This document shows, piece by piece, positions 1 to 64,000 of a stretch of DNA of 64,000 nucleotides. Every line of letters starts with the position of its first letter. Positions within the stretch are counted from its first letter, which is position 1. The translations under genes and the position numbers were made by a program. Source of the stretch: a virus (taxonomy: Duplodnaviria > Caudoviricetes); the IMG/VR virus record IMGVR_UViG_3300044723_007907, positions 1 to 64,000 of that record; one strand, given 5' to 3'. Below the pieces are notes generated by a model. That model was not told where the DNA came from, searched no databases, and was given only the letters and a program-made list of their open reading frames with translations.

Positions 1-1308
1 AACTGGTTGAAGCCTGGAGTAATTGAGTATGGTAAGACGAGCATGACGTTAACTAATGGTAGTAGTATCGGAATCAGTACCACCAGTAGTGATGCAGGTC
101 GAGGAGATAGTTGTAATTGCTTGGTGCTGGATGAGTTGGCGTTTATCGACAATCATCTGGTCGAGAGTTTCTGGAAGTCTGTGTATCCTATCATTTCCTC
201 TAGTAAAAAGAGTAAGATCTTCATCGCTAGTACACCTAATGGAACTGGTAATTTGTTTCATGAATTGTATAGTAACGCGATACGTGGCAAGAACAACTGG
301 TGTGCAAGTAGAATCGATTGGTGGGAAATACCTGGGCGTGATGAAAAATGGAAACAGGACACCATACAATCTTTAGGTAGCACAGAAATATTCGATCAAG
401 AGTTTGGATGTCAGTTCATAGAGACTGGTGAGAGTGTGTTGGATGAAGAACTGGTGAGAAAATGTTCATTAACATTACAAGATCCGGAACATATATTTGA
501 TGACGGTAAATACAAGGTGTGGTCGTTACCAGATGAGACAAGATCTTATGCAATCGGGGTGGATATATCAGAAGGAGTAGGTGAAGCAGCAAGTGTAGTA
601 CAAGTCATCGATATAACAGATTTGACTGAAATAGAGCAGGTAGCTGTTTATCATGATAATTCCATAAGCCCGTATAACTTCACTACAAAATTATTAGAGA
701 TCCTACAACAATGGGGTTCCCCACCGGCGCTGATCGAGCGTAATAACTGCGGTGCACAAGTTGTTGATACATTGAAGAATGTATATGGATATGAGAATAT
801 TGTGAATTACACACCAAGTAAAACACAACCAATCGAAAGACCGGGAGTGATTGCTCATACAAACACCAAATATAAGGGTGTGATCAACATGAAGTATTGG
901 TTGAGTGAGGTGTATTCGGTGGTACTTCGGGATGCTCACACGCTCGATGAGTTGAAGACCTTCGTTAGATATCCAAATGGTACATGGAAGGCTGTTAAGG
1001 GATCAAACATACATGATGACAGGGTGATGAGTTTGATATGGGCGCTAATGATACTCGAAACAAGTATAACTGAACAGTTTTTCGAGATCTTACAGGTCGA
1101 TAAAAATAACAAACCGGCTGAACTTGGAATGTTAGACTTTGGTACGAGACAGTTCAGTAACACACTATCACTGTACGGTAATGAACGTGATAATGATAGG
1201 TACTCTGCGCTACCGTTATATATAGATAGTGAGACAATTGACGGAGTTGATCAAAACCACCCACAAGAGATATTAGACTTGCAAGAACAAGGATGGACAT
1301 TTTCATGA
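1..1308 (+). CDS. gp17: Terminase large subunit (T4 gp17-like), 5'-truncated
   Basis: Frame is open from base 1 (NWLKPGVIEYGK). Walker B LVLDELAFI, coupling motif IASTPNG, FDQEFGCQF, nuclease motifs IGVDISEGVG and HDDRVMSL. Confidence 0.95.
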   Translation, partial: NWLKPGVIEYGKTSMTLTNGSSIGISTTSSDAGRGDSCNCLVLDELAFIDNHLVESFWKSVYPIISSSKKSKIFIASTPNGTGNLFHELYSNAIRGKNNWCASRIDWWEIPGRDEKWKQDTIQSLGSTEIFDQEFGCQFIETGESVLDEELVRKCSLTLQDPEHIFDDGKYKVWSLPDETRSYAIGVDISEGVGEAASVVQVIDITDLTEIEQVAVYHDNSISPYNFTTKLLEILQQWGSPPALIERNNCGAQVVDTLKNVYGYENIVNYTPSKTQPIERPGVIAHTNTKYKGVINMKYWLSEVYSVVLRDAHTLDELKTFVRYPNGTWKAVKGSNIHDDRVMSLIWALMILETSITEQFFEILQVDKNNKPAELGMLDFGTRQFSNTLSLYGNERDNDRYSALPLYIDSETIDGVDQNHPQEILDLQEQGWTFS

Positions 1309-1886
1309 AAGATTTGATACAACAATCAGTGCTCAACAAGAGCAAAAAAGATAAATTTGCGTTCGTACTAACTCTGCCGGAAGCGATGAAGAACATATCG
1401 TACTCTCAACAGGAGAATAGAGATGATGATCATATACTACCTGATACATTGCAGTTCAGTGTGTATGGTGCACTCTTGCCATCAATTAGAGTTGATAGTG
1501 GTAATATTCGATACGCCGGCCAGACAGTCAAGTTCAGTGCACACAGCCGTCCGGAATATGATAATGTACGGGTCAGCTTCACGGTTGATAATAGATTCAA
1601 CAACTATTGGGTGATTTGGAAGTGGCTGGACATCATGAACGATGATCGAGACGCCATATTTATGGCCTCAAAACAGCTAACAACTGAAGATTCAATGTTC
1701 AAGCAGTATCAAGGAACAGCCACTACATACGCTCTCGACGAATACAACCAACCAGTTGCGAGATTTGATTATCAAGGGGTTGTCCCTGTGAGTTTAGGTG
1801 AGATAGATTACAGTTATAGATCGACAGATGAGATTGACACAACGTTTGAATTCTCTTTTTCAAAGCTCACACCAACTTTGTTATGA
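1293..1886 (+). CDS. Tail completion/terminator protein (T4 gp3-like, tube fold)
   Basis: LQFSVYGALLPSI and YDNVRVSFTVDNRFNNYWVIWKW resemble gp3-family motifs. Lies between terminase and sheath. Confidence 0.65.
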   Translation: MDIFMKDLIQQSVLNKSKKDKFAFVLTLPEAMKNISYSQQENRDDDHILPDTLQFSVYGALLPSIRVDSGNIRYAGQTVKFSAHSRPEYDNVRVSFTVDNRFNNYWVIWKWLDIMNDDRDAIFMASKQLTTEDSMFKQYQGTATTYALDEYNQPVARFDYQGVVPVSLGEIDYSYRSTDEIDTTFEFSFSKLTPTLL

Positions 1887-1915
1887 AAAAATTATAAAAG
1901 CTGTCCGGAGATCAA

Positions 1916-1921
1916 TAAATA
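1916..1921 (+). promoter_or_regulatory. T4-like late promoter TAAATA upstream of sheath
   Basis: caaTAAATAatttcagaaggtaacaattATG. The same motif recurs before most structural genes. Confidence 0.75.
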
Positions 1922-1940
1922 ATTTCAGAAGGTAACAATT

Positions 1941-4900
1941 ATGGCAAGAACAATTCAATCACCAGGAGTAGAGGTCAAGGAAGTAGATCTTTCTTTGCGC
2001 CCACAATTACCCATCGGAACCACTGTATTTATACCGGGTTTCGCTAACCAAGGACCAACAGACGAGCTTTTGACACTGAGCAGTTTGAGCGAGTTCGAGC
2101 AAATCTACGGATTGCCACAGAACGCCGCAGAACGCTACATGTACCACACCGTCAAGGCGGTGTTCCAAAGCCCAGCCAATGTTTTAGTGTCACGCTTACC
2201 ATACGGTCTTGGAGCAGGTGCTACAGTTGCTGACAAGTATAGTGTACAGGTGTTTCCGGTAATACCTCGTCCGATAATGGTCGATACAGCTGATGCTGAT
2301 GGTGAACTTAACACCGTTGCATCAGACACACGCCAAGTAGCTTGGTTTCCAACAGATAGTTTGATTGTTGATGAAGGCGGAGATTATACAATTGCCATCG
2401 CCGCGAGTTTCACAGGTACAATTGATACAGTACCATACACATTAACAGCTGACGTTTCTGGAGAAATCGGAAATGTGACACTGGTTGGTAACAGTCTTTC
2501 ATCAGTTGGAGAATTGATCACTGACACTGGTGTTAGTATCACAGTGGAGGAAGGTGATACTTCATATGTATTACCAACAGGTACTGATATACCACTAACC
2601 GGTGGACAAGACGCAGGTTTGAGCAAAAAGGTTGTACCTCTTGGTGAGTGGAAGTTTGGAACTACCGCTCCCACTGGAGACTACACTGTAACAACACTCA
2701 AAGACGCAGTTGATAGTGTTCTAGCTGGTCTCAATAGTGAAGAACTATTTGGTGTACCACTCAGTAGCTACTCGCAAGATGATGCATTTTGGACCGAACA
2801 AGAATCAGGTAATCCCTTGAGTGTACCAGCGCTCAAAGCGTATGAAATTCCTGAAGTTGCTGATCTGGTCGCAGCAGCAGTTAATGCTGTTGGTTGGGAT
2901 CTAGGAGCGAGTGACAGGTATTATCTTGGTGAACCTAGTAATATCGAGTTGAGTAACGATGAGTTTCAAAAGACAATCAAGGGTGAAATCAAGATGAAGG
3001 AGACTGAAGCTGGTAAGCTTGAGAATCAAAAATTTACTACATACAATGACCTGCTAACCAAGGGTGGAGCTGGTTTAATGATTGTTAATGATAAAAAGTT
3101 TGTAATCAATGAAAAGTTTGAAGGATATTACATCGGTGTGAGTGACAATACCAATCTGAATCCAGCTAGTGATTTTGACAGTGTAGGAAAACTCAAATCG
3201 TTGAGTAAAAAGCTCGGTGGAACCACAGGTGGTTATGTTGATGTACCAGACGAAAGTGATGGAACACGCAGTCGCTTGACTTTCTCGCTGAGTGCCGGAT
3301 TTGTGTTTGACCAGTACGGAAACAAACAACAAGTAGGTTTAGATGGAAGCATGAGTGAAGTGCTTGAGAATTTAAGTGAGTTTGACTTGAACACTGAAGA
3401 GTTTAGTGATGTCTTGACACTTGCAGTGTTTAAAGTACGTCAATCAACACTCGAGCCGGATGCAACCAAACTTGATTATATGGTTGCAGATAGTGTTATC
3501 GGTAGTGTGAATTACTTTAGAGAGCGCTTCTTATCGTCGGGCGGTACAGCGGTATCATACTTCATCGAGAGTGAAGCTGAGAACAGCAATAACTTGTATC
3601 TCAAGATGAATGAAGGAATCGCCAAAACAGCCGGTAACTGGTTAGATGAGAATGGTTACCCAACAAGAAAAATCAGAGTTTTACCTGCCAAGGACGCGCG
3701 TTACTATGATGAATTGTCTGCAGATGAGCAGAACAAACGTCAAGGAGACTCGGTTGAAGAAAAGCGTGAAGTTAATGACTTCAAAGTTTCACAAAGTTTC
3801 TTGAACGGGCGTGAAGAAAAAGAAGACAGATTGTACATCAAATCATGGCAAGGATTACAGAGAGCCGGTGATGCAGCTATCAAACATGGTAACAATGTTT
3901 ACCCACACGGTGTTTATCGTAAGCAAATGGCTGAAGCCAAAGAAACCGGTAACATACCAGCAAAACTTGACCGTATATTCGAACTTGCAGACAACTTTGA
4001 TCTGTTCCCGATTGACATAACTGTTGAGGGTGGATTAGGTACTGTGTATGTTGGATCTGACGGTGGTACATCTGGTAACTTTGATGATGAAGAGTTTTTC
4101 CCGATTGGTGAGCATACTGTGAGTAGCACTGGATTGAGTGGTAATGGATTGTATCAAACGAAAGTTATTGACAATCGTAACGAGATCAAGTACTTGACAG
4201 ATTACGACACGATTTTTGACACATTCAAGAGTTTCAGTCAATTTGCACGTAAAGACAACATCTTCATTGCTGATCCACTACGTTACATATTTGTACAAGG
4301 CCGGAACAGCAAAACACTTACAAGTAAGCAACGTGAAGCAGGTGTAAACTTCTCACAACACATCTATTGGCCATTGCGTCATATGATGACCGGAGGAACA
4401 AAAAACAGCAGTTATTGTACAACATACGCTAACTGGGGATTCACTAACGACAAAGCGTTGAACAGACCTGTTTGGGTACCGATGAGTGGATTCGCAGCAG
4501 CTGCCATGGCAAATACTGACAGTAACTTCTATCCATGGATAGCACCAGCCGGTTTCACGAGAGGATTGGTGAGTGGTGTGCAGGATTTAGCATTTTATCC
4601 TAAGCAGAAGGAACGAGACCAATTATACAAGATTGGATTGAATCCAATCGCTAACTTCCCGAACGAAGGTTTTGCGATCTTTGGTCAAAAGACCATGCAA
4701 GCTAAACCGAGTGCGTTTGACAGAATTAACGTGAGGAGATTGTTCTTGTATCTACAAAAAGCTGTGATGAACACAATCAAGTACTTTGTATTTGAACCAA
4801 ATACACTGTTCACGAGAACACAGGTGATAAATGTTTTACGACCAATATTTGAAGAGGTGAAAAACACGCAAGGAATGTACGACTACTTGTTAGTCTGTGA

Positions 4901-5045
4901 CGAGCGTAACAATTCACCTGATGTGATCGACCGGAATGAGTTGGTTGTTGATATTTACATCAAACCTACTCGTGCTGCAGAGTTTATCTTGGTAAACTTC
5001 TACGCAACAAGAACTGGTCAGGACTTCAGTGAATTAGTGTCGTAA
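1941..5045 (+). CDS. gp18: Tail sheath protein (gp18-like), 1034 aa
   Basis: N-terminus MARTIQSPGVEVKEVDLS. C-terminal sheath domain PWIAPAGFTRG, LYKIGLNPI, FGQKT, SAFDRINVRRL, FEPNT, IYIKPTRAAEFILVNF. Confidence 0.97.
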   Translation: MARTIQSPGVEVKEVDLSLRPQLPIGTTVFIPGFANQGPTDELLTLSSLSEFEQIYGLPQNAAERYMYHTVKAVFQSPANVLVSRLPYGLGAGATVADKYSVQVFPVIPRPIMVDTADADGELNTVASDTRQVAWFPTDSLIVDEGGDYTIAIAASFTGTIDTVPYTLTADVSGEIGNVTLVGNSLSSVGELITDTGVSITVEEGDTSYVLPTGTDIPLTGGQDAGLSKKVVPLGEWKFGTTAPTGDYTVTTLKDAVDSVLAGLNSEELFGVPLSSYSQDDAFWTEQESGNPLSVPALKAYEIPEVADLVAAAVNAVGWDLGASDRYYLGEPSNIELSNDEFQKTIKGEIKMKETEAGKLENQKFTTYNDLLTKGGAGLMIVNDKKFVINEKFEGYYIGVSDNTNLNPASDFDSVGKLKSLSKKLGGTTGGYVDVPDESDGTRSRLTFSLSAGFVFDQYGNKQQVGLDGSMSEVLENLSEFDLNTEEFSDVLTLAVFKVRQSTLEPDATKLDYMVADSVIGSVNYFRERFLSSGGTAVSYFIESEAENSNNLYLKMNEGIAKTAGNWLDENGYPTRKIRVLPAKDARYYDELSADEQNKRQGDSVEEKREVNDFKVSQSFLNGREEKEDRLYIKSWQGLQRAGDAAIKHGNNVYPHGVYRKQMAEAKETGNIPAKLDRIFELADNFDLFPIDITVEGGLGTVYVGSDGGTSGNFDDEEFFPIGEHTVSSTGLSGNGLYQTKVIDNRNEIKYLTDYDTIFDTFKSFSQFARKDNIFIADPLRYIFVQGRNSKTLTSKQREAGVNFSQHIYWPLRHMMTGGTKNSSYCTTYANWGFTNDKALNRPVWVPMSGFAAAAMANTDSNFYPWIAPAGFTRGLVSGVQDLAFYPKQKERDQLYKIGLNPIANFPNEGFAIFGQKTMQAKPSAFDRINVRRLFLYLQKAVMNTIKYFVFEPNTLFTRTQVINVLRPIFEEVKNTQGMYDYLLVCDERNNSPDVIDRNELVVDIYIKPTRAAEFILVNFYATRTGQDFSELVS

Positions 5046-5048
5046 GAC

Positions 5049-5063
5049 TAAATAATTAGGAGG
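5049..5063 (+). promoter_or_regulatory. Late promoter TAAATA plus Shine-Dalgarno AGGAGG for tail tube gene
   Basis: cTAAATAattAGGAGGaacaatttATG. Confidence 0.8.
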
Positions 5064-5071
5064 AACAATTT

Positions 5072-5620
5072 ATGCCAGACGTAAGACAAACAATATCAGA
5101 TTTCTATAGAGTAGCACAAGAGCGTGATTTCAGTCGTGATTTCCAATTTCGTGTTCTCAACATTCAAAACGGTGACGGTAGTGTGACCATAACAGAGGAC
5201 GATCTAGTCTACGCAAAGGGTGGTAGTATACCTGGTAGGACAATCAGTGTATCTGACATACCTTTCATGGGACTCAATTTCAAAGTTCCTGGTGGTGCGT
5301 CTTATACAGGTGAGTATTCATTGACATTTTATAGTGACCGAGTTGATAGTTTAAGAACATTGCTTTTAAACTGGACACGTGACACCTTTGATGACGCTAC
5401 TAGTACAGGTAACTACTTCATTGCTCGTGAGACATCGATTGTTGATCTGGTGCAACTTGACACACAGTTGAATCGTGTGAGTCAATACACACTTGTGGGA
5501 GCTTTTCCAACAAGCGTTGGTGATGTATCTTATGATCCAGCTGGTAGTGGTGCTCCTGTTGAGTTTGAAGTGACGTTAGGTTATCAATACGTCAGGAATC
5601 AAAGCTTCCAATCTTTATAA
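5072..5620 (+). CDS. gp19: Tail tube protein (gp19-like)
   Basis: Follows sheath, 182 aa, strong SD. Motifs IPFMGLNFKVPG, LVGAFPTSVGDVSYD, EFEVTLGYQY. Confidence 0.9.
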   Translation: MPDVRQTISDFYRVAQERDFSRDFQFRVLNIQNGDGSVTITEDDLVYAKGGSIPGRTISVSDIPFMGLNFKVPGGASYTGEYSLTFYSDRVDSLRTLLLNWTRDTFDDATSTGNYFIARETSIVDLVQLDTQLNRVSQYTLVGAFPTSVGDVSYDPAGSGAPVEFEVTLGYQYVRNQSFQSL

Positions 5621-5645
5621 TCGATATAGTATTATCATTTAACGG

Positions 5646-5670
5646 AAAGCCGCTTTCGAGCGGCTTTTCT
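5646..5670 (+). terminator. Rho-independent terminator with UUCG loop after gp19
   Basis: AAAGCCGCT-TTCG-AGCGGCTTT followed by TCT. Confidence 0.85.
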
Positions 5671-5697
5671 GTGTTTGAGTACTAAATAATATTGTAA

Positions 5698-6813
5698 ATG
5701 TTTGATGATATACGTAGAATAGGTGAGAAGGTAGATAATCTGTTAGGTACAGATATCTTCCCGTTTAACTATCCATTCAGTCACACTGAAAATTTCTTGC
5801 AACATCTTGAAAAATGGGAATTCGCGGTGCCTAACAAGTTTTTATGGTTGATAAACATTGAAGAAGCTGTAAACCCAAATCGAATGACCAGTCGAAACTT
5901 TACATCATTACATCCGATACCTAAATTTATACGCTCTTCATCAATGCATGCTCTTGAACCTGGTGACAACGGTCAACATTCAGGATCTATTGATTCACCC
6001 GGGTCACAGACTCGGGGTTGGGATATCGACCAAGGTAAGGTTGAGATAACACAAGAAACATACATGAAGACCGGGGGTGGTCAGCATGGCTGTATATTAG
6101 CACAAGGTGTGGTACTACCAGGTGAGAATTATGAGATACGAGACGTCGCTATAAATAACAACATGGGTTTCCTCCCGGGCAAAGTTGGTGGTAACAGATC
6201 TGGAATGGCACCACTAGTTATACAGTGGAGAGAAACCAACAGAAGCTTCACAGACTTGGTAATTAGACCTTGGTTGATACTATCATCACATCTAGGTTTA
6301 GTTGCTAGACATTCTGCTGACGAGAGAAACATAAAAGCCAACATCAGTATTGTGCAGCTTGCTAAAACATACCAGTACACACCACTTGTGGAGCGGAAAA
6401 TATGGAGATTTTACAATTGTGTACCTACCAGTATAAGCACAAATGAGTTAACATATCAGGATGGTAACAATTTTGATATATTCACGACCAACTGGCACTA
6501 TACACATTACACGATCGAGAGTCTCCCGGATGAGAACATGAACGATCGACTTAACAAGCAAGGATTTAAGAGATTTGTTATGGATATGGCGAACAAGCTA
6601 CTATCAAAAAATAGATCGTATCGTAAGTTGAAGGGTAAAATTGCTAAAGTTGAAGAGTTTGTCGATAAAGCAGCAAAAATTAAAAAGAAAGTGAATAAAG
6701 TGCTTGGATTCCTTGGTGGTTCTCGTGGACCTCGACCTCAACAAGGACCGACACGTGGGTTAGCCGGTAGAGCCGCGACGAACCGTTTCACATCAGATGA
6801 TATTGAAGGTTGA
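5698..6813 (+). CDS. Baseplate tail-tube initiator (gp54-like)
   Basis: Tube-fold motifs (GVVLPGE, IQWRETNRSF, WRFYNCVPTSIS, TTNWHYTHY). Late promoter at 5683-5688. Confidence 0.55.
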   Translation: MFDDIRRIGEKVDNLLGTDIFPFNYPFSHTENFLQHLEKWEFAVPNKFLWLINIEEAVNPNRMTSRNFTSLHPIPKFIRSSSMHALEPGDNGQHSGSIDSPGSQTRGWDIDQGKVEITQETYMKTGGGQHGCILAQGVVLPGENYEIRDVAINNNMGFLPGKVGGNRSGMAPLVIQWRETNRSFTDLVIRPWLILSSHLGLVARHSADERNIKANISIVQLAKTYQYTPLVERKIWRFYNCVPTSISTNELTYQDGNNFDIFTTNWHYTHYTIESLPDENMNDRLNKQGFKRFVMDMANKLLSKNRSYRKLKGKIAKVEEFVDKAAKIKKKVNKVLGFLGGSRGPRPQQGPTRGLAGRAATNRFTSDDIEG

Positions 6814-7726
6814 TATGCCATCTAATTTTACATTTCAGACATATTTACCCACACAAAAGAGATATTTAAGATTCACACAATTCTCTGGAAGTGAGCACTT
6901 GACACTAGGTAAATACATACAGAATAACGACATGGACTGTGTGTTGAAAGAATTTGAAAATTTGATCAATCGCTGTTGTTCTGAAAAGATTGATATAACA
7001 CGCCTATCAAATATCGATATATTTTGTGTGTTGTTAAATTTAAGAATCATGTGTATTTCACAAACTTTTGATTTTGAATCCACCATGACAAAAGAAAATG
7101 AAAAGGTGAAACGTACACAAAAGTTAGATCTATATGATATATTAGATAAAGTAACGAATCATCACGTTGAATACATTAGGGATGTTGATGTTGAAGGTAA
7201 ATACAAGATCAGTTTGGGTATACCGAAAGGATTTCGAGTAGATGATATAAACACATTAATTGTTGATGTTATAGACACTATAGAGTTGTTGGGTATGAAA
7301 TATGACATGAGCAATTTGACTGTTGATGAAAAAACACATATACTTGATGAATTACCCGGTGATGTGTTGACATTGATAACATCACACATAAGACAGCTTG
7401 ATGAATTGTATAAAATAAAAGTGTTCGAGAGTGTACATACCGGGAACTTGAGCAAAATACACTTAAAACTGTTTGATAACAGTTTGTTTGAATTTATCAA
7501 AGCTATGTATAGCTGTAATTTACAGGAACAGTATTATATAAGATATATAATGGTCAAGAGAATGGGGTTTACACTAAGAGACGTTGATGAGATAACACCA
7601 ATCGACACTCAGAATTATATCAATCTTTTCCGAGAAGAATTGGAAGAAGAAAGAAAGGCACAAGAAAAGCAAAACGAGCAATCCAAACCTGGTATATCGT
7701 TACCAAACCCCGGGATGTCGAGTTGA
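6797..7726 (+). CDS. Baseplate hub assembly chaperone (gp26/gp51-like)
   Basis: YLPTQKRYLRF N-terminus, DIFCVLLNLRIMCIS, and C-terminal MGFTLRDVDEITPIDTQNYINLFREE. Lies just upstream of the tape measure gene. Confidence 0.5.
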   Translation: MILKVDMPSNFTFQTYLPTQKRYLRFTQFSGSEHLTLGKYIQNNDMDCVLKEFENLINRCCSEKIDITRLSNIDIFCVLLNLRIMCISQTFDFESTMTKENEKVKRTQKLDLYDILDKVTNHHVEYIRDVDVEGKYKISLGIPKGFRVDDINTLIVDVIDTIELLGMKYDMSNLTVDEKTHILDELPGDVLTLITSHIRQLDELYKIKVFESVHTGNLSKIHLKLFDNSLFEFIKAMYSCNLQEQYYIRYIMVKRMGFTLRDVDEITPIDTQNYINLFREELEEERKAQEKQNEQSKPGISLPNPGMSS

Positions 7727-7757
7727 TTTAACATTATTTTAATCATAAATACAACAA

Positions 7758-8558
7758 ATGAGCGATGAGATAGTTAAAAAAGGGACAGATTACAAGCAAA
7801 TACTAGCTAGTATATCTGAGTTAAGTAAACAACAGATAGTAGATATATACATACCGAGTATCAATGACTCGTTGAGCTTCAAACCACTAACTGTGAAGCA
7901 ACAAAAATTGATACTATCGAGCGGAGTTGATACAGAAATTGAAAATCTCACATTCAGCAACACCATGAACAATATCATACTTGAAAACTGTCTAGGATCG
8001 CCAAGTAAAATTAAAACTACAGACAAACCGGCAATTCTGCTGCAATTGAGAAAAAAAGCAGTAGGTAATACACTAACAGTAACAACACAAGAAGCTGAAT
8101 ATAAGATTGATATTGATCAACATATAGAAAATATAAAGAAACTAGCAGACTCGGAGATTGAATCGACCTTCAAACTTACTGTCGAGGGTGTTGAAATTAA
8201 CGGGAGTGTACCAGATTTGAAGACTGATACAAAATATAATAAACAATTTACTAAAAAGATCAAAAACAACAATAAGAATAAACTGAATTTAACTGATGTT
8301 GTGGGTGACATATATATTCACGAGATGGTTAAATATGTAAAAACTATATCTATAGGCGACAACACTATAGATATTGATGATAATATAACTGTTGAACAGG
8401 TAGTCAATGTTTTTGAAAGTCTTCCGATGATTATTAGCAATAAAATTGCTGATAATATTAAAAAAATGAGAGAACTGGAGGTCGCGACCCTGAGTAATGA
8501 TGTGCTCCCGGAGGATGTGCAAATACCACTGGACGCGAGCATATTTACTAGTGATTAA
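7758..8558 (+). CDS. Baseplate hub assembly protein (gp26-like)
   Basis: IPSINDSLSFKPLTVKQQKLIL and DKPAILLQLRKKAVG resemble gp26-family motifs. Late promoter at 7746-7751. Confidence 0.6.
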   Translation: MSDEIVKKGTDYKQILASISELSKQQIVDIYIPSINDSLSFKPLTVKQQKLILSSGVDTEIENLTFSNTMNNIILENCLGSPSKIKTTDKPAILLQLRKKAVGNTLTVTTQEAEYKIDIDQHIENIKKLADSEIESTFKLTVEGVEINGSVPDLKTDTKYNKQFTKKIKNNNKNKLNLTDVVGDIYIHEMVKYVKTISIGDNTIDIDDNITVEQVVNVFESLPMIISNKIADNIKKMRELEVATLSNDVLPEDVQIPLDASIFTSD

Positions 8559-8564
8559 CACATC

Positions 8565-8586
8565 AGGTCATAAATAATTATGACCT
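8565..8586 (+). promoter_or_regulatory. Late promoter within a 9-bp perfect hairpin directly before the tape measure start codon
   Basis: AGGTCATAA-ataa-TTATGACCT then ATG at 8587. TAAATA at 8571-8576. Confidence 0.7.
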
Positions 8587-11500
8587 ATGGAAGAAAAGAT
8601 TGGTAAATTAATACAATCACTAACTGAACTTGTTGAGAAGTTAGATGATGTAACAACAGCTATTGCGGCGAGCTCAGAGGATTTCGATCCAACTGCTAGT
8701 GGGGATATTGATGCGTTTAAAAACAAAGACAAAGACAAAGATAAACAGAATGACAAGTTAGCTGATAAAATAGGTAAATACTTCAAGAAATCAGACAAAA
8801 AAGAACCTAGAAAAATATTACAAAAAGTCATGCCGGTGAGCATCGTCAATGTTGATAACAAAGCGTTGAAGCAACTCAAAACAATAATACCTGCTTCTAC
8901 TAACAACATTGATAAAGATGATGCACCAGAGAAAAAGAAAAAGTCGATGTTCGATTACTTGAAAACAGTCGGGTTGGGCGCACTTGCGTTGGTGATTGCT
9001 CCTGTCGTGGCGTTTTTCACCGCGATCAAAACTATCGGTAAAGAGGCGTGGTTCCTCAAATTGAAAGATTTTGTCAAGAACAGCAAATGGGGCAAAATGC
9101 TGGGTAGCGTTTTCAATTCAATCAAAAGCTCTTTCACGTCATTGTTGGGTAAATTTCCGAAACTATCCGGCATGGTGAGCAAATTGTTCGGTTCAAAATC
9201 CGGCATGTTAACGAAAGTTTTTGGCAAGATATCCACTATAGCCACGAAGATATTTGGACTGGTCAAAAACAGCAAGATAATATCCATCGCCGGTAAAGTT
9301 GGAAAACTCATGGGCAAGTTGTTCTTACCGGTTACAATAGTGTGGGGCTTGATCCAGACGGTGATGGGTGCTGTTGATGGATTCAAACAAGATGGTGTCG
9401 CAGGGGCTATCAAAGGTGGTGTTACTGCATTGTTTGATTTTTTAGTGGTTGATCTTGTTAAATTGATAACATCTATACCCGCGTGGATTTTAGACAAGAT
9501 CGGATTAAAAAACATGTCCAAGTCACTGATGGCTAGTGTTGATGGTATATTTGATAGTGTCAAAAAAATGTTTGGAGGAATTGTTGATGTTGTTGTGGGT
9601 GTTTTCACGCTTGATACGGAAAGAATGTGGCAAGGTGTGAAAGACTTGTTTGGAGGGAATGTGGATTTTGTGGCCTGGGCGTTAGGCACAGCTGTTGATC
9701 CGATTGTCAATTTTCTCAAGGACATTTTTAATTTCGGTGATCCTGACACACCGTTCAGCTTCAAGACTGACATTATAGACCCGGCCGTTGAGTCGATCAA
9801 GAATTGGTTCAAGAATCTTATCGCGCTTGGTAACACCGAAGGTGGTGACTGGAGTTTAACAAAATTTATCAATGAGGTTGAGAAAAAAGTTGTTGAGTTC
9901 TTCACCGGTATTTTTGAATGGGGTCGGAATGATGATGGTAGTTGGAGTCTGTCAACATTTGTGAGTGGAGCTTTCACCAAAGCAAAAGAATGGATCACCG
10001 GATTGTTTGATTGGGAAAAACTTTCTAGTTCGATCAAGGAAAAGACTACCTGGTTGAAAGATACTGTGTTAGGAGCATGGACAAGTGTAAAGGAGTGGTT
10101 TACCGGTCTGTTCGAATGGGCGGAACCTAATGATGAGGATGGTTTTATCGTTAGATCTGTGAAGAATGTGGTTAATAGTGTCAAGGAGTGGTTTGGTAAA
10201 ATGTTCAAGTTTGATAGTACAAGTTCAGTGATAACAAGCATGGTGAATGTCGCGACATTTTTACCCAATCTAGTAGTTTCCGGGTTGTCTGCTATCACAG
10301 CGTGGTTTTTAGAACTGTTTGGTTTTGATGATGCAGCTAGTGACGTGAAGGATTGGGAGTCAAAATTTAGCATCGGCGACATGATTGTTAACGCGGTAAC
10401 TTCTGTATGGAACTGGTTCACAGGATTGTTTCCTGACGAGTGGAGTTTTGAGATACCTGAAGGTTTGAGTAACATTGGCGGGTTCATATGGGACAAGATC
10501 AAAAGTGTGTGGTCTGGTGTTACTCAAATTTTTGACAAGATCGCGAACTTTGATATGAGTGGATTTATCAAAAACCAAATTAAAAGTGTACCAGGTGGTG
10601 AGTGGATGTACGATAAATTGTGGGGTGAGGAGGAAAAGGCTTTCGCAGAAGCAGAGAAAAAAGAGAAAAAAATTATAGACAAGGTGTCGGATGTTGCAGG
10701 GTTGAAGGACACTGATTATTCCAAGATGTTAAAGGAAGCACAATCGGAAATTAATAACAAGCTTGGTGGTGAAGGATATGCTGATCGATTTTCTGAAATT
10801 GCTGATGCAATTGATGATGCTATTGAGGATGGTGAGGGTGACTGGAAGAAAACAAAAAAATCCTTGCTCAAATCAGATCAGTTTGAAGCGATACTCAAGG
10901 CGCGTGGTATATCAGCAAAAGACACTGACAAAGTGAACGAGCTCATGAAAGAGATCGCATCAGGATATACCGACCAATGGGGAGCAGATGATGTTAACGA
11001 GAAAGGTCAAGCATTAAAGGAAGAATTCGGATTCAAAGTGGCTGGAACTGAGCTCGCAGAAGCCAAACAATCTGCCAGTACAGAAGCTATAAAAAAGGCG
11101 TTGTCTGATGCCGGGGTAACGTTAGGTGGGCAGAAAATATCAAGTGAACAGCTTGCCAGTGGACAATACGAGGTAACTGAATCAATGTACAACGAGTACA
11201 TGAATTTGAAGAAAAAGATAGAAACAACAAGTGATGCTGGCGAAAAAGCCGCACTACAACAATACATCAAAGGATTAGATGATGTTGGAGTTGGTAAGAT
11301 GATAAATCAAAACCGCCCGGTGGAGGAATTACCAAGCACGAACTTTAAGTTGGATGGCACCGCCAGATTATCAGCAGACATACCAACAATAGACACTGAT
11401 CAAGCGTCAGACGATATCAACTCCGCTGGTCAGAGCATAAACAAAGGCGCTCGACAGATAAACGAGACTGTTGGAGAACAATTTCCAAAACCGAACAGTC

Positions 11501-11853
11501 CGCATGCTTGGGAGTATTTACGGATGGCTGGTGAGAATATAAATGAAGGCTCGCGGAGGATATACGAACAATCAGAAGCGTACAAGAAGACCGCTGATGG
11601 TCTTGATAAAAATGCTAAAAAATCCAGTGATGAGCTGAGCAGCAAGGTCGATAAGATGATACATGTCATGACGGAGACAGCTAGTATACAGAAGAAAACT
11701 CTTGAAGTGCTAGAACAACATGGGCTGATCGACAAACAAGGAAATACCGTAGTTAACAGCGGTGGAAACACTACTAACGTTAACAATGTAACAGTGGAAT
11801 CTGATATAATGTCATTCAGAGACCGAGTTGTAGGGAGACTGTACAACAAGTGA
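8587..11853 (+). CDS. Tape measure protein
   Basis: 1088 aa, helical. Hydrophobic segments and periodic Trp/Phe repeats (WFTGLF, WFGKMF, WFLELF). Follows the hub chaperones. Confidence 0.8.
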   Translation: MEEKIGKLIQSLTELVEKLDDVTTAIAASSEDFDPTASGDIDAFKNKDKDKDKQNDKLADKIGKYFKKSDKKEPRKILQKVMPVSIVNVDNKALKQLKTIIPASTNNIDKDDAPEKKKKSMFDYLKTVGLGALALVIAPVVAFFTAIKTIGKEAWFLKLKDFVKNSKWGKMLGSVFNSIKSSFTSLLGKFPKLSGMVSKLFGSKSGMLTKVFGKISTIATKIFGLVKNSKIISIAGKVGKLMGKLFLPVTIVWGLIQTVMGAVDGFKQDGVAGAIKGGVTALFDFLVVDLVKLITSIPAWILDKIGLKNMSKSLMASVDGIFDSVKKMFGGIVDVVVGVFTLDTERMWQGVKDLFGGNVDFVAWALGTAVDPIVNFLKDIFNFGDPDTPFSFKTDIIDPAVESIKNWFKNLIALGNTEGGDWSLTKFINEVEKKVVEFFTGIFEWGRNDDGSWSLSTFVSGAFTKAKEWITGLFDWEKLSSSIKEKTTWLKDTVLGAWTSVKEWFTGLFEWAEPNDEDGFIVRSVKNVVNSVKEWFGKMFKFDSTSSVITSMVNVATFLPNLVVSGLSAITAWFLELFGFDDAASDVKDWESKFSIGDMIVNAVTSVWNWFTGLFPDEWSFEIPEGLSNIGGFIWDKIKSVWSGVTQIFDKIANFDMSGFIKNQIKSVPGGEWMYDKLWGEEEKAFAEAEKKEKKIIDKVSDVAGLKDTDYSKMLKEAQSEINNKLGGEGYADRFSEIADAIDDAIEDGEGDWKKTKKSLLKSDQFEAILKARGISAKDTDKVNELMKEIASGYTDQWGADDVNEKGQALKEEFGFKVAGTELAEAKQSASTEAIKKALSDAGVTLGGQKISSEQLASGQYEVTESMYNEYMNLKKKIETTSDAGEKAALQQYIKGLDDVGVGKMINQNRPVEELPSTNFKLDGTARLSADIPTIDTDQASDDINSAGQSINKGARQINETVGEQFPKPNSPHAWEYLRMAGENINEGSRRIYEQSEAYKKTADGLDKNAKKSSDELSSKVDKMIHVMTETASIQKKTLEVLEQHGLIDKQGNTVVNSGGNTTNVNNVTVESDIMSFRDRVVGRLYNK

Positions 11854-11864
11854 TAAATACTACT

Positions 11865-12299
11865 ATGCTAACAAAAGACACAGAGGTGGTCATTATGACC
11901 AACGAGACTCAGGTTTCGACAAATATCGCGATTTTGCTCGACATGATCACCACACAAGATGTAATCGAGATTGCATCGTACGACTCGAAAAAAGTCGCTG
12001 CAACTGTGTCTAGTGTGAGGACGTCTGACTGTAAGGATTTTGTGTATATCAAGTGTGAGCAAGGTGACACTCTTGTACTGACACACGACCATAAGATATA
12101 CATACCAGAAACCAAACAATGGACGCGCGCTGATTGTGTGACAAAAGGAACCAAGCTGCTCAAACATGATGGTACTAAATCCACAATACAGGCATGCCAT
12201 GTGATATCCGATGTAGCACCAAGCCGCGTATATTCTCTAGCTGTAACACCAACACAATGCTATTTTGCAAACAACATATTAGTACATAACGAGTCTTAA
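11865..12299 (+). CDS. Free-standing Hint (intein-like) domain protein, 144 aa
   Basis: Block A-like MLTKDTEV, block B LTHDHKI, block F/G VYSLAV...YFANNILVHN-ES. Start reassigned to ATG 11865 behind late promoter TAAATA at 11854-11859. Confidence 0.85.
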   Translation: MLTKDTEVVIMTNETQVSTNIAILLDMITTQDVIEIASYDSKKVAATVSSVRTSDCKDFVYIKCEQGDTLVLTHDHKIYIPETKQWTRADCVTKGTKLLKHDGTKSTIQACHVISDVAPSRVYSLAVTPTQCYFANNILVHNES

Positions 12300-12301
12300 T
12301 C

Positions 12302-13594
12302 ATGTCTATACAAGATACAACATTTCGTGCCAATCCAAACACCGGACAAATAGAAGAATATGATGATTTGCAAATCTCCGGAGCAACTGAATCTACAAGC
12401 TTCTACTGGTTCATGTCATATCCCAAGCGCGCCATGCTTGAGGGTAGCACGTCAGAAGAAGCTCAACAAGATCTAGGTCAATGGATGAAGAATGTTGGTG
12501 GATATGGTCCATCTCCCACACTGCTACCGATAAATCGAGGAATTGCAGCTGCGGAAAATAATCATGTAACTAAGAATTCAGAGCAACCATCTGTACTTGT
12601 GAATGTACGTGACAATCACCACTGGACAGAATCACCTGTATCATCTCGGAGAGAGGTGCCCATGTTGAATGTAAAAGAGTATAAGATTTTAACTAATACT
12701 GCGCTCAATCAAATGCTCAACATGGGGATGGCTGCGATCGCGAGCGCTGGTGATGCTGCGGAAGGAATGAAAAAGGTGTTTAGTACCATTACAGAGGGAA
12801 GTTACGAACAAGCAGTGAAGAATATCGGTGCAAAGGTAGATGGAGGGGTGAACAATTTAGGTAATGAAAAGACATATTATGACCCAATGAACCCGTATGG
12901 TTTGTTATACACTACATCCAAAACCGGTTTTAGGTACACATTTCCATACATGCAAGACAGTTACATTAACAATAGTAGTTCATTTGGTTCAACTGGTGGT
13001 GGAACCAAATTAACACAAGCTTTAACTGATTTTGCTGAAGGTGCGAACGAAGTGGCGGCCTGGGCAAGCATGAGCAAGTTGACCGCTCCTGGTCGAATGA
13101 TTGAAACACCAAAAGGATTTACATTTGACGGACGGGAAAAATCCTACACAGTTACATTTCCATTATTCAACACTAAGTCATATGGTGAAATTGTACGAAA
13201 CTGGCAGTTTTTATATCTATTATCATATCAAAACACACCTAATCGTGTTAGTAGGGATTTGATTGATCCTCCGTGTATATATGAATCATACATCCCGGGA
13301 GTTTGGTATAGTAAATACTCAGCGCTCACAAATATGACAGTTGATTTTGTTGGAGCGCGAAGGGAGATGTACATTCCTGTCAAAGTGATTGATCATGCTG
13401 ATAAAGGTCAGAACCGGCAGACTGCCACAGGTAATTGGATCGAGAGTAACCGAAAAACTTTAGCAGTCATACCAGACGCGTATAATGTCACATTGACGTT
13501 CACAGAGTTGTTTTCTGAGACTCAAAACTTTAAATATCAGATGTTACGTGAATCAATGAATGATATAGTTAAAACTGGTACAATCAAGCGATGA
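12302..13594 (+). CDS. Baseplate tail-tube cap (gp48-like)
   Basis: FTFDGREKSYTVTFPLFN...DPPCIYESYIPG...LTNMTVDF...LTFTE tube-cap-like domain. Precedes the gp53-like gene. Confidence 0.55.
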   Translation: MSIQDTTFRANPNTGQIEEYDDLQISGATESTSFYWFMSYPKRAMLEGSTSEEAQQDLGQWMKNVGGYGPSPTLLPINRGIAAAENNHVTKNSEQPSVLVNVRDNHHWTESPVSSRREVPMLNVKEYKILTNTALNQMLNMGMAAIASAGDAAEGMKKVFSTITEGSYEQAVKNIGAKVDGGVNNLGNEKTYYDPMNPYGLLYTTSKTGFRYTFPYMQDSYINNSSSFGSTGGGTKLTQALTDFAEGANEVAAWASMSKLTAPGRMIETPKGFTFDGREKSYTVTFPLFNTKSYGEIVRNWQFLYLLSYQNTPNRVSRDLIDPPCIYESYIPGVWYSKYSALTNMTVDFVGARREMYIPVKVIDHADKGQNRQTATGNWIESNRKTLAVIPDAYNVTLTFTELFSETQNFKYQMLRESMNDIVKTGTIKR

Positions 13595-13971
13595 GTGAGG
13601 CAATAAAGTATAATAAGTACGAAGTTGCAGTGTTACTCAAACTGTCAAAAAACCAAGAATTTAATCTTGATAGGATTTTTGATGTGTACAAACAGCAAGG
13701 AGGTAAACACTTCTACTATAATTTGTTCAACACAATCAAGTTCCCGGATGAAATGGTATCTGGTGGATTCGATGTGTATTATACAAAATCCGAAGAGCCG
13801 TGGACTGTGATATCATATAAACATTTTGGTAGAATTGATTTATGGTGGTTGATAGCATGTATCAACAAGATTAAAAATACATTTTTACTACCTGAGCCTG
13901 GTACTCGATTGTTGATACCGACAGGGCAAATGGTACGAGCTATTATAGATGAAATAAAACTAAAGATATGA
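13591..13971 (+). CDS. gp53: Baseplate wedge protein (gp53-like, LysM-like)
   Basis: YYTKSEEPWTVISYKHFGRIDLWWLIACINKI...PGTRLLIP. Confidence 0.8.
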   Translation: MSEAIKYNKYEVAVLLKLSKNQEFNLDRIFDVYKQQGGKHFYYNLFNTIKFPDEMVSGGFDVYYTKSEEPWTVISYKHFGRIDLWWLIACINKIKNTFLLPEPGTRLLIPTGQMVRAIIDEIKLKI

Positions 13972-15626
13972 GTGGTGTTCTTGATTATTATGAGATATTA
14001 ATAGATTCTCTAAATCTTGATGTCGGTAATCCGAAGCGTATCGAGCAATTTGATGACAGAAGATTTCAGTTCGGTGTGTATCTAATCAACCCGGATTCCA
14101 GAGCTATAAAAATCCGGAAAGGATTTATTGACGAACTGATAATAGAGGATGACATATTAGACTGGTTTCATAAAGGAACCATGACGTTTAAAAATCCAGA
14201 TGATATAATTGAACGAGTTTCGAGTCAGATGGCATCTGATACACCTAGATCCGACACAGTTGATATAAGATCATATAGATTCAGAGGAGACGCTAGAGAC
14301 ATGCTCTACATTCAGATGGAACCACATTTGGCTAGTGATGAACATGAGGTACCAGAAGAGAAAATCGGTAGCATGGTTCATAGTATGAGATTTTTATTCA
14401 CCATATATGCTATTGAAGACATAACACCGAGTGATGTAAAAAAAGATAAATTACAAAAAGTATACTTTCATGATTATCGACTACAAATGCTCCGGGAGAA
14501 GAATCTGTATTATAGCACTGCAAAAAATATACAGCAAGCCTCCGGAGCACATGTTGATCGACAGACACACGTGAACCACTTGAGTGATACCGACCGTGCG
14601 AAAAATACAGGAGAGATAATACAAGACTTGCTCGGAGCAGCATTGCTCACAGAAGACACGAAGGGATTGTTTTCAACACACTGGGAATTTGGTGACAATA
14701 AAATGTTTTATACCAGTCCAGCCGGGCATAAAGCGATAGATGATATTAATTATGTGCTCGATCGTCATGTGAGTTCCGGTGGAAACAACAACCAACCATG
14801 TATTCTCAAATTGCAGAGATACACAGAACGTTGGGAGTTGTTACCCATAACAAAATACTTTTCTCGAGCACTTGACGATAACAAAGGTCCCGGACCATAT
14901 CAATCCGAATATTTCACATTATCGTTTGATTCTGAAGCTGATCCAAATGAAATACCACCGGCATCAAAAACATTCGGTGGTGATAGATCTAGTCCGATGA
15001 TCAATTATCATTTCCCGGATATTTCAGTGATCGATAGCTATGTGTTTAATGAAATAAATGGTGTTGATTGTCAAGAGATTTTAAACAGTGTGGCTGTTCA
15101 TAGATATGATGAAAGTAGTAAAAAGTTTAGTGTTGATTTAAACGAAGGTAATTTATTAAATGTCTATAATCAGTTTCAGAGCATGTTTATAAATCACACG
15201 TTCGGAGGTGATGGAGGTCATGGTTACACTAGCTGGTTGCCTGATTCAACTAGAAATACAAACTTAAACATATCGGTAGAGTCTAGCTGGACGCCAGACA
15301 AGACCGCGAGCTTGAGTGTCGGTCGAAATAAAAAATTATTGGCAGCATTTCTACTTGGTAATTCCATACAATTCAATTCCAAAGGCAACACAGCTCGCCG
15401 ATCAGGTGTATGGATCGCGATCGATCGATCAAACAACTATATTGATAGTGATTATGAATCAAAAGTACTCGGTCAATATTTCGTGACACGTGTTACACAT
15501 CGCATCACAGCACAAGGATATACAAACACAATTTTAGGGATCAAACCATTCATGTATGACACTCCGGATGAGAGGTTCAATATTATTGATATATTTGGTA
15601 AAGACCCCGAAAAAATAACAACCTGA
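13968..15626 (+). CDS. Baseplate hub protein (gp27-like)
   Basis: C-terminal GNTARRSGVWIAI...GQYFVTRVTHRI typical of gp27/late-control-D hubs. Position fits. Confidence 0.6.
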   Translation: MSGVLDYYEILIDSLNLDVGNPKRIEQFDDRRFQFGVYLINPDSRAIKIRKGFIDELIIEDDILDWFHKGTMTFKNPDDIIERVSSQMASDTPRSDTVDIRSYRFRGDARDMLYIQMEPHLASDEHEVPEEKIGSMVHSMRFLFTIYAIEDITPSDVKKDKLQKVYFHDYRLQMLREKNLYYSTAKNIQQASGAHVDRQTHVNHLSDTDRAKNTGEIIQDLLGAALLTEDTKGLFSTHWEFGDNKMFYTSPAGHKAIDDINYVLDRHVSSGGNNNQPCILKLQRYTERWELLPITKYFSRALDDNKGPGPYQSEYFTLSFDSEADPNEIPPASKTFGGDRSSPMINYHFPDISVIDSYVFNEINGVDCQEILNSVAVHRYDESSKKFSVDLNEGNLLNVYNQFQSMFINHTFGGDGGHGYTSWLPDSTRNTNLNISVESSWTPDKTASLSVGRNKKLLAAFLLGNSIQFNSKGNTARRSGVWIAIDRSNNYIDSDYESKVLGQYFVTRVTHRITAQGYTNTILGIKPFMYDTPDERFNIIDIFGKDPEKITT

Positions 15627-16882
15627 TGACATTACAAACAACAGACCCGAGTTTTATTGACGTAAATCTAGCCACCTCGCTAGACTTTCAGATACATCTA
15701 TCTGATTATATTGATTTGGTAACCGAGCTAGCAGATGAAGTGGCATTAAATATAAACTACTGGCATACTGACGCACATAGCGATCCAACGACTAGTAAAA
15801 TAGAATTTTACAAACAGCTCAATGCCGGTAATTTTGATCTCAAGTCCTCAAAAGACGGTGTGACCAAGAGAGATGTAACTGACAAGCAACTGCTCAACAA
15901 GAATTATAGAGATCAACTACCAGATCAACTCAAGATAAAAACAGCATCTGGTAACAAATATGATGAACCTAAACTAATCGGTGATGATCAAATAGAGGTA
16001 CAAACAACAGTTACTACGCGAAAATGGACTGGCGATCCGGACATACAATCTGTAGGTAAGTGGGAAATAGAAACAACCACAACTGACAGCAAACAGCCTG
16101 TAACACCGATATTAGATATTCAAAAAACACCACCAACAATTTCTTCCGCTTTTGGTATGAAAGATTTGTCTGCATGGTTCAAATTGTGGTGGATGGATAA
16201 ATTCACAACAGCACACGATGTTGTGAAGCAGGATTTGATCGAGTTGTTAGGTGATGATAATGAATATTTTGTTAATTTTAGTGAGAGTGTTGGTCAGCTT
16301 AAAAATATAAATGATACATTCGATACAAGCACCTTACCGGTGTGGGACACAGAGGTACAAGCCTATGGATCTACATACTCAATACCCACAACAATCGCAG
16401 GAGTGGCTAAATATTGTACTCGCAGTGAATCCATTGCATTCAATGATCAGCTATCAAAACATACCAACAAGATATTTCGTGTCAATGTAGCTAATATGAT
16501 GGAGGATGCTAGCAGAGACGAGCTTGTCACCGGTGTTATGCCAAGCTTCTCAACAGATAGTCATGGTAATAATTTTGTCAATGATCAATTACATTTTGAC
16601 AGAATGTATCAACAGGTTGAAGTGGTTGATGCCGCGATAAGAGAACACTTAAAGGGGTTGTATGATGTATTGATGTTGTTGAGTGATAGAGAAAATTATA
16701 TGGTTGTCAACAAACCCAAACAAATCATGATGAAAGTAGAGGATTTCACATTAGCGGTAGATTTATTCAAGAACAGAATAAAATCATACGAATTGACGGA
16801 TGATGATATAACGGTCAGTAGATACGGAAAACCGGCCGGATACACCAACAACAGTACAAATGATAGCAATTTAGCGGTTTAA
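15626..16882 (+). CDS. Hypothetical protein, probably structural
   Basis: 418-aa ORF translationally coupled to the hub gene. No recognisable motif. Confidence 0.5.
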   Translation: MTLQTTDPSFIDVNLATSLDFQIHLSDYIDLVTELADEVALNINYWHTDAHSDPTTSKIEFYKQLNAGNFDLKSSKDGVTKRDVTDKQLLNKNYRDQLPDQLKIKTASGNKYDEPKLIGDDQIEVQTTVTTRKWTGDPDIQSVGKWEIETTTTDSKQPVTPILDIQKTPPTISSAFGMKDLSAWFKLWWMDKFTTAHDVVKQDLIELLGDDNEYFVNFSESVGQLKNINDTFDTSTLPVWDTEVQAYGSTYSIPTTIAGVAKYCTRSESIAFNDQLSKHTNKIFRVNVANMMEDASRDELVTGVMPSFSTDSHGNNFVNDQLHFDRMYQQVEVVDAAIREHLKGLYDVLMLLSDRENYMVVNKPKQIMMKVEDFTLAVDLFKNRIKSYELTDDDITVSRYGKPAGYTNNSTNDSNLAV

Positions 16883-17343
16883 TCACTATCAGAAATCTCC
16901 GCGTCAACATCAATCAAATCTCCAGAGTTGAACAATTGTTCCATGATCTCTTCTCTGGTGAATGTACTCTTTTCTTCTTTGCTATTAGCGAGAGCTTGCT
17001 TGGATTGTATGTCCATTGTTTTAACGGTGATCTGAGCATCAGCGCGCTGTTGCTGTATCAGTATCTTGTTTAGCGCTTCAATCGCACCAGTACTTGCTTT
17101 GTACAGCTCAGCTAATGAATGTACGTCCTCTGGTTCTGGTGCACTAATTATATACTCTTTTATACTATCGATTGTCTGCATACTGTCTTGTATTAACCTG
17201 CCAGTGTTGTTCAAAACAAATTGCTCCAAATCTTTTTTATCAAGTACAAATGGTTCCTTTTGTACCTGTTTAGCCATCTTAGTAGAATCTTTGAGTTGTT
17301 CTAATAGTGACTTAACGTCTTGCTTGTCCATTTCTTCGTCCAT
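16879..17343 (-). CDS. Probable terminase small subunit (gp16-like)
   Basis: Helical PEDVHSLAELYKASTGAIEALNKIL...STFTREEIMEQL parallels gp16 of marine T4-like phages. Late promoter TATAAATA at 17351-17358 (minus strand). Confidence 0.5.
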   Translation of the reverse strand: MDEEMDKQDVKSLLEQLKDSTKMAKQVQKEPFVLDKKDLEQFVLNNTGRLIQDSMQTIDSIKEYIISAPEPEDVHSLAELYKASTGAIEALNKILIQQQRADAQITVKTMDIQSKQALANSKEEKSTFTREEIMEQLFNSGDLIDVDAEISDSD

Positions 17344-17366
17344 GTAATTATATTTATAATAAGTTG

Positions 17367-17395
17367 TTGAAAAACAAAGACTGATATATTATAAT
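17367..17395 (+). promoter_or_regulatory. Sigma70-type early promoter
   Basis: TTGAAA-17 nt-TATAAT, 6 nt before ATG 17402. Confidence 0.75.
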
Positions 17396-17401
17396 AAAAA
17401 T

Positions 17402-17551
17402 ATGATAACTGTAGAAGTACAAGGCCATGGATCATTTGTTATACATAATGACAAATTAAACGATTTGTTGAGCTGGTTAAGATCGAATTCGATGCCAGTG
17501 GAGGTTAATGTTCGTCCTCTGAGAGATGATGAAACGTTATTAAACGGATGA
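17402..17551 (+). CDS. Small hypothetical protein (49 aa, not in ORF track)
   Basis: MITVEVQGHGSFVIHNDKLNDLLSWLRSNSMPVEVNVRPLRDDETLLNG. Follows the promoter and has an ATGA overlap with dUTPase. Confidence 0.65.
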   Translation: MITVEVQGHGSFVIHNDKLNDLLSWLRSNSMPVEVNVRPLRDDETLLNG

Positions 17552-17985
17552 TTGTAAAACTTAAAAAAACACATCAAGACGCTGTGCTACCGACAGCAAA
17601 CAACAAAGAACTTGAGACTGGTGATACTGGATTCGATCTAGTAGCAGTTGAGGATAGATATGTCGATTCGCGTGGTTCATCAGTAGTACCTGTAGGTTTA
17701 ACGCTAGCGGATATCACTCCAGGTTACTGGATCCGGATCGAACCTAGAAGTGGTCTAGGATTCAAACATAACATTCAACCACATCTAGGTGTTATTGATA
17801 ATGGTTATAGGGGTGATTTGGGTGTCAAGTTGTACAATTTCAGTGATGTGGGCTACCATGTTAACAAAGGTGACAAGATAGCTCAGCTAGTTGTTTACGA
17901 ATTGATCCAACCGGTGTTCGAATTTGTTGATCAAGTTACAGACACATCCCGCGGGGAACGAGGATTTGGTTCCTCTGGCGTGTAA
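17548..17985 (+). CDS. dut: dUTPase (trimeric)
   Basis: Motifs GFDL, PRSGL, GVIDNGYRG, KIAQL, RGERGFGSSG. Confidence 0.97.
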   Translation: MIVKLKKTHQDAVLPTANNKELETGDTGFDLVAVEDRYVDSRGSSVVPVGLTLADITPGYWIRIEPRSGLGFKHNIQPHLGVIDNGYRGDLGVKLYNFSDVGYHVNKGDKIAQLVVYELIQPVFEFVDQVTDTSRGERGFGSSGV

Positions 17986-17989
17986 TTAT

Positions 17990-18913
17990 ATGTTTGATAA
18001 TCTTTGGATTGAGAAATATCGACCGACTAAATTAGTCGATATAATTCTAAGCGATTCGAATCGCCGTGTATTAACTAAATTCGATGAGCAAAAAGAGATA
18101 CCCAATCTTTTGTTTGTGGGTCATGCTGGTATCGGCAAGACAAGTTTAGCTAAATTGCTTTGTAAAGATGTATTACAATGTCAATACTTGTATATAAATG
18201 CGAGTGATGAAAATGGTATTGATACAATACGGACCAAGGTTACCAATTTTGCTAGGACTAAGAGTTTTGACGGTAAAATTAAGTGTATCATACTAGATGA
18301 AACAGATGGGCTGAGTTTGGATGCTCAGAGAGCGTTGAGAAACACCATGGAGGAACACTCCTCAATCACTAGATTCATACTCACAGCAAACTATAAACAT
18401 AGAATAATACCACCTCTACTGAGTCGCTGTCAGTCTTTGGATCTGACACCTCCACCGGATTTGTGCATTGATAGGATCAAGAAAATATTAGAGCTTGAGC
18501 AGATTGAAGTGTCTGAATTTGAAAAGCTACACACTTATGTTAAGACATGCTTACCTGATTTGAGAAGATGTATAAATGAAATACAAAAAAATACACATCA
18601 AGGTAAGTTGTTTTTAAATGAACTAGTCAAGGTCAAGGATGCATTTGTAGAGAGTTTATATAATATCACGCGTCAAGGTTTGGCGATAAAGGCTCGGAAG
18701 AAGGTCATTGAAAATGAACATGTGTTCGGTGGTGATTATAATGAGTTACTTAGATCCTTGTTTAATTATGTAGATGAGGCCCCTGGTGTGAACGATTTAA
18801 AGAAATCTGAACACATGTTGATAGTGTCGGAGCATATATATAGATCCGCGTTTGTCGCAGATCCTGAAATTAACTTTTATAGTTGTTTGTTAACTTTATC
18901 TACCAACAAGTGA
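17990..18913 (+). CDS. gp44: Sliding clamp loader ATPase subunit (gp44/RFC-like)
   Basis: LWIEKYRP, Walker A GHAGIGKT, Walker B ILDETD, SRC motif. Start set at MFDNLW (17990). Confidence 0.95.
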   Translation: MFDNLWIEKYRPTKLVDIILSDSNRRVLTKFDEQKEIPNLLFVGHAGIGKTSLAKLLCKDVLQCQYLYINASDENGIDTIRTKVTNFARTKSFDGKIKCIILDETDGLSLDAQRALRNTMEEHSSITRFILTANYKHRIIPPLLSRCQSLDLTPPPDLCIDRIKKILELEQIEVSEFEKLHTYVKTCLPDLRRCINEIQKNTHQGKLFLNELVKVKDAFVESLYNITRQGLAIKARKKVIENEHVFGGDYNELLRSLFNYVDEAPGVNDLKKSEHMLIVSEHIYRSAFVADPEINFYSCLLTLSTNK

Positions 18914-19078
18914 TTTTAAAAATCTACCAACAGCGCTAAACGCTCTGCAGATACAGATCTTAGACATGCAACATTGTTTTTGCTCACAGCATGCTTGTTT
19001 CTGAGGTTTCTCCTCAACACGTTTTTTTCTAGGACGACCACGTGGTCTCTTAGGTTTGGTTGTTTTTTTCTCTGGCAT
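18896..19078 (-). CDS. Small basic AT-hook protein with Cys-rich segment
   Basis: KRPRGRPRKKR AT-hook and ACCEQKQCCMSKICIC. Begins 3 nt after the stop of the upstream minus-strand gene. Confidence 0.6.
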   Translation of the reverse strand: MPEKKTTKPKRPRGRPRKKRVEEKPQKQACCEQKQCCMSKICICRAFSAVGRFLKSLVGR

Positions 19079-19081
19079 AAA

Positions 19082-19657
19082 TTACGATAGGTATTTAGCG
19101 GTGTAAGATTTTGCTCCAGTTGCTCCCGGTAGCTTAGTGTTCGTATCCGTCATCGATCTATTCACTTTATCATCTGTACCTGTCTGTGACTGCGGATCTG
19201 TCATTAAATCACTCTCAGCTTCTGATGTATCCTCACCTGTTAGTTTTTTAGGTTTGAGATCTACTTGATCATCCCTCTTCATCGACTCCGGCACTTCCGG
19301 TGGACCGTCATTGGCACCATTAAGCTCGACAAGCTGTTGAGGCACAGTAACAAAATGTCCGTTCCAGTACCCTGGTGCAGTCTCCTGAGCTATATCTAAA
19401 TAAAAACCATCCACTCCTAGTGCTTGATCAACACTGGAATTAACTGTAGGTCGGATCGGCTTCACGCTACTAACACGTAAAACTAAGTCTGACCCTGCTA
19501 ATTCTTTGAGTTTCTCAATAACCTGAGCTGGTGCGCTTTTGCACCAATCATCCGCTTCCCAACTCTCTTTAAACTTGATAATATCACCTGTCAAGAAGCC
19601 TCCGCCCTGAAAACGTGTGAAATTACTCTCAAATATTGTGTCAAATCTACTAGTCAT
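19082..19657 (-). CDS. Hypothetical late protein
   Basis: 191 aa. Late promoter aaTAAATAattacgATG. N-terminus MTSRFDTIFES contains an I-x-E motif. Confidence 0.65.
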   Translation of the reverse strand: MTSRFDTIFESNFTRFQGGGFLTGDIIKFKESWEADDWCKSAPAQVIEKLKELAGSDLVLRVSSVKPIRPTVNSSVDQALGVDGFYLDIAQETAPGYWNGHFVTVPQQLVELNGANDGPPEVPESMKRDDQVDLKPKKLTGEDTSEAESDLMTDPQSQTGTDDKVNRSMTDTNTKLPGATGAKSYTAKYLS

Positions 19658-19713
19658 CGTAATTATTTATTATTCACCCGCTCATTTCCAACCTACAATA
19701 TAAATAATTATGT

Positions 19714-20202
19714 ATGTCTATAAACATTAAAAAAATTGCTGCAGCAAAAAAACCTGAAGGTAACGGAATAAAATACCGGGATTTATACTTGGATCTATCA
19801 GAAAACACTAAACCATCAACTAAAACATTATTCAGTAAATCGACACGTACAGATTTACATGCATCAGTTGATGAAGGAGCTGTTGTGAACAGTCTATCTA
19901 ACTTGTTCAACACGGTACCTGGGCAAAAGATATTGAATCCAGGTTTTGGTATCAATCTAACTCAATGGTTGTTCGAACCAGTAAATGAATTCACAGCACG
20001 TGAGATAGGTGAAGCTATACAAAATGGTATAACACGATTCGAGCCCAGAGTTAGGCTCAATCAAGTGTCAGTAATTTCAGATCCGGAAAACAATCAGTAC
20101 ATAATCAAGCTAGCCATACAGATCCCTAGCTTAAATATAAGTAAGACGTATGACGCCGCACTCGGTCAGTACGGATTTGACTTTTTAACAGAAAATGAGT
20201 AA
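19714..20202 (+). CDS. gp25: Baseplate wedge subunit (gp25-like)
   Basis: YRDLYLDL, AVVNSLSNLFNTVPGQKILNPGFG, ITRFEPRV. TATAAATA at 19699-19706. Confidence 0.93.
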   Translation: MSINIKKIAAAKKPEGNGIKYRDLYLDLSENTKPSTKTLFSKSTRTDLHASVDEGAVVNSLSNLFNTVPGQKILNPGFGINLTQWLFEPVNEFTAREIGEAIQNGITRFEPRVRLNQVSVISDPENNQYIIKLAIQIPSLNISKTYDAALGQYGFDFLTENE

Positions 20203-22003
20203 ACACCTAACAGATTATAATTTACCGGAGACAGCATATACAACATTTGATGCACAGAGTCTCAAATCGCTGATAATACAACGACTTAATGAGCAGGGAA
20301 CGTTCACAGATCAGATATACGAGGGTAGCAATCTATCATCATTTATTGATGTGATTGCATATAGTTATCATGTGTTGTTGTTTTATTTAAATCAAACAGC
20401 AAGTGAGAGTGTGTTCACAGAGTCAACGATATATGAAAATGTAAACAGAATTGTAAAGTTATTGAACTACAATCCACTAGGGTATCAAACAAGCACATTA
20501 TCGTTCACCGTCAATGCCACTGAAGACCTCGTTCCCGGTACATACACAATACCGAGATACACATTCGTTAATAACAACAGCATCGTGTACTCTATCAATA
20601 AAGATATATCTTTCACAAAATACACAACCGGAAGTGAATTGATAAGTGTGATAGGTGACAATCATTTGATGTATCAAGGAAGATGGGTTGAGAGTGTACC
20701 GGTTGAAGCGACCGGGTCAAACTTTGAAATTGTAGCGTTAGCACTCAATGGACAAGACAAACATATCGACCACTTCAATGTGCATGTGTACGTTAAACAT
20801 AAAGACACAGACAAATATTACGAGTATAAAGAAACACCATCATTATATCTGTATAAATCCGAGGATCTAGTTTTTGAAAAAAGGTTGAGTGAAGATTTAT
20901 CATACGAGATAAAATTCGGTAATAACATCAACGGAAGGAGATTAGAGCCTGGAGATGAAATACAAGTTTATTATTTAGAATCTGCCGGAGATGAAGGTAT
21001 TGTTGGATCTAACTTTTTGGATGACAGTAAATTTGTTATAGAGGGTACAACAAAATTCAACACCATAATGTCAGATGTTAGACCGGAAAACATAAAATAC
21101 ATCACACTTGACAACATCGAGATGTTACAGTTGACAAATGATACACCTAGCACCAATCCGCAAGATAGAGAATCAATTGACGAAATAAAACAAAAAGCGC
21201 CCGTACATTACATCAGTCAAGACCGACTCGTGACTCTTGTGGATTTCAACACACATGTTGCGAAAAACTTTGACAGAATATTGACATCATCATTAGCTGT
21301 TGATAACAAAACATTTTTGGATGGTCACTTCAAATATTTATTAGAGGATGTGGGATTGAACAACCCGATGACCGAGAGTCGTATCATGACAAATCATCTA
21401 GATTATGCATCACCATATACTGGTAACAACATATATATTTATGCGGTACCGAAAATCACACAAAGTACATCGCTACAGCCCATGACCTCGTTCTTGAATC
21501 CAGCTCAAAAGAGTTTGATGTTGGATGATATACGCAGATTGATGATGGTATCACATCAACCTATAATTATGGATCCAGTGTACATGGCTGTCAACATAGC
21601 AACACGAGATGCGACTGAGCAAGAGATTGTTGATCATGTTGACAACACATACGTGGAAATTAAACGTGAATCTAGTGTAACGCGTGATGACTCTGCAATA
21701 ATTGATCAGTTCACACAAGTGATTGTGAATTTTTTCTCAAATGCAAATGTTAGTTTAGGTCAAAAAATAGAGATAACAGAATTGAGTCAACAGTTGTTAA
21801 GCGTCGAGGGGGTTGATGAGATTACAACTGTACGATCAGACACTGGACAACGTACCGCTGGCTTGAGTTTATGTATTTGGAATCCGGTATATGTTGATGA
21901 AGATGTAACAATCACAACACAAAACTTAAAGTTACCATATTATAAATATCCTTATTTAAACGACTCGTTTGGTTTATCTGATAAAATACGAGTTGTTAGT
22001 TAA
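20195..22003 (+). CDS. gp6: Baseplate wedge subunit (gp6-like)
   Basis: DQIYEGSNLSSFIDVIAY, ESVFTESTIYENVNRIVKLLNY, IKFGNNINGR, ESIDEIKQKAP...QDRLVT. Confidence 0.93.
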   Translation: MSKHLTDYNLPETAYTTFDAQSLKSLIIQRLNEQGTFTDQIYEGSNLSSFIDVIAYSYHVLLFYLNQTASESVFTESTIYENVNRIVKLLNYNPLGYQTSTLSFTVNATEDLVPGTYTIPRYTFVNNNSIVYSINKDISFTKYTTGSELISVIGDNHLMYQGRWVESVPVEATGSNFEIVALALNGQDKHIDHFNVHVYVKHKDTDKYYEYKETPSLYLYKSEDLVFEKRLSEDLSYEIKFGNNINGRRLEPGDEIQVYYLESAGDEGIVGSNFLDDSKFVIEGTTKFNTIMSDVRPENIKYITLDNIEMLQLTNDTPSTNPQDRESIDEIKQKAPVHYISQDRLVTLVDFNTHVAKNFDRILTSSLAVDNKTFLDGHFKYLLEDVGLNNPMTESRIMTNHLDYASPYTGNNIYIYAVPKITQSTSLQPMTSFLNPAQKSLMLDDIRRLMMVSHQPIIMDPVYMAVNIATRDATEQEIVDHVDNTYVEIKRESSVTRDDSAIIDQFTQVIVNFFSNANVSLGQKIEITELSQQLLSVEGVDEITTVRSDTGQRTAGLSLCIWNPVYVDEDVTITTQNLKLPYYKYPYLNDSFGLSDKIRVVS

Positions 22004-22005
22004 TC

Positions 22006-25000
22006 ATGGCCACTTATGAACAACTTGTAGGCTCGAGCTTCACTGATGTTGTTGTACCATTCCGTTCGGACAACAGTTTAGGTAGCATAGACACATGCAC
22101 AACATTATTAACTGGTTACACTCTACCTGATACTGAATTTACATTCACAGCAGAATTATCCGCACTAGAAAACACATACATAGGTGCCAGCATGGACAAG
22201 CTAATTTGGGACATGGGAGATGGTACATACCACACCGGTGTGAGCGTGACAAAACATTATCCATATCCAGGTGAATATGATGTGACAACGATTTTTACTG
22301 ATCAAAATGGTGTGACGCACAAAAACAGATTGACACAGAAGATACGTGTGATGAATTATATACCTGATAGTTTGGTATGGTACACACCAACTATAGCTGA
22401 TCCATTCGGTGGTCAGCCTGAGCGAGTTGTTTGTGGATCACCTAGTAACGATCTATCGATCTATCGTATGAACAGCTGGCAAAGCTGGCATATGGTGAGT
22501 GGTGATGGTGGTTATTTTATAAATTTATACGCTACTGGAAGCAAGAGCCGCCCACTGACAAAAAAACAATACGGATCAAACCCGGACACACACTTCATTC
22601 CCAGCTGGAGATTCATTCAAGGTAAAGAGAGCCGCAAACCAATCGAAAGAGTACAAACTGCGAATGAATTCATATACGTCAAGCGTGAAGGTACGGATCT
22701 AGTTAGAGCGTCAAGTGAAGACAGCACTGCTATTTTCGCGGGAACTTCTGGTCATACTACGGTAAATTACATTGATGATAATCCTAATAGATTGACGAGC
22801 GCGAGAAGCACACAGCTCAGCAACAACGTAGCAGCAGCCACTCAAGCCAACACAAATATATCTGAAGAGGAAGCTGTACTCGCGAATTTAGGTTCAGAGG
22901 ATAGAGACATAATTCTATATGCATCTTTTGATACATCCAAATTTCCAGTGGTACCAGGAGACACTGAAATAGCTAAATTTGAGCTGATGAAGTCGAACTA
23001 CTTTCAAGTGTACGAAACACAAAAAGTTGGGCTTCCGATGCAGGTAAAATTCAACAACCCAAGACAATTATCAATAACATCCACTGGTATACATGAACCA
23101 GGATTCTTTTTGACCGGGAAGAAATTTTTCAACTCACCACAACCGCTCGCGGTTCGCACCATGGACTTGAGCGGCAACACTATAAACACTGATGAGATTG
23201 TACCGTTGTCATCACGTTGGTATGCGCCTACTGAGTCATTCTCCGGTGGTGATATAACAACAGATGTATTAACAGCTCAAGGTTTTGTTACCATGTACCT
23301 GAGTGGTAATGATAGTACATTCGAGCAAATAAAATCACCATACAAGAGTGATGAGGATTTCAAGGTGTGGGACATTGGTTCTATTGTTGCAAAGAATGAA
23401 TCAAACAAACAGGTTCGTGTCTGGTTAGCGGATCGTAAGACATTGGAGCCCTTGACATTTGTTGTGGATGAAACACCTAGAAACAAAATGGTGTCCGTAT
23501 TGTATAGTGAGATCGTTCCGGAACAGCAAGAAACCCTCAAAACCACCACCCTGTCAGATCATTTATATCCTCATGGCCGACCAAGAGATTGGACAACCCG
23601 CTCTGGTGAACAGTACTTTGGTTATCTAACAACAACATCAAACTTTGACGATACACAATCTATCAACATGCAGTTAGAACCAGCTGATACAACTTTTGAA
23701 ACACCTGGTAGTTGGCTTACTTTTGCAAATCTAGAGCAACCAGATTTAAAATACAATTACGACAAAACTAAATATCGCTTCTATGCACACACATTGATCA
23801 AACCACCAGAAACGTTCACATACGACGTGGCTTATTATTATATAACCAACCCGTCGAATGATCGACTGTGGCAAATAAAGCCTGTGTTCCATAGAGAATA
23901 TAGCTATGGTGATGATGGCTTCACACAATCTTACACTCCACCTGTCTCCACACTCACACCTGGTAGTAGCGGGTTGTACGGAGTCGCGGTGGATCACTAT
24001 GGTGATGTGATCGCTGTTGATGGTGACACCGATCAGATCATAAGATACTGGAGAAACGGTACCAACAGATCAGATGTGTCGTTATCGGATATATTACCAG
24101 ATGAAATAACAGAAAATCATTGGCCTAAGGATCCGGATGCATATGGTTACACGCCTAGCAGTGTATCTCTAGATGGAAAAATGGACTATTGGGTCACGTT
24201 GTATGATACCGTCTCTACAGTGAAGTTTGACGGCACAACAAATCTACCAATCGCGTACGCTGTGCCTCCAGTTGTTAATTTTCTAGCTGATTCACGCACA
24301 ACACAACCATCATCACACTGGACGATAGAACCAGAGTATCAGATGAACATTGTGAATGGCCGGCCAGGGGAGTATGGAGAGAGTATAATCAACCCATCAG
24401 TTGTTGAGACTTGTAAGAACAATGACATTGTTGTTACATACACAAACCCTCTCTGTAGCTTCATCGCGAGGTATGATAGTAATGGTAATTTTCTACACAA
24501 ATTCGAATTCCCGGGAGAGGATAGATACTTCACCGGTGATCTCTGCGTTGATGTTAGTGATCATGTATGGGCTATAACTGAAGGTACTGGATTAACTTAC
24601 GATGGTCAACCAGATGATCAAGTGATCAGCATGTTGTATAGTTTTGATGAGAGTTTATCGCTACGCTTTGTTGTTAGCTCACTGGAAGGTACAGACTTTC
24701 AAGACATGTTGAAACCCGCACCACCAAGACATGAAGAGATAACAATTGTTGTTAATATGGAACAAAAGTATGATTTTGGCAGACAGGAGTTTTACGAGAC
24801 GGCGATACTTATCGATGGACTTGGCGCCGAGACCAATCCGCAAATAACATTATATGAGGGTAACACGTATCATTTCGAGAATCAGTACTATAATAACGGT
24901 AAGCATAATCTGAGATTTCAATACATGTTAGATGAAAATTTAACACTGCCTCTGAGCTCTGATCCATTTGAATTCAGTAAATCAGGTCAGGTATTGACTA

Positions 25001-27489
25001 ATGGTGTATCTGGTATAGACTCTTATAGAGTATCATTGACAGTTGATGAATTCACTCCGGAGAGATTTTTGTATGTTGATGAGAATTACCCCAACACTAT
25101 AGCGTTGGTCATTAACGTTATACCCAAGCCAAAGATTGATAGTCGCCAACCGGATACGTTTCATTACATGAACAACGCTAGCTTTTTGACCCCGGATGTG
25201 AGGAACAATATTTGGGTATCCTGGGGCAATAGATTTTGCTCTAGATACAACACACTCAAGAGCAGTATAGACATGACAGTTGCGGTAGGATCTGCATACG
25301 ATGATCCAAGATACCATCCGCTATCCGCTGCAACACATGACCGACGTGACAACGCTGGTAGACAGTCGGTCATTGAGGGTATATCCATGGACACAGCTAA
25401 CAATTTACTGGTGATTAACAATAACGATAAAATAGTGTATGCTATGAATTCAGATCAACCGACATTGAGTGCGTATGTGAAGCTGACGGAGAATCAACTA
25501 CCGAGTGAGCATTTTAGCTGGGTAGAGGCGTTGTCTAGTGATCGACAAGCCACACGAGATGATTTCATGTTATATCCAGATAGTTACATGACCAAGGAAC
25601 AGATACAGGTGTTCTTGAACAACGTGACCATGTCGCCTGGAACGAGTGCAGAGAAGATGCAAGCGTATTTGAACTATCACAACACCATGACATTATCAGG
25701 AGGTGATACAATGTTCAGAACAACTCACGGTTCACCTCCCCCTTCCGGTACTCGATTTGAGTCAGAGTTATGCGCGATTGGTGATTGGACAGGATTTCGC
25801 TGGATAAACAAGTATGACGATCGCCCGGTATCAAGTGACGAGACTACTGGGTATGTCAGCGTGACGGGAGCTAGTGAAGAGTTTGAGCTCATACCTCAGA
25901 CCGGAGTGGGAGATGTTGTCAAAATAAATGAAGATGTAGACTTTGCCGGGGTGTTACGGTCTTATATGCAACAACCTAGTTTGGTAAACAGTCCACGTTT
26001 ATATGAAGAGTTACTAAGTGCTGTGTTCGGTACCACATCATCAAGTGTACATTCACTGGGTAAGAAAATTTACGAGCGTATAGCAAATTATGTTAATAAT
26101 TGCTCTGATATAGACACGTGTACCGTTAACGCATTACACGGCTTGGCTGAACTAGTCAACTATAAATTGACCGGTACGGGGTACACTTTTCCGGCGGAGA
26201 TGCAGCGCTTGATAGACTTGTTGTCTATAAGTTTCTCACGCTTGAAAGGCACCACAGTAACAGAGGAGTTAGATTTTGAAAAATTCGGGAACTGGACTCA
26301 GCAAGTCGCAGGAGTGAATCTAGGTCCAGAGTTGATGTTTGTGTTGGATTGGGATCCAAACCATGGATATTCGACTGGTGACTATGTCAAGTACGGTAAG
26401 CGTTATTATGAGTGTCTGAACAGTCCGGAGAGAAACTTGAAGCCATCTCTGAGCCCGGAATTTTGGAGATGGCACCCAGATGGGATCATCCGGGCGATCA
26501 CACCTGAGAGAGCATTGCATGTGTATAACAAGATGTCATCAGAAAAACAATCCGAATATAATGGTTTTGATGATTTTTATGCAAGAGAAATACCCATAAG
26601 ACTGAAGCTCATACAGAATTTAAATTTATCTGTAGATCAGAAGATTGTGTTACATGAAGAGCATACAGGTAATTACAGCCTAGTACAAGGCAGAACAATT
26701 CGGTTAGAGGATGGCCGGTTGTACAAACTGAAGCTAGTTGATGATGAATATTTATCCGTACTGACACCAAACCGATCCAGACCATTGTCGCCAGAACACG
26801 TGAGCACAATTGAGGAATACCAGCCACTGTATACTCAACAAGACAATGGTGTAATAACTGTGATAGGAACACAACAAAACAGAAACATGACCATAGTGTT
26901 GTTCCGTAATCGAACATACAGATTTGAAGTTGAAAGTATCGGTCACCCGATAATAATCACAGACGCCCCGGGCTTGAGCGCAGAGCCTTCTATACATGTG
27001 GCGGATCAAAATGTTGAATACGGTAAAATAATTATAAAAACAGACGACGATCCAATACGTGGTCCGTTGCCAGAGAAATTATATTATCAGAGTGTCAATG
27101 ATGAGTCAATATCTGGAACGATTTTAATCAAGGATGTTGACAACACAATTGGATATTCCACACAATATGACGGTTTAACATCATACGCATTAAACTTGTC
27201 AGTGAGCTCACATGAAGATTTGGATCGGTTGGGTTGGGGCATGAGCTTCCCAGAAAATGGAAATGCATGGCAGTTTTATAGTGTGTTTGAGTATGTTGAA
27301 CCTACACCAGAACAATTAACTTACAGGAACAATATAATAGATTGGAATAGCCCACAGACAACCATTGATATAGACACTACGTTTGATGAGTGGTTTGAGT
27401 ATCAGGGAGTTGCGCATGTGATGATAGAAAAAACATTAAGGGACGGTCTAGGGTTGTTGGATGGTATTGAATCTATAAATAATCAATAA
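22006..27489 (+). CDS. Large baseplate/virion protein (gp7-like position) with PKD domain and beta-propeller repeats, 1827 aa
   Basis: PKD motif WDMGDGT...KHYPYPGEYDVT. Propeller-like repeats GVAVDHYGDV, VSLDGKMDYWV, CVDVSDHVW, ISMDTANNLL. Follows gp6. Confidence 0.6.
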   Translation: MATYEQLVGSSFTDVVVPFRSDNSLGSIDTCTTLLTGYTLPDTEFTFTAELSALENTYIGASMDKLIWDMGDGTYHTGVSVTKHYPYPGEYDVTTIFTDQNGVTHKNRLTQKIRVMNYIPDSLVWYTPTIADPFGGQPERVVCGSPSNDLSIYRMNSWQSWHMVSGDGGYFINLYATGSKSRPLTKKQYGSNPDTHFIPSWRFIQGKESRKPIERVQTANEFIYVKREGTDLVRASSEDSTAIFAGTSGHTTVNYIDDNPNRLTSARSTQLSNNVAAATQANTNISEEEAVLANLGSEDRDIILYASFDTSKFPVVPGDTEIAKFELMKSNYFQVYETQKVGLPMQVKFNNPRQLSITSTGIHEPGFFLTGKKFFNSPQPLAVRTMDLSGNTINTDEIVPLSSRWYAPTESFSGGDITTDVLTAQGFVTMYLSGNDSTFEQIKSPYKSDEDFKVWDIGSIVAKNESNKQVRVWLADRKTLEPLTFVVDETPRNKMVSVLYSEIVPEQQETLKTTTLSDHLYPHGRPRDWTTRSGEQYFGYLTTTSNFDDTQSINMQLEPADTTFETPGSWLTFANLEQPDLKYNYDKTKYRFYAHTLIKPPETFTYDVAYYYITNPSNDRLWQIKPVFHREYSYGDDGFTQSYTPPVSTLTPGSSGLYGVAVDHYGDVIAVDGDTDQIIRYWRNGTNRSDVSLSDILPDEITENHWPKDPDAYGYTPSSVSLDGKMDYWVTLYDTVSTVKFDGTTNLPIAYAVPPVVNFLADSRTTQPSSHWTIEPEYQMNIVNGRPGEYGESIINPSVVETCKNNDIVVTYTNPLCSFIARYDSNGNFLHKFEFPGEDRYFTGDLCVDVSDHVWAITEGTGLTYDGQPDDQVISMLYSFDESLSLRFVVSSLEGTDFQDMLKPAPPRHEEITIVVNMEQKYDFGRQEFYETAILIDGLGAETNPQITLYEGNTYHFENQYYNNGKHNLRFQYMLDENLTLPLSSDPFEFSKSGQVLTNGVSGIDSYRVSLTVDEFTPERFLYVDENYPNTIALVINVIPKPKIDSRQPDTFHYMNNASFLTPDVRNNIWVSWGNRFCSRYNTLKSSIDMTVAVGSAYDDPRYHPLSAATHDRRDNAGRQSVIEGISMDTANNLLVINNNDKIVYAMNSDQPTLSAYVKLTENQLPSEHFSWVEALSSDRQATRDDFMLYPDSYMTKEQIQVFLNNVTMSPGTSAEKMQAYLNYHNTMTLSGGDTMFRTTHGSPPPSGTRFESELCAIGDWTGFRWINKYDDRPVSSDETTGYVSVTGASEEFELIPQTGVGDVVKINEDVDFAGVLRSYMQQPSLVNSPRLYEELLSAVFGTTSSSVHSLGKKIYERIANYVNNCSDIDTCTVNALHGLAELVNYKLTGTGYTFPAEMQRLIDLLSISFSRLKGTTVTEELDFEKFGNWTQQVAGVNLGPELMFVLDWDPNHGYSTGDYVKYGKRYYECLNSPERNLKPSLSPEFWRWHPDGIIRAITPERALHVYNKMSSEKQSEYNGFDDFYAREIPIRLKLIQNLNLSVDQKIVLHEEHTGNYSLVQGRTIRLEDGRLYKLKLVDDEYLSVLTPNRSRPLSPEHVSTIEEYQPLYTQQDNGVITVIGTQQNRNMTIVLFRNRTYRFEVESIGHPIIITDAPGLSAEPSIHVADQNVEYGKIIIKTDDDPIRGPLPEKLYYQSVNDESISGTILIKDVDNTIGYSTQYDGLTSYALNLSVSSHEDLDRLGWGMSFPENGNAWQFYSVFEYVEPTPEQLTYRNNIIDWNSPQTTIDIDTTFDEWFEYQGVAHVMIEKTLRDGLGLLDGIESINNQ

Positions 27490-30400
27490 TGTCATACGAT
27501 CTAACAGCGTTATCAAAATATATACCTGACGGTAGTGTGATTGTTTCTGGATCCGGAGATGACAGCACAACACCGTATAGTTATAGTGAATGGCTAGCTC
27601 AATCCAAAGGCACAACCGATACAACAAAAGACAGAACAATTGAGTACAACAAATATATAAAAGCTTGGAATAGTTATACCACAGATAAAAAGACTCCATA
27701 TCAAAGAAAAGAGAGATACAAACTGTTGATTAAAAATATAGCATTAAACTACACAACAACAGAAGAGAAGCGATTTTTAACCAACATAGACTATAACAAC
27801 ACTCGGCACGTAGCGGCAGCGACAACATTCTTCGCTGAGAAGATCAAAGAACTAGCGTTATATTATGCGGATGCAAGGCAAAGCATAAGACAAGCAAGTA
27901 CTCGGAGTGGAGCAACTGGTTCGATAGAAACTATTGAACGGTTAATATACAACAAAATACCAGAAGTTTTGTCAGCGCGATTGGTTCTAGGAGATCAAAT
28001 ACTAACCAACATCACAGGTACCAATAAAAATGTCGTGAGTATCGAACAACTATATCAAATTGATGAGGATATCGATAGCTTTTTACCGGTTGAATACGAT
28101 CCAGATATATTTACTGATATACAATCAGCAGTTGAGAATTTGTTGAGTGAATGTTTACCAGTGTTAGAATTGACGGATGATATATTACTAACAATATCAA
28201 GCACTCCAGAGATAACTGATCAAAATATCTCATTATTAAATTACGAAAATTTTTCAAATTATCAAAAATCAGAAAATAATTTAAACTTATATAATTTGAA
28301 GGAGTTTGTACCTCAATTGATTGGAGCGGACATGTTCCTGTTGTCAGGTGGTGATGTAACGGAATTATACTCCGGGGTGAATAAATGGAGAGATTTTTAT
28401 AACAGAAATCAACCGGTGATTCAAACACAGTATGAAGGTATGAATCTAAAGACATCAGGGCAATTGGGTAATATATTCACACCTTCTAATATTGGCATGT
28501 TGACATATTACAGTCATCAACCAAAAATATCGAACATCAAGCAACAAGATGAGATCGCGATTGTACCCGATCCGAACAAGTACGGCACGAGAAATCTGAT
28601 CACACACGCTGAGGATGTGACGTGGTTGAAGGCCACCGCGGCAAATGATGCTCTAGCTGGTGATATTGTGGATGCCAGTCGAATGCCTAGATTTTACTCT
28701 TACCGGTCCGAAGGTGAATCAAGCTTACATAGCTTCAGTGGTATGAGTAGACCTTATGACCCAACCGGGTTTTTTAGTGGTTATCAAAATGAAGATTGGT
28801 CAAATAGTGATGTGTTCAGCCGACCGGCAGCCAATATTTATGACATTGATAGTCGACAAGAGACATTATTGACTGGTCACAACAGAATGACCAGGTGGGT
28901 TTCTGATATTTTCGGTAATCAGTATGCTGTGTATAAATCTAGCCCACCCAAACCGCCACGTGTATTTGCATTTGGGGAGTCAGAGGATGATTTCGTGACA
29001 AACAGTACATGTCAAATAATTGATGGTGGTGACACTTTGAAGAGAAGGTCTCGCTTGTGGGATGAAGGTGTATCATACAAAATATATGAAGGTGGTCGCA
29101 GATGGGATGTTGATCCCAAAGTTGAACAACAGATAAATATGACTCTGTTTGAAGATTTGAGACAAACAGTCAAGGTGCGAAAACCAGACGGTTCCTTCGA
29201 GAGTGTACTAGAAGAACACAATTCATGGGATTATCAACCCAATGATGAGAGAACAGAGCTTGTGTTAAAAAGAATAACATACCATGGATTCAAGAAAAGA
29301 GGCATGGAGCCTGTATATGATTCCCAGGCATATGGTGGTTTGTTCACTGATATAACATGCGGGCAAATAGATCCAGCGTCACGTGGATGTGTGATCCGAG
29401 ATAACTATGCGTTCGGAACATTTAGTGATGGCTTGACATCACTAGACGGTGTTGAGTATTTTATCTCCGGCACAACACCACTAACAGCAACCACTGATGC
29501 ATTTGAAGAGTATTTCAACACCGGTTATGGTGATCAATTGTTGTTTGATGATACTCCAACTCTGTCCGGAACAGAAGTGCTGGTAAACGAGAACGTCGAC
29601 GGAGGGCTGTTCTCCGATGAGAGTTGCTTCGATGGTGAAACTGCTCAATATACATTCGAGGTTGAGAATACTGCAGAGTATTACAATCGTGTGTTAAATA
29701 TAAGCAAAACGCAACTCACAGAGATTGATTATGATGAGCAACAAGAGCGAACACAATATTCACTACAAAATCAATCTGGTACAGTATATTTTAGATCATA
29801 TAATGATGCTGTAGTAAAGCCGTTGCATGAAATTTTGACGGAATTACAAATAAACACTGGAGAATCTGTTAACACTGATCGTGTTCGTTTGATACAACAA
29901 GTGCGTGAAGGTAAGATAATTGACATGAATATGTATTATGATGTGCTTTACATACAGACGGAAAATTATGTTTATGTTGAGAAGATTCGATTTGATGATA
30001 TAACAGGTGTTTTGTTGAAAAGTGATTATGAGAGTGTTTTGTTGAGATCTGACTCTAGTTCGCGTGACATGTTCATCAAACCATTTTATAATAATGACAC
30101 ACATGAGCTAATGATAGGTCAAACATTCACATCAACAGTCGATGAAAAGATATTCGTACACCCATATGTGTATATGATCGAGTTGAATATGATGTCAGTT
30201 AAACAAATACTACCAAGTGACGACACGACACTAGATGAATATCAACTATCTGATGATCTCACCAATTTCCAGGTTGAAAAGATAGACACACCTATACTAT
30301 GCTACAACAGAACAATAGATCTTTACACGTTGTCATATTCTTGTAAGTTGTCTGGTGCGGAGGATGTTTGCTATGGATTTTGTATTAGTGATTTTGAAAA

Positions 30401-31205
30401 ATCTTCCACTGGATATAAAGTTATAGACTTGACAATGAATCACACAACAATCGTCAAACGCAGGACATCCAACCGGAAGCCATGGGAAAATAAGGTCCTG
30501 TCCAAGAGTATACGTTTCAATCCAGATGAAATATCAGCACCTACGGATAATGATAAAACATACACACTCAGTTTGAGCTCCATAATACAACAAGTGTTTG
30601 ATGGGTATCAATTGGATCTAACCTTTGTAAACGGTACATTGCCTGTAGATTCTGACGGACCTAAAATAAATCAAATTATATATGATCCAGGTGATGGATC
30701 TGATAATGTATATTTGACAAGATTGATTGAAACCGGATTTGAACCGATCGATTTCGAGATTGGTGATCTTCCAGATCAGAGTGATCTGCATGATCCGAGA
30801 AGGTACGACACCCAACACCAGTACGTTTTTACTGACAGAGATGTAAGTATATACACACCCTCGTTGACAGCTGTGTACGCGAATCATAAAAAGTTGATAT
30901 TGAATATGAATTTAGAAGTAGAGCCATATACAATCGAGAGTGGATTTGATGATATACGCTTGATAGACACAAAAACATTTACAGACTTGACTGGTCACAG
31001 CAAACAACTATTAGTAACTGAAACATTGAATCCGAGATACATATCACACACCGTCATAACTAAAAGCAAGTATACAAATGAAAATGTCGTGGGTCTTGTC
31101 GATGGTGAGCAGTACAGAGGCAAGTATCATAAAATGTCAGACGGTACATTGATGACTGGTGAATTTCATAATCCAGCATCACAGACAATATACGAGACCG
31201 CTTGA
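27489..31205 (+). CDS. Large structural protein (baseplate-associated), 1238 aa
   Basis: Coupled to the previous gene. C-terminal YDPGDGS PKD-like motif. No specific family recognised. Confidence 0.5.
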   Translation: MSYDLTALSKYIPDGSVIVSGSGDDSTTPYSYSEWLAQSKGTTDTTKDRTIEYNKYIKAWNSYTTDKKTPYQRKERYKLLIKNIALNYTTTEEKRFLTNIDYNNTRHVAAATTFFAEKIKELALYYADARQSIRQASTRSGATGSIETIERLIYNKIPEVLSARLVLGDQILTNITGTNKNVVSIEQLYQIDEDIDSFLPVEYDPDIFTDIQSAVENLLSECLPVLELTDDILLTISSTPEITDQNISLLNYENFSNYQKSENNLNLYNLKEFVPQLIGADMFLLSGGDVTELYSGVNKWRDFYNRNQPVIQTQYEGMNLKTSGQLGNIFTPSNIGMLTYYSHQPKISNIKQQDEIAIVPDPNKYGTRNLITHAEDVTWLKATAANDALAGDIVDASRMPRFYSYRSEGESSLHSFSGMSRPYDPTGFFSGYQNEDWSNSDVFSRPAANIYDIDSRQETLLTGHNRMTRWVSDIFGNQYAVYKSSPPKPPRVFAFGESEDDFVTNSTCQIIDGGDTLKRRSRLWDEGVSYKIYEGGRRWDVDPKVEQQINMTLFEDLRQTVKVRKPDGSFESVLEEHNSWDYQPNDERTELVLKRITYHGFKKRGMEPVYDSQAYGGLFTDITCGQIDPASRGCVIRDNYAFGTFSDGLTSLDGVEYFISGTTPLTATTDAFEEYFNTGYGDQLLFDDTPTLSGTEVLVNENVDGGLFSDESCFDGETAQYTFEVENTAEYYNRVLNISKTQLTEIDYDEQQERTQYSLQNQSGTVYFRSYNDAVVKPLHEILTELQINTGESVNTDRVRLIQQVREGKIIDMNMYYDVLYIQTENYVYVEKIRFDDITGVLLKSDYESVLLRSDSSSRDMFIKPFYNNDTHELMIGQTFTSTVDEKIFVHPYVYMIELNMMSVKQILPSDDTTLDEYQLSDDLTNFQVEKIDTPILCYNRTIDLYTLSYSCKLSGAEDVCYGFCISDFEKSSTGYKVIDLTMNHTTIVKRRTSNRKPWENKVLSKSIRFNPDEISAPTDNDKTYTLSLSSIIQQVFDGYQLDLTFVNGTLPVDSDGPKINQIIYDPGDGSDNVYLTRLIETGFEPIDFEIGDLPDQSDLHDPRRYDTQHQYVFTDRDVSIYTPSLTAVYANHKKLILNMNLEVEPYTIESGFDDIRLIDTKTFTDLTGHSKQLLVTETLNPRYISHTVITKSKYTNENVVGLVDGEQYRGKYHKMSDGTLMTGEFHNPASQTIYETA

Positions 31206-31238
31206 TCAATTGGTGTGAATAGATAAATATATTTACAA

Positions 31239-33011
31239 ATGGCAAAATACCAACAGAACACCGGCAAGTCCTCCACATTTGGTAGGAATTTTATGGCATA
31301 TGTAGCTAGCAAGCTACCTTATAGTCAGACTCATGTAGTTGATAGCATACAATCACTCAACCCAAAATTTAAACATTTTTATTCCTCTGGTGGAACCAAA
31401 CGTGACATAACGCTTGCTAAACATAGTGTGTCACAACAGGTACTGACTTGGGACCAAGGAGTTGGAGCGGTTGCTGTTGACAAAAATTATCATCAGTTCA
31501 TGTACGCCAATGCGGACCAAGACAAAGAGAAGCGATTGCAGGATTATAGGGTCATGGCTGCATATGCGGAGGTTGGGGACGCGTTAGATGAAATATGTGA
31601 TGATGTGATTCATGTCAATCAAGAGAACGGAAAGGTTGTCAACATCAGTTTTCGAGATGCAGATCTAACAGAGTCCGCTAAAACAGAACTCACCAAGGAG
31701 TTCGATAAAATAATGAAATATTTTGAATTTGATACCAAAGGTTGGGAGTATTATCGGAGTTTGCTAGTAGATTCGGAGATATATTTTGAACATATAATTC
31801 ATGCAGATCATACAGATGAAGGTATTCTTGGGGTGTTGCTCGTGCCAACGGAATTGATTGACCCGATATATGATAATGTGCAAAACACGATGATCAAAGG
31901 TTATTTGTTCCGTCAACCAGTGATAAATCCAAAGACTCAACAGATAGAAAAATACGAATATATCCCCTTCGAGAAAAATCAAATCACATACATCAATAGC
32001 GGTATATGGAATGAAGATAAAACAATGAGATTACCTTTCATTGAAAGGGCTAGACGTGCTTACAGACAATTGACAATGATAGAAGACAGTATTGTTGTGT
32101 ATCGTATGGTACGTGCTCCGGAGAAGCTTGTTTTTAATGTTGATGTAGGTAACATGCCACCACCAAAAGCTGAAGCATATTTGAAAAAATTGATGCATAA
32201 TTATTGGAACCGCAAGACATTTGATAATAATCAAGGTGGTCAAGTGAATGCATTTAACCCTCAAAGCATGCTCGATAGCTTTTGGTTTGCAAAAAGAGCC
32301 GGTAACACGGGCACTGAAGTTACTCAACTTGCCGGAGGGCAAAATTTAGGAGAATTAACGGATTTGATGTATTTTGTGAAGAAATTGTACAAAGCACTCA
32401 AGGTACCTAGTAATAGACTGGAAGCAGAAGCAAGTTATAGTGACGGTACAGAGATACTGAGAGAAGAGCTAAAATTTGCTAAATTCATTATTCGACAACA
32501 TCAGCGATTCGCAGAGGGGCTGAAAAACACATTCATCACACATCTTAAGATGAAAAAACTTTGGGAAGAATATGGCCTGAAGGAGGATAACGTACAAGTC
32601 GAATTCAACCCACCTAGTAGCTTTCATGCTTTGAGAGAGCAACAAATATTTGAGATAAAAAGCGGTAATTTCAGTAACATGAGCGCGAATGAGATGATAT
32701 CCAACACATTTTGTCAGAAAAAGTATCTAGGATGGACGGACAAGGATGTGATGGCTAATCGTGCTTTTCTGAAGAAAGACAAAGAACTAACATGGGAATT
32801 AACTCAAATAGAAAGTCAAGGACCCAATTGGCGGGAGGCTGTTGAAGGCGCCGCCGGTGGAGATGAGATGGGTGCTGGTGGAATGGGTGATATGGGAGGA
32901 GCACTTCCACCACCAGCTGGTGGTGATGTGGGAGCTCCACCGGATTTTGGAGCACCAGCAGATGTACCAGCAACTGAACCAGCAACTGAACCCCCTCCAC
33001 CACCGGCATAA
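31239..33011 (+). CDS. gp20: Portal vertex protein (gp20-like)
   Basis: YRVMAAYAEVGDALDEICDD, QLTMIEDSIVVYRMVRAPEKLVFNVDVGNMPPPKAEAY, FWFAKR, LPGG-like LAGGQNLGE, REELKFAKFI. Pro/Gly-rich C-terminal tail. Confidence 0.97.
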   Translation: MAKYQQNTGKSSTFGRNFMAYVASKLPYSQTHVVDSIQSLNPKFKHFYSSGGTKRDITLAKHSVSQQVLTWDQGVGAVAVDKNYHQFMYANADQDKEKRLQDYRVMAAYAEVGDALDEICDDVIHVNQENGKVVNISFRDADLTESAKTELTKEFDKIMKYFEFDTKGWEYYRSLLVDSEIYFEHIIHADHTDEGILGVLLVPTELIDPIYDNVQNTMIKGYLFRQPVINPKTQQIEKYEYIPFEKNQITYINSGIWNEDKTMRLPFIERARRAYRQLTMIEDSIVVYRMVRAPEKLVFNVDVGNMPPPKAEAYLKKLMHNYWNRKTFDNNQGGQVNAFNPQSMLDSFWFAKRAGNTGTEVTQLAGGQNLGELTDLMYFVKKLYKALKVPSNRLEAEASYSDGTEILREELKFAKFIIRQHQRFAEGLKNTFITHLKMKKLWEEYGLKEDNVQVEFNPPSSFHALREQQIFEIKSGNFSNMSANEMISNTFCQKKYLGWTDKDVMANRAFLKKDKELTWELTQIESQGPNWREAVEGAAGGDEMGAGGMGDMGGALPPPAGGDVGAPPDFGAPADVPATEPATEPPPPPA

Positions 33012-33049
33012 CAAGATTTTAGCCGGATGATGGCATAAATAATTACAAT

Positions 33050-36000
33050 ATGTCACATCAACATTTACCATCCACATATTTTGATTGGCCTGCACGTCCA
33101 CATGGGTTGTATTTACATGATGGTGTATACAATGAATACATCAATTATGATTATTACGCAGGTGATGAAATACATGAAAACAATGTGGCGTTTCGTGGAT
33201 CAAGTTACATCTCATTTGATGATACACACACAAGATGGTTGAACAAAACAGATATACACATGTATGACACGAGTAGTATCAAATTGTTTGACAGCGGAAC
33301 GTTCACCATGCACACCTCAGCAAGTCCATTCAGCAGAGGCTTTGTGGTTGATAGTATCGGTCGGGTGGGTATTGGTATGGTTCATGAAGAGCCGCATTCC
33401 AACGTGATGGAATCACCGAGCTTTGATTTAGATGTAAGAGGTACAGTAGGTATAGAAGATTTTATATATCATAATGATGATACAGACACATACATGTTGT
33501 TTGGAGCGGATGAGACAACACATTATGTCAACTCGATAGGCGATCCAAATCTAGCGACCACGACTGATTTTGATGAGATCAATTTTAGAGTCGGTGGAGT
33601 TGATATGATTCAGATGCTAGAGGATGACACACAAGATCATATCACGTTCAACAAACGTCAGAGTGATGTGGATATCATAACCAGAACCTCGACCAATCAG
33701 CATGCATTTGTGATCAGAGGGGATGGTAGTGAGGTTGTGGTAAATGAGGATGGTAACAGTGACACTGATTTGCGTGTTGAAAGTGACAAGAGCACCAGAA
33801 TGTTACATGTGGATAGTTCGAGTGATGCTGTGTATTTACACGGACCAAATGATGATAGTGACATACTTGTTGTGTATGGTAACGGTAACGATGGTCTCTC
33901 AGGTCACAACTTATTCAACATAAGTCCGACTGAAATAACTTTCAACGCTAGCTCGAATGATGTGGATTTCAGAATAGCAGCAGACAATGCTGATCCATCA
34001 CAAAACACAACAGATATCGGTACAGATGGTGGTAGTCAGACACACTTGACACACAATCCAAATTATGCGTTTTTCTTGAATTCAAACAACGGTCGTGTAG
34101 GATTAGGAACCAACGTACCAGACACCACATTGCACATCGCTGGTAGCGCACATATTGAAGGTGATTTGTGGGTGAAAGGCAACGTGAATCAAGTGGACAC
34201 ATTCGTGCACATGACAAGTGCGGTTGACATAACAAACAAAGGCACCGGTCCTGCACTAACTGTCAATCAGACTGGTATTCAACCGATAGCCACGTTTAGA
34301 GACGATGGTCGCGACATTCTGTATATTGAGGATCTCGGCAATGTAGGGTTTCAAACCAACAACCCTCACACCAGTGTGTACATAAATGATCATGACGGCA
34401 TAAGAATACCTGTTGGTACTACAGCACAACGTCCAGTGAGTGGAGATTATGGTATTACTGGAGACAAATACACTGCTGATTTTTCAGCAATGTATGGTAC
34501 GATCAGATACAATCATGAGTATCAAACATTCGAGGGATTTGGTCCTGGGAACTCTTGGGGTAGTTTGGGTGGTGTTATTGATATCGATAGAGACACATTC
34601 TGGACTGCACTCAATGATATCAGCGGTAGTGATTATCCTGGTGATCCTGATGCGTTGAGAGCGTTTGTGGGTATTGATAATGACCCGGAAGGGTTAAACG
34701 GTCAATTGATGATGACGATCAAAAAAGATTTGACCATCATACACAGCCCGGATGTGGGTATAGGTACCACAAATCCACAAGGTGAGTTGCATGTGAGAAA
34801 CATGACAAGTGCTCCTGGTGGAGACCCAGTCAAGTTCATACTTGAAGGACCAGAACAAGCGTTTGGTTCATCGTTCCCACAACCCATGGGAATGATAGGC
34901 TTCACTTCTAGTGAAAGTGCCATTCACCATGGTGTGGTAGATGTCGCTGGTATACATGCTCGTGCCACAAAAGATTTCGACACTGATTCATATGGATCTG
35001 AACTCGGGTTTTTCACAACAAATGACTTTGCTAGTAGCTCCACCGAGAAGATCACGATAAAACAAGATGGTCGTGTGGGTATCGGTACAACATCACCAGA
35101 AGCTAGTTTGCAAGTTCTTCAGTCCACAAGCACTATTGCTGGTACAAATTTAAGCAACTCACGGATATTGGCCGGTACCGTCGCAGATGGTATTGGTATT
35201 GATAGTAACGAGATTGTCTCTTCCGGATCACCACTGTATATCGGCACATCAAGTAATGAGGATGTACACATCAGAACACAAGGAACAACAAGCCGGATAA
35301 TCATCGATGGTGCCACTGGAGATGTGGGTGTGAATACCAATCCAACAAACAAGCTACATGTGTACACCAATGAAAATAAATACGCAGGTTATTTCAGAAA
35401 TGATCACACCACCGCGGGTGGTGGTATTTTGAGCTTGATGCCAAATGCTGCTGCTAGTCGTTATGTTGCATATCTAGAGGGCCACACCACGCATTACGGA
35501 TTGTATGTGAAAGGTGACGGCAAGACCGGCATCGGAACCAACACACCCACTGGCACGTTGCACATTGTACCGAGAACCGGTACAAGTTCGAGCTCCACCA
35601 CTAACACCCCGTTGTATCTGGACACACCAGCCAACACAGTGAGCATGTTCATTGGAACAAATTCTGACACAGCTGGTTTTGGAGCCAACAGCTATTCCGG
35701 TAACATACGTTTCAATGGAAACAACACCGGTTGGGGAGATTTTGGATATTATCCGACAGGTGGTGATAATGGTGAATATGGTCACTTCAGATTTTCGCGA
35801 GCCGGCACAAATGTGAACACTACTCCAGACGCAAAAGTTGGTGTGGGCCATCTGTTTGTGAACAGTCGTGCTGGATTGGGTACCACAACACCACTGGCCA
35901 GGTTGGATATACAAGAGAGTCAAAATACATCCCGCGCCACATATTCTGATGCAGTTGGTAACGCTGGATTGTTGATCAGCACCAATTATACATCAGACGC

Positions 36001-38422
36001 GTTCACACCTGGTATTTTCTGGCAAACAGACAACAACAACTCAACCAAACCGAAAGGTGGTGTGTTCATGAGCATGCATGGTAGTGGTAGTCGTTTGCAT
36101 TTAGGCACAAGTCAAAGTTACAGTGATGGTATTACCCGATATGTGACTATAAACGAGAATGGTCACATGACCATCAACGCTCGTGAAAACACGCAAACCT
36201 CAGGTGTTGCATTGGATATACGCGGTTGGGATAGTGAGACCACCATGTTGCGTGTTGGGGCGAGCATGGACGGAGCACAAGGCATCGGTGCTATCGAAGT
36301 GACACAGGATGGTGCATATGGTGGTGGTATGTTTTACAATGGTGATGGATCCCCTGCCTTCGCGAGCGGTGAGATAGCCGATTGGATAGGATTCTACCGG
36401 ATGAATGCCGGAACGCGTACACAAGTGTTTGGCTATAGTTACAGTAGTAGTGACGTGTATTTCGAATCAGATTTATATGTACCGGATCAAATCCTTCACC
36501 GCGGTGATGGTGACACATACATGCAATTTCACGCAGAGAATCAATGGCGTGTGGTGACTGGTGGTGGTGAGAGACTTGAAGTGAGCAACAGTGAAACCAA
36601 GGTGAGCAACACACTTGCCATTGGAGACATAAAACTCAAAGAGAGTGCGGATCGTGCTGATCTGTTGGAGATAACAAGCACCACCGGTACTTGGGGTGGA
36701 ATACAAATCCGCAACAGTGGCAATGAAGGTCGTTGGAGCCTCATGACCGACGGTGAGGTTGCTGGTATATACAATGATGAAGATAATCAATGGCATATTC
36801 TCATGCAAGAAGGCGGGTACACCAAGTTGTATCATGCAAGTAATGATCGATTAACAACCACGTCCAGTGGTGTTGAGTTCCATGATCTTGACTTGCAGGG
36901 TGTGAGAGACATATATGTCGGTGATCAGATCATCCATGATGGGGACACTAACACATACATACAGTTTGATGCAGCTGATAGCTGGCGGGTTGTCACCGGT
37001 GGATCCGAGAGATTTAGTGTTGATAACTCCACGATCACAGCAACACGAGACATGCAAGTGGTCAAAGGCAAGCCTGTGTTGATACTGGACAGTCCCAGTG
37101 ATGGTGACAATTGGACCAATCAAGGTGCCATGATCGGTTTGGGTGAATCCGCGAACATATCTGGATCCGGAACAGCAGCGTTGTATTTGACATACAACGG
37201 TAACGGAAGTTCATACATAGGCACCGGTGGTGTGAACAGCACAACTGGTACGCCCAATCAAGGATTCATAAGATTCACATACAACAGCAACGCATTGTAT
37301 TTCAGCACCAATCCGAGCATCGCTGGTAACACCAACTGGCATGCCGGTAATGATGGTAGTGGTAGTGGATTAGATGCTGATAAAGTTGATGGTTTGCAAG
37401 CAAGTCAGTTTCTCAGGAGTGACACAAGCGACACTTTCACAACCATCACCGGAGCTAATTTATACATTAATAACACGAACACCAGAATACATGAAGGTAG
37501 CGGCAATGCTATACGTATACAGACCAACAGCGGATATTGTGACATAGGTCCACAAAACACTTCACATTGTCATATATACACTGATCGTGGTAGTTTTTAC
37601 TTCAACAAGACTCTGTTGTATGCAAATGGTCACACAATTTGGCACGCTGGTAATGATGGTAGTGGCAGTGGACTAGACGCGGATCTGTTGGATGGTAGAC
37701 AGGGCAGCGGATACGTGTCAACTGCCAACAACAGCTCATTGAATTCAGACACTAGAAACACACGAGGACCAACAAGACTGTTTCGTAGGGACGGTAACAG
37801 TGATTACAGTGTACAAACTCACTGGACTGGTTCTTATTGGCATTTACGAGGTTATGTCGGTGATACCTTTCATGGAGAATGTCAAGTAGGTTATGCATCT
37901 TCAGCCGGTTCAGCCAGTTCAGCCAGTTCAGCCACTACAGCTGGCACGGCTAGTAAAGTGACTGTGAACTCTAGCGACTCTGGTGGTAACACCTATAGGT
38001 TGACGTGGCACTCAGGCACTACAATGTATAGTAGTTCTCATTTCTACATATCCAGAGACAATAAAACGCTGTACAGCGCTGGTGATATAGTGGCATTCGC
38101 ATCTGACGCACGACTCAAGGAGAACATCACATTGATACAAAATCCTCTTGAGAAGTTGTCAAAAATAAACGGATACACATTCAATTTCAATAAAAAGGGC
38201 GAAGAGGTCGTCGGTCAATCTCAAGACAAGAAGCAAGTGGGTGTGCTAGCACAAGAAATTGAACAAGTATTACCGGAAGTGATCGAGCCGGCTCCTGGTG
38301 ACAATGAATACAAGACAGTCAAATATGACAAGATTGTGCCTCTGTTGATCGAGAGTATTAAAGCACAGCAAGAACAAATAGACACACTCAAGCAAGAGAT
38401 TGAGCAGCTGAAACAACGGTGA
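33050..38422 (+). CDS. Long tail fibre protein with C-terminal peptidase S74 chaperone, 1790 aa
   Basis: Repeated GRVGIGT..P...L modules, GLDAD.LDG motifs, and FASDARLKENI...INGYTF...VGVLAQEIEQVLPEV...VKYDKIVPLLIESIK followed by a coiled coil. Confidence 0.9.
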   Translation: MSHQHLPSTYFDWPARPHGLYLHDGVYNEYINYDYYAGDEIHENNVAFRGSSYISFDDTHTRWLNKTDIHMYDTSSIKLFDSGTFTMHTSASPFSRGFVVDSIGRVGIGMVHEEPHSNVMESPSFDLDVRGTVGIEDFIYHNDDTDTYMLFGADETTHYVNSIGDPNLATTTDFDEINFRVGGVDMIQMLEDDTQDHITFNKRQSDVDIITRTSTNQHAFVIRGDGSEVVVNEDGNSDTDLRVESDKSTRMLHVDSSSDAVYLHGPNDDSDILVVYGNGNDGLSGHNLFNISPTEITFNASSNDVDFRIAADNADPSQNTTDIGTDGGSQTHLTHNPNYAFFLNSNNGRVGLGTNVPDTTLHIAGSAHIEGDLWVKGNVNQVDTFVHMTSAVDITNKGTGPALTVNQTGIQPIATFRDDGRDILYIEDLGNVGFQTNNPHTSVYINDHDGIRIPVGTTAQRPVSGDYGITGDKYTADFSAMYGTIRYNHEYQTFEGFGPGNSWGSLGGVIDIDRDTFWTALNDISGSDYPGDPDALRAFVGIDNDPEGLNGQLMMTIKKDLTIIHSPDVGIGTTNPQGELHVRNMTSAPGGDPVKFILEGPEQAFGSSFPQPMGMIGFTSSESAIHHGVVDVAGIHARATKDFDTDSYGSELGFFTTNDFASSSTEKITIKQDGRVGIGTTSPEASLQVLQSTSTIAGTNLSNSRILAGTVADGIGIDSNEIVSSGSPLYIGTSSNEDVHIRTQGTTSRIIIDGATGDVGVNTNPTNKLHVYTNENKYAGYFRNDHTTAGGGILSLMPNAAASRYVAYLEGHTTHYGLYVKGDGKTGIGTNTPTGTLHIVPRTGTSSSSTTNTPLYLDTPANTVSMFIGTNSDTAGFGANSYSGNIRFNGNNTGWGDFGYYPTGGDNGEYGHFRFSRAGTNVNTTPDAKVGVGHLFVNSRAGLGTTTPLARLDIQESQNTSRATYSDAVGNAGLLISTNYTSDAFTPGIFWQTDNNNSTKPKGGVFMSMHGSGSRLHLGTSQSYSDGITRYVTINENGHMTINARENTQTSGVALDIRGWDSETTMLRVGASMDGAQGIGAIEVTQDGAYGGGMFYNGDGSPAFASGEIADWIGFYRMNAGTRTQVFGYSYSSSDVYFESDLYVPDQILHRGDGDTYMQFHAENQWRVVTGGGERLEVSNSETKVSNTLAIGDIKLKESADRADLLEITSTTGTWGGIQIRNSGNEGRWSLMTDGEVAGIYNDEDNQWHILMQEGGYTKLYHASNDRLTTTSSGVEFHDLDLQGVRDIYVGDQIIHDGDTNTYIQFDAADSWRVVTGGSERFSVDNSTITATRDMQVVKGKPVLILDSPSDGDNWTNQGAMIGLGESANISGSGTAALYLTYNGNGSSYIGTGGVNSTTGTPNQGFIRFTYNSNALYFSTNPSIAGNTNWHAGNDGSGSGLDADKVDGLQASQFLRSDTSDTFTTITGANLYINNTNTRIHEGSGNAIRIQTNSGYCDIGPQNTSHCHIYTDRGSFYFNKTLLYANGHTIWHAGNDGSGSGLDADLLDGRQGSGYVSTANNSSLNSDTRNTRGPTRLFRRDGNSDYSVQTHWTGSYWHLRGYVGDTFHGECQVGYASSAGSASSASSATTAGTASKVTVNSSDSGGNTYRLTWHSGTTMYSSSHFYISRDNKTLYSAGDIVAFASDARLKENITLIQNPLEKLSKINGYTFNFNKKGEEVVGQSQDKKQVGVLAQEIEQVLPEVIEPAPGDNEYKTVKYDKIVPLLIESIKAQQEQIDTLKQEIEQLKQR
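37337..37696 (+). repeat. Two 57-nt diverged direct repeats encoding WHAGNDGSGSGLDAD(KV/LL)DG (37337-37393 and 37640-37696)
   Basis: Direct comparison. Differences are mostly synonymous. Confidence 0.85.
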
Positions 38423-38455
38423 AAACCAAGAACTTCGGTATAAATAATACCGTAC

Positions 38456-39784
38456 ATGTCCTGTAACAATTTAAAACCACCCACACCTCCGTCGATTGAG
38501 AATCTACCCAGCAACATCAAACCACCTGTTGGTGGTACTATCGACAAGATAAAATCCGCTGCTAGTGGCAAGGGATTAAGTTCAGCCATGAGCAACGTTG
38601 GGGGATTGGTGAGTAGTAATTTGAAAAACGCTGCTGCCGCGCTGAGCCCAGAAAACATCGCCGGTAAAGTCGGTGAGTTAATTGGAGGTATAGCCAACAC
38701 AATAACATCAACAGTTGATGGTGTGATTGACGGCATCAGTGGTCTCAAAGGTCAACTTAAATCGCTCAACCCTAAAGCTAAATTGTCACAGGCAGACAAA
38801 TTGAAAGCGGATATCGCGAGTAAAGCCAATGGTGTTGGTGAGATGTCAGATTTACAATCAAAATTGTCTAATGATGCATGCTCAAAAAAATATATATCAC
38901 AAGCCAGTGATGTTAATAAAAGCATGACTGAATCTGCAACAACTGCCATGAAAGATGTGTCCAGAAAAGATCGTGCCAAGATGGCAAGAGACTCAGATTT
39001 TAAACAGCAAAAATCACAAGAGATTCAAGACAAAGTAAAGGCGGACGCCACTGATAAAGCAACCGGTTCGGCTGCAGAAAAAGACAAAGACCAAATAGAT
39101 GTGCAAGCCAAGACTCAACAACCAACACTAAACACAGTTAAAAAAACGCCAACCCCGGAACGATTGTTTTATGTTGATTCATGGATTTCAAATCTTGTCA
39201 CAATTCCAGCAGCGGATGATAGTCCTGTTGCTCGGTGGAATGTGTATGATAAGATGTGGCGTGAGTTTGTAACCAAGCTACAAACTGGAGGAGACAAGGA
39301 TGGTACGATTGAGAATGGTTATGATACTTTTCATCCAGACTTGATCATATCCACAACATATCAATACAATCCACATGCCATTGCACCTTGGAATGAAGAT
39401 CTAGACACGTTTAACATTCGGGAGCTTGCTGGCGTGTTCGCGAGACAGTGTGGTCAAACAAAAGCAGGAGACCGCTCATGGGCTGACAATCCGGATTTAT
39501 CTGATCCTATTAGAATGATGGCGGTATTCAGTGCATTTTTGTTAGAAAGTAAATATTATCCCGTAGGCGGTGCAGAGTTAGTGACGGTGAATGTTGGTGC
39601 TTATTGGATAACAACTCTAAGTGAACCTAACCCAATTTTCGGAAGATATTTCCCAACAAGTATAGGATACGATCAACGGCGTGCACAAGAAAAGTTAGCT
39701 ATTGACGCGTATAAATCAGCAGTTAAAGGTGCATTTGAAGCCAAGTACCCTTCAGATTTACAAAATCAACTTTATAATTTATGA
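38456..39784 (+). CDS. Hypothetical late protein (probably structural)
   Basis: 442 aa. TATAAATA at 38439-38446. Ser/Gly/Ala/Lys-rich N-terminal half. Overlaps the gp5-like gene. Confidence 0.55.
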   Translation: MSCNNLKPPTPPSIENLPSNIKPPVGGTIDKIKSAASGKGLSSAMSNVGGLVSSNLKNAAAALSPENIAGKVGELIGGIANTITSTVDGVIDGISGLKGQLKSLNPKAKLSQADKLKADIASKANGVGEMSDLQSKLSNDACSKKYISQASDVNKSMTESATTAMKDVSRKDRAKMARDSDFKQQKSQEIQDKVKADATDKATGSAAEKDKDQIDVQAKTQQPTLNTVKKTPTPERLFYVDSWISNLVTIPAADDSPVARWNVYDKMWREFVTKLQTGGDKDGTIENGYDTFHPDLIISTTYQYNPHAIAPWNEDLDTFNIRELAGVFARQCGQTKAGDRSWADNPDLSDPIRMMAVFSAFLLESKYYPVGGAELVTVNVGAYWITTLSEPNPIFGRYFPTSIGYDQRRAQEKLAIDAYKSAVKGAFEAKYPSDLQNQLYNL

Positions 39785-42258
39785 AAACATATCCAGGAAT
39801 GTATTTAGGTATAGTGATACAGAACAATGATCCAGAGTATCGAGGTCGTGTCAAAGTGTATGTACCGCACATACAAGCAAATGTATATAACAATTGGTTC
39901 AAAGAAATATCCGACAAGAGTTTTAAATTTTTAGGTAACAATATCAAAAGTGATCTAAACAAAATATTACCAGAACTCAAAACTATACTACCATGGGCAG
40001 AAAACGCCATGCCATCTGTTGGAGCTACTGGTAGCGGGCGTTACAATGCACATGATGAGTTAGGCACAATATCAGACAGCAATCGCAGTGAAACATTAGA
40101 ACCTAATAAGCATCGAACAGACGTGGAGAAAAAGTACAATTTGAACACAGAGCATATAGGAGAAAAGCCTGGTAAAGTGTATGAAAATCACTCGACATGG
40201 ACTCATGATGCATTTACTAACATTGATGACCCAGACAACATGACCGAGGACAAATCAAAACCATTTGAATCATTACCTGTAGGTGATCGTTTGAATGGAG
40301 TGAACAGACCAAACAAGTATGCATGGAGTTATCAGCCTAACACATATAGCAATTGTGCCAAGGGAAGCTTCAGTATACCGAATGTGGGAAGTCATGTGTG
40401 GGTGTTTTTTCAAGACGGTGACCCACTACAACCTGTGATGTTCGCCGCGATGCATGGGCGTGAGGATTGGAAGGGTATATATGATAGTCACGACTCACAT
40501 GGTATAGATTATCCTGGTACATACGAAAACATAAGCAAGGATGAAGAGCGTGTGTTCAACAACAACACAGAGACATATCGTAACAAATACGTGATAAACC
40601 AAAAAGGTGGTACATTAGAATTCATCAACACAGACAACAGAGAGATATTGAAAATGACACACTACAGTGGATCGTTTATAGAGATGAACAACAACACCAA
40701 CATACAATTTGCATCTCATGGCAATCAAAGGCTAGTACAAGAGGATGATTACGACACTGTACGTGGCTATAGAAATATATACACCGAGCGAGATCTAGAT
40801 TATATTGTGAGAGGAGATTATTATCATAAGGTTGGTTATCAGAATTTTAATCACATGCTGGAATGGAGAGAAGTGATGCAACCACTAGCTCATACTAAAG
40901 CGTTGTTCGAGATTCAACGTGTTGATGGTACACCTGGTCAGAACGGATTGATCGATCAAAAGCGAGCCGGCAAGCCAGTGGCGTGTCCGGTTTGTAATGA
41001 CAAGGATAGAATCAGTTATTGGCGACAACACAATACATTTGTCAAAACGAACATGACAGACACATACTCACAATATGACGGAGCTTTTCAAGCAACGTTA
41101 AGAAATGGAGCTCAAGGTTATTTTGATCCACGTGGCAGATTTTCATCAGACGCAACAACAGTACTGTTCACATTGAACCTAAATGTGTATCAAAGTGCAA
41201 ACGATCATCTAGGCACCAACGGAATGGTGTTCGGTGAGACATGTCCAGCATGTGGTGGATCTGGTATCAGTCCAAGCAGCATGGAAGGTGAGTGGCTTGC
41301 AGAGGAACAAAAGAATGATACCAATTTTAAACAGTTGCTCGAGAGTGTGACGAAAGAACTTGCACCAATAGAAAGCAAGTTAGGGCTAGGTGGTAGTGAG
41401 GTTATAAACATCGCTAAACACAAGGTTGAAAACGTAGGTTTAGTGATGAACAATTTTCCTAGTATCCGTACTGATCCAATTGGTAAAATGTTCCGCGACA
41501 GAGTGATTGTACACAAGCAAGGAGTTTTTGTGAATCAGGGCCCAAGTCCATTAATTGAAACAGTACACGTTGACGACCTGCCAGGAGGAACAAGCACATT
41601 GAACGTAGCTAACCGGTGGAATGTTCAAGTAGGAGCTGGCGGCATCAGCATCAAAAGCTATGGTCGTGTCGAGATTAGTGGTAGCCAGATCAACATGGGT
41701 GGTGATCAAATCAATATTGGCAGTCAGAACGAAGTTAATATTGATGGTGGCAAGAGATTGAGTATTGTGTCAGATATTATCAGCATACGCCAGCGTGACA
41801 GAGGTCAAGTTTTGGTGGATAGTAATTTAGGAGTAAGTCAAAATGTAGTTATTGGTGGTGGTTTACATGTCGAGGGTGAGTTAAGCTGTCATCACATAAC
41901 CGCACCAGTAGAGATGCATGAAACTGAAAAGGCTAGAATATACAGCAAACTATTAGAAGGATTGACATTCAAATGTAATCTAAAAGGAGGTGGTCATTCG
42001 GTCAGTCCACATGGCACGGCACATCCAAGCTGGACTGGAGCAACACTGACGCTCATATCTGATAGTAATGATGACCATGTTGTTGATTACGGTCATAGTC
42101 ACCTATTTAAGAATGCTGCGATGCATTTGATGGAGTCTAATGACCTAGTCAGAGAAACCGGCAAGGACTGTAACCAGACAAACTATCGCGCAGACGCCAA
42201 CAAGGTAGAAGTAGTAACAAGCGCTGACAAGGTCAAGAAAAACAAGTTTACTGCTTGA
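39781..42258 (+). CDS. gp5: Baseplate central spike (gp5/VgrG-like, OB-fold plus beta-helix), no lysozyme domain seen
   Basis: YLGIVIQNNDPEYRGRVKVYVP, LPWA, IPNVGSHVWVFFQDGDPLQPV, LKMTHYSGSFIEM, and beta-helix repeats. Confidence 0.85.
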   Translation: MKTYPGMYLGIVIQNNDPEYRGRVKVYVPHIQANVYNNWFKEISDKSFKFLGNNIKSDLNKILPELKTILPWAENAMPSVGATGSGRYNAHDELGTISDSNRSETLEPNKHRTDVEKKYNLNTEHIGEKPGKVYENHSTWTHDAFTNIDDPDNMTEDKSKPFESLPVGDRLNGVNRPNKYAWSYQPNTYSNCAKGSFSIPNVGSHVWVFFQDGDPLQPVMFAAMHGREDWKGIYDSHDSHGIDYPGTYENISKDEERVFNNNTETYRNKYVINQKGGTLEFINTDNREILKMTHYSGSFIEMNNNTNIQFASHGNQRLVQEDDYDTVRGYRNIYTERDLDYIVRGDYYHKVGYQNFNHMLEWREVMQPLAHTKALFEIQRVDGTPGQNGLIDQKRAGKPVACPVCNDKDRISYWRQHNTFVKTNMTDTYSQYDGAFQATLRNGAQGYFDPRGRFSSDATTVLFTLNLNVYQSANDHLGTNGMVFGETCPACGGSGISPSSMEGEWLAEEQKNDTNFKQLLESVTKELAPIESKLGLGGSEVINIAKHKVENVGLVMNNFPSIRTDPIGKMFRDRVIVHKQGVFVNQGPSPLIETVHVDDLPGGTSTLNVANRWNVQVGAGGISIKSYGRVEISGSQINMGGDQINIGSQNEVNIDGGKRLSIVSDIISIRQRDRGQVLVDSNLGVSQNVVIGGGLHVEGELSCHHITAPVEMHETEKARIYSKLLEGLTFKCNLKGGGHSVSPHGTAHPSWTGATLTLISDSNDDHVVDYGHSHLFKNAAMHLMESNDLVRETGKDCNQTNYRADANKVEVVTSADKVKKNKFTA

Positions 42259-42535
42259 TCAGTTTAATCTTCCGTCCTTGTTTCTTACAATAATCAGGTA
42301 GATGTTGTATAGTATCAGTCTCACGATACCACTTGTCAGCGTATCTGTCATATTTAAACACATCAAATAGAGTAACACTGTTACTATTTACGAGACCGTT
42401 TACAAATGCATAACAAAAATCATCAAACGCGCCTTGGGCGGAGAACTCAGTAAAATACCGCTCACCTTTTGTTTTCCATTTAGTGAGCTTGTATATTACT
42501 TTATATATTTCCGGGGTCGGTTCTTTATATTTCAA
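42248..42535 (-). CDS. Hypothetical protein
   Basis: 95-aa ORF in a coupled minus-strand run. Confidence 0.55.
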   Translation of the reverse strand: MKYKEPTPEIYKVIYKLTKWKTKGERYFTEFSAQGAFDDFCYAFVNGLVNSNSVTLFDVFKYDRYADKWYRETDTIQHLPDYCKKQGRKIKLIKQ

Positions 42536-42732
42536 TTGCGAGGTCCTAGCATGTTACGTAACATTTGATTCTCAAAATTCCGTAAATTGATCGCTTTGGT
42601 TTGCATGTCAATTGTTTCTTGTTGTTTTCTTACTAAATCTTCTAGCTTCTCAATTCTATTGTATGCAAGCATTGTAGCTGTTATTATCAAACAACCTAAA
42701 AGAAAACCACCTATTGTTAGTTTTTGGTCCAC
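42532..42732 (-). CDS. Small membrane-anchored protein with coiled coil
   Basis: N-terminal hydrophobic segment LTIGGFLLGCLIITATMLAY. Confidence 0.55.
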   Translation of the reverse strand: MDQKLTIGGFLLGCLIITATMLAYNRIEKLEDLVRKQQETIDMQTKAINLRNFENQMLRNMLGPRN

Positions 42733-42793
42733 AAAAGTACTTAGTCATTTCACTATATAATATAGTAAACAACTGCAATTTGCAACTAGATAG

Positions 42794-43303
42794 TTATTTA
42801 AGAGTATCGACCTCTGCTAGAAATTCCTCCATGGTAACTTCTATAAGATTGTCTTTATCTCTGGCAATTTTTTCCAATTGTCTAGATTCGTTAATCACAG
42901 CCGCTCTCGTGGTTCCCCAAAAGGTGATTTCATACAATATACACGCTAGACGTTGTGTTAGCGTCTCACATACATTGTCTTTGATTTCTAAATCCACAAG
43001 ACCATTCCAGTCTGTCATGTCAATAGCCCACTTATCACCTTCTGGATCCAGTAAATGTACATCAGTCCAATTCTCAGTTTTACCGAATAATTGGTTATCG
43101 ATATTATCAATGCCTATCACGTGTCCCTTGAGCTCATCATCACCAGGTAGATCTTCTATTTCTTGTGCTACACGTCTGTATGTCTTGAGCACTTCAACTT
43201 TACTCTTGTCATTCCACTCAGGATGTAACTCGACAATCTTCTCTGATAATTCTTTGAACTTGTCTAGTTCAATGATCTGTTGTATGAGTTGTCTTAGCGT
43301 CAT
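42794..43303 (-). CDS. Hypothetical protein
   Basis: 169-aa ORF overlapping the stop of the upstream gene. Confidence 0.6.
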   Translation of the reverse strand: MTLRQLIQQIIELDKFKELSEKIVELHPEWNDKSKVEVLKTYRRVAQEIEDLPGDDELKGHVIGIDNIDNQLFGKTENWTDVHLLDPEGDKWAIDMTDWNGLVDLEIKDNVCETLTQRLACILYEITFWGTTRAAVINESRQLEKIARDKDNLIEVTMEEFLAEVDTLK

Positions 43304-43830
43304 ACACCAGGTTCACGTGGTGGTGCATCCTGCAACCGGCTATCATCACGTCTGATATCATCATCAACGGACTGTTGAAAAGCGGCCCCTTCCGGATCTC
43401 CTAGATTCACTGTGTCATTCAAGTGTGCTCTAATCTCTGAAAATGAAATATCTTGTAGTGAGTCACGGATAAATTCTTTTGCATCATCAAATGCATCACT
43501 CATGCTGTAACTTTCATAGTCTTCTGGAGTGACTAAACCTTCTGTATCTGCACGCATCCAGCTCAACACAGCATTGAACACCATCTGTTCTGGATTCTCG
43601 CGGCCCATTGCAGAGAACTGCATGTTGTCCATCTCTTCCTGCACCTCCTCGTCTTCATCATGTTCAGGGTCATGTGCTTCTTTGTTCATCGCTTTTTTGA
43701 TTGCTTTGTCCTTGCTGCCTTGATACTCATCTTCAGAGGATTCTATCTCCCCATCACCGTCATGATCTTTGTCAGCTTTTTTTTCTGCCATGTATGCTTC
43801 CCACAAGAGATGTTGATCTTTGTCTATCAT
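43300..43830 (-). CDS. Acidic late protein, putative internal head protein
   Basis: MIDKDQHLLWEAY N-terminal motif, DHDGDGEIESSEDEY motif, late promoter cATAAATA. Confidence 0.65.
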   Translation of the reverse strand: MIDKDQHLLWEAYMAEKKADKDHDGDGEIESSEDEYQGSKDKAIKKAMNKEAHDPEHDEDEEVQEEMDNMQFSAMGRENPEQMVFNAVLSWMRADTEGLVTPEDYESYSMSDAFDDAKEFIRDSLQDISFSEIRAHLNDTVNLGDPEGAAFQQSVDDDIRRDDSRLQDAPPREPGV

Positions 43831-43846
43831 ATTATTATTTATGCTC

Positions 43847-44014
43847 CTATATGAACTTATACAAGATCTCTAACTGTTTTGTTCCTAAATATTTGCAGAA
43901 ATATGCACAAAATTCAGCCACTTCTCGTGGGGTCCACCCGGCATGCTTGATGTATTGACCCACCTCAAAGTACATGTGGTCCTGCCACATCTCAGTTAAA
44001 TCTATATATTTCAC
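43847..44014 (-). CDS. Small hypothetical protein (55 aa, not in ORF track)
   Basis: GTG start overlapping the DUF1501 stop (GTGA). MKYIDLTEMWQDHMYFEVGQYIKHAGWTPREVAEFCAYFCKYLGTKQLEILYKFI fills the gap exactly. Confidence 0.6.
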   Translation of the reverse strand: MKYIDLTEMWQDHMYFEVGQYIKHAGWTPREVAEFCAYFCKYLGTKQLEILYKFI

Positions 44015-45276
44015 AAGATTATGTCCATGATTGGTTCACCTTCATTAGCAACTTTGAACGGTCGACCACTTGGAGAGTAATGTATATCGAGTGTTGATAT
44101 ACCTAATAACCTAGCGATAGTGGCGTTCAAATCTTCTGGTTTTTGTGGATTTTCTGCAACACGCTTTCCGTGTTCATCACTGGAACCGTAAACTGTACCA
44201 CCTTTGATACCCGCTCCGGCGAACATGGCACTGAATGCATTGGGCCAGTGATCTCTACCATCACGTGGATTTATATCTGGTGTTCTGCCAAATTCAGATG
44301 TCAACACAACAAGTGTCTCTGACAACAACCCTCTTCTCTCCAGATCCAACAACAACGCACCGATGGCCTTGTCTATATCAGCGCAATTGGCTTCAACTCG
44401 CGTGAAGTTGTCATCATGTGTGTCCCAGCCTCCGCGTGTCACTTCAACATATCGAACCCGATTCTCAATCAATCTCCTAGCCAACAAACAGCCTTGACCG
44501 AAATTAGATGTTCCGTATAGTTCATGTATATATTCAGGCTCTTGTGTTATGTCGAATGCATTGATGTCGTTACTGTTCATCAATCGAACTGCGTCTTTGT
44601 AAAGATCCGAATAAGCACGTACCTTTTTGATTGGAAATTTCTCTCGGAACTCACTATTCAAAATGCTCGCCATGTTCAATCTCGCATCAAAATTATCATC
44701 AGTCAGGTAATCAGCCTTTTTACTATTTGCCAACCCAGCGCGTGGATTCATGATGGGCACCGGGCCGTACTGACTCTCCAGATAACCAGGGCTACCATAA
44801 CCACCACCCACCTTGACAAAACCCGGTATGGTCGAGTTGAGTTTGCCTTTGAGTTTCGCAACCCAGCTACCAAATGTGGGGTGTGATATAGTTCCACGTT
44901 TCTGATAGCTTGTGTGCATCAGATAACCAGCCTGCATGTGTGCGCCTTGGTTGCTTGTAACTGATCGTACCAACGCTGCATTGTGCATGTGTTGTGCGAT
45001 AGTAGGGAGATATTGTGACAATATGATATCATCAGCTGATGTGTGTATAGCTTCAACTGGTCCGGCTTGATCAGTCCCGGGTTTGGGATCAAATGTATCA
45101 ACATGGCTCATGGCCCCGCTCATGTTCAAATATATAACTGATCTGGCACGTGCCATTAGTTTTGATGGACCTAGGTCATCAGCGTGTATATAATTACCAG
45201 TCAGCGGCAACAATCCTACACCCAAACATGTCTTAGCTAACTCGCTTATAAATTGTCTTCTTGGTAACTCGTTCAT
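44011..45276 (-). CDS. DUF1501-family protein with twin-arginine (Tat) signal
   Basis: PRRQFISEL Tat motif. VIYLNMSGAMSHVDTFDPKP, YGTSNFGQGCLLARRLIENRVRYVEV, GGWDTH, TLVVLTSEFGRTP, GRDHWP, GIKGG.VYGSSD. Confidence 0.9.
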   Translation of the reverse strand: MNELPRRQFISELAKTCLGVGLLPLTGNYIHADDLGPSKLMARARSVIYLNMSGAMSHVDTFDPKPGTDQAGPVEAIHTSADDIILSQYLPTIAQHMHNAALVRSVTSNQGAHMQAGYLMHTSYQKRGTISHPTFGSWVAKLKGKLNSTIPGFVKVGGGYGSPGYLESQYGPVPIMNPRAGLANSKKADYLTDDNFDARLNMASILNSEFREKFPIKKVRAYSDLYKDAVRLMNSNDINAFDITQEPEYIHELYGTSNFGQGCLLARRLIENRVRYVEVTRGGWDTHDDNFTRVEANCADIDKAIGALLLDLERRGLLSETLVVLTSEFGRTPDINPRDGRDHWPNAFSAMFAGAGIKGGTVYGSSDEHGKRVAENPQKPEDLNATIARLLGISTLDIHYSPSGRPFKVANEGEPIMDIIL

Positions 45277-45328
45277 TATATAATTATATATTAATTTTTA
45301 CGTGTTTTCTACGTTTTATTATTGAAAG

Positions 45329-45731
45329 TGGTGGAACTGGCGGGAGTCGAACCCGCGTCCGTTAACACATCCGGTCAACGCGTCATTCACAAGTTTAGTT
45401 GATTTGATTCAGCAATCAACAGCTTATCGGAGTTGTATTTTATACAGCGTCACATCCGCCAATCGCTGTGGTTGCTTGATGGTGACGAGTGTTCAATCTA
45501 TCAAGCTTCAATTGACACTCGAGACAGCAAACTATGCTGCCATTGCGAGCTCTTGCGAAGCGCTCTCAAAGTCGACCATGTTGTCGTACTCTTCACGAGC
45601 TGCTTCAAGCAAGTCCTCAACGGTGTAATAACCTTCGCCATTTAATGACTTGTGTGCCTTTTTAAAGAGCCGGGCACCTCTCTTACTTGCCGCAATTAAC
45701 TTTCAATGAACGTCGAATCCAGTACAGTCCC
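45329..45731 (-). ncRNA. ssrA: tmRNA (SsrA), 403 nt
   Basis: 5' GGGACTGTACTGGATTCGAC and 3' GGACGCGGGTTCGACTCCCGCCAGTTCCACCA. Acceptor stem GGGACUG/CAGUUCC has the G3:U alanine determinant and encoded CCA. Internal tag frame ends LAMAA-stop. Confidence 0.95.
45532..45639 (-). other. tmRNA tag reading frame: (A)GEGYYTVEDLLEAAREEYDNMVDFESASQELAMAA*
   Basis: Resume codon GGC inferred from the AUUAAAU-GGC context. 35 sense codons to TAG at 45532-45534. Confidence 0.75.
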
Positions 45732-45735
45732 GAAT

Positions 45736-45743
45736 TATTTATA
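45736..45743 (-). promoter_or_regulatory. Late promoter TATAAATA 4 nt before the tmRNA 5' end
   Basis: Minus strand tataata-TATAAATA-attc-GGGACTG. Confidence 0.7.
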
Positions 45744-45774
45744 TATTATAAATTCAGATCAGTCAAATGGCCAC

Positions 45775-45798
45775 AAAAAACCCCTCCGAAGAGGGGTT
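45775..45798 (-). terminator. Rho-independent terminator with C(UUCG)G loop
   Basis: Minus strand AACCCCTC-TTCG-GAGGGGTT-TTTT, upstream of the tmRNA promoter. Confidence 0.9.
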
Positions 45799-45823
45799 GA
45801 CAGAGTGGCCTGTCCGGGTCCAG

Positions 45824-46102
45824 TTATTTCTTACTGGAAATGTTGGTTTGAAGCAACCATACCACCAGTAGTAGTGTGATGATGCCGGTGAGGCTTGCGC
45901 CTGCTCCAACAAAACCATTTACAACCGACTGTAGATTGCCGATGACGTTAAGACTAGCTGCAGGGCCGAAAACGACCTGTCCAACTACCAGAAGGCCCAA
46001 CACGGAGAGGAGCAACACTGTCACACCACCTACCAGACCTCTAATATTATCTAGTGTATCTTTCATAGCCTTTATTATAACGTCTATGAAGTCAGTAGTC
46101 AA
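45824..46102 (-). CDS. Small integral membrane protein (2 TM)
   Basis: Two Gly/Val/Leu-rich hydrophobic segments. Confidence 0.7.
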   Translation of the reverse strand: MTTDFIDVIIKAMKDTLDNIRGLVGGVTVLLLSVLGLLVVGQVVFGPAASLNVIGNLQSVVNGFVGAGASLTGIITLLLVVWLLQTNISSKK

Positions 46103-46114
46103 CTATTTTTATCG

Positions 46115-46747
46115 TCAATAATCAGAATACCGTGAACCCTCTTCTTCTTTCATCTCTTCATATTTTCTCACGGTGATGTTTCGAGGATTCAATGTCTTCA
46201 TGGCTGGTTGCTGTGATGTGCCATAATTCCAGGTGATATCTGAATTGAATAGTCGGTCGGTTTGTCGATCTTCTAATTGCTTATGAGTTTTAGAATTAAC
46301 ATAAAAACCAGTCATGAAATCATTAGCATATATGATCACAACACCTTCGTTCTCATCATCAGTAAATTCGTATTTGACACTCGCAGTGAACACTGCTGGT
46401 TGTTCAGGAATCAGATCACCTTCTTCTTTATCATACTCAGCTTCATTCATCAATTCTTTGCTTGTTGCATGATATGTTTCAGCAAAATGTGGCAGCTCGG
46501 TCAAGTGATCTTCCTCGAAATGTTCTCCAGGCATCACGTCAGGATACATCAAATGTTCTGTGGTGATTTCCGCAGGATTCAATTGTTTCAACTGCCCGTC
46601 ATTTTCTTCTTTCTTGACTTTGATCTGCACCGGTTTGGGTGTCTCCTTATCCATACCCATCAAGCGATCACGCTCTTTGCTCGTGAATTTTGGCTTGGAA
46701 ACAGCTGTGTATGATTCCCAAATTAATTTTTGATCCTTGTCCTGCAT
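46115..46747 (-). CDS. Late protein, putative internal head protein
   Basis: Start reassigned to MQDKDQKLIWESY (46747) behind cATAAATAattac. Confidence 0.65.
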   Translation of the reverse strand: MQDKDQKLIWESYTAVSKPKFTSKERDRLMGMDKETPKPVQIKVKKEENDGQLKQLNPAEITTEHLMYPDVMPGEHFEEDHLTELPHFAETYHATSKELMNEAEYDKEEGDLIPEQPAVFTASVKYEFTDDENEGVVIIYANDFMTGFYVNSKTHKQLEDRQTDRLFNSDITWNYGTSQQPAMKTLNPRNITVRKYEEMKEEEGSRYSDY

Positions 46748-46755
46748 GTAATTAT

Positions 46756-47718
46756 TTATGCGGCAATCAATTGTTTTTGTTCCATTTCTTGTAGGTGATT
46801 GATAGCATAATCTTTTTGTTTCAACTCCACATCCCAATCGATCGATTGATTTTTAGTCACTGTGGTGTCAAATTGGTCACGAAATGCTTGTGGTGTGCTC
46901 GTGGCAAAATCCACATGTGCTCGCGGATTGTCGTTGGCACCACCTTCACTGAAATGAAACAACGGACAACATCCATGAGCATGCCAGGTCTCGTAACATC
47001 TCTCGAACGCTTCCTCAACACTCCATTCACCAGGATTACATCGATGATGTAAATTGTCATATGTGATTGGAATGCCAATCTCTTTGTGTATCAAATTGTA
47101 CAACCGATCCGGACTCCATAGGCCTTTGTCTTCGTTTTCTAACACCAATCGAGATTTCACACTATCATCAAGTCGATCGAAATTCTTGATGAATTTCTTG
47201 GCGATATCTTGTGGATCACCTGCGCTGCGACTCATGTGTATGTTCAACGGGTACCAGTAACTGCGACTGTGTTCCACCATCTGATCCATCAACCAGCCGT
47301 GATGTGCCAGTTCACCTATTGTACGATCAACAACACCATCATTGGCGCTGCACAACACATTGAAATGATCTGGATGGAAGCTGAGCCGGAATTGTGACGG
47401 AGCAAATTGCTTGGTGAATGCTCGTATCTCAGCAAATTTGTCTTGTATCATGGTGGCGTTTGGTAAGTCATCCAGACCCACATTGGCCTTTTCTAGATTG
47501 AACAACGGAAACAACGTGCTACTGATGCGATAACCCCAGCCGTTGCTTCTGGCAAGTTTCATGGTCTCCAGAGTGGTTTGTAGATTTTCTAATGCACGTT
47601 CACCTAGTGTTTGTAATGCATCTGTTCGATCGTGTTTCTCGAACTGCGTGTATCTCATGGCTCGGTGATTGTGTCCTTGTTTTTTCAGCGCTAAGCTGAT
47701 GCAGCATAAATTATACAT
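46756..47718 (-). CDS. uvsE: UV-damage endonuclease (UvsE/UvdE)
   Basis: LCCISLAL, YRISSTLFP, RLSFHPDHFNVL, LENEDK, PITYDNLHH, FHFSEG, RAHVD, VELKQKD. Confidence 0.92.
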   Translation of the reverse strand: MYNLCCISLALKKQGHNHRAMRYTQFEKHDRTDALQTLGERALENLQTTLETMKLARSNGWGYRISSTLFPLFNLEKANVGLDDLPNATMIQDKFAEIRAFTKQFAPSQFRLSFHPDHFNVLCSANDGVVDRTIGELAHHGWLMDQMVEHSRSYWYPLNIHMSRSAGDPQDIAKKFIKNFDRLDDSVKSRLVLENEDKGLWSPDRLYNLIHKEIGIPITYDNLHHRCNPGEWSVEEAFERCYETWHAHGCCPLFHFSEGGANDNPRAHVDFATSTPQAFRDQFDTTVTKNQSIDWDVELKQKDYAINHLQEMEQKQLIAA

Positions 47719-48670
47719 AATGTTTGATTGTTTGTTCTAATAATAGATCAAAATTATCAGAAGGGCACCAATTTAATTCAGTTTTTATCTTGGTTGCATC
47801 TACAGCATATCTGAAATCATGACCCTTACGATCTTCAACAAACAAAATCTGATTTTCATATGGTGCGTCAGCAGGCTTGAGCCTATTCAGAACACCACAT
47901 ATTTTCTTGACTAGATCGATGTTGCTCACCTCGTTGTCGCCTCCAATGTTGTATGTTTCACCAGCGTTGCCGTATCTGAACACCAAATCGATCGCCCGGC
48001 AGTGATCATCCACATGCAACCAGTCACGAACGTTTTTACCGTTACCGTAAACAGGAATGGGATCTCCATTGAGTGCGGTTGTGATAACAGTTGGTATCAA
48101 TTTCTCTCGATGCTGATGTCGTCCGTAATTGTTACTACAACTGGTGGTAACCACATTCAGTTTAAATGTTTTGTGATAGCTTCTGACCATCAATCCTGCA
48201 GCTGCCTTGCTAGCGCTGTACGGACTGTTCGGTGCCAGTGGAGAAGTTTCTGTGAACACTCCAGTTGGTCCTAACGCGCCATAAATTTCATCTGTGGATA
48301 CATACAGAAACCGCCCGGTACAATATTTACGGAACGCTTCTAGCAGCACCATGGTGCCGTTGATGTTTGTACTCACGAATTCTGATGGATTGTTGATCGA
48401 GTTATCAACATGACTCTCAGCAGCAAGATGTATGATCGAGTCTATTTCATATTTTTTAATCACCCGTTCAACTTGTTTTTCGTCCCGAATATCCTCCATC
48501 ACTAGCACGTAATTATCATCAGTATATACACTCTCCAAATAACCAGGATTTGCTGCGTATGTCAAGCAGTCCAAATTGACGATGTTCATGTCCCTGTGAT
48601 TTTTCAGTAAATGTATGATTAAATTACTACCGATAAAACCGCATCCTCCCGTGATAAGCACATTGTTCAT
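47711..48670 (-). CDS. rfbB: dTDP-glucose 4,6-dehydratase
   Basis: LITGGCGFIGSN, HLAAESHVDNSI, VSTDEIYG, PNSPYSASKAA, YGNGKNVRDWLHV, DRKGHDFRYA. Start MNNVLITGG at 48670. Confidence 0.95.
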   Translation of the reverse strand: MNNVLITGGCGFIGSNLIIHLLKNHRDMNIVNLDCLTYAANPGYLESVYTDDNYVLVMEDIRDEKQVERVIKKYEIDSIIHLAAESHVDNSINNPSEFVSTNINGTMVLLEAFRKYCTGRFLYVSTDEIYGALGPTGVFTETSPLAPNSPYSASKAAAGLMVRSYHKTFKLNVVTTSCSNNYGRHQHREKLIPTVITTALNGDPIPVYGNGKNVRDWLHVDDHCRAIDLVFRYGNAGETYNIGGDNEVSNIDLVKKICGVLNRLKPADAPYENQILFVEDRKGHDFRYAVDATKIKTELNWCPSDNFDLLLEQTIKHYV

Positions 48671-48678
48671 AATAAATA

Positions 48679-48707
48679 AGTATATGAGCAAAGACAAAGA
48701 AAGTCAA
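48679..48707 (-). promoter_or_regulatory. Sigma70-type promoter for rfbB embedded in the divergent gene's 5' coding region
   Basis: Minus strand TTGACT (48707-48702)-17 nt-TATACT (48684-48679), 8 nt before the rfbB ATG. Confidence 0.6.
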
Positions 48708-49202
48708 CTTATCTGGGAATCATATATAACAACAAGAGAAGGAATTGAAGATGATTTCATGGACTTCGCGGATGAAAATCCTAGCAAGAAACCAGAACCA
48801 ACAAAATCTACAAGCTTGAAATTGAAGAGACCACCTCAAGAAGAGCTAGATGAGTACGGTAGAAAATATCTATATAAAGGACCTAAAGATGGTGCTTTTA
48901 CAGACGAACAGCAGAGAGATCAGGCATTAGCTAATCTCCCCGGGGGCATGAGTGCCAAATTTCAACCAGGTCAGGAAGGCTCTTTTTATGTGATAGAACC
49001 AAATGACAATTTCAAATCATATGGATCTGACGGAGATGGCATGGGTGGTACGATCGAGCATGATCTCGGGTACGCAATTGTGGGTTTAGCAGATGGTAAT
49101 TTTCTAGATTACATCAAACATGGTCCTCCAGATGAAGAGGATCCAGAGGATGATATACATCATCAAACAGTTAAAGATTATATGAGTGGTGAAGGATTGT
49201 GA
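48684..49202 (+). CDS. Acidic late protein, putative internal head protein
   Basis: Start MSKDKESQLIWESY at 48684 behind TAAATA at 48673-48678. Confidence 0.65.
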   Translation: MSKDKESQLIWESYITTREGIEDDFMDFADENPSKKPEPTKSTSLKLKRPPQEELDEYGRKYLYKGPKDGAFTDEQQRDQALANLPGGMSAKFQPGQEGSFYVIEPNDNFKSYGSDGDGMGGTIEHDLGYAIVGLADGNFLDYIKHGPPDEEDPEDDIHHQTVKDYMSGEGL

Positions 49203-49209
49203 TTAGAGT

Positions 49210-49734
49210 GTGAAAACATTCAAACAATTTTTTTCCGAGAATGTTGGTGCTGATACTGAATGGGTTGATGGTGATGTAAAAATAACATTAAAGGATGTAC
49301 TTGACCTGGCTTCAGACCCAAAACAAGCGGATCCAAACAAGTTGAAACATCTGTTGATACAAACAGAACGGGATCCGGAACGAGTCAACCGGGCAGATTT
49401 GAACTACCCAATAGTGGTAGGTATCCGAGGCGGTAAGCCTACAAAAATTTTAGACGGTCAGCATCGATTGGTCAAAGCCATCAAGACACAACAACTCGTA
49501 CAAGTGAGAATGCTCAATTTAGATGTCGCACCAGATCACATCAAACAAATGTTTGGTGAAAATTTCAAGGACGGCAAGAAAAAAGGCAAGAGTCGTCCGG
49601 GTCGAGTCAAAAGAGCAGGTGCCAGTTGCAACGGATCAGTTGCCAGTTTGCGCAAACGAGCCAAAAATAGTGGTGGTGAGAAAGGCAAGATGTACCATTG
49701 GTGCGCGAACATGAAGGGCGGCAAGAAGAAGTGA
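49210..49734 (+). CDS. ParB/Srx-like domain protein with capsid-targeting-like N-terminus and basic C-terminal domain
   Basis: MKTFKQFFSE. RADLNYPIVV...ILDGQHRLVKA ParB-like core. ENFKDGKKKGKSRPGRVKRAGASC tail. Confidence 0.65.
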   Translation: MKTFKQFFSENVGADTEWVDGDVKITLKDVLDLASDPKQADPNKLKHLLIQTERDPERVNRADLNYPIVVGIRGGKPTKILDGQHRLVKAIKTQQLVQVRMLNLDVAPDHIKQMFGENFKDGKKKGKSRPGRVKRAGASCNGSVASLRKRAKNSGGEKGKMYHWCANMKGGKKK

Positions 49735-50282
49735 TCACATTCAAACAGTATTGTGTGAGCGAGGGTCGATTGGGCAGCATGATGGGCGCAGCAGCGATGG
49801 CCGCTAGCAGCTTGCATGGTGGTTTTGTGAAAGATTGGAGCGCCAATTATCAGACCAGCAACGATCCAGCCAAAGAGCGTCGAGCACAACAAGTGATTGA
49901 TGCTGGTTACAAAGTGCCTGCTGATGCTGAACGAGCCATACAGATAGCAGCTGATATATTTGCTGGTGACGAGGGTAAAACACGTGAAGAGTTGATTGAA
50001 TATTTGAGACACACAGGAGCAGTGGAGAGTGGATATCGAACCAAAGTGCAAGATGGAGGCGGACCCGCGCGGAGTTACTGGCAAGTGGAACCAGCAACTG
50101 CCATGGACCTGGTGAAAAACAGCAGCGCGTACTTTGGCAAAAAATTCCACAAACATTTTGGAGAAAACGCACTACGTGCTGCTCAACGATTTGATGAGAA
50201 GAAATGGGCCGAGGGTCTGGAAAAATATGATGAACTAGGTGCCACAATGGCTGCAGCCAAATGGTTGGCAAGTAGATGGTAG
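49731..50282 (+). CDS. Lysozyme-like-fold (putative muralytic) protein with capsid-targeting-like N-terminus
   Basis: GTGA overlap with the previous gene. MITFKQYCVSE. TGAVESGYRTKVQDGGGPARSYWQVEPATAMD resembles lysozyme-like catalytic Glu motifs. Confidence 0.5.
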   Translation: MITFKQYCVSEGRLGSMMGAAAMAASSLHGGFVKDWSANYQTSNDPAKERRAQQVIDAGYKVPADAERAIQIAADIFAGDEGKTREELIEYLRHTGAVESGYRTKVQDGGGPARSYWQVEPATAMDLVKNSSAYFGKKFHKHFGENALRAAQRFDEKKWAEGLEKYDELGATMAAAKWLASRW

Positions 50283-50310
50283 AATTCGGTTGATCGACAT
50301 AAATATCTAC

Positions 50311-50919
50311 ATGGAGTATGTAGATTTCGTCAAAGAGCAATTGCTGACATGGTGGCAATTCACATTGGTTGGAGTGTTGATTTTGATCGGATTTGTGGTG
50401 AATCTGTTCGATCGTGGAGCACGTCATGAGAAGCGCGTGGATTTCAAATACAAAGAGATGCCACACATGCGTCCCATGTTGATACCCACGCGAGACAAAG
50501 GGTTTTTTGGTGCCATATGGATGTGGTTATTGGGTGTCAGGCAATGGGAGATAACCAAGGACTTTCACTTCAGCTTGGGTAAAGACGAGTTTGTGATACC
50601 AGCTGGTTTTCAGTTCGATGGAGCCAGTGTGCCTAAATTTCTGAGCGCCTGGTTGAGTCCAACAGGTGTGTTGCTTATCGGTGGATTGGTTCATGATTAT
50701 GCTTACAAGTATCAAACATTGCTCAAAAAAGGTAAAAAGAGCAGCTTGGGTAAACTCACACAAAAACGTGCTGATGAAATATTTCGTGACATCAACATAG
50801 AGCAAAACGGATTCGTGTTACTCAACAAGCTGGCTTACTGGGCGTTACGCTTGGGAGGTTTTGTTGCTTGGCGTGGTCATAGAAAACGTGACGGTATCAC
50901 ACAGGTTGCCAAGAAATAA
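50311..50919 (+). CDS. DUF1353-like protein with N-terminal TM segment
   Basis: IPAGFQFDGASVP...LVHDYAY...RADEIF. Start at 50311 behind TAAATA at 50300-50305. Confidence 0.8.
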   Translation: MEYVDFVKEQLLTWWQFTLVGVLILIGFVVNLFDRGARHEKRVDFKYKEMPHMRPMLIPTRDKGFFGAIWMWLLGVRQWEITKDFHFSLGKDEFVIPAGFQFDGASVPKFLSAWLSPTGVLLIGGLVHDYAYKYQTLLKKGKKSSLGKLTQKRADEIFRDINIEQNGFVLLNKLAYWALRLGGFVAWRGHRKRDGITQVAKK

Positions 50920-51032
50920 TGCAACGTGATTTCTATTGGGTCATCTGGTTGGGTTTGTTCTTCTTGGAGCGTGAAGCCATAATGGACACATGCTTCCTAC
51001 TTATCTCCCTTGTCCTTCAATTTACCCAGTAG
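50919..51032 (+). CDS. Small hydrophobic protein (37 aa, not in ORF track)
   Basis: TAATG overlap with the previous stop. MQRDFYWVIWLGLFFLEREAIMDTCFLLISLVLQFTQ. Confidence 0.45.
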   Translation: MQRDFYWVIWLGLFFLEREAIMDTCFLLISLVLQFTQ

Positions 51033-51260
51033 ATCATACAGCTTGCGGCAATCCTCACGTCTGTCCTCTAGATGCTTGTTTATCCAGTACCATCTCTCGC
51101 TGTCCTTGCATTCATTCTTGGTTAGATCTATTTGTAGCTTGCGCACATTGTCTCCTAGTTTTGTTAGCTTGTTGCTCTCTTTCTTGATGAAATATGCGAT
51201 CATGGACACTATTAAACCGATGACTACCATCACTAACTTGTCTGGATCAATTTGTACCAT
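50997..51260 (-). CDS. Single-TM coiled-coil protein (holin/XhlA-like candidate)
   Basis: TM segment LVMVVIGLIVSMIAYFI followed by a coiled coil. Late promoter gATAAATA. Confidence 0.55.
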   Translation of the reverse strand: MVQIDPDKLVMVVIGLIVSMIAYFIKKESNKLTKLGDNVRKLQIDLTKNECKDSERWYWINKHLEDRREDCRKLYDLLGKLKDKGDK

Positions 51261-51264
51261 ATGA

Positions 51265-51636
51265 TTATTTATCGTTTTGTGAGTGTTGCTTGTACAACAG
51301 CACCGCTTGTTCGAACCATCTCAAACGAAAGTGTAACTCCAACGCGCTAGGACCAGCAACATATCCTGGTTCATCTCGGTGCTCTTCTGGCACGATCTCC
51401 AGTGGTATTTTCTCGAACTCTCCAACAAAAAACACATATGCAGGCATGTCATCATTCAGCATGGCTTGGTCTATTTCATGTAGATACACTCTGGCCCAAT
51501 GTTTGTTGTCAGCATCACGAGCAATCAGCTCATCTATTTCTTGTTGAAATTCTACAGTTCGATTGATCGAGGTATGTTCTGGTGTTAGTTTTGCTGTTTG
51601 ACAAGATGACAATAACAATAACAACAACCAACGCAT
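51265..51636 (-). CDS. Putative lipoprotein
   Basis: Start MRWLLLLLLSSC (lipobox LSS-C) at 51636 behind tTAAATAattac. Confidence 0.65.
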   Translation of the reverse strand: MRWLLLLLLSSCQTAKLTPEHTSINRTVEFQQEIDELIARDADNKHWARVYLHEIDQAMLNDDMPAYVFFVGEFEKIPLEIVPEEHRDEPGYVAGPSALELHFRLRWFEQAVLLYKQHSQNDK

Positions 51637-51648
51637 GTAATTATTTAA

Positions 51649-51685
51649 TAAAAAACCCGTCATGAACCGAGATCCATGACGGGTT
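51649..51685 (-). terminator. Rho-independent terminator after the porin gene
   Basis: Minus strand AACCCGTCATG-10 nt loop-CATGACGGGTT-TTTATT. Confidence 0.8.
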
Positions 51686-51707
51686 GGGGCGTTAAGTGTG
51701 CCAGTGA

Positions 51708-52361
51708 TTAGAACTTGATTCCAATACCAGCGGAAAACACTGTTTCGCTGTCAACATCTTCTGCATCAACATAATCAACTCCAGCGCTTGCCACAAGACC
51801 ACCAAACTCACGACTCAGTAAACCACCGATCTCGTAATAGTTTGTGTCTCCAGCCAACGTGTCAGACACACCAGCCGCACCAGAGATGGTCAGATCAGCA
51901 ACATCGATATCGATGGTGTGACTCAATCCGAGTTCACCGCTGGTCAGACTATCATCCAGATCTTGGTTGATTGTGAGACTGGGACTCAACAACATGTCAA
52001 GTTCCAACGACACGAACAACTCACCACGTGCATCTCCAGGCACATCCTCAAGATGCAAGTAACCGAGTTCCAGGTCAATGTCACCATAGCTTTTAGCTAA
52101 ACCAACAGCGAATTGATAACTGTCAACCGACTGCAAACCTTGATTGGCGAATGCGGACACAAATGCATCAGCAACTCCAACATTGGTGGACAATTTGGCT
52201 TGGACTTGAGTGCTCTCGTCGGAGACTTTTGCTCCACGGAAGTAGTAATCGCTGGTGTACCCGAATCCGAGTTCACCTTGAAAACTGCTACCGCTTTCAG
52301 CAGCACCTGCGTTGATAGTGAGAGCGCATACTAGCGCCAACAACTTTAGTTTCGTTTTCAT
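51708..52361 (-). CDS. Outer-membrane beta-barrel, TorF/Gcw_chp-like putative porin
   Basis: Sec signal MKTKLKLLALVCALTINAGA, TSDYYFRG motif, alternating beta-strands, C-terminal GIGIKF. Confidence 0.8.
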   Translation of the reverse strand: MKTKLKLLALVCALTINAGAAESGSSFQGELGFGYTSDYYFRGAKVSDESTQVQAKLSTNVGVADAFVSAFANQGLQSVDSYQFAVGLAKSYGDIDLELGYLHLEDVPGDARGELFVSLELDMLLSPSLTINQDLDDSLTSGELGLSHTIDIDVADLTISGAAGVSDTLAGDTNYYEIGGLLSREFGGLVASAGVDYVDAEDVDSETVFSAGIGIKF

Positions 52362-52369
52362 ACAGTATT

Positions 52370-52398
52370 ATTATAGTGTATGATACACGTGAATGCAA
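52370..52398 (-). promoter_or_regulatory. Sigma70-type promoter for the porin gene
   Basis: Minus strand TTGCAT-17 nt-TATAAT, 8 nt before ATG. Confidence 0.75.
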
Positions 52399-52403
52399 CT
52401 CAA

Positions 52404-53411
52404 TCAAAAGTCATCATCAAGAGCTCCAGAATTTTGATAATCTGTAACCTTGGTTTCGAAGAAATTCTTTTGCTTGCTCAAATCAATTGTTTCGCTCAAC
52501 CAAGGAAACGGATTAACATCCTTATCGTATCTGAACTTCATACCCAAACCTTCGAGTCTACGATTGGCGATGTGTTGCATGTAATCAACAAACATTTCCG
52601 CGTTGAGACCGAGTATTCCGGTTGGAAGCACATCCTTTGCGTATTCAACTTCCAGCTTAACTGCATCCTTGAGATATTCAGTCAATTCATTATCTAGTTC
52701 TTCGTTCCAAACATCAGGGTGCTGTTCACGTATCTTGTTCAACAAATTTGTACCAAATTTTATATGTAAACTCTCATCACGTAGAGTGTATTGTATCTGC
52801 TCAGCAATACCAGGTATCTTTTCTGACAGAGCCAATAGCATAGCAAAACCACTGAAAAAGAATGTACCTTCACAAACAATCCAGTAAATAAATGCAGCTT
52901 TGATGATCTCTCGAACTCCTTCTGGTGTTTGGCTGTCCACAGGATTGGTTGCCAAATCGCTAGTTATTTTCATCAAGAAATCATCTTTGGCTTTGATGCT
53001 TGGTATCGTTTCATATGCTTGGTATACCTCGTTTATATCAAGGTCCAAACTGTCACATATATAAACTATCGTGTCGTTGTGCAAACACTCTTCATACATC
53101 TGTCTGCTCATGTACTGTCGGCATTCCGGATCAGTAACGTATCTGAACATGGTGAACAGATTGTTACCAACAAGACTCTCACTACCAGCGAAAAAACCCA
53201 AACATCTCTTGATGAGCAATCGTTCATCATCAGACAAAACATTGTCTTTTTTCCAGTTCTGTATGTCCTTCACCATCGGTACCTCCTCTGGTGTCCAGTT
53301 GTTGTTTTTTCCTAGCTTGTATAGATCCCAAGCCCATTTGTTCGTGTGTGGTAATATCTGGTTTACACCAGCTGTATCTTGTCCTAATATTTTATCTGAA
53401 TGTTGTGTCAT
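52404..53411 (-). CDS. nrdB: Ribonucleotide reductase beta subunit, class Ic-like (no radical Tyr)
   Basis: FFAGSESLVGNN, EECLHNDTIVYIC, VCEGTFF, RDESLH, NFFETKVTDYQ. Start set at MTQHSDKIL (53411) behind cTAAATA. Confidence 0.95.
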   Translation of the reverse strand: MTQHSDKILGQDTAGVNQILPHTNKWAWDLYKLGKNNNWTPEEVPMVKDIQNWKKDNVLSDDERLLIKRCLGFFAGSESLVGNNLFTMFRYVTDPECRQYMSRQMYEECLHNDTIVYICDSLDLDINEVYQAYETIPSIKAKDDFLMKITSDLATNPVDSQTPEGVREIIKAAFIYWIVCEGTFFFSGFAMLLALSEKIPGIAEQIQYTLRDESLHIKFGTNLLNKIREQHPDVWNEELDNELTEYLKDAVKLEVEYAKDVLPTGILGLNAEMFVDYMQHIANRRLEGLGMKFRYDKDVNPFPWLSETIDLSKQKNFFETKVTDYQNSGALDDDF

Positions 53412-53502
53412 ACGTGTGTATTTAGTATACAACATATGCGCAAAACAGCAAGTTTGAATAAAAAAATATTTTTTTTCTCAAGTACTGAATTATAACAACA
53501 AG

Positions 53503-53850
53503 TTACAGAAGAAATACCTGCTTTCCTGTGTATCCATTGTATATTCCTTGTGGGCCGGCGGTGCTATCTGTATACTCATCATACGTTACAGAACGCCCGG
53601 TGGTGTCAATGGCAGATTTTTGTGTTACTGTTTGTTCTCTGTATTGTTCCGGTTGGTAGTATTCTAGATCCATTCCTGGGTTGCTCGTGCATTTGCCTTG
53701 ATTGTCCATTGTGTGTGAACCCGGTGTATGGTTGTATTGATACAAGTCTAATTCTCTATATGTTACTAACTTACCCGTTGAATCTACACGGGTCTTAGTT
53801 GTTATTATAGGTGTCGCTCTTCTTATGTATGATTTATCAGTACCTGCCAT
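53503..53850 (-). CDS. Hypothetical protein between nrdA and nrdB
   Basis: 115-aa Thr/Tyr-rich ORF starting 8 nt after the nrdA stop. Internal near-repeat DSTGKLVTYRE / DTTGRSVTYDE. Confidence 0.55.
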   Translation of the reverse strand: MAGTDKSYIRRATPIITTKTRVDSTGKLVTYRELDLYQYNHTPGSHTMDNQGKCTSNPGMDLEYYQPEQYREQTVTQKSAIDTTGRSVTYDEYTDSTAGPQGIYNGYTGKQVFLL

Positions 53851-53858
53851 GTCAATAT

Positions 53859-56318
53859 TTATTGACAGGCTTCACATTCTCCTGGGGGACTGTTCAAACT
53901 ACAAGCTTTAATATTCTCTGGTTCTGGATCCGAACTGTTGCTCACGGTGCTCTTCTCAATCTTGCTGGCAGCTTGATTTCTCAGATAGTATGTTGTTTTC
54001 AATCCATGGTTCCATGCATGCATGTACAAGTCGTTCAAGAACTTCAAACTGGTTTGATTGTTGTATAGATTCAAGCTCTGTGCCTGATCGATCCATCTTT
54101 GTCTAGCAGCAGCTGATTCAATCATTTTGAACTGATCTTGCTGAAAGCTTGTCTTGTACTTCTGCTTGATGTCTTCAGGTAGATCAATCAATTTGATTTG
54201 CATCACATCACCATCAGTTCTCTTGATTTCGTTTATCAATTCTTGATTCCACAGACCTAATGATTTCATGTCTTTGACGAAATGCTCGTTCACCATGGTG
54301 AACTCTCCACTCAGTGTGCTGTAAACATACAACACACTATAATATGGTTCGATGCTGGGGCTACAACCAACAATGCTGCTGATTGTGGCGGTGGGTGCAA
54401 TTGCCATTGTGTTGCTGTTGCGCATTCCGGTTTTGATTACTTGTTTTTTGAGAGCTTCCCAATCTAAATCTCCACGGGTCGTTCCTAAAGCTCTTTCTGA
54501 ACGAGTGCTCATGAGAGTTCTGTATGTGTCCATCGGAAATTCTCCTTTGCTCCAGCTGCTACCTTCATAACTTGGATAGCTGCCACGTTCTTTGGCAAGC
54601 TTGTTGCTAGCCGCGATTGTGTGATACGAGATGTATTCGTACAATTGACCACTCAGTTTGACCGCTTGTTCACTATCGAATCTGATATCCAGAGCATAAA
54701 ACATATCATGCCAGCCCATGCTACCCATGCCCACTGGACGATGTGTCGTGTTGCTACGCTTAGCTTCTTCAGTAGGATAAAAGTTGATGTCGATGACATT
54801 GTCAAGCATGCGGCTGCCTGTGGTGATGGTTTTTTTGAGTTTGTCGTAATCAATCTCCGGTCCATTATCGGTATATTTGATGTGATTGGCTAGATTGATA
54901 CTACCCAGATTGCACACGGCTGTTTCACCATATTGTTTGACACTCCGGCTGTTTTTATTATATTGTGTGGCTTTGGTGTTGAGTGTTATCTCTGTACACA
55001 AATTGCTGCTATGTACCACACCTGCATGTTGTTGTGGGTTACGTATGTTACAAGGATCTTTGAACGTGATCCACGGATGTCCAGTTTCGAACAGACTGCG
55101 GAGCATTTTTTTCCAGAGTTCCTTGGCATTCACTTCTTTGAATATTCTCAACTCACCGGCCTTACCTCTCTTGACATATTCATAATACTTTTTCTCGAAC
55201 TCTTTACCATACAAGTCATGCAAATCCGGCACTTCATTCGTTGTAAACAAATACCATGGCTTGTCTTCAGCGACACACTTCAAGAACAAGTCTGGAATCC
55301 AATGAGCTGTGTTCATATCATGTGTTCGCTTGCGATCATCTCCAGTGTTTTTTCTGAGTTGAATGAAGTCTTCTATATCTGCATGCCACGTTTCCAGATA
55401 AGCGCATCCAGCGCCACGTCTTTTGCCACCCTGATTGACCGCTGTTAACATGTCACCATACAGCTTCCAAAAATAAACCGCACCCTGAGTTTCACCATTG
55501 GTTCCGGTTATGTAGCTGTTTGTGGCCCGGAAGTTCGTCAAGTCCATGCCCAATCCACCAGCGTATTTGTTTTTCAAAGCCTCTTGTAACAAACCATCAA
55601 ATATACCAACGATGCTGTCTTCAAATGTGCTCAGGAAACAACTGCTCAGCTGATTGAAAGTGCCACCGCTGTTGAACAGTGTAGGTGTGCTGCACATGTA
55701 ATCAAAGCTGCTCAACAAGTTGTAGTATTTGATAGCCCACTGCTCACGATCCGTCTCCTCACGCAACGCCAATCCCATGGCTACCCGCATCCAGAATGCC
55801 TGTGGTGTTTCCATTTTCTGACCATCTATATGGTGCAAGTATCTATCAAAAACTGTTTGTAATCCGAGATATGCAAAATTCTGATCACGGGAGATCTTCA
55901 ACTGATCACTCAATAATTTCAAATCCATGCGAGCTAACTCTTTATTGACAATACCGGCTTTTATCAATTTCTTCAAATTCACGATGAATGTTGTACGGTA
56001 TTGCAATTCAAATGCATCACTGTCAACACCCGTGCCAAACACTTCTTTATATATGGTGTTGATCAGCAGTTTAGCTGCCACATACTTGTAGTTTGGTTCT
56101 TGTTCAATCATGCTTCGAGCACTCTTGACCAAGCTGTTGTCTATCTCACTTGTCCTTATACCATCAAACAATTTGATCCTGGCATTGAACATAACCGCTT
56201 CACTATCAACACCATCATACGATTGACCGTTCTTGTCAATACAGCTTCTCTCCACACAAGCTCGTATTTTTTGTTCGTTAAATTGTTCCAGTCTACCGTT
56301 TCGTTTCTTAACATTCAT
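53859..56318 (-). CDS. nrdA: Ribonucleotide reductase alpha subunit with N-terminal ATP cone
   Basis: MNVKKRNGRLE ATP cone, STPTLFNSG, QLSSCF, NQGGKRRGA, SSNLCTEI, VCNLGSINL, AIAPTATIS, KTTYYLR, C-terminal CSLNSPPGECEACQ. Confidence 0.97.
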   Translation of the reverse strand: MNVKKRNGRLEQFNEQKIRACVERSCIDKNGQSYDGVDSEAVMFNARIKLFDGIRTSEIDNSLVKSARSMIEQEPNYKYVAAKLLINTIYKEVFGTGVDSDAFELQYRTTFIVNLKKLIKAGIVNKELARMDLKLLSDQLKISRDQNFAYLGLQTVFDRYLHHIDGQKMETPQAFWMRVAMGLALREETDREQWAIKYYNLLSSFDYMCSTPTLFNSGGTFNQLSSCFLSTFEDSIVGIFDGLLQEALKNKYAGGLGMDLTNFRATNSYITGTNGETQGAVYFWKLYGDMLTAVNQGGKRRGAGCAYLETWHADIEDFIQLRKNTGDDRKRTHDMNTAHWIPDLFLKCVAEDKPWYLFTTNEVPDLHDLYGKEFEKKYYEYVKRGKAGELRIFKEVNAKELWKKMLRSLFETGHPWITFKDPCNIRNPQQHAGVVHSSNLCTEITLNTKATQYNKNSRSVKQYGETAVCNLGSINLANHIKYTDNGPEIDYDKLKKTITTGSRMLDNVIDINFYPTEEAKRSNTTHRPVGMGSMGWHDMFYALDIRFDSEQAVKLSGQLYEYISYHTIAASNKLAKERGSYPSYEGSSWSKGEFPMDTYRTLMSTRSERALGTTRGDLDWEALKKQVIKTGMRNSNTMAIAPTATISSIVGCSPSIEPYYSVLYVYSTLSGEFTMVNEHFVKDMKSLGLWNQELINEIKRTDGDVMQIKLIDLPEDIKQKYKTSFQQDQFKMIESAAARQRWIDQAQSLNLYNNQTSLKFLNDLYMHAWNHGLKTTYYLRNQAASKIEKSTVSNSSDPEPENIKACSLNSPPGECEACQ

Positions 56319-56352
56319 GTGTATAAGATATTAGTCTATTCAAGACCAAATA

Positions 56353-56802
56353 TCAAAGACTTTTACCAGAAAAATATGCTATGATTGATCCCACAAGCGC
56401 GACAATACCACCAATGATCGCTGTTTTCATTTGCCAACCACCGGTTCGATCGATCTTGTTTTGCTCTGATAATGATCGCATCATCGACTCCATGCTGTTG
56501 AATTTTGTGTCTATCCAGCCCTCGAGACGACCGAACTTGCTCTCGAGTTTTTGATGTATTGATTCGAATTTGAGACTATGCTCACGAGACAGGTGTGATA
56601 TTTTTTCGTCCATTTGCTCACGTAACCCGCGTAGTTTGCCCTCAACGCTGTTGACTCTCGTAACAAGCGATGGATGCCCGTTTCCTTTATAGACGGTTTC
56701 ATACAAGTCGTCGACCTCTTTTCTGATTTTATCGAGTTCATCTTCGATTCTTTTTTCTAGTTTAGTCAAGTCACGACTTTCATCATTCTTATCTGCACTC
56801 AT
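56353..56802 (-). CDS. Coiled-coil protein with C-terminal TM helix
   Basis: Heptad-rich body and C-terminal AIIGGIVALVGSIIAYF. Variant late promoter cATAAGTA. Confidence 0.65.
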   Translation of the reverse strand: MSADKNDESRDLTKLEKRIEDELDKIRKEVDDLYETVYKGNGHPSLVTRVNSVEGKLRGLREQMDEKISHLSREHSLKFESIHQKLESKFGRLEGWIDTKFNSMESMMRSLSEQNKIDRTGGWQMKTAIIGGIVALVGSIIAYFSGKSL

Positions 56803-56821
56803 GTACAGATACTTATGATTA

Positions 56822-57046
56822 TCAAGCGTTAAATCTGTTGATGATATGCCCGGTTGGTAATTTTATTATGTATCCCATCGCCATGTTGTTGTTTTTTGTG
56901 ACGATCGTGCAACTGTCTCCTCCCACAATCGGACCGTTCACTAACTCTCCAGGTACATTGAATCTGTTGACAAACGCACCAGTTTGCATGTCTATAATAA
57001 CAAACATTCCAGGACCATCCGGGCGTACTGAGTATGATTTATTCAT
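56822..57046 (-). CDS. Hypothetical protein
   Basis: 74-aa ORF overlapping the upstream gene. Confidence 0.55.
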   Translation of the reverse strand: MNKSYSVRPDGPGMFVIIDMQTGAFVNRFNVPGELVNGPIVGGDSCTIVTKNNNMAMGYIIKLPTGHIINRFNA

Positions 57047-57404
57047 TTTTTAAAATTTTATTTATAAATTGCTTAACTTTAGGATCTGTAACTATATTTA
57101 ATGATCTGCTTGTGTTAACAATATTATTTATGCGCCTCACGCGTGTAGATTTTTCATCTTGCATCATCTGATCGATAATTGATTGATCAACTGGTGAGTC
57201 GATAGTCGCAGACAATAATTCTCTCACTTTATCAACTGATGTGCCTTGCTTGAGTAGATTTTTTGCTTCTCTGCAGATGTAAGTGTCATGTAATTTTTGC
57301 TCATCACCCGCCTTTTTTACTTTACGAGCATAATATTCTTTCGTGGCGATTAACTGACGACCAGTCACAATACATTTAAGTTTATTATTTTTAGTAGAAC
57401 TCAT
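57039..57404 (-). CDS. Hypothetical protein
   Basis: 121-aa ORF with KCIVTG...YICREAK. Confidence 0.6.
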   Translation of the reverse strand: MSSTKNNKLKCIVTGRQLIATKEYYARKVKKAGDEQKLHDTYICREAKNLLKQGTSVDKVRELLSATIDSPVDQSIIDQMMQDEKSTRVRRINNIVNTSRSLNIVTDPKVKQFINKILKNE

Positions 57405-57479
57405 ACTATATATAATAGTAACATAACACTAAGAATTCCATTGGAAAATAGATATGACAATATAAATAATTGAGTATAC

Positions 57480-60400
57480 ATGGCCACAACAACAACAATT
57501 ACTAAATTTCTGTTCCGTCGCGGGAATGACTCTGATCGAAAGCAAACAATATTAGCTAGTGGAGAGCCTGGTCTCACACTAGACACCAAACGATTGTGGA
57601 TTGGTGATGGAGTCACACCTGGTGGTATACCCGCATTAAGCGCTCGTGAGTATCACTTACATTACATAGACAATGTACCTGGAGTAGGCACCGGTCGGCA
57701 ATGGACCGAAACAGACAGCGATAATTCCGGTGCGGCTCAGTCGCTGGATATCAACATTCCCAATTTAGCAAACACACTAGCCGGTAGAGATCGTACTGCA
57801 CCAATTGGACATGAAAATCTACGTTGGTTCCACCCGGTGGTAGGTAACATCGAGACGACATACGATTTAAGATTCAAATCTGAAGATGCTGAGATCGTGC
57901 ATGAAGGTAGTGGAGCTCTCAACATCTATACATCCAATAATGATCCAGCAACAACCAATGCGATCAACATTGGTGGCAAAATTTTAGTGCGTCCGGATGG
58001 TATCACATTCAAGGGCCCAGTGGATATATCCGGATCAGACCTCGCATTCACAGGTGTGGACAAGACACATTTTTCGGATAAGACAATTGATATAAATGTG
58101 CGTTACCATGACCCGGACACCAAAAATGAACCACTGTCTGGTGGTGATGGAGAAGACGCCGGTCAGGCTGGATTTTACATATCACACATGAATTATCTCA
58201 GCGCTGGTTACATACGTGTTGGGGATGATAATGGTGATCACAGCACATTTGAATTTGCACCACCAATGTATTATACCAACTGGGAAAGCCGGCAGAACCG
58301 GGAGATGTGGGAGAACAAAACATACGACAATTACATAATTAGACCCACTGGTCGGACACCAGGCTCAGGCAAGAGTACATTCACACAAAATTTCGCCGGT
58401 CAGGACAGTGTGTTTTTCGACAATCCAATACCAGTTTCAAAACCTCTTGTGTTTCATTCGTACAGACCTCAAGACGGTGAATTGGATTTTAGAGGCCGCT
58501 CTTACAAGGGCAATGCTCACTTCGTGTTCGAGGCTGGGTTGATGGTGTATGACAGTGGCGATGCTGACATTGGTGCATACAACGCTTATAAAATCAATCA
58601 GAGTTTAGACACAAGATCCGCTCCAACATTCACTGGTATCAAAATTCGAAAAGAAAACGGCGATCCTGGTGCACCAATGGAAGTGGATAGTGGTGGTACT
58701 GGAGTCAATGATTTCACAACTGGTAGTGTGTTGTACACTGTGTTGAATCATGATGATGGATCAACAGATCAACCATTGCAAAGCATGCCATTGACGCAGG
58801 GATCCATCATGGTGGGTACAAACACCAAAGGTGTAGTTTCAAGCAAGCTCAACAGCAGTCAATGGATAACATTTGATTACACAGATGGTACAGGATCAAC
58901 CGGCGGTCAGAGTGATGGTGTGATAAAGATAAACAACACGTTTGCCCCTGACTTCTTGCAGGGAGATCTTGAGACTCGCGAGAAGTGGTTTGCTAGATTT
59001 GGTACATGGGCATGTGACACAGGATCCATAATACCTGTTGGTACAAGCAGCACCGATCCTCGTGAGATCGTGGAGCTGCGAGGAGATTACTCACAAGCGT
59101 TTGGTGGTACCATACGTACAGTGAAGATTGACAGTGGTGTTGACAACAAAGGAATTCAATTCGAGCACAACAATTTGGCCAGTGAAGCATGGAAGAGTGG
59201 CAGTGGAGAGTTTGTGTTGCCATTCCAACGTGGTACCGGCATGTACAACATGGGAGCTCAAACACTGTTTGCTCGCGGCACAGTGAGCAATGACAAATAT
59301 TTTGATGAGTTGATGCCGGTGACAGATGTGGATGACGACGATCGCACACCTGCAACATACAGAAACACTGGGTTGGTTATTGGTGGTATCACATTGAACC
59401 AAGGCGGTCACGTGATGGGTATCAGATCAAAAAATCTTGACCATCGATATCCTCAATTGTTCAATCTAGGAACCGGTGGATATTTTGGTGATGATCAGTC
59501 ACCATCAGATCTGTCTGAAGCGGTTCATAGTCCATCTGGCAGCAGCAACACAGAGAATAGTTACTTACCGGTTGGCAAACGTACATCTGATTATGGCAAG
59601 AACACACGTGTGATGACCGGAATCAGTTTCGGTGATTATGGTACAGTGTCAGGATACAAACATCACAACTTGCATGATATATTTTATGACAAATCCCAGG
59701 TGAGCAGCATGGTCGACACTGTCGACAGCCGATTGGATGCCATCGATCAAGACCTGTCCAATCTGGGAGAGAGTTCGTTCTTGAGAAATGTGAACAGCTA
59801 CTCTGCCACAAAAATAACAACTGGTTGGTACAGTGGTAGTGAGATACATTTCAGTGATGTTGCTTATAGTTCAGGTCAAAGACACAACAAGATTTACGCA
59901 AGTGCAGACGACTGGCACTTCAAACCACATGTGAACAGCAGCATATCAACATATGTTGGGCCAAACAGACACTGGGAGGTTAGAAAACTCACCGGACAAG
60001 ATTCAGACAGCAGTGATAGTAATGATGCATCAATGTTGATGACTAAAATATACAACACTGGTACCAACAGCGTGTTGCAAGATTGGTGGTTTGATGATAA
60101 AGTGCGCATGAGATATCAAAATGGTGCATTGTATTTCAAAAACACATCCGGTACAGACAGAACCACAATCAGTACAGAATCAGTCACCACACAAACAATG
60201 ACATGTGAAACAGGAGACGTGAATGGTAATTTGTACTTAGGAGAGAATGGTGGAGGAGATTCCAACATATATTTCTATGATGATAACAGCAATGGTTGGA
60301 GAACATTTCAATGGGATGATAGCTTCAATGACTGGCGTGTGGAAGACAATGGAGGAACCATGAGGACATTGCTTCACACTGGTAACATCGCTAACAACAT

Positions 60401-61088
60401 CAATGGTTTGAAAGCTGGTGACAGCGCGAAATTGAACGGGCAACCGGCCAGTTACTACGCCACCGCCACACACAATCATACATACAATGTTAATGATAGT
60501 TGGTTGAGAGAGAATGGTGATAACAATTACTTTAAAATTTATGGTAACACCAGGCAAGTGGTGATGCGCACGGATGGTACCACACAATACAGCAACAATG
60601 GTGCTTATCCATTTGTGTGGCTGTACAATGGTGATGATGCTAGCAAACGGTTGATGATTTTAAACACCAGCGGGCAAATATGGGGCAAGGCATACGGATG
60701 GCTACATGATTATTTTTTACCAATGTCTGGTGGTACTATAACTGGTAACCTGACTGTCGAAGGAACTATATATGGTGAGGGCGATGTCATAGCATACCAC
60801 TCGTCAGATGCTAAATTCAAGGACAATCTGAAGCCTATTGAAAATGCACTAGAGAAGACTTTGAGCTTGACCGGATATGAATTTGACTGGAATAACAAGC
60901 AAGATGTACACCAAGGTCATGATGTGGGTGTAGTTGCACAAGAGGTTGAACAAGTGTTGCCGGAGATTGTTGAAACACGCAGTGATGACAGTAAAGCAGT
61001 TAGATATGAAAAAATAATACCACTGTTGATACAGAGTATTAAAGAATTGACTGAACAAGTTGAACATTTAAAATCACAAATTAAATAA
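57480..61088 (+). CDS. Second tail fibre/adhesin with C-terminal peptidase S74 chaperone, 1202 aa
   Basis: N-terminal FRRGND...LASGEPGLTLDTKRLWIGDG fibre-type motif. C-terminal SSDAKFKDNL...GYEFDW...VGVVAQEVEQVLPEIV...VRYEKIIPLLIQSIKEL. TATAAATA at 57461-57468. Confidence 0.88.
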   Translation: MATTTTITKFLFRRGNDSDRKQTILASGEPGLTLDTKRLWIGDGVTPGGIPALSAREYHLHYIDNVPGVGTGRQWTETDSDNSGAAQSLDINIPNLANTLAGRDRTAPIGHENLRWFHPVVGNIETTYDLRFKSEDAEIVHEGSGALNIYTSNNDPATTNAINIGGKILVRPDGITFKGPVDISGSDLAFTGVDKTHFSDKTIDINVRYHDPDTKNEPLSGGDGEDAGQAGFYISHMNYLSAGYIRVGDDNGDHSTFEFAPPMYYTNWESRQNREMWENKTYDNYIIRPTGRTPGSGKSTFTQNFAGQDSVFFDNPIPVSKPLVFHSYRPQDGELDFRGRSYKGNAHFVFEAGLMVYDSGDADIGAYNAYKINQSLDTRSAPTFTGIKIRKENGDPGAPMEVDSGGTGVNDFTTGSVLYTVLNHDDGSTDQPLQSMPLTQGSIMVGTNTKGVVSSKLNSSQWITFDYTDGTGSTGGQSDGVIKINNTFAPDFLQGDLETREKWFARFGTWACDTGSIIPVGTSSTDPREIVELRGDYSQAFGGTIRTVKIDSGVDNKGIQFEHNNLASEAWKSGSGEFVLPFQRGTGMYNMGAQTLFARGTVSNDKYFDELMPVTDVDDDDRTPATYRNTGLVIGGITLNQGGHVMGIRSKNLDHRYPQLFNLGTGGYFGDDQSPSDLSEAVHSPSGSSNTENSYLPVGKRTSDYGKNTRVMTGISFGDYGTVSGYKHHNLHDIFYDKSQVSSMVDTVDSRLDAIDQDLSNLGESSFLRNVNSYSATKITTGWYSGSEIHFSDVAYSSGQRHNKIYASADDWHFKPHVNSSISTYVGPNRHWEVRKLTGQDSDSSDSNDASMLMTKIYNTGTNSVLQDWWFDDKVRMRYQNGALYFKNTSGTDRTTISTESVTTQTMTCETGDVNGNLYLGENGGGDSNIYFYDDNSNGWRTFQWDDSFNDWRVEDNGGTMRTLLHTGNIANNINGLKAGDSAKLNGQPASYYATATHNHTYNVNDSWLRENGDNNYFKIYGNTRQVVMRTDGTTQYSNNGAYPFVWLYNGDDASKRLMILNTSGQIWGKAYGWLHDYFLPMSGGTITGNLTVEGTIYGEGDVIAYHSSDAKFKDNLKPIENALEKTLSLTGYEFDWNNKQDVHQGHDVGVVAQEVEQVLPEIVETRSDDSKAVRYEKIIPLLIQSIKELTEQVEHLKSQIK

Positions 61089-61092
61089 TATT

Positions 61093-62163
61093 ATGGCCTG
61101 GAAATGGAATCCAATTAAAATAAGCAACTCCATTCGGATGTCTGATTTCGCGGTGATGCGTAGAATGAAAAACCCGAACGATTGGTATGCAACCCGACCC
61201 AACATGAGTCTAAACGAGATGAGAACCTGGTTTAGAAAATATGGTGCACCATTTATAAACAATAGTAATCCAGGTGCAGCACCTGGACAAGTCAAGTTCT
61301 CAGACTTTGATAAAATGGCTTTAACTGGTGTTTCAGTATATGCCACAGCAGAGACTTACAATAAAGGATATAGCGAGATGGATGATGCATGTATACGTGT
61401 GTTACCACATGGTTTGATGTGGCAAGACGATAGCAGAGGCACACCAAAAGCTACAAGTGGTGTTGATGTGTCGATAGAGGGTGGTGGTCACACACACTCG
61501 GCCCGGAAGTCTACTGGCAGCACTGGTGGTACTAAGGTCAGAGTATACACAACAACCCCAGGCAATGGAGTAATTGTATCCAGTGGTAAAATTTCTGGGA
61601 AGAACTTATATCCAAGCTTCGGTCACAACAGTGTGAGTGCCACAACGGCATACTATGGTTCCGGTAGTTATCCTCCATTGCAACACGAGCAGTGGGAAGG
61701 TACACCATTGGGCAACGGCACTCGATACAAAATAAGAGTGACAGATATTCTTACTGGTTCATGTGTTGGTTTAGACTTTGCACCAGGTAGGTCATATTTT
61801 TACTCGAGCGCCAATTCATCACGTGCATATTGTGTGATACGTGGAGGTTACGACCATTTAGGACAAGGAGATGGACAAACGACACAAGGTTCGCCAAGCA
61901 ACACTAACAATAGACCCACGTTGCATCTGAGATTCCGGGATACTCAAACTAGTGGAAGTTACGACAACTGGTATCCTACCAAAAATTCGAGTAATGAGCC
62001 TGTGAATTATTGGAGTGCATGGTATCATTTCTGGAACGGTCCAAGTGACCCGGAGATGGATCGCTACATTACCGAAACATCAGATGCAACCAACGGTTAT
62101 AAAGTATCATATGGATATTCCGGAGTGCTGACTGGACCAATAGGAGAGAATCCGAACAGATAA
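61093..62163 (+). CDS. Tail-fibre-associated protein
   Basis: N-terminal SIRMSDF...MSLNEMR...GQVKFSDF resembles proteins encoded directly after S74 fibres. Late promoter at 61082-61087. Confidence 0.5.
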   Translation: MAWKWNPIKISNSIRMSDFAVMRRMKNPNDWYATRPNMSLNEMRTWFRKYGAPFINNSNPGAAPGQVKFSDFDKMALTGVSVYATAETYNKGYSEMDDACIRVLPHGLMWQDDSRGTPKATSGVDVSIEGGGHTHSARKSTGSTGGTKVRVYTTTPGNGVIVSSGKISGKNLYPSFGHNSVSATTAYYGSGSYPPLQHEQWEGTPLGNGTRYKIRVTDILTGSCVGLDFAPGRSYFYSSANSSRAYCVIRGGYDHLGQGDGQTTQGSPSNTNNRPTLHLRFRDTQTSGSYDNWYPTKNSSNEPVNYWSAWYHFWNGPSDPEMDRYITETSDATNGYKVSYGYSGVLTGPIGENPNR

Positions 62164-63197
62164 TGAATCAACAATATATAGAGCTATTAAAGGAACTTGT
62201 CATTGGGCGTGTTCAAATTTCACGAGTGATTCTCGAGACCGAAGATAGTGGCTATCAGACGGTGCATGAATATTTCACCATGTGTCCAGATTTGGTTCCA
62301 CAGGAGTACCATACGATCATCGATGATCAAGTGATGGATGAAAACACAAAAACAATCAAAGCGTATGATTGCGTGCGCAAGCAAATAACAGAAATAGAAT
62401 TGGAATGGATAGTTAAGTCCACACTGTATGGTCATGATCAAGTCAAAGAGGATGAATGTGGTAGTTGCTGTGATGAGATCAAAGAGATGAATCAAGCTGA
62501 GACAGAAATTATTTGTGAAGGATTGTGTTGTGAGGTGGATGAACTTGAGTGTTGTTGTGATGAATCTATCGACCGGGCATGCTGTTGCGAGGAGTTGCAC
62601 CGGCATGGTTTGACAGGTGTAGCGGCGCAAAAATTATTTAAATTCAAAGTTGATACTCAATGTATATTGTCTGCACTTGATCACAAATGTGAAGATGAGT
62701 TGACTGAAGAGCAGATGGATTGCGCGCGTCATTGTTATATGGATCTGATAAGAGAACACCGGGAACAATCATTCGCGGAACTAGATCAATTAGAAGAGGA
62801 ATCAAAACAAGCTGGAGCAACTGCAGAAGATTTAGAGGATATAAACACCATCAAGCAGATGTTCAGAGACATACCACAGGATTCAGATTTAACTCAGTAT
62901 AAAACATTGAATGAATTGCTAGAATTCTGGCCTAGTTTAATGTTACCAAAACCCAAGAAAGTTTTAGCAAACAACAACATTGAATTTCCTCATGATATAA
63001 ACGATGTTGAGTATGAACAGTTGGCTGTAAATCGAGAGCAACACATGCAGAAGATGAGAGAGCAGCAATTGAATGAGATGATAAGATGTTGCTCCAAACA
63101 AGATTTACATGACTTGTATATCGAGATCAAGGACGATGACAGTATAGATGACAGTTTAAAGCTCATTGTTCAAAATACATTAGTGCAAACTGATTAA
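62163..63197 (+). CDS. Cys-rich protein with tail-assembly-chaperone-like C-terminal part
   Basis: 12 Cys in 44 aa centrally. IREHRE...KQMFRDIPQ...LNELLEFWP resembles phage tail assembly chaperones. Confidence 0.5.
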   Translation: MNQQYIELLKELVIGRVQISRVILETEDSGYQTVHEYFTMCPDLVPQEYHTIIDDQVMDENTKTIKAYDCVRKQITEIELEWIVKSTLYGHDQVKEDECGSCCDEIKEMNQAETEIICEGLCCEVDELECCCDESIDRACCCEELHRHGLTGVAAQKLFKFKVDTQCILSALDHKCEDELTEEQMDCARHCYMDLIREHREQSFAELDQLEEESKQAGATAEDLEDINTIKQMFRDIPQDSDLTQYKTLNELLEFWPSLMLPKPKKVLANNNIEFPHDINDVEYEQLAVNREQHMQKMREQQLNEMIRCCSKQDLHDLYIEIKDDDSIDDSLKLIVQNTLVQTD

Positions 63198-63218
63198 TTG
63201 TAGTGTATAATATACACA

Positions 63219-64000
63219 GTGAATAGCTGTAATAAATATAGTAACGTATTACTGAATAGGGATTATGAGACACCTAGATGCAACAGAGCTCGATTAGATA
63301 CCGGTACATTTTGTAATTATAATTGTGAGTTTTGTTACTATCAAGGACTTCTCGACATAAGGACTAATTTTGAAGAAATCAAAAACCGGATTGACGTGTT
63401 ACACGGGTATGGTATAGATGAAGTTGATTTGAGTGGTGGAGAGAGCAGCATACATAAAAACTGGTTTGAAATATTAACTTATTGTAATGACAGATTTAAA
63501 CATATAAGCACACTATCAAACGGTTGGGCGTTTGCTCGTGAAGAGTTTTTGACCAAGAGCAAACAAAATGGACTTAAGGAAATATTATTCAGTGTACATG
63601 GTTATGACGAAGAGAGTCACGATTTGATCGTAGGCAGAAAAGGTGCATGGAACAAAATTATAAAGGCTATACACAACGCACACGCACATGATATAGTTGT
63701 TAGAATCAATTGTACTGTTTATCAAAAAAATATTGACGGTCTCTTGACCTACCATGAAACTCTTAAAAAACTAAACCCTATTGAAGTTAATTTTTTAACT
63801 CTCAATTATTGGACAAACAACTCAAACGCAACTCCTATAAATTATAAACGAGCGACAGATAATATTAAGAGCTGTATAGATAAAATTAAAGATCATATAA
63901 AATATATAAATGTACGCTACACACCGTTTTGCTATATGGTGGGATATGAATCACATGTATGTAATCATTATCAACATATCTATGATAGATATGACTGGAA
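63219..64000 (+). CDS. Radical SAM protein, 3'-truncated (not in ORF track)
   Basis: GTG at 63219 after GTGCAA-17 nt-TATAAT. Reads MNSCNKYS...LDTGTFCNYNCEFCYY (CxxxCxxC), LSGGES, LSNG, FSVHG. Open to the window end. Confidence 0.9.
   Translation, partial: MNSCNKYSNVLLNRDYETPRCNRARLDTGTFCNYNCEFCYYQGLLDIRTNFEEIKNRIDVLHGYGIDEVDLSGGESSIHKNWFEILTYCNDRFKHISTLSNGWAFAREEFLTKSKQNGLKEILFSVHGYDEESHDLIVGRKGAWNKIIKAIHNAHAHDIVVRINCTVYQKNIDGLLTYHETLKKLNPIEVNFLTLNYWTNNSNATPINYKRATDNIKSCIDKIKDHIKYINVRYTPFCYMVGYESHVCNHYQHIYDRYDW

Follow-up and report, generated by a model that had tools for sequence, protein, structure and literature searches.

The DNA analyzed here, referred to as the window, is a stretch of 64,000 nucleotides that corresponds to positions 1–64,000 of the 79.7 kb IMG/VR virus record IMGVR_UViG_3300044723_007907, which is rated 34% complete. 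The window carries genes for a tail sheath, a baseplate wedge, a portal, and tail fibers, and these myovirus genes indicate that the phage is large and contractile-tailed. It is probably a marine phage; one close homologue of its ribonucleotide reductase (RNR) beta subunit comes from Tara Oceans, and the contigs that encode such homologues reach 238 kb.

The nrdA–nrdB locus

The two RNR genes, nrdA and nrdB, are encoded on the minus strand together with a short spacer and a downstream gene (Table 1). The residues of NrdB are numbered according to the 343-aa open reading frame (ORF). The initial annotation had placed this gene at 52404–53411, which holds for the 335-aa form that starts at an internal ATG (Met9) at position 53411 and has the length typical of most homologues, but the full ORF reaches 53435. 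The Pfam family PF00268 (Ribonuc_red_sm) spans the whole protein with an E-value of 5e-74. In comparisons of nrdB with its relatives, pN was 0.11–0.23 and pS was 0.76–0.95 with saturated synonymous sites, and this low pN against a saturated pS argues for strong purifying selection on the gene.

The alpha subunit consists of an ATP-cone, an all-alpha domain, and a barrel, as identified by Pfam. Its residues C227, N439, C441, E443, C469, and Y777/Y778 correspond to C225, N437, C439, E441, C462, and Y730/Y731 of the E. coli protein, and a C-terminal CEAC pair is formed by C815-x-x-C818. In 68 of 68 related loci, nrdA is found directly upstream of nrdB. In close relatives, the two genes are separated by 0 to about 670 bp, and the Thr/Tyr/Gln/Gly-rich ORF that lies in the spacer of the window had no homologue in the 68 related loci and matched no Pfam family. 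As a side aspect, one relative with an 83% identical NrdB (L003:613-4302) has a fractured nrdA in a split-intein arrangement, in which the N-terminal part of NrdA with an intein N-splicing domain is followed by a free-standing GIY-YIG endonuclease gene and then by an intein C-splicing domain with the C-terminal part of NrdA, whereas the nrdA of the window is intact.

An Rfam search of positions 51600–57000 gave no match, and the promoter and terminator scans remained at chance level, apart from one strong terminator behind the gene that follows nrdB. The six closest viral loci encode a counterpart of the beta-barrel-like protein from this downstream gene at 33–42% identity, and the alphaproteobacterial genomes that are described below yielded none.

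Table 1. Positions of genes, functional residues, and further features at the nrdA–nrdB locus of the window (Ct, Chlamydia trachomatis R2c).
Feature	Position	Strand	Remarks
nrdA, cognate alpha subunit	53859–56318	minus	819 aa, one ATP-cone; Pfam ATP-cone, lgN, and barrel domains
nrdA–nrdB spacer	53436–53858	minus	holds a 115-aa ORF of doubtful reality
Spacer ORF, Thr/Tyr/Gln/Gly-rich	53503–53850	minus	115 aa, reality doubtful
nrdB, class Ic-type RNR beta subunit	52404–53435	minus	343-aa ORF; PF00268; match to Ct R2c; AlphaFold2 fold match
Trp47, radical-transfer/electron-relay Trp	53295–53297	minus	Ct Trp51, E. coli Trp48; invariant in alignments A1–A4
Glu86 (codon GAG), first metal ligand	53178–53180	minus	Ct Glu89, E. 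coli Asp84
Glu116-x-x-His119, metal ligands, first ExxH motif	53079–53090	minus	invariant in alignments A1–A4
Glu116 codon	53088–53090	minus	Ct Glu120
His119 codon	53079–53081	minus	Ct His123
Ile123 (codon ATA), radical-tyrosine position	53067–53069	minus	Ct Phe127, E. coli Tyr122
Tyr125 (H+6), conserved, separate from radical site	53061–53063	minus	Ct Tyr129; opposite E. coli His124
Glu189, bridging metal ligand	52869–52871	minus	Ct Glu193; invariant in alignments
Glu221-x-x-His224, metal ligands, second ExxH motif	52764–52775	minus	Ct Glu227, His230
Tyr333, C-terminal radical-transfer Tyr	52437–52439	minus	Ct Tyr338, E. coli Tyr356
Gene for signal-peptide beta-barrel-like protein, just downstream of nrdB	51708–52361	minus	weak Gcw_chp/TIGR02001-type match, E 0.005
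Terminator, 14-bp stem	51654–51685	minus	after the beta-barrel-like gene

Radical site, metal ligands, and transfer residues of NrdB

Among proteins with a solved structure, the best relative of the phage NrdB is R2c of C. trachomatis (1syy, 4d8f, 2ani; E 1e-110), followed by 6y2n (E 9e-100), and ordinary class Ia proteins scored far lower. The first ExxH motif, whose reading E-E-C-L-H-N-D-T-I-V-Y-I-C was verified in the ORF, aligns without any gap to the chlamydial protein (EECLHNDTIVYICDSL versus EEAVHTHTFLYICESL), with EECLHNDTIVY standing opposite EEAVHTHTFLY. When the E. coli NrdB (taken from NC_000913) was aligned using MAFFT, Ile123 came to lie on Tyr122, Glu86 on Asp84, and Tyr333 on Tyr356. 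Both alignments agree with the initial annotation that the radical tyrosine is replaced by an isoleucine encoded by ATA, and its assignment of a glutamate as the first metal ligand is likewise borne out by the position of Glu86 opposite the chlamydial Glu89 and the E. coli Asp84. All six metal ligands (E86, E116, H119, E189, E221, and H224) are kept, and Tyr216 is the equivalent of Tyr222 in the chlamydial R2c. The radical-transfer tryptophan is Trp47, which is part of the stretch NNNW-TPEE and is neither of the tryptophans of the KWAWDLY motif.

As a tyrosine is present two residues after Ile123, it was in principle conceivable that the protein is a shifted class Ia enzyme that forms a stable radical on another residue, such as Tyr125 at H+6. 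However, the register was unshifted in every alignment, and an alignment of the H+6 tyrosine to the E. coli Tyr122, which the initial annotation had named as evidence against its own reading, did not emerge, as Tyr125 falls on His124. The H+6 tyrosine is also found in the chlamydial R2c and in those Asp/Tyr relatives that keep the tyrosine at H+4; betaproteobacterial relatives of this kind read HTHAYQY and thus have a tyrosine at both positions. Two residues further along the helix, the side chain of Tyr125 would, moreover, face away from the metal site. With gap-free alignments and with relatives that possess both tyrosines, the shifted register was rejected, and we regard a radical on Tyr125 as very improbable.

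The AlphaFold2 model of the phage NrdB, which was generated with an input alignment of 40 sequences, reached a mean pLDDT of 88.3. Its top fold match was the Mn/Fe NrdB of C. trachomatis (4m1i), with TM scores of 0.89–0.92, an rmsd of 1.4–2.0 Å, and 48–51% identity. The phage protein combines several of the features by which class Ic is recognized, namely the ferritin-like R2 fold, a glutamate as first ligand together with the five other ligands, and a non-oxidizable residue at the tyrosine site, and the residues required for radical transfer are also in place, with W47 and Y333 in NrdB and Y777, Y778, and C441 in the adjacent NrdA. A narrow definition of class Ic that demands a phenylalanine at the radical site does not cover the protein, as it has an isoleucine there, but broader definitions also admit Leu, Ile, and Val (Hogbom 2010, as referred to in PMC3824934). 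Class Ia, which is characterized by an aspartate as first ligand and a tyrosine at H+4, does not cover it either, as these positions are occupied by Glu86 and Ile123.

The Ile/Val clade and its cellular members

In the initial annotation, isoleucine had been regarded as an atypical substitute at the radical site. This view could not be maintained, as an entire clade of viral and cellular NrdB proteins is fixed for Ile or Val, and these residues are also documented in the literature. Among the 120 closest metagenome NrdBs, which are 77–94% identical to the phage protein, 108 carry Ile at the radical position and the remaining 12 carry Val, and the string ECLHNDT-x-VY is otherwise invariant. Among IMG/VR loci, Val prevails with 53 of 64, and Ile is found in 9 of 64. 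The occurrence of Leu, Ile, and Val in place of Phe in R2c proteins is documented by Hogbom (2010), as referred to in PMC3824934. A preprint (PMC12918982; bioRxiv, February 2026) describes 269 class I alpha sequences from GOV 2.0 that are closest to NrdAz and whose partner beta subunits lack the radical tyrosine and have Ile or Val instead. This type was named "subclass Ic-like", no member of the clade was characterized, and its abundance was anti-correlated with predicted iron (PMC12918982).

In representatives of clusters at 50% identity, the radical site holds Phe, Leu, Ile, or Val where the first ligand is a glutamate and Tyr where it is an aspartate, with the exception of a small Glu/Tyr group. 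In a 77-row tree, in which the chlamydial type was represented by its close relative L069 (626 bits to 1syy), the Ile/Val NrdBs form a single clade (SH-aLRT 97). This clade sits within a Glu-ligand group (SH-aLRT 93) that also includes the chlamydial type and the Glu/Leu, Glu/Phe, and Glu/Tyr groups, and the tree gives no resolved order among these five. In a bootstrapped tree, the support for the Ile/Val clade was 100/100. Near the ligands, the clade has fixed residues of its own, namely C117/S117, L118, N120, V124, C188, I214, T217, and I225, and those from L118 onward set it apart from the Phe-type R2c proteins.

Several side observations were made in the course of these comparisons. The proteins that combine a glutamate as first ligand with a retained tyrosine (P0144, P0153, P0184, P0199, P0207, and P0250) cluster beside the R2c groups and could be an intermediate or have a different type of cofactor. 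In another set of homologues (P0148, P0156, P0168, P0176, P0185, P0197, P0240, and P0242), several ligands are replaced by Ser, Gly, Ala, Gln, Lys, or Leu, and the radical site is occupied by Cys, Phe, or Ile; these may be metal-free proteins or R2-like proteins that are not part of an RNR. Many R2c-type homologues (P0122, P0124, P0128–P0130, P0132–P0134, and others) have a length of about 610–660 aa and match in two stretches, which points to inteins that interrupt the beta subunit close to its ligand motifs. Two Ile/Val-type NrdBs (L066 and L067) are encoded on contigs of 7 kb and 44 kb in metagenome-assembled genomes (MAGs) labeled as Deinococcota and Pseudomonadales, and they group with viral sequences. 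Most likely, these are phage contigs that were mis-binned into unrelated MAGs.

A search of genome contigs with the single protein gave no match. A profile scan of species genomes, in contrast, identified an Ile-type NrdB with 70% identity to the phage protein in an Alphaproteobacteria MAG, where the gene is located on a contig of 1.32 Mb (L068). It is flanked by genes for NrdA, a dCMP deaminase, an ASCH protein, UDG, a NUDIX protein, DinB, and a carbonic anhydrase, and these flanking genes indicate that the neighborhood is cellular. Seven relatives of this genome, with sizes of 1.3–1.6 Mb, carry a close NrdB homologue with 66–73% identity. The motif EECLHNHT(I/V)VYIC is present in all six copies that cover the site, five times with Ile and once with Val, and the seventh is a partial copy that lacks the site. 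In relatives further removed, NrdB is of the usual Asp/Tyr type. The lineage with the Ile/Val-type NrdAB comprises the genomes G001 and G004–G010 (L068:1107-4996; L152–L158), which are small MAGs of 1.3–2.2 Mb.

In five of these genomes (G001, G004, G005, G008, and G009), which are MAGs without a reported completeness, the Ile-type NrdAB is the only RNR that was found, with the NrdA next to it as the single catalytic subunit encountered, and a search for class III RNR in these five gave none. Provided that this sole-RNR status is borne out, the entire dNTP supply of these bacteria comes from the Ile-type enzyme, which must therefore be active. On the basis of these gene inventories, it is very likely that the Ile form of NrdB works. 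A cellular alphaproteobacterial lineage with an Ile-form NrdAB as the only RNR found is the new observation of this study.

In the bootstrapped tree, the viral subclade of the phage protein (99/97) is sister to the alphaproteobacterial NrdB clade, and the support for the pair is 100/99. This sister relation of viral and cellular clades points to an exchange of the gene between phages and the alphaproteobacterial lineage. An origin of the phage nrdB from Chlamydia or the PVC group was also considered and rejected, as the nearest cellular relatives are those of the alphaproteobacterial MAGs with 66–73% identity, as opposed to about 50% for the chlamydial type. In a check for a host link, the porin-like protein and the DUF1501 protein of the phage had no homologue in five of the Ile-type alphaproteobacterial genomes.

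As the canonical radical residue is missing, it was also considered that NrdB might be decaying or have no catalytic role, perhaps serving as a structural partner in the manner of the yeast Rnr4, with the phage making use of the RNR of its host. However, none of the six ligands and no residue of the transfer pathway is missing, the gene is under strong purifying selection and always paired with an intact nrdA, and proteins of this type are the only NrdB in the related cellular genomes. We therefore discarded a decayed or non-catalytic copy as an explanation that is exceedingly unlikely.

Proposed mechanism, metal content, and relation to known systems

In our view, nrdA and nrdB probably encode a working class I RNR with a class Ic-type beta subunit that would, by analogy, carry a Mn(IV)/Fe(III) cofactor and function without a tyrosyl radical. 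This assignment is based on the chlamydial R2c as best solved relative, on the kept ligands and transfer pathway, and on the position of the Ile/Val clade inside the Glu-ligand group, and it is further supported by the purifying selection, the intact and always adjacent NrdA, and the sole-RNR status in five genomes. The initial annotation had described the protein as a class Ic (R2c)-type beta subunit that is free of a tyrosyl radical, and sequence and fold back this description, as does the phylogeny at the level of the Glu-ligand group. That the phage enzyme is active without a tyrosine radical is strongly suggested by this evidence as a whole; that its metals are Mn and Fe is suggested less firmly, by analogy with the chlamydial enzyme.

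In the proposed mechanism, the dimetal site made up of the four glutamates and two histidines (E86, E116, H119, E189, E221, and H224) would react with O2, and the oxidizing equivalent would be stored on the metal cluster itself, with no tyrosyl radical being used. By analogy with C. trachomatis, the cluster would be Mn(IV)/Fe(III) with the Mn in site 1 beside Ile123. This isoleucine would, like a phenylalanine, do no more than provide a non-oxidizable side chain that fills a hydrophobic pocket. In each turnover, the hole would pass Trp47 and Tyr333 near the C-terminus of NrdB and then reach Tyr777/Tyr778 and Cys441 in NrdA; by reducing NDPs, this subunit would supply the dNDPs from which phage DNA is made.

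With regard to the metals, we know of no rule by which the sequence of an R2c scaffold would tell Mn/Fe from Fe/Fe or Mn/Mn. A glutamate as first ligand is not sufficient to set the chemistry, as a sister clade keeps this glutamate together with a tyrosine. The same scaffold with the same radical-free logic might hold another cluster, for which a high-valent Mn2 oxidant like that of class Id and a diiron oxidant of the Fe(IV)/Fe(III) type come into question; in this case, the Ile/Val clade would represent a biochemically distinct subclass. The clade is indeed separate and well supported, its own fixed residues near the site differ from those of the Phe-type R2c proteins and in this respect point against a Mn/Fe class Ic enzyme, and the preprint mentioned above sets the clade apart as "Ic-like" with a cofactor that is not known (PMC12918982). 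On the other hand, the first-sphere ligands are identical to those of the chlamydial R2c, and the overall identity is about 50%. Class Id proteins keep the tyrosine and have a lysine near the site, and these features are not evident in the phage NrdB. Taken together, we consider another cluster unlikely. A rather low probability also applies to the view that the Ile/Val clade is a biochemically distinct, iron-sparing class I subclass in a lineage of small-genome marine Alphaproteobacteria, with no other RNR found there, and in large phages that exchanged the gene with this lineage, in which case the aliphatic residue and the clade-specific changes near the site would set a metal pair or a redox tuning of its own.

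Returning to the class Ic-type enzyme with Mn and Fe, the tolerance of the phage RNR toward oxidative or nitrosative stress that the initial annotation had suggested is a conjecture carried over from the chlamydial hypothesis, and for a phage of the ocean a benefit from saving iron would be no less plausible. With a demand of one iron instead of two, such an RNR could be relevant to phages in iron-poor water.

The Ile/Val type is already described in print, and the phage NrdB conforms to what is usual in a large clade of viral and cellular proteins. As the central finding had been published before, the value of the phage protein is that of a lead for biochemistry and not that of a discovery. 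To our knowledge, class Ic has been studied almost solely in Chlamydia. The large, abundant, and environmentally relevant Ile/Val clade makes it possible to test whether a phenylalanine is needed, and what determines the metal choice in the scaffold. In five genomes, no RNR other than its cellular orthologues was found; these orthologues speak for a fully competent Ile form, and they offer a non-viral system for study.

In comparison to known systems, the phage enzyme matches the "subclass Ic-like" clade by description, with its viral contig, an alpha subunit near NrdAz, and Ile or Val in the beta subunit, but a cellular alphaproteobacterial lineage that has the Ile/Val type as the only RNR found is not reported there (PMC12918982). 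With R2lox, the phage NrdB shares the ferritin-like fold, the absence of a radical tyrosine, and, by analogy, the Mn/Fe metals. However, R2lox has neither a C-terminal tyrosine nor an R1 partner (PMC3824934), whereas the phage has Tyr333 and an adjacent nrdA, and the match to R2lox reached just E 1e-12.

The Phe-type R2c proteins of Actinomycetota and Pseudomonadota (6Y2N; Saccharopolyspora, Nocardiopsis, Bradyrhizobium) resemble the phage NrdB in the glutamate and in all ligands at 44–47% identity, but they form a separate, well-supported clade with the Glu/Phe signature, in which the radical site is occupied by Phe. For the phage NrdA, the nearest protein of solved structure is the class Ia NrdA of P. 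aeruginosa (5IM3; E 8e-248), which we take to be of the NrdAz type. Its catalytic residues are conserved in the phage protein, but it has 963 residues, as compared to 819 in the phage NrdA with its single ATP-cone and its tyrosine-free beta partner.

A further known system is the class Ic R2c of C. trachomatis, which uses a Mn(IV)/Fe(III) cofactor (PMC8463856). The phage protein shares with this enzyme (1SYY, 4D8F, 4M1I) about 50% identity over the full length, a TM score of about 0.9, the glutamate as first ligand, all six ligands, the equivalents of W51, Y222, Y338, and F197, and a non-oxidizable residue at the radical site. It differs in having Ile where the chlamydial protein has Phe127, in the residues C117, L118, N120, V124, C188, and I225 beside the ligands, and in a partner NrdA with one ATP-cone, and its carrier is a phage and not an intracellular pathogen.
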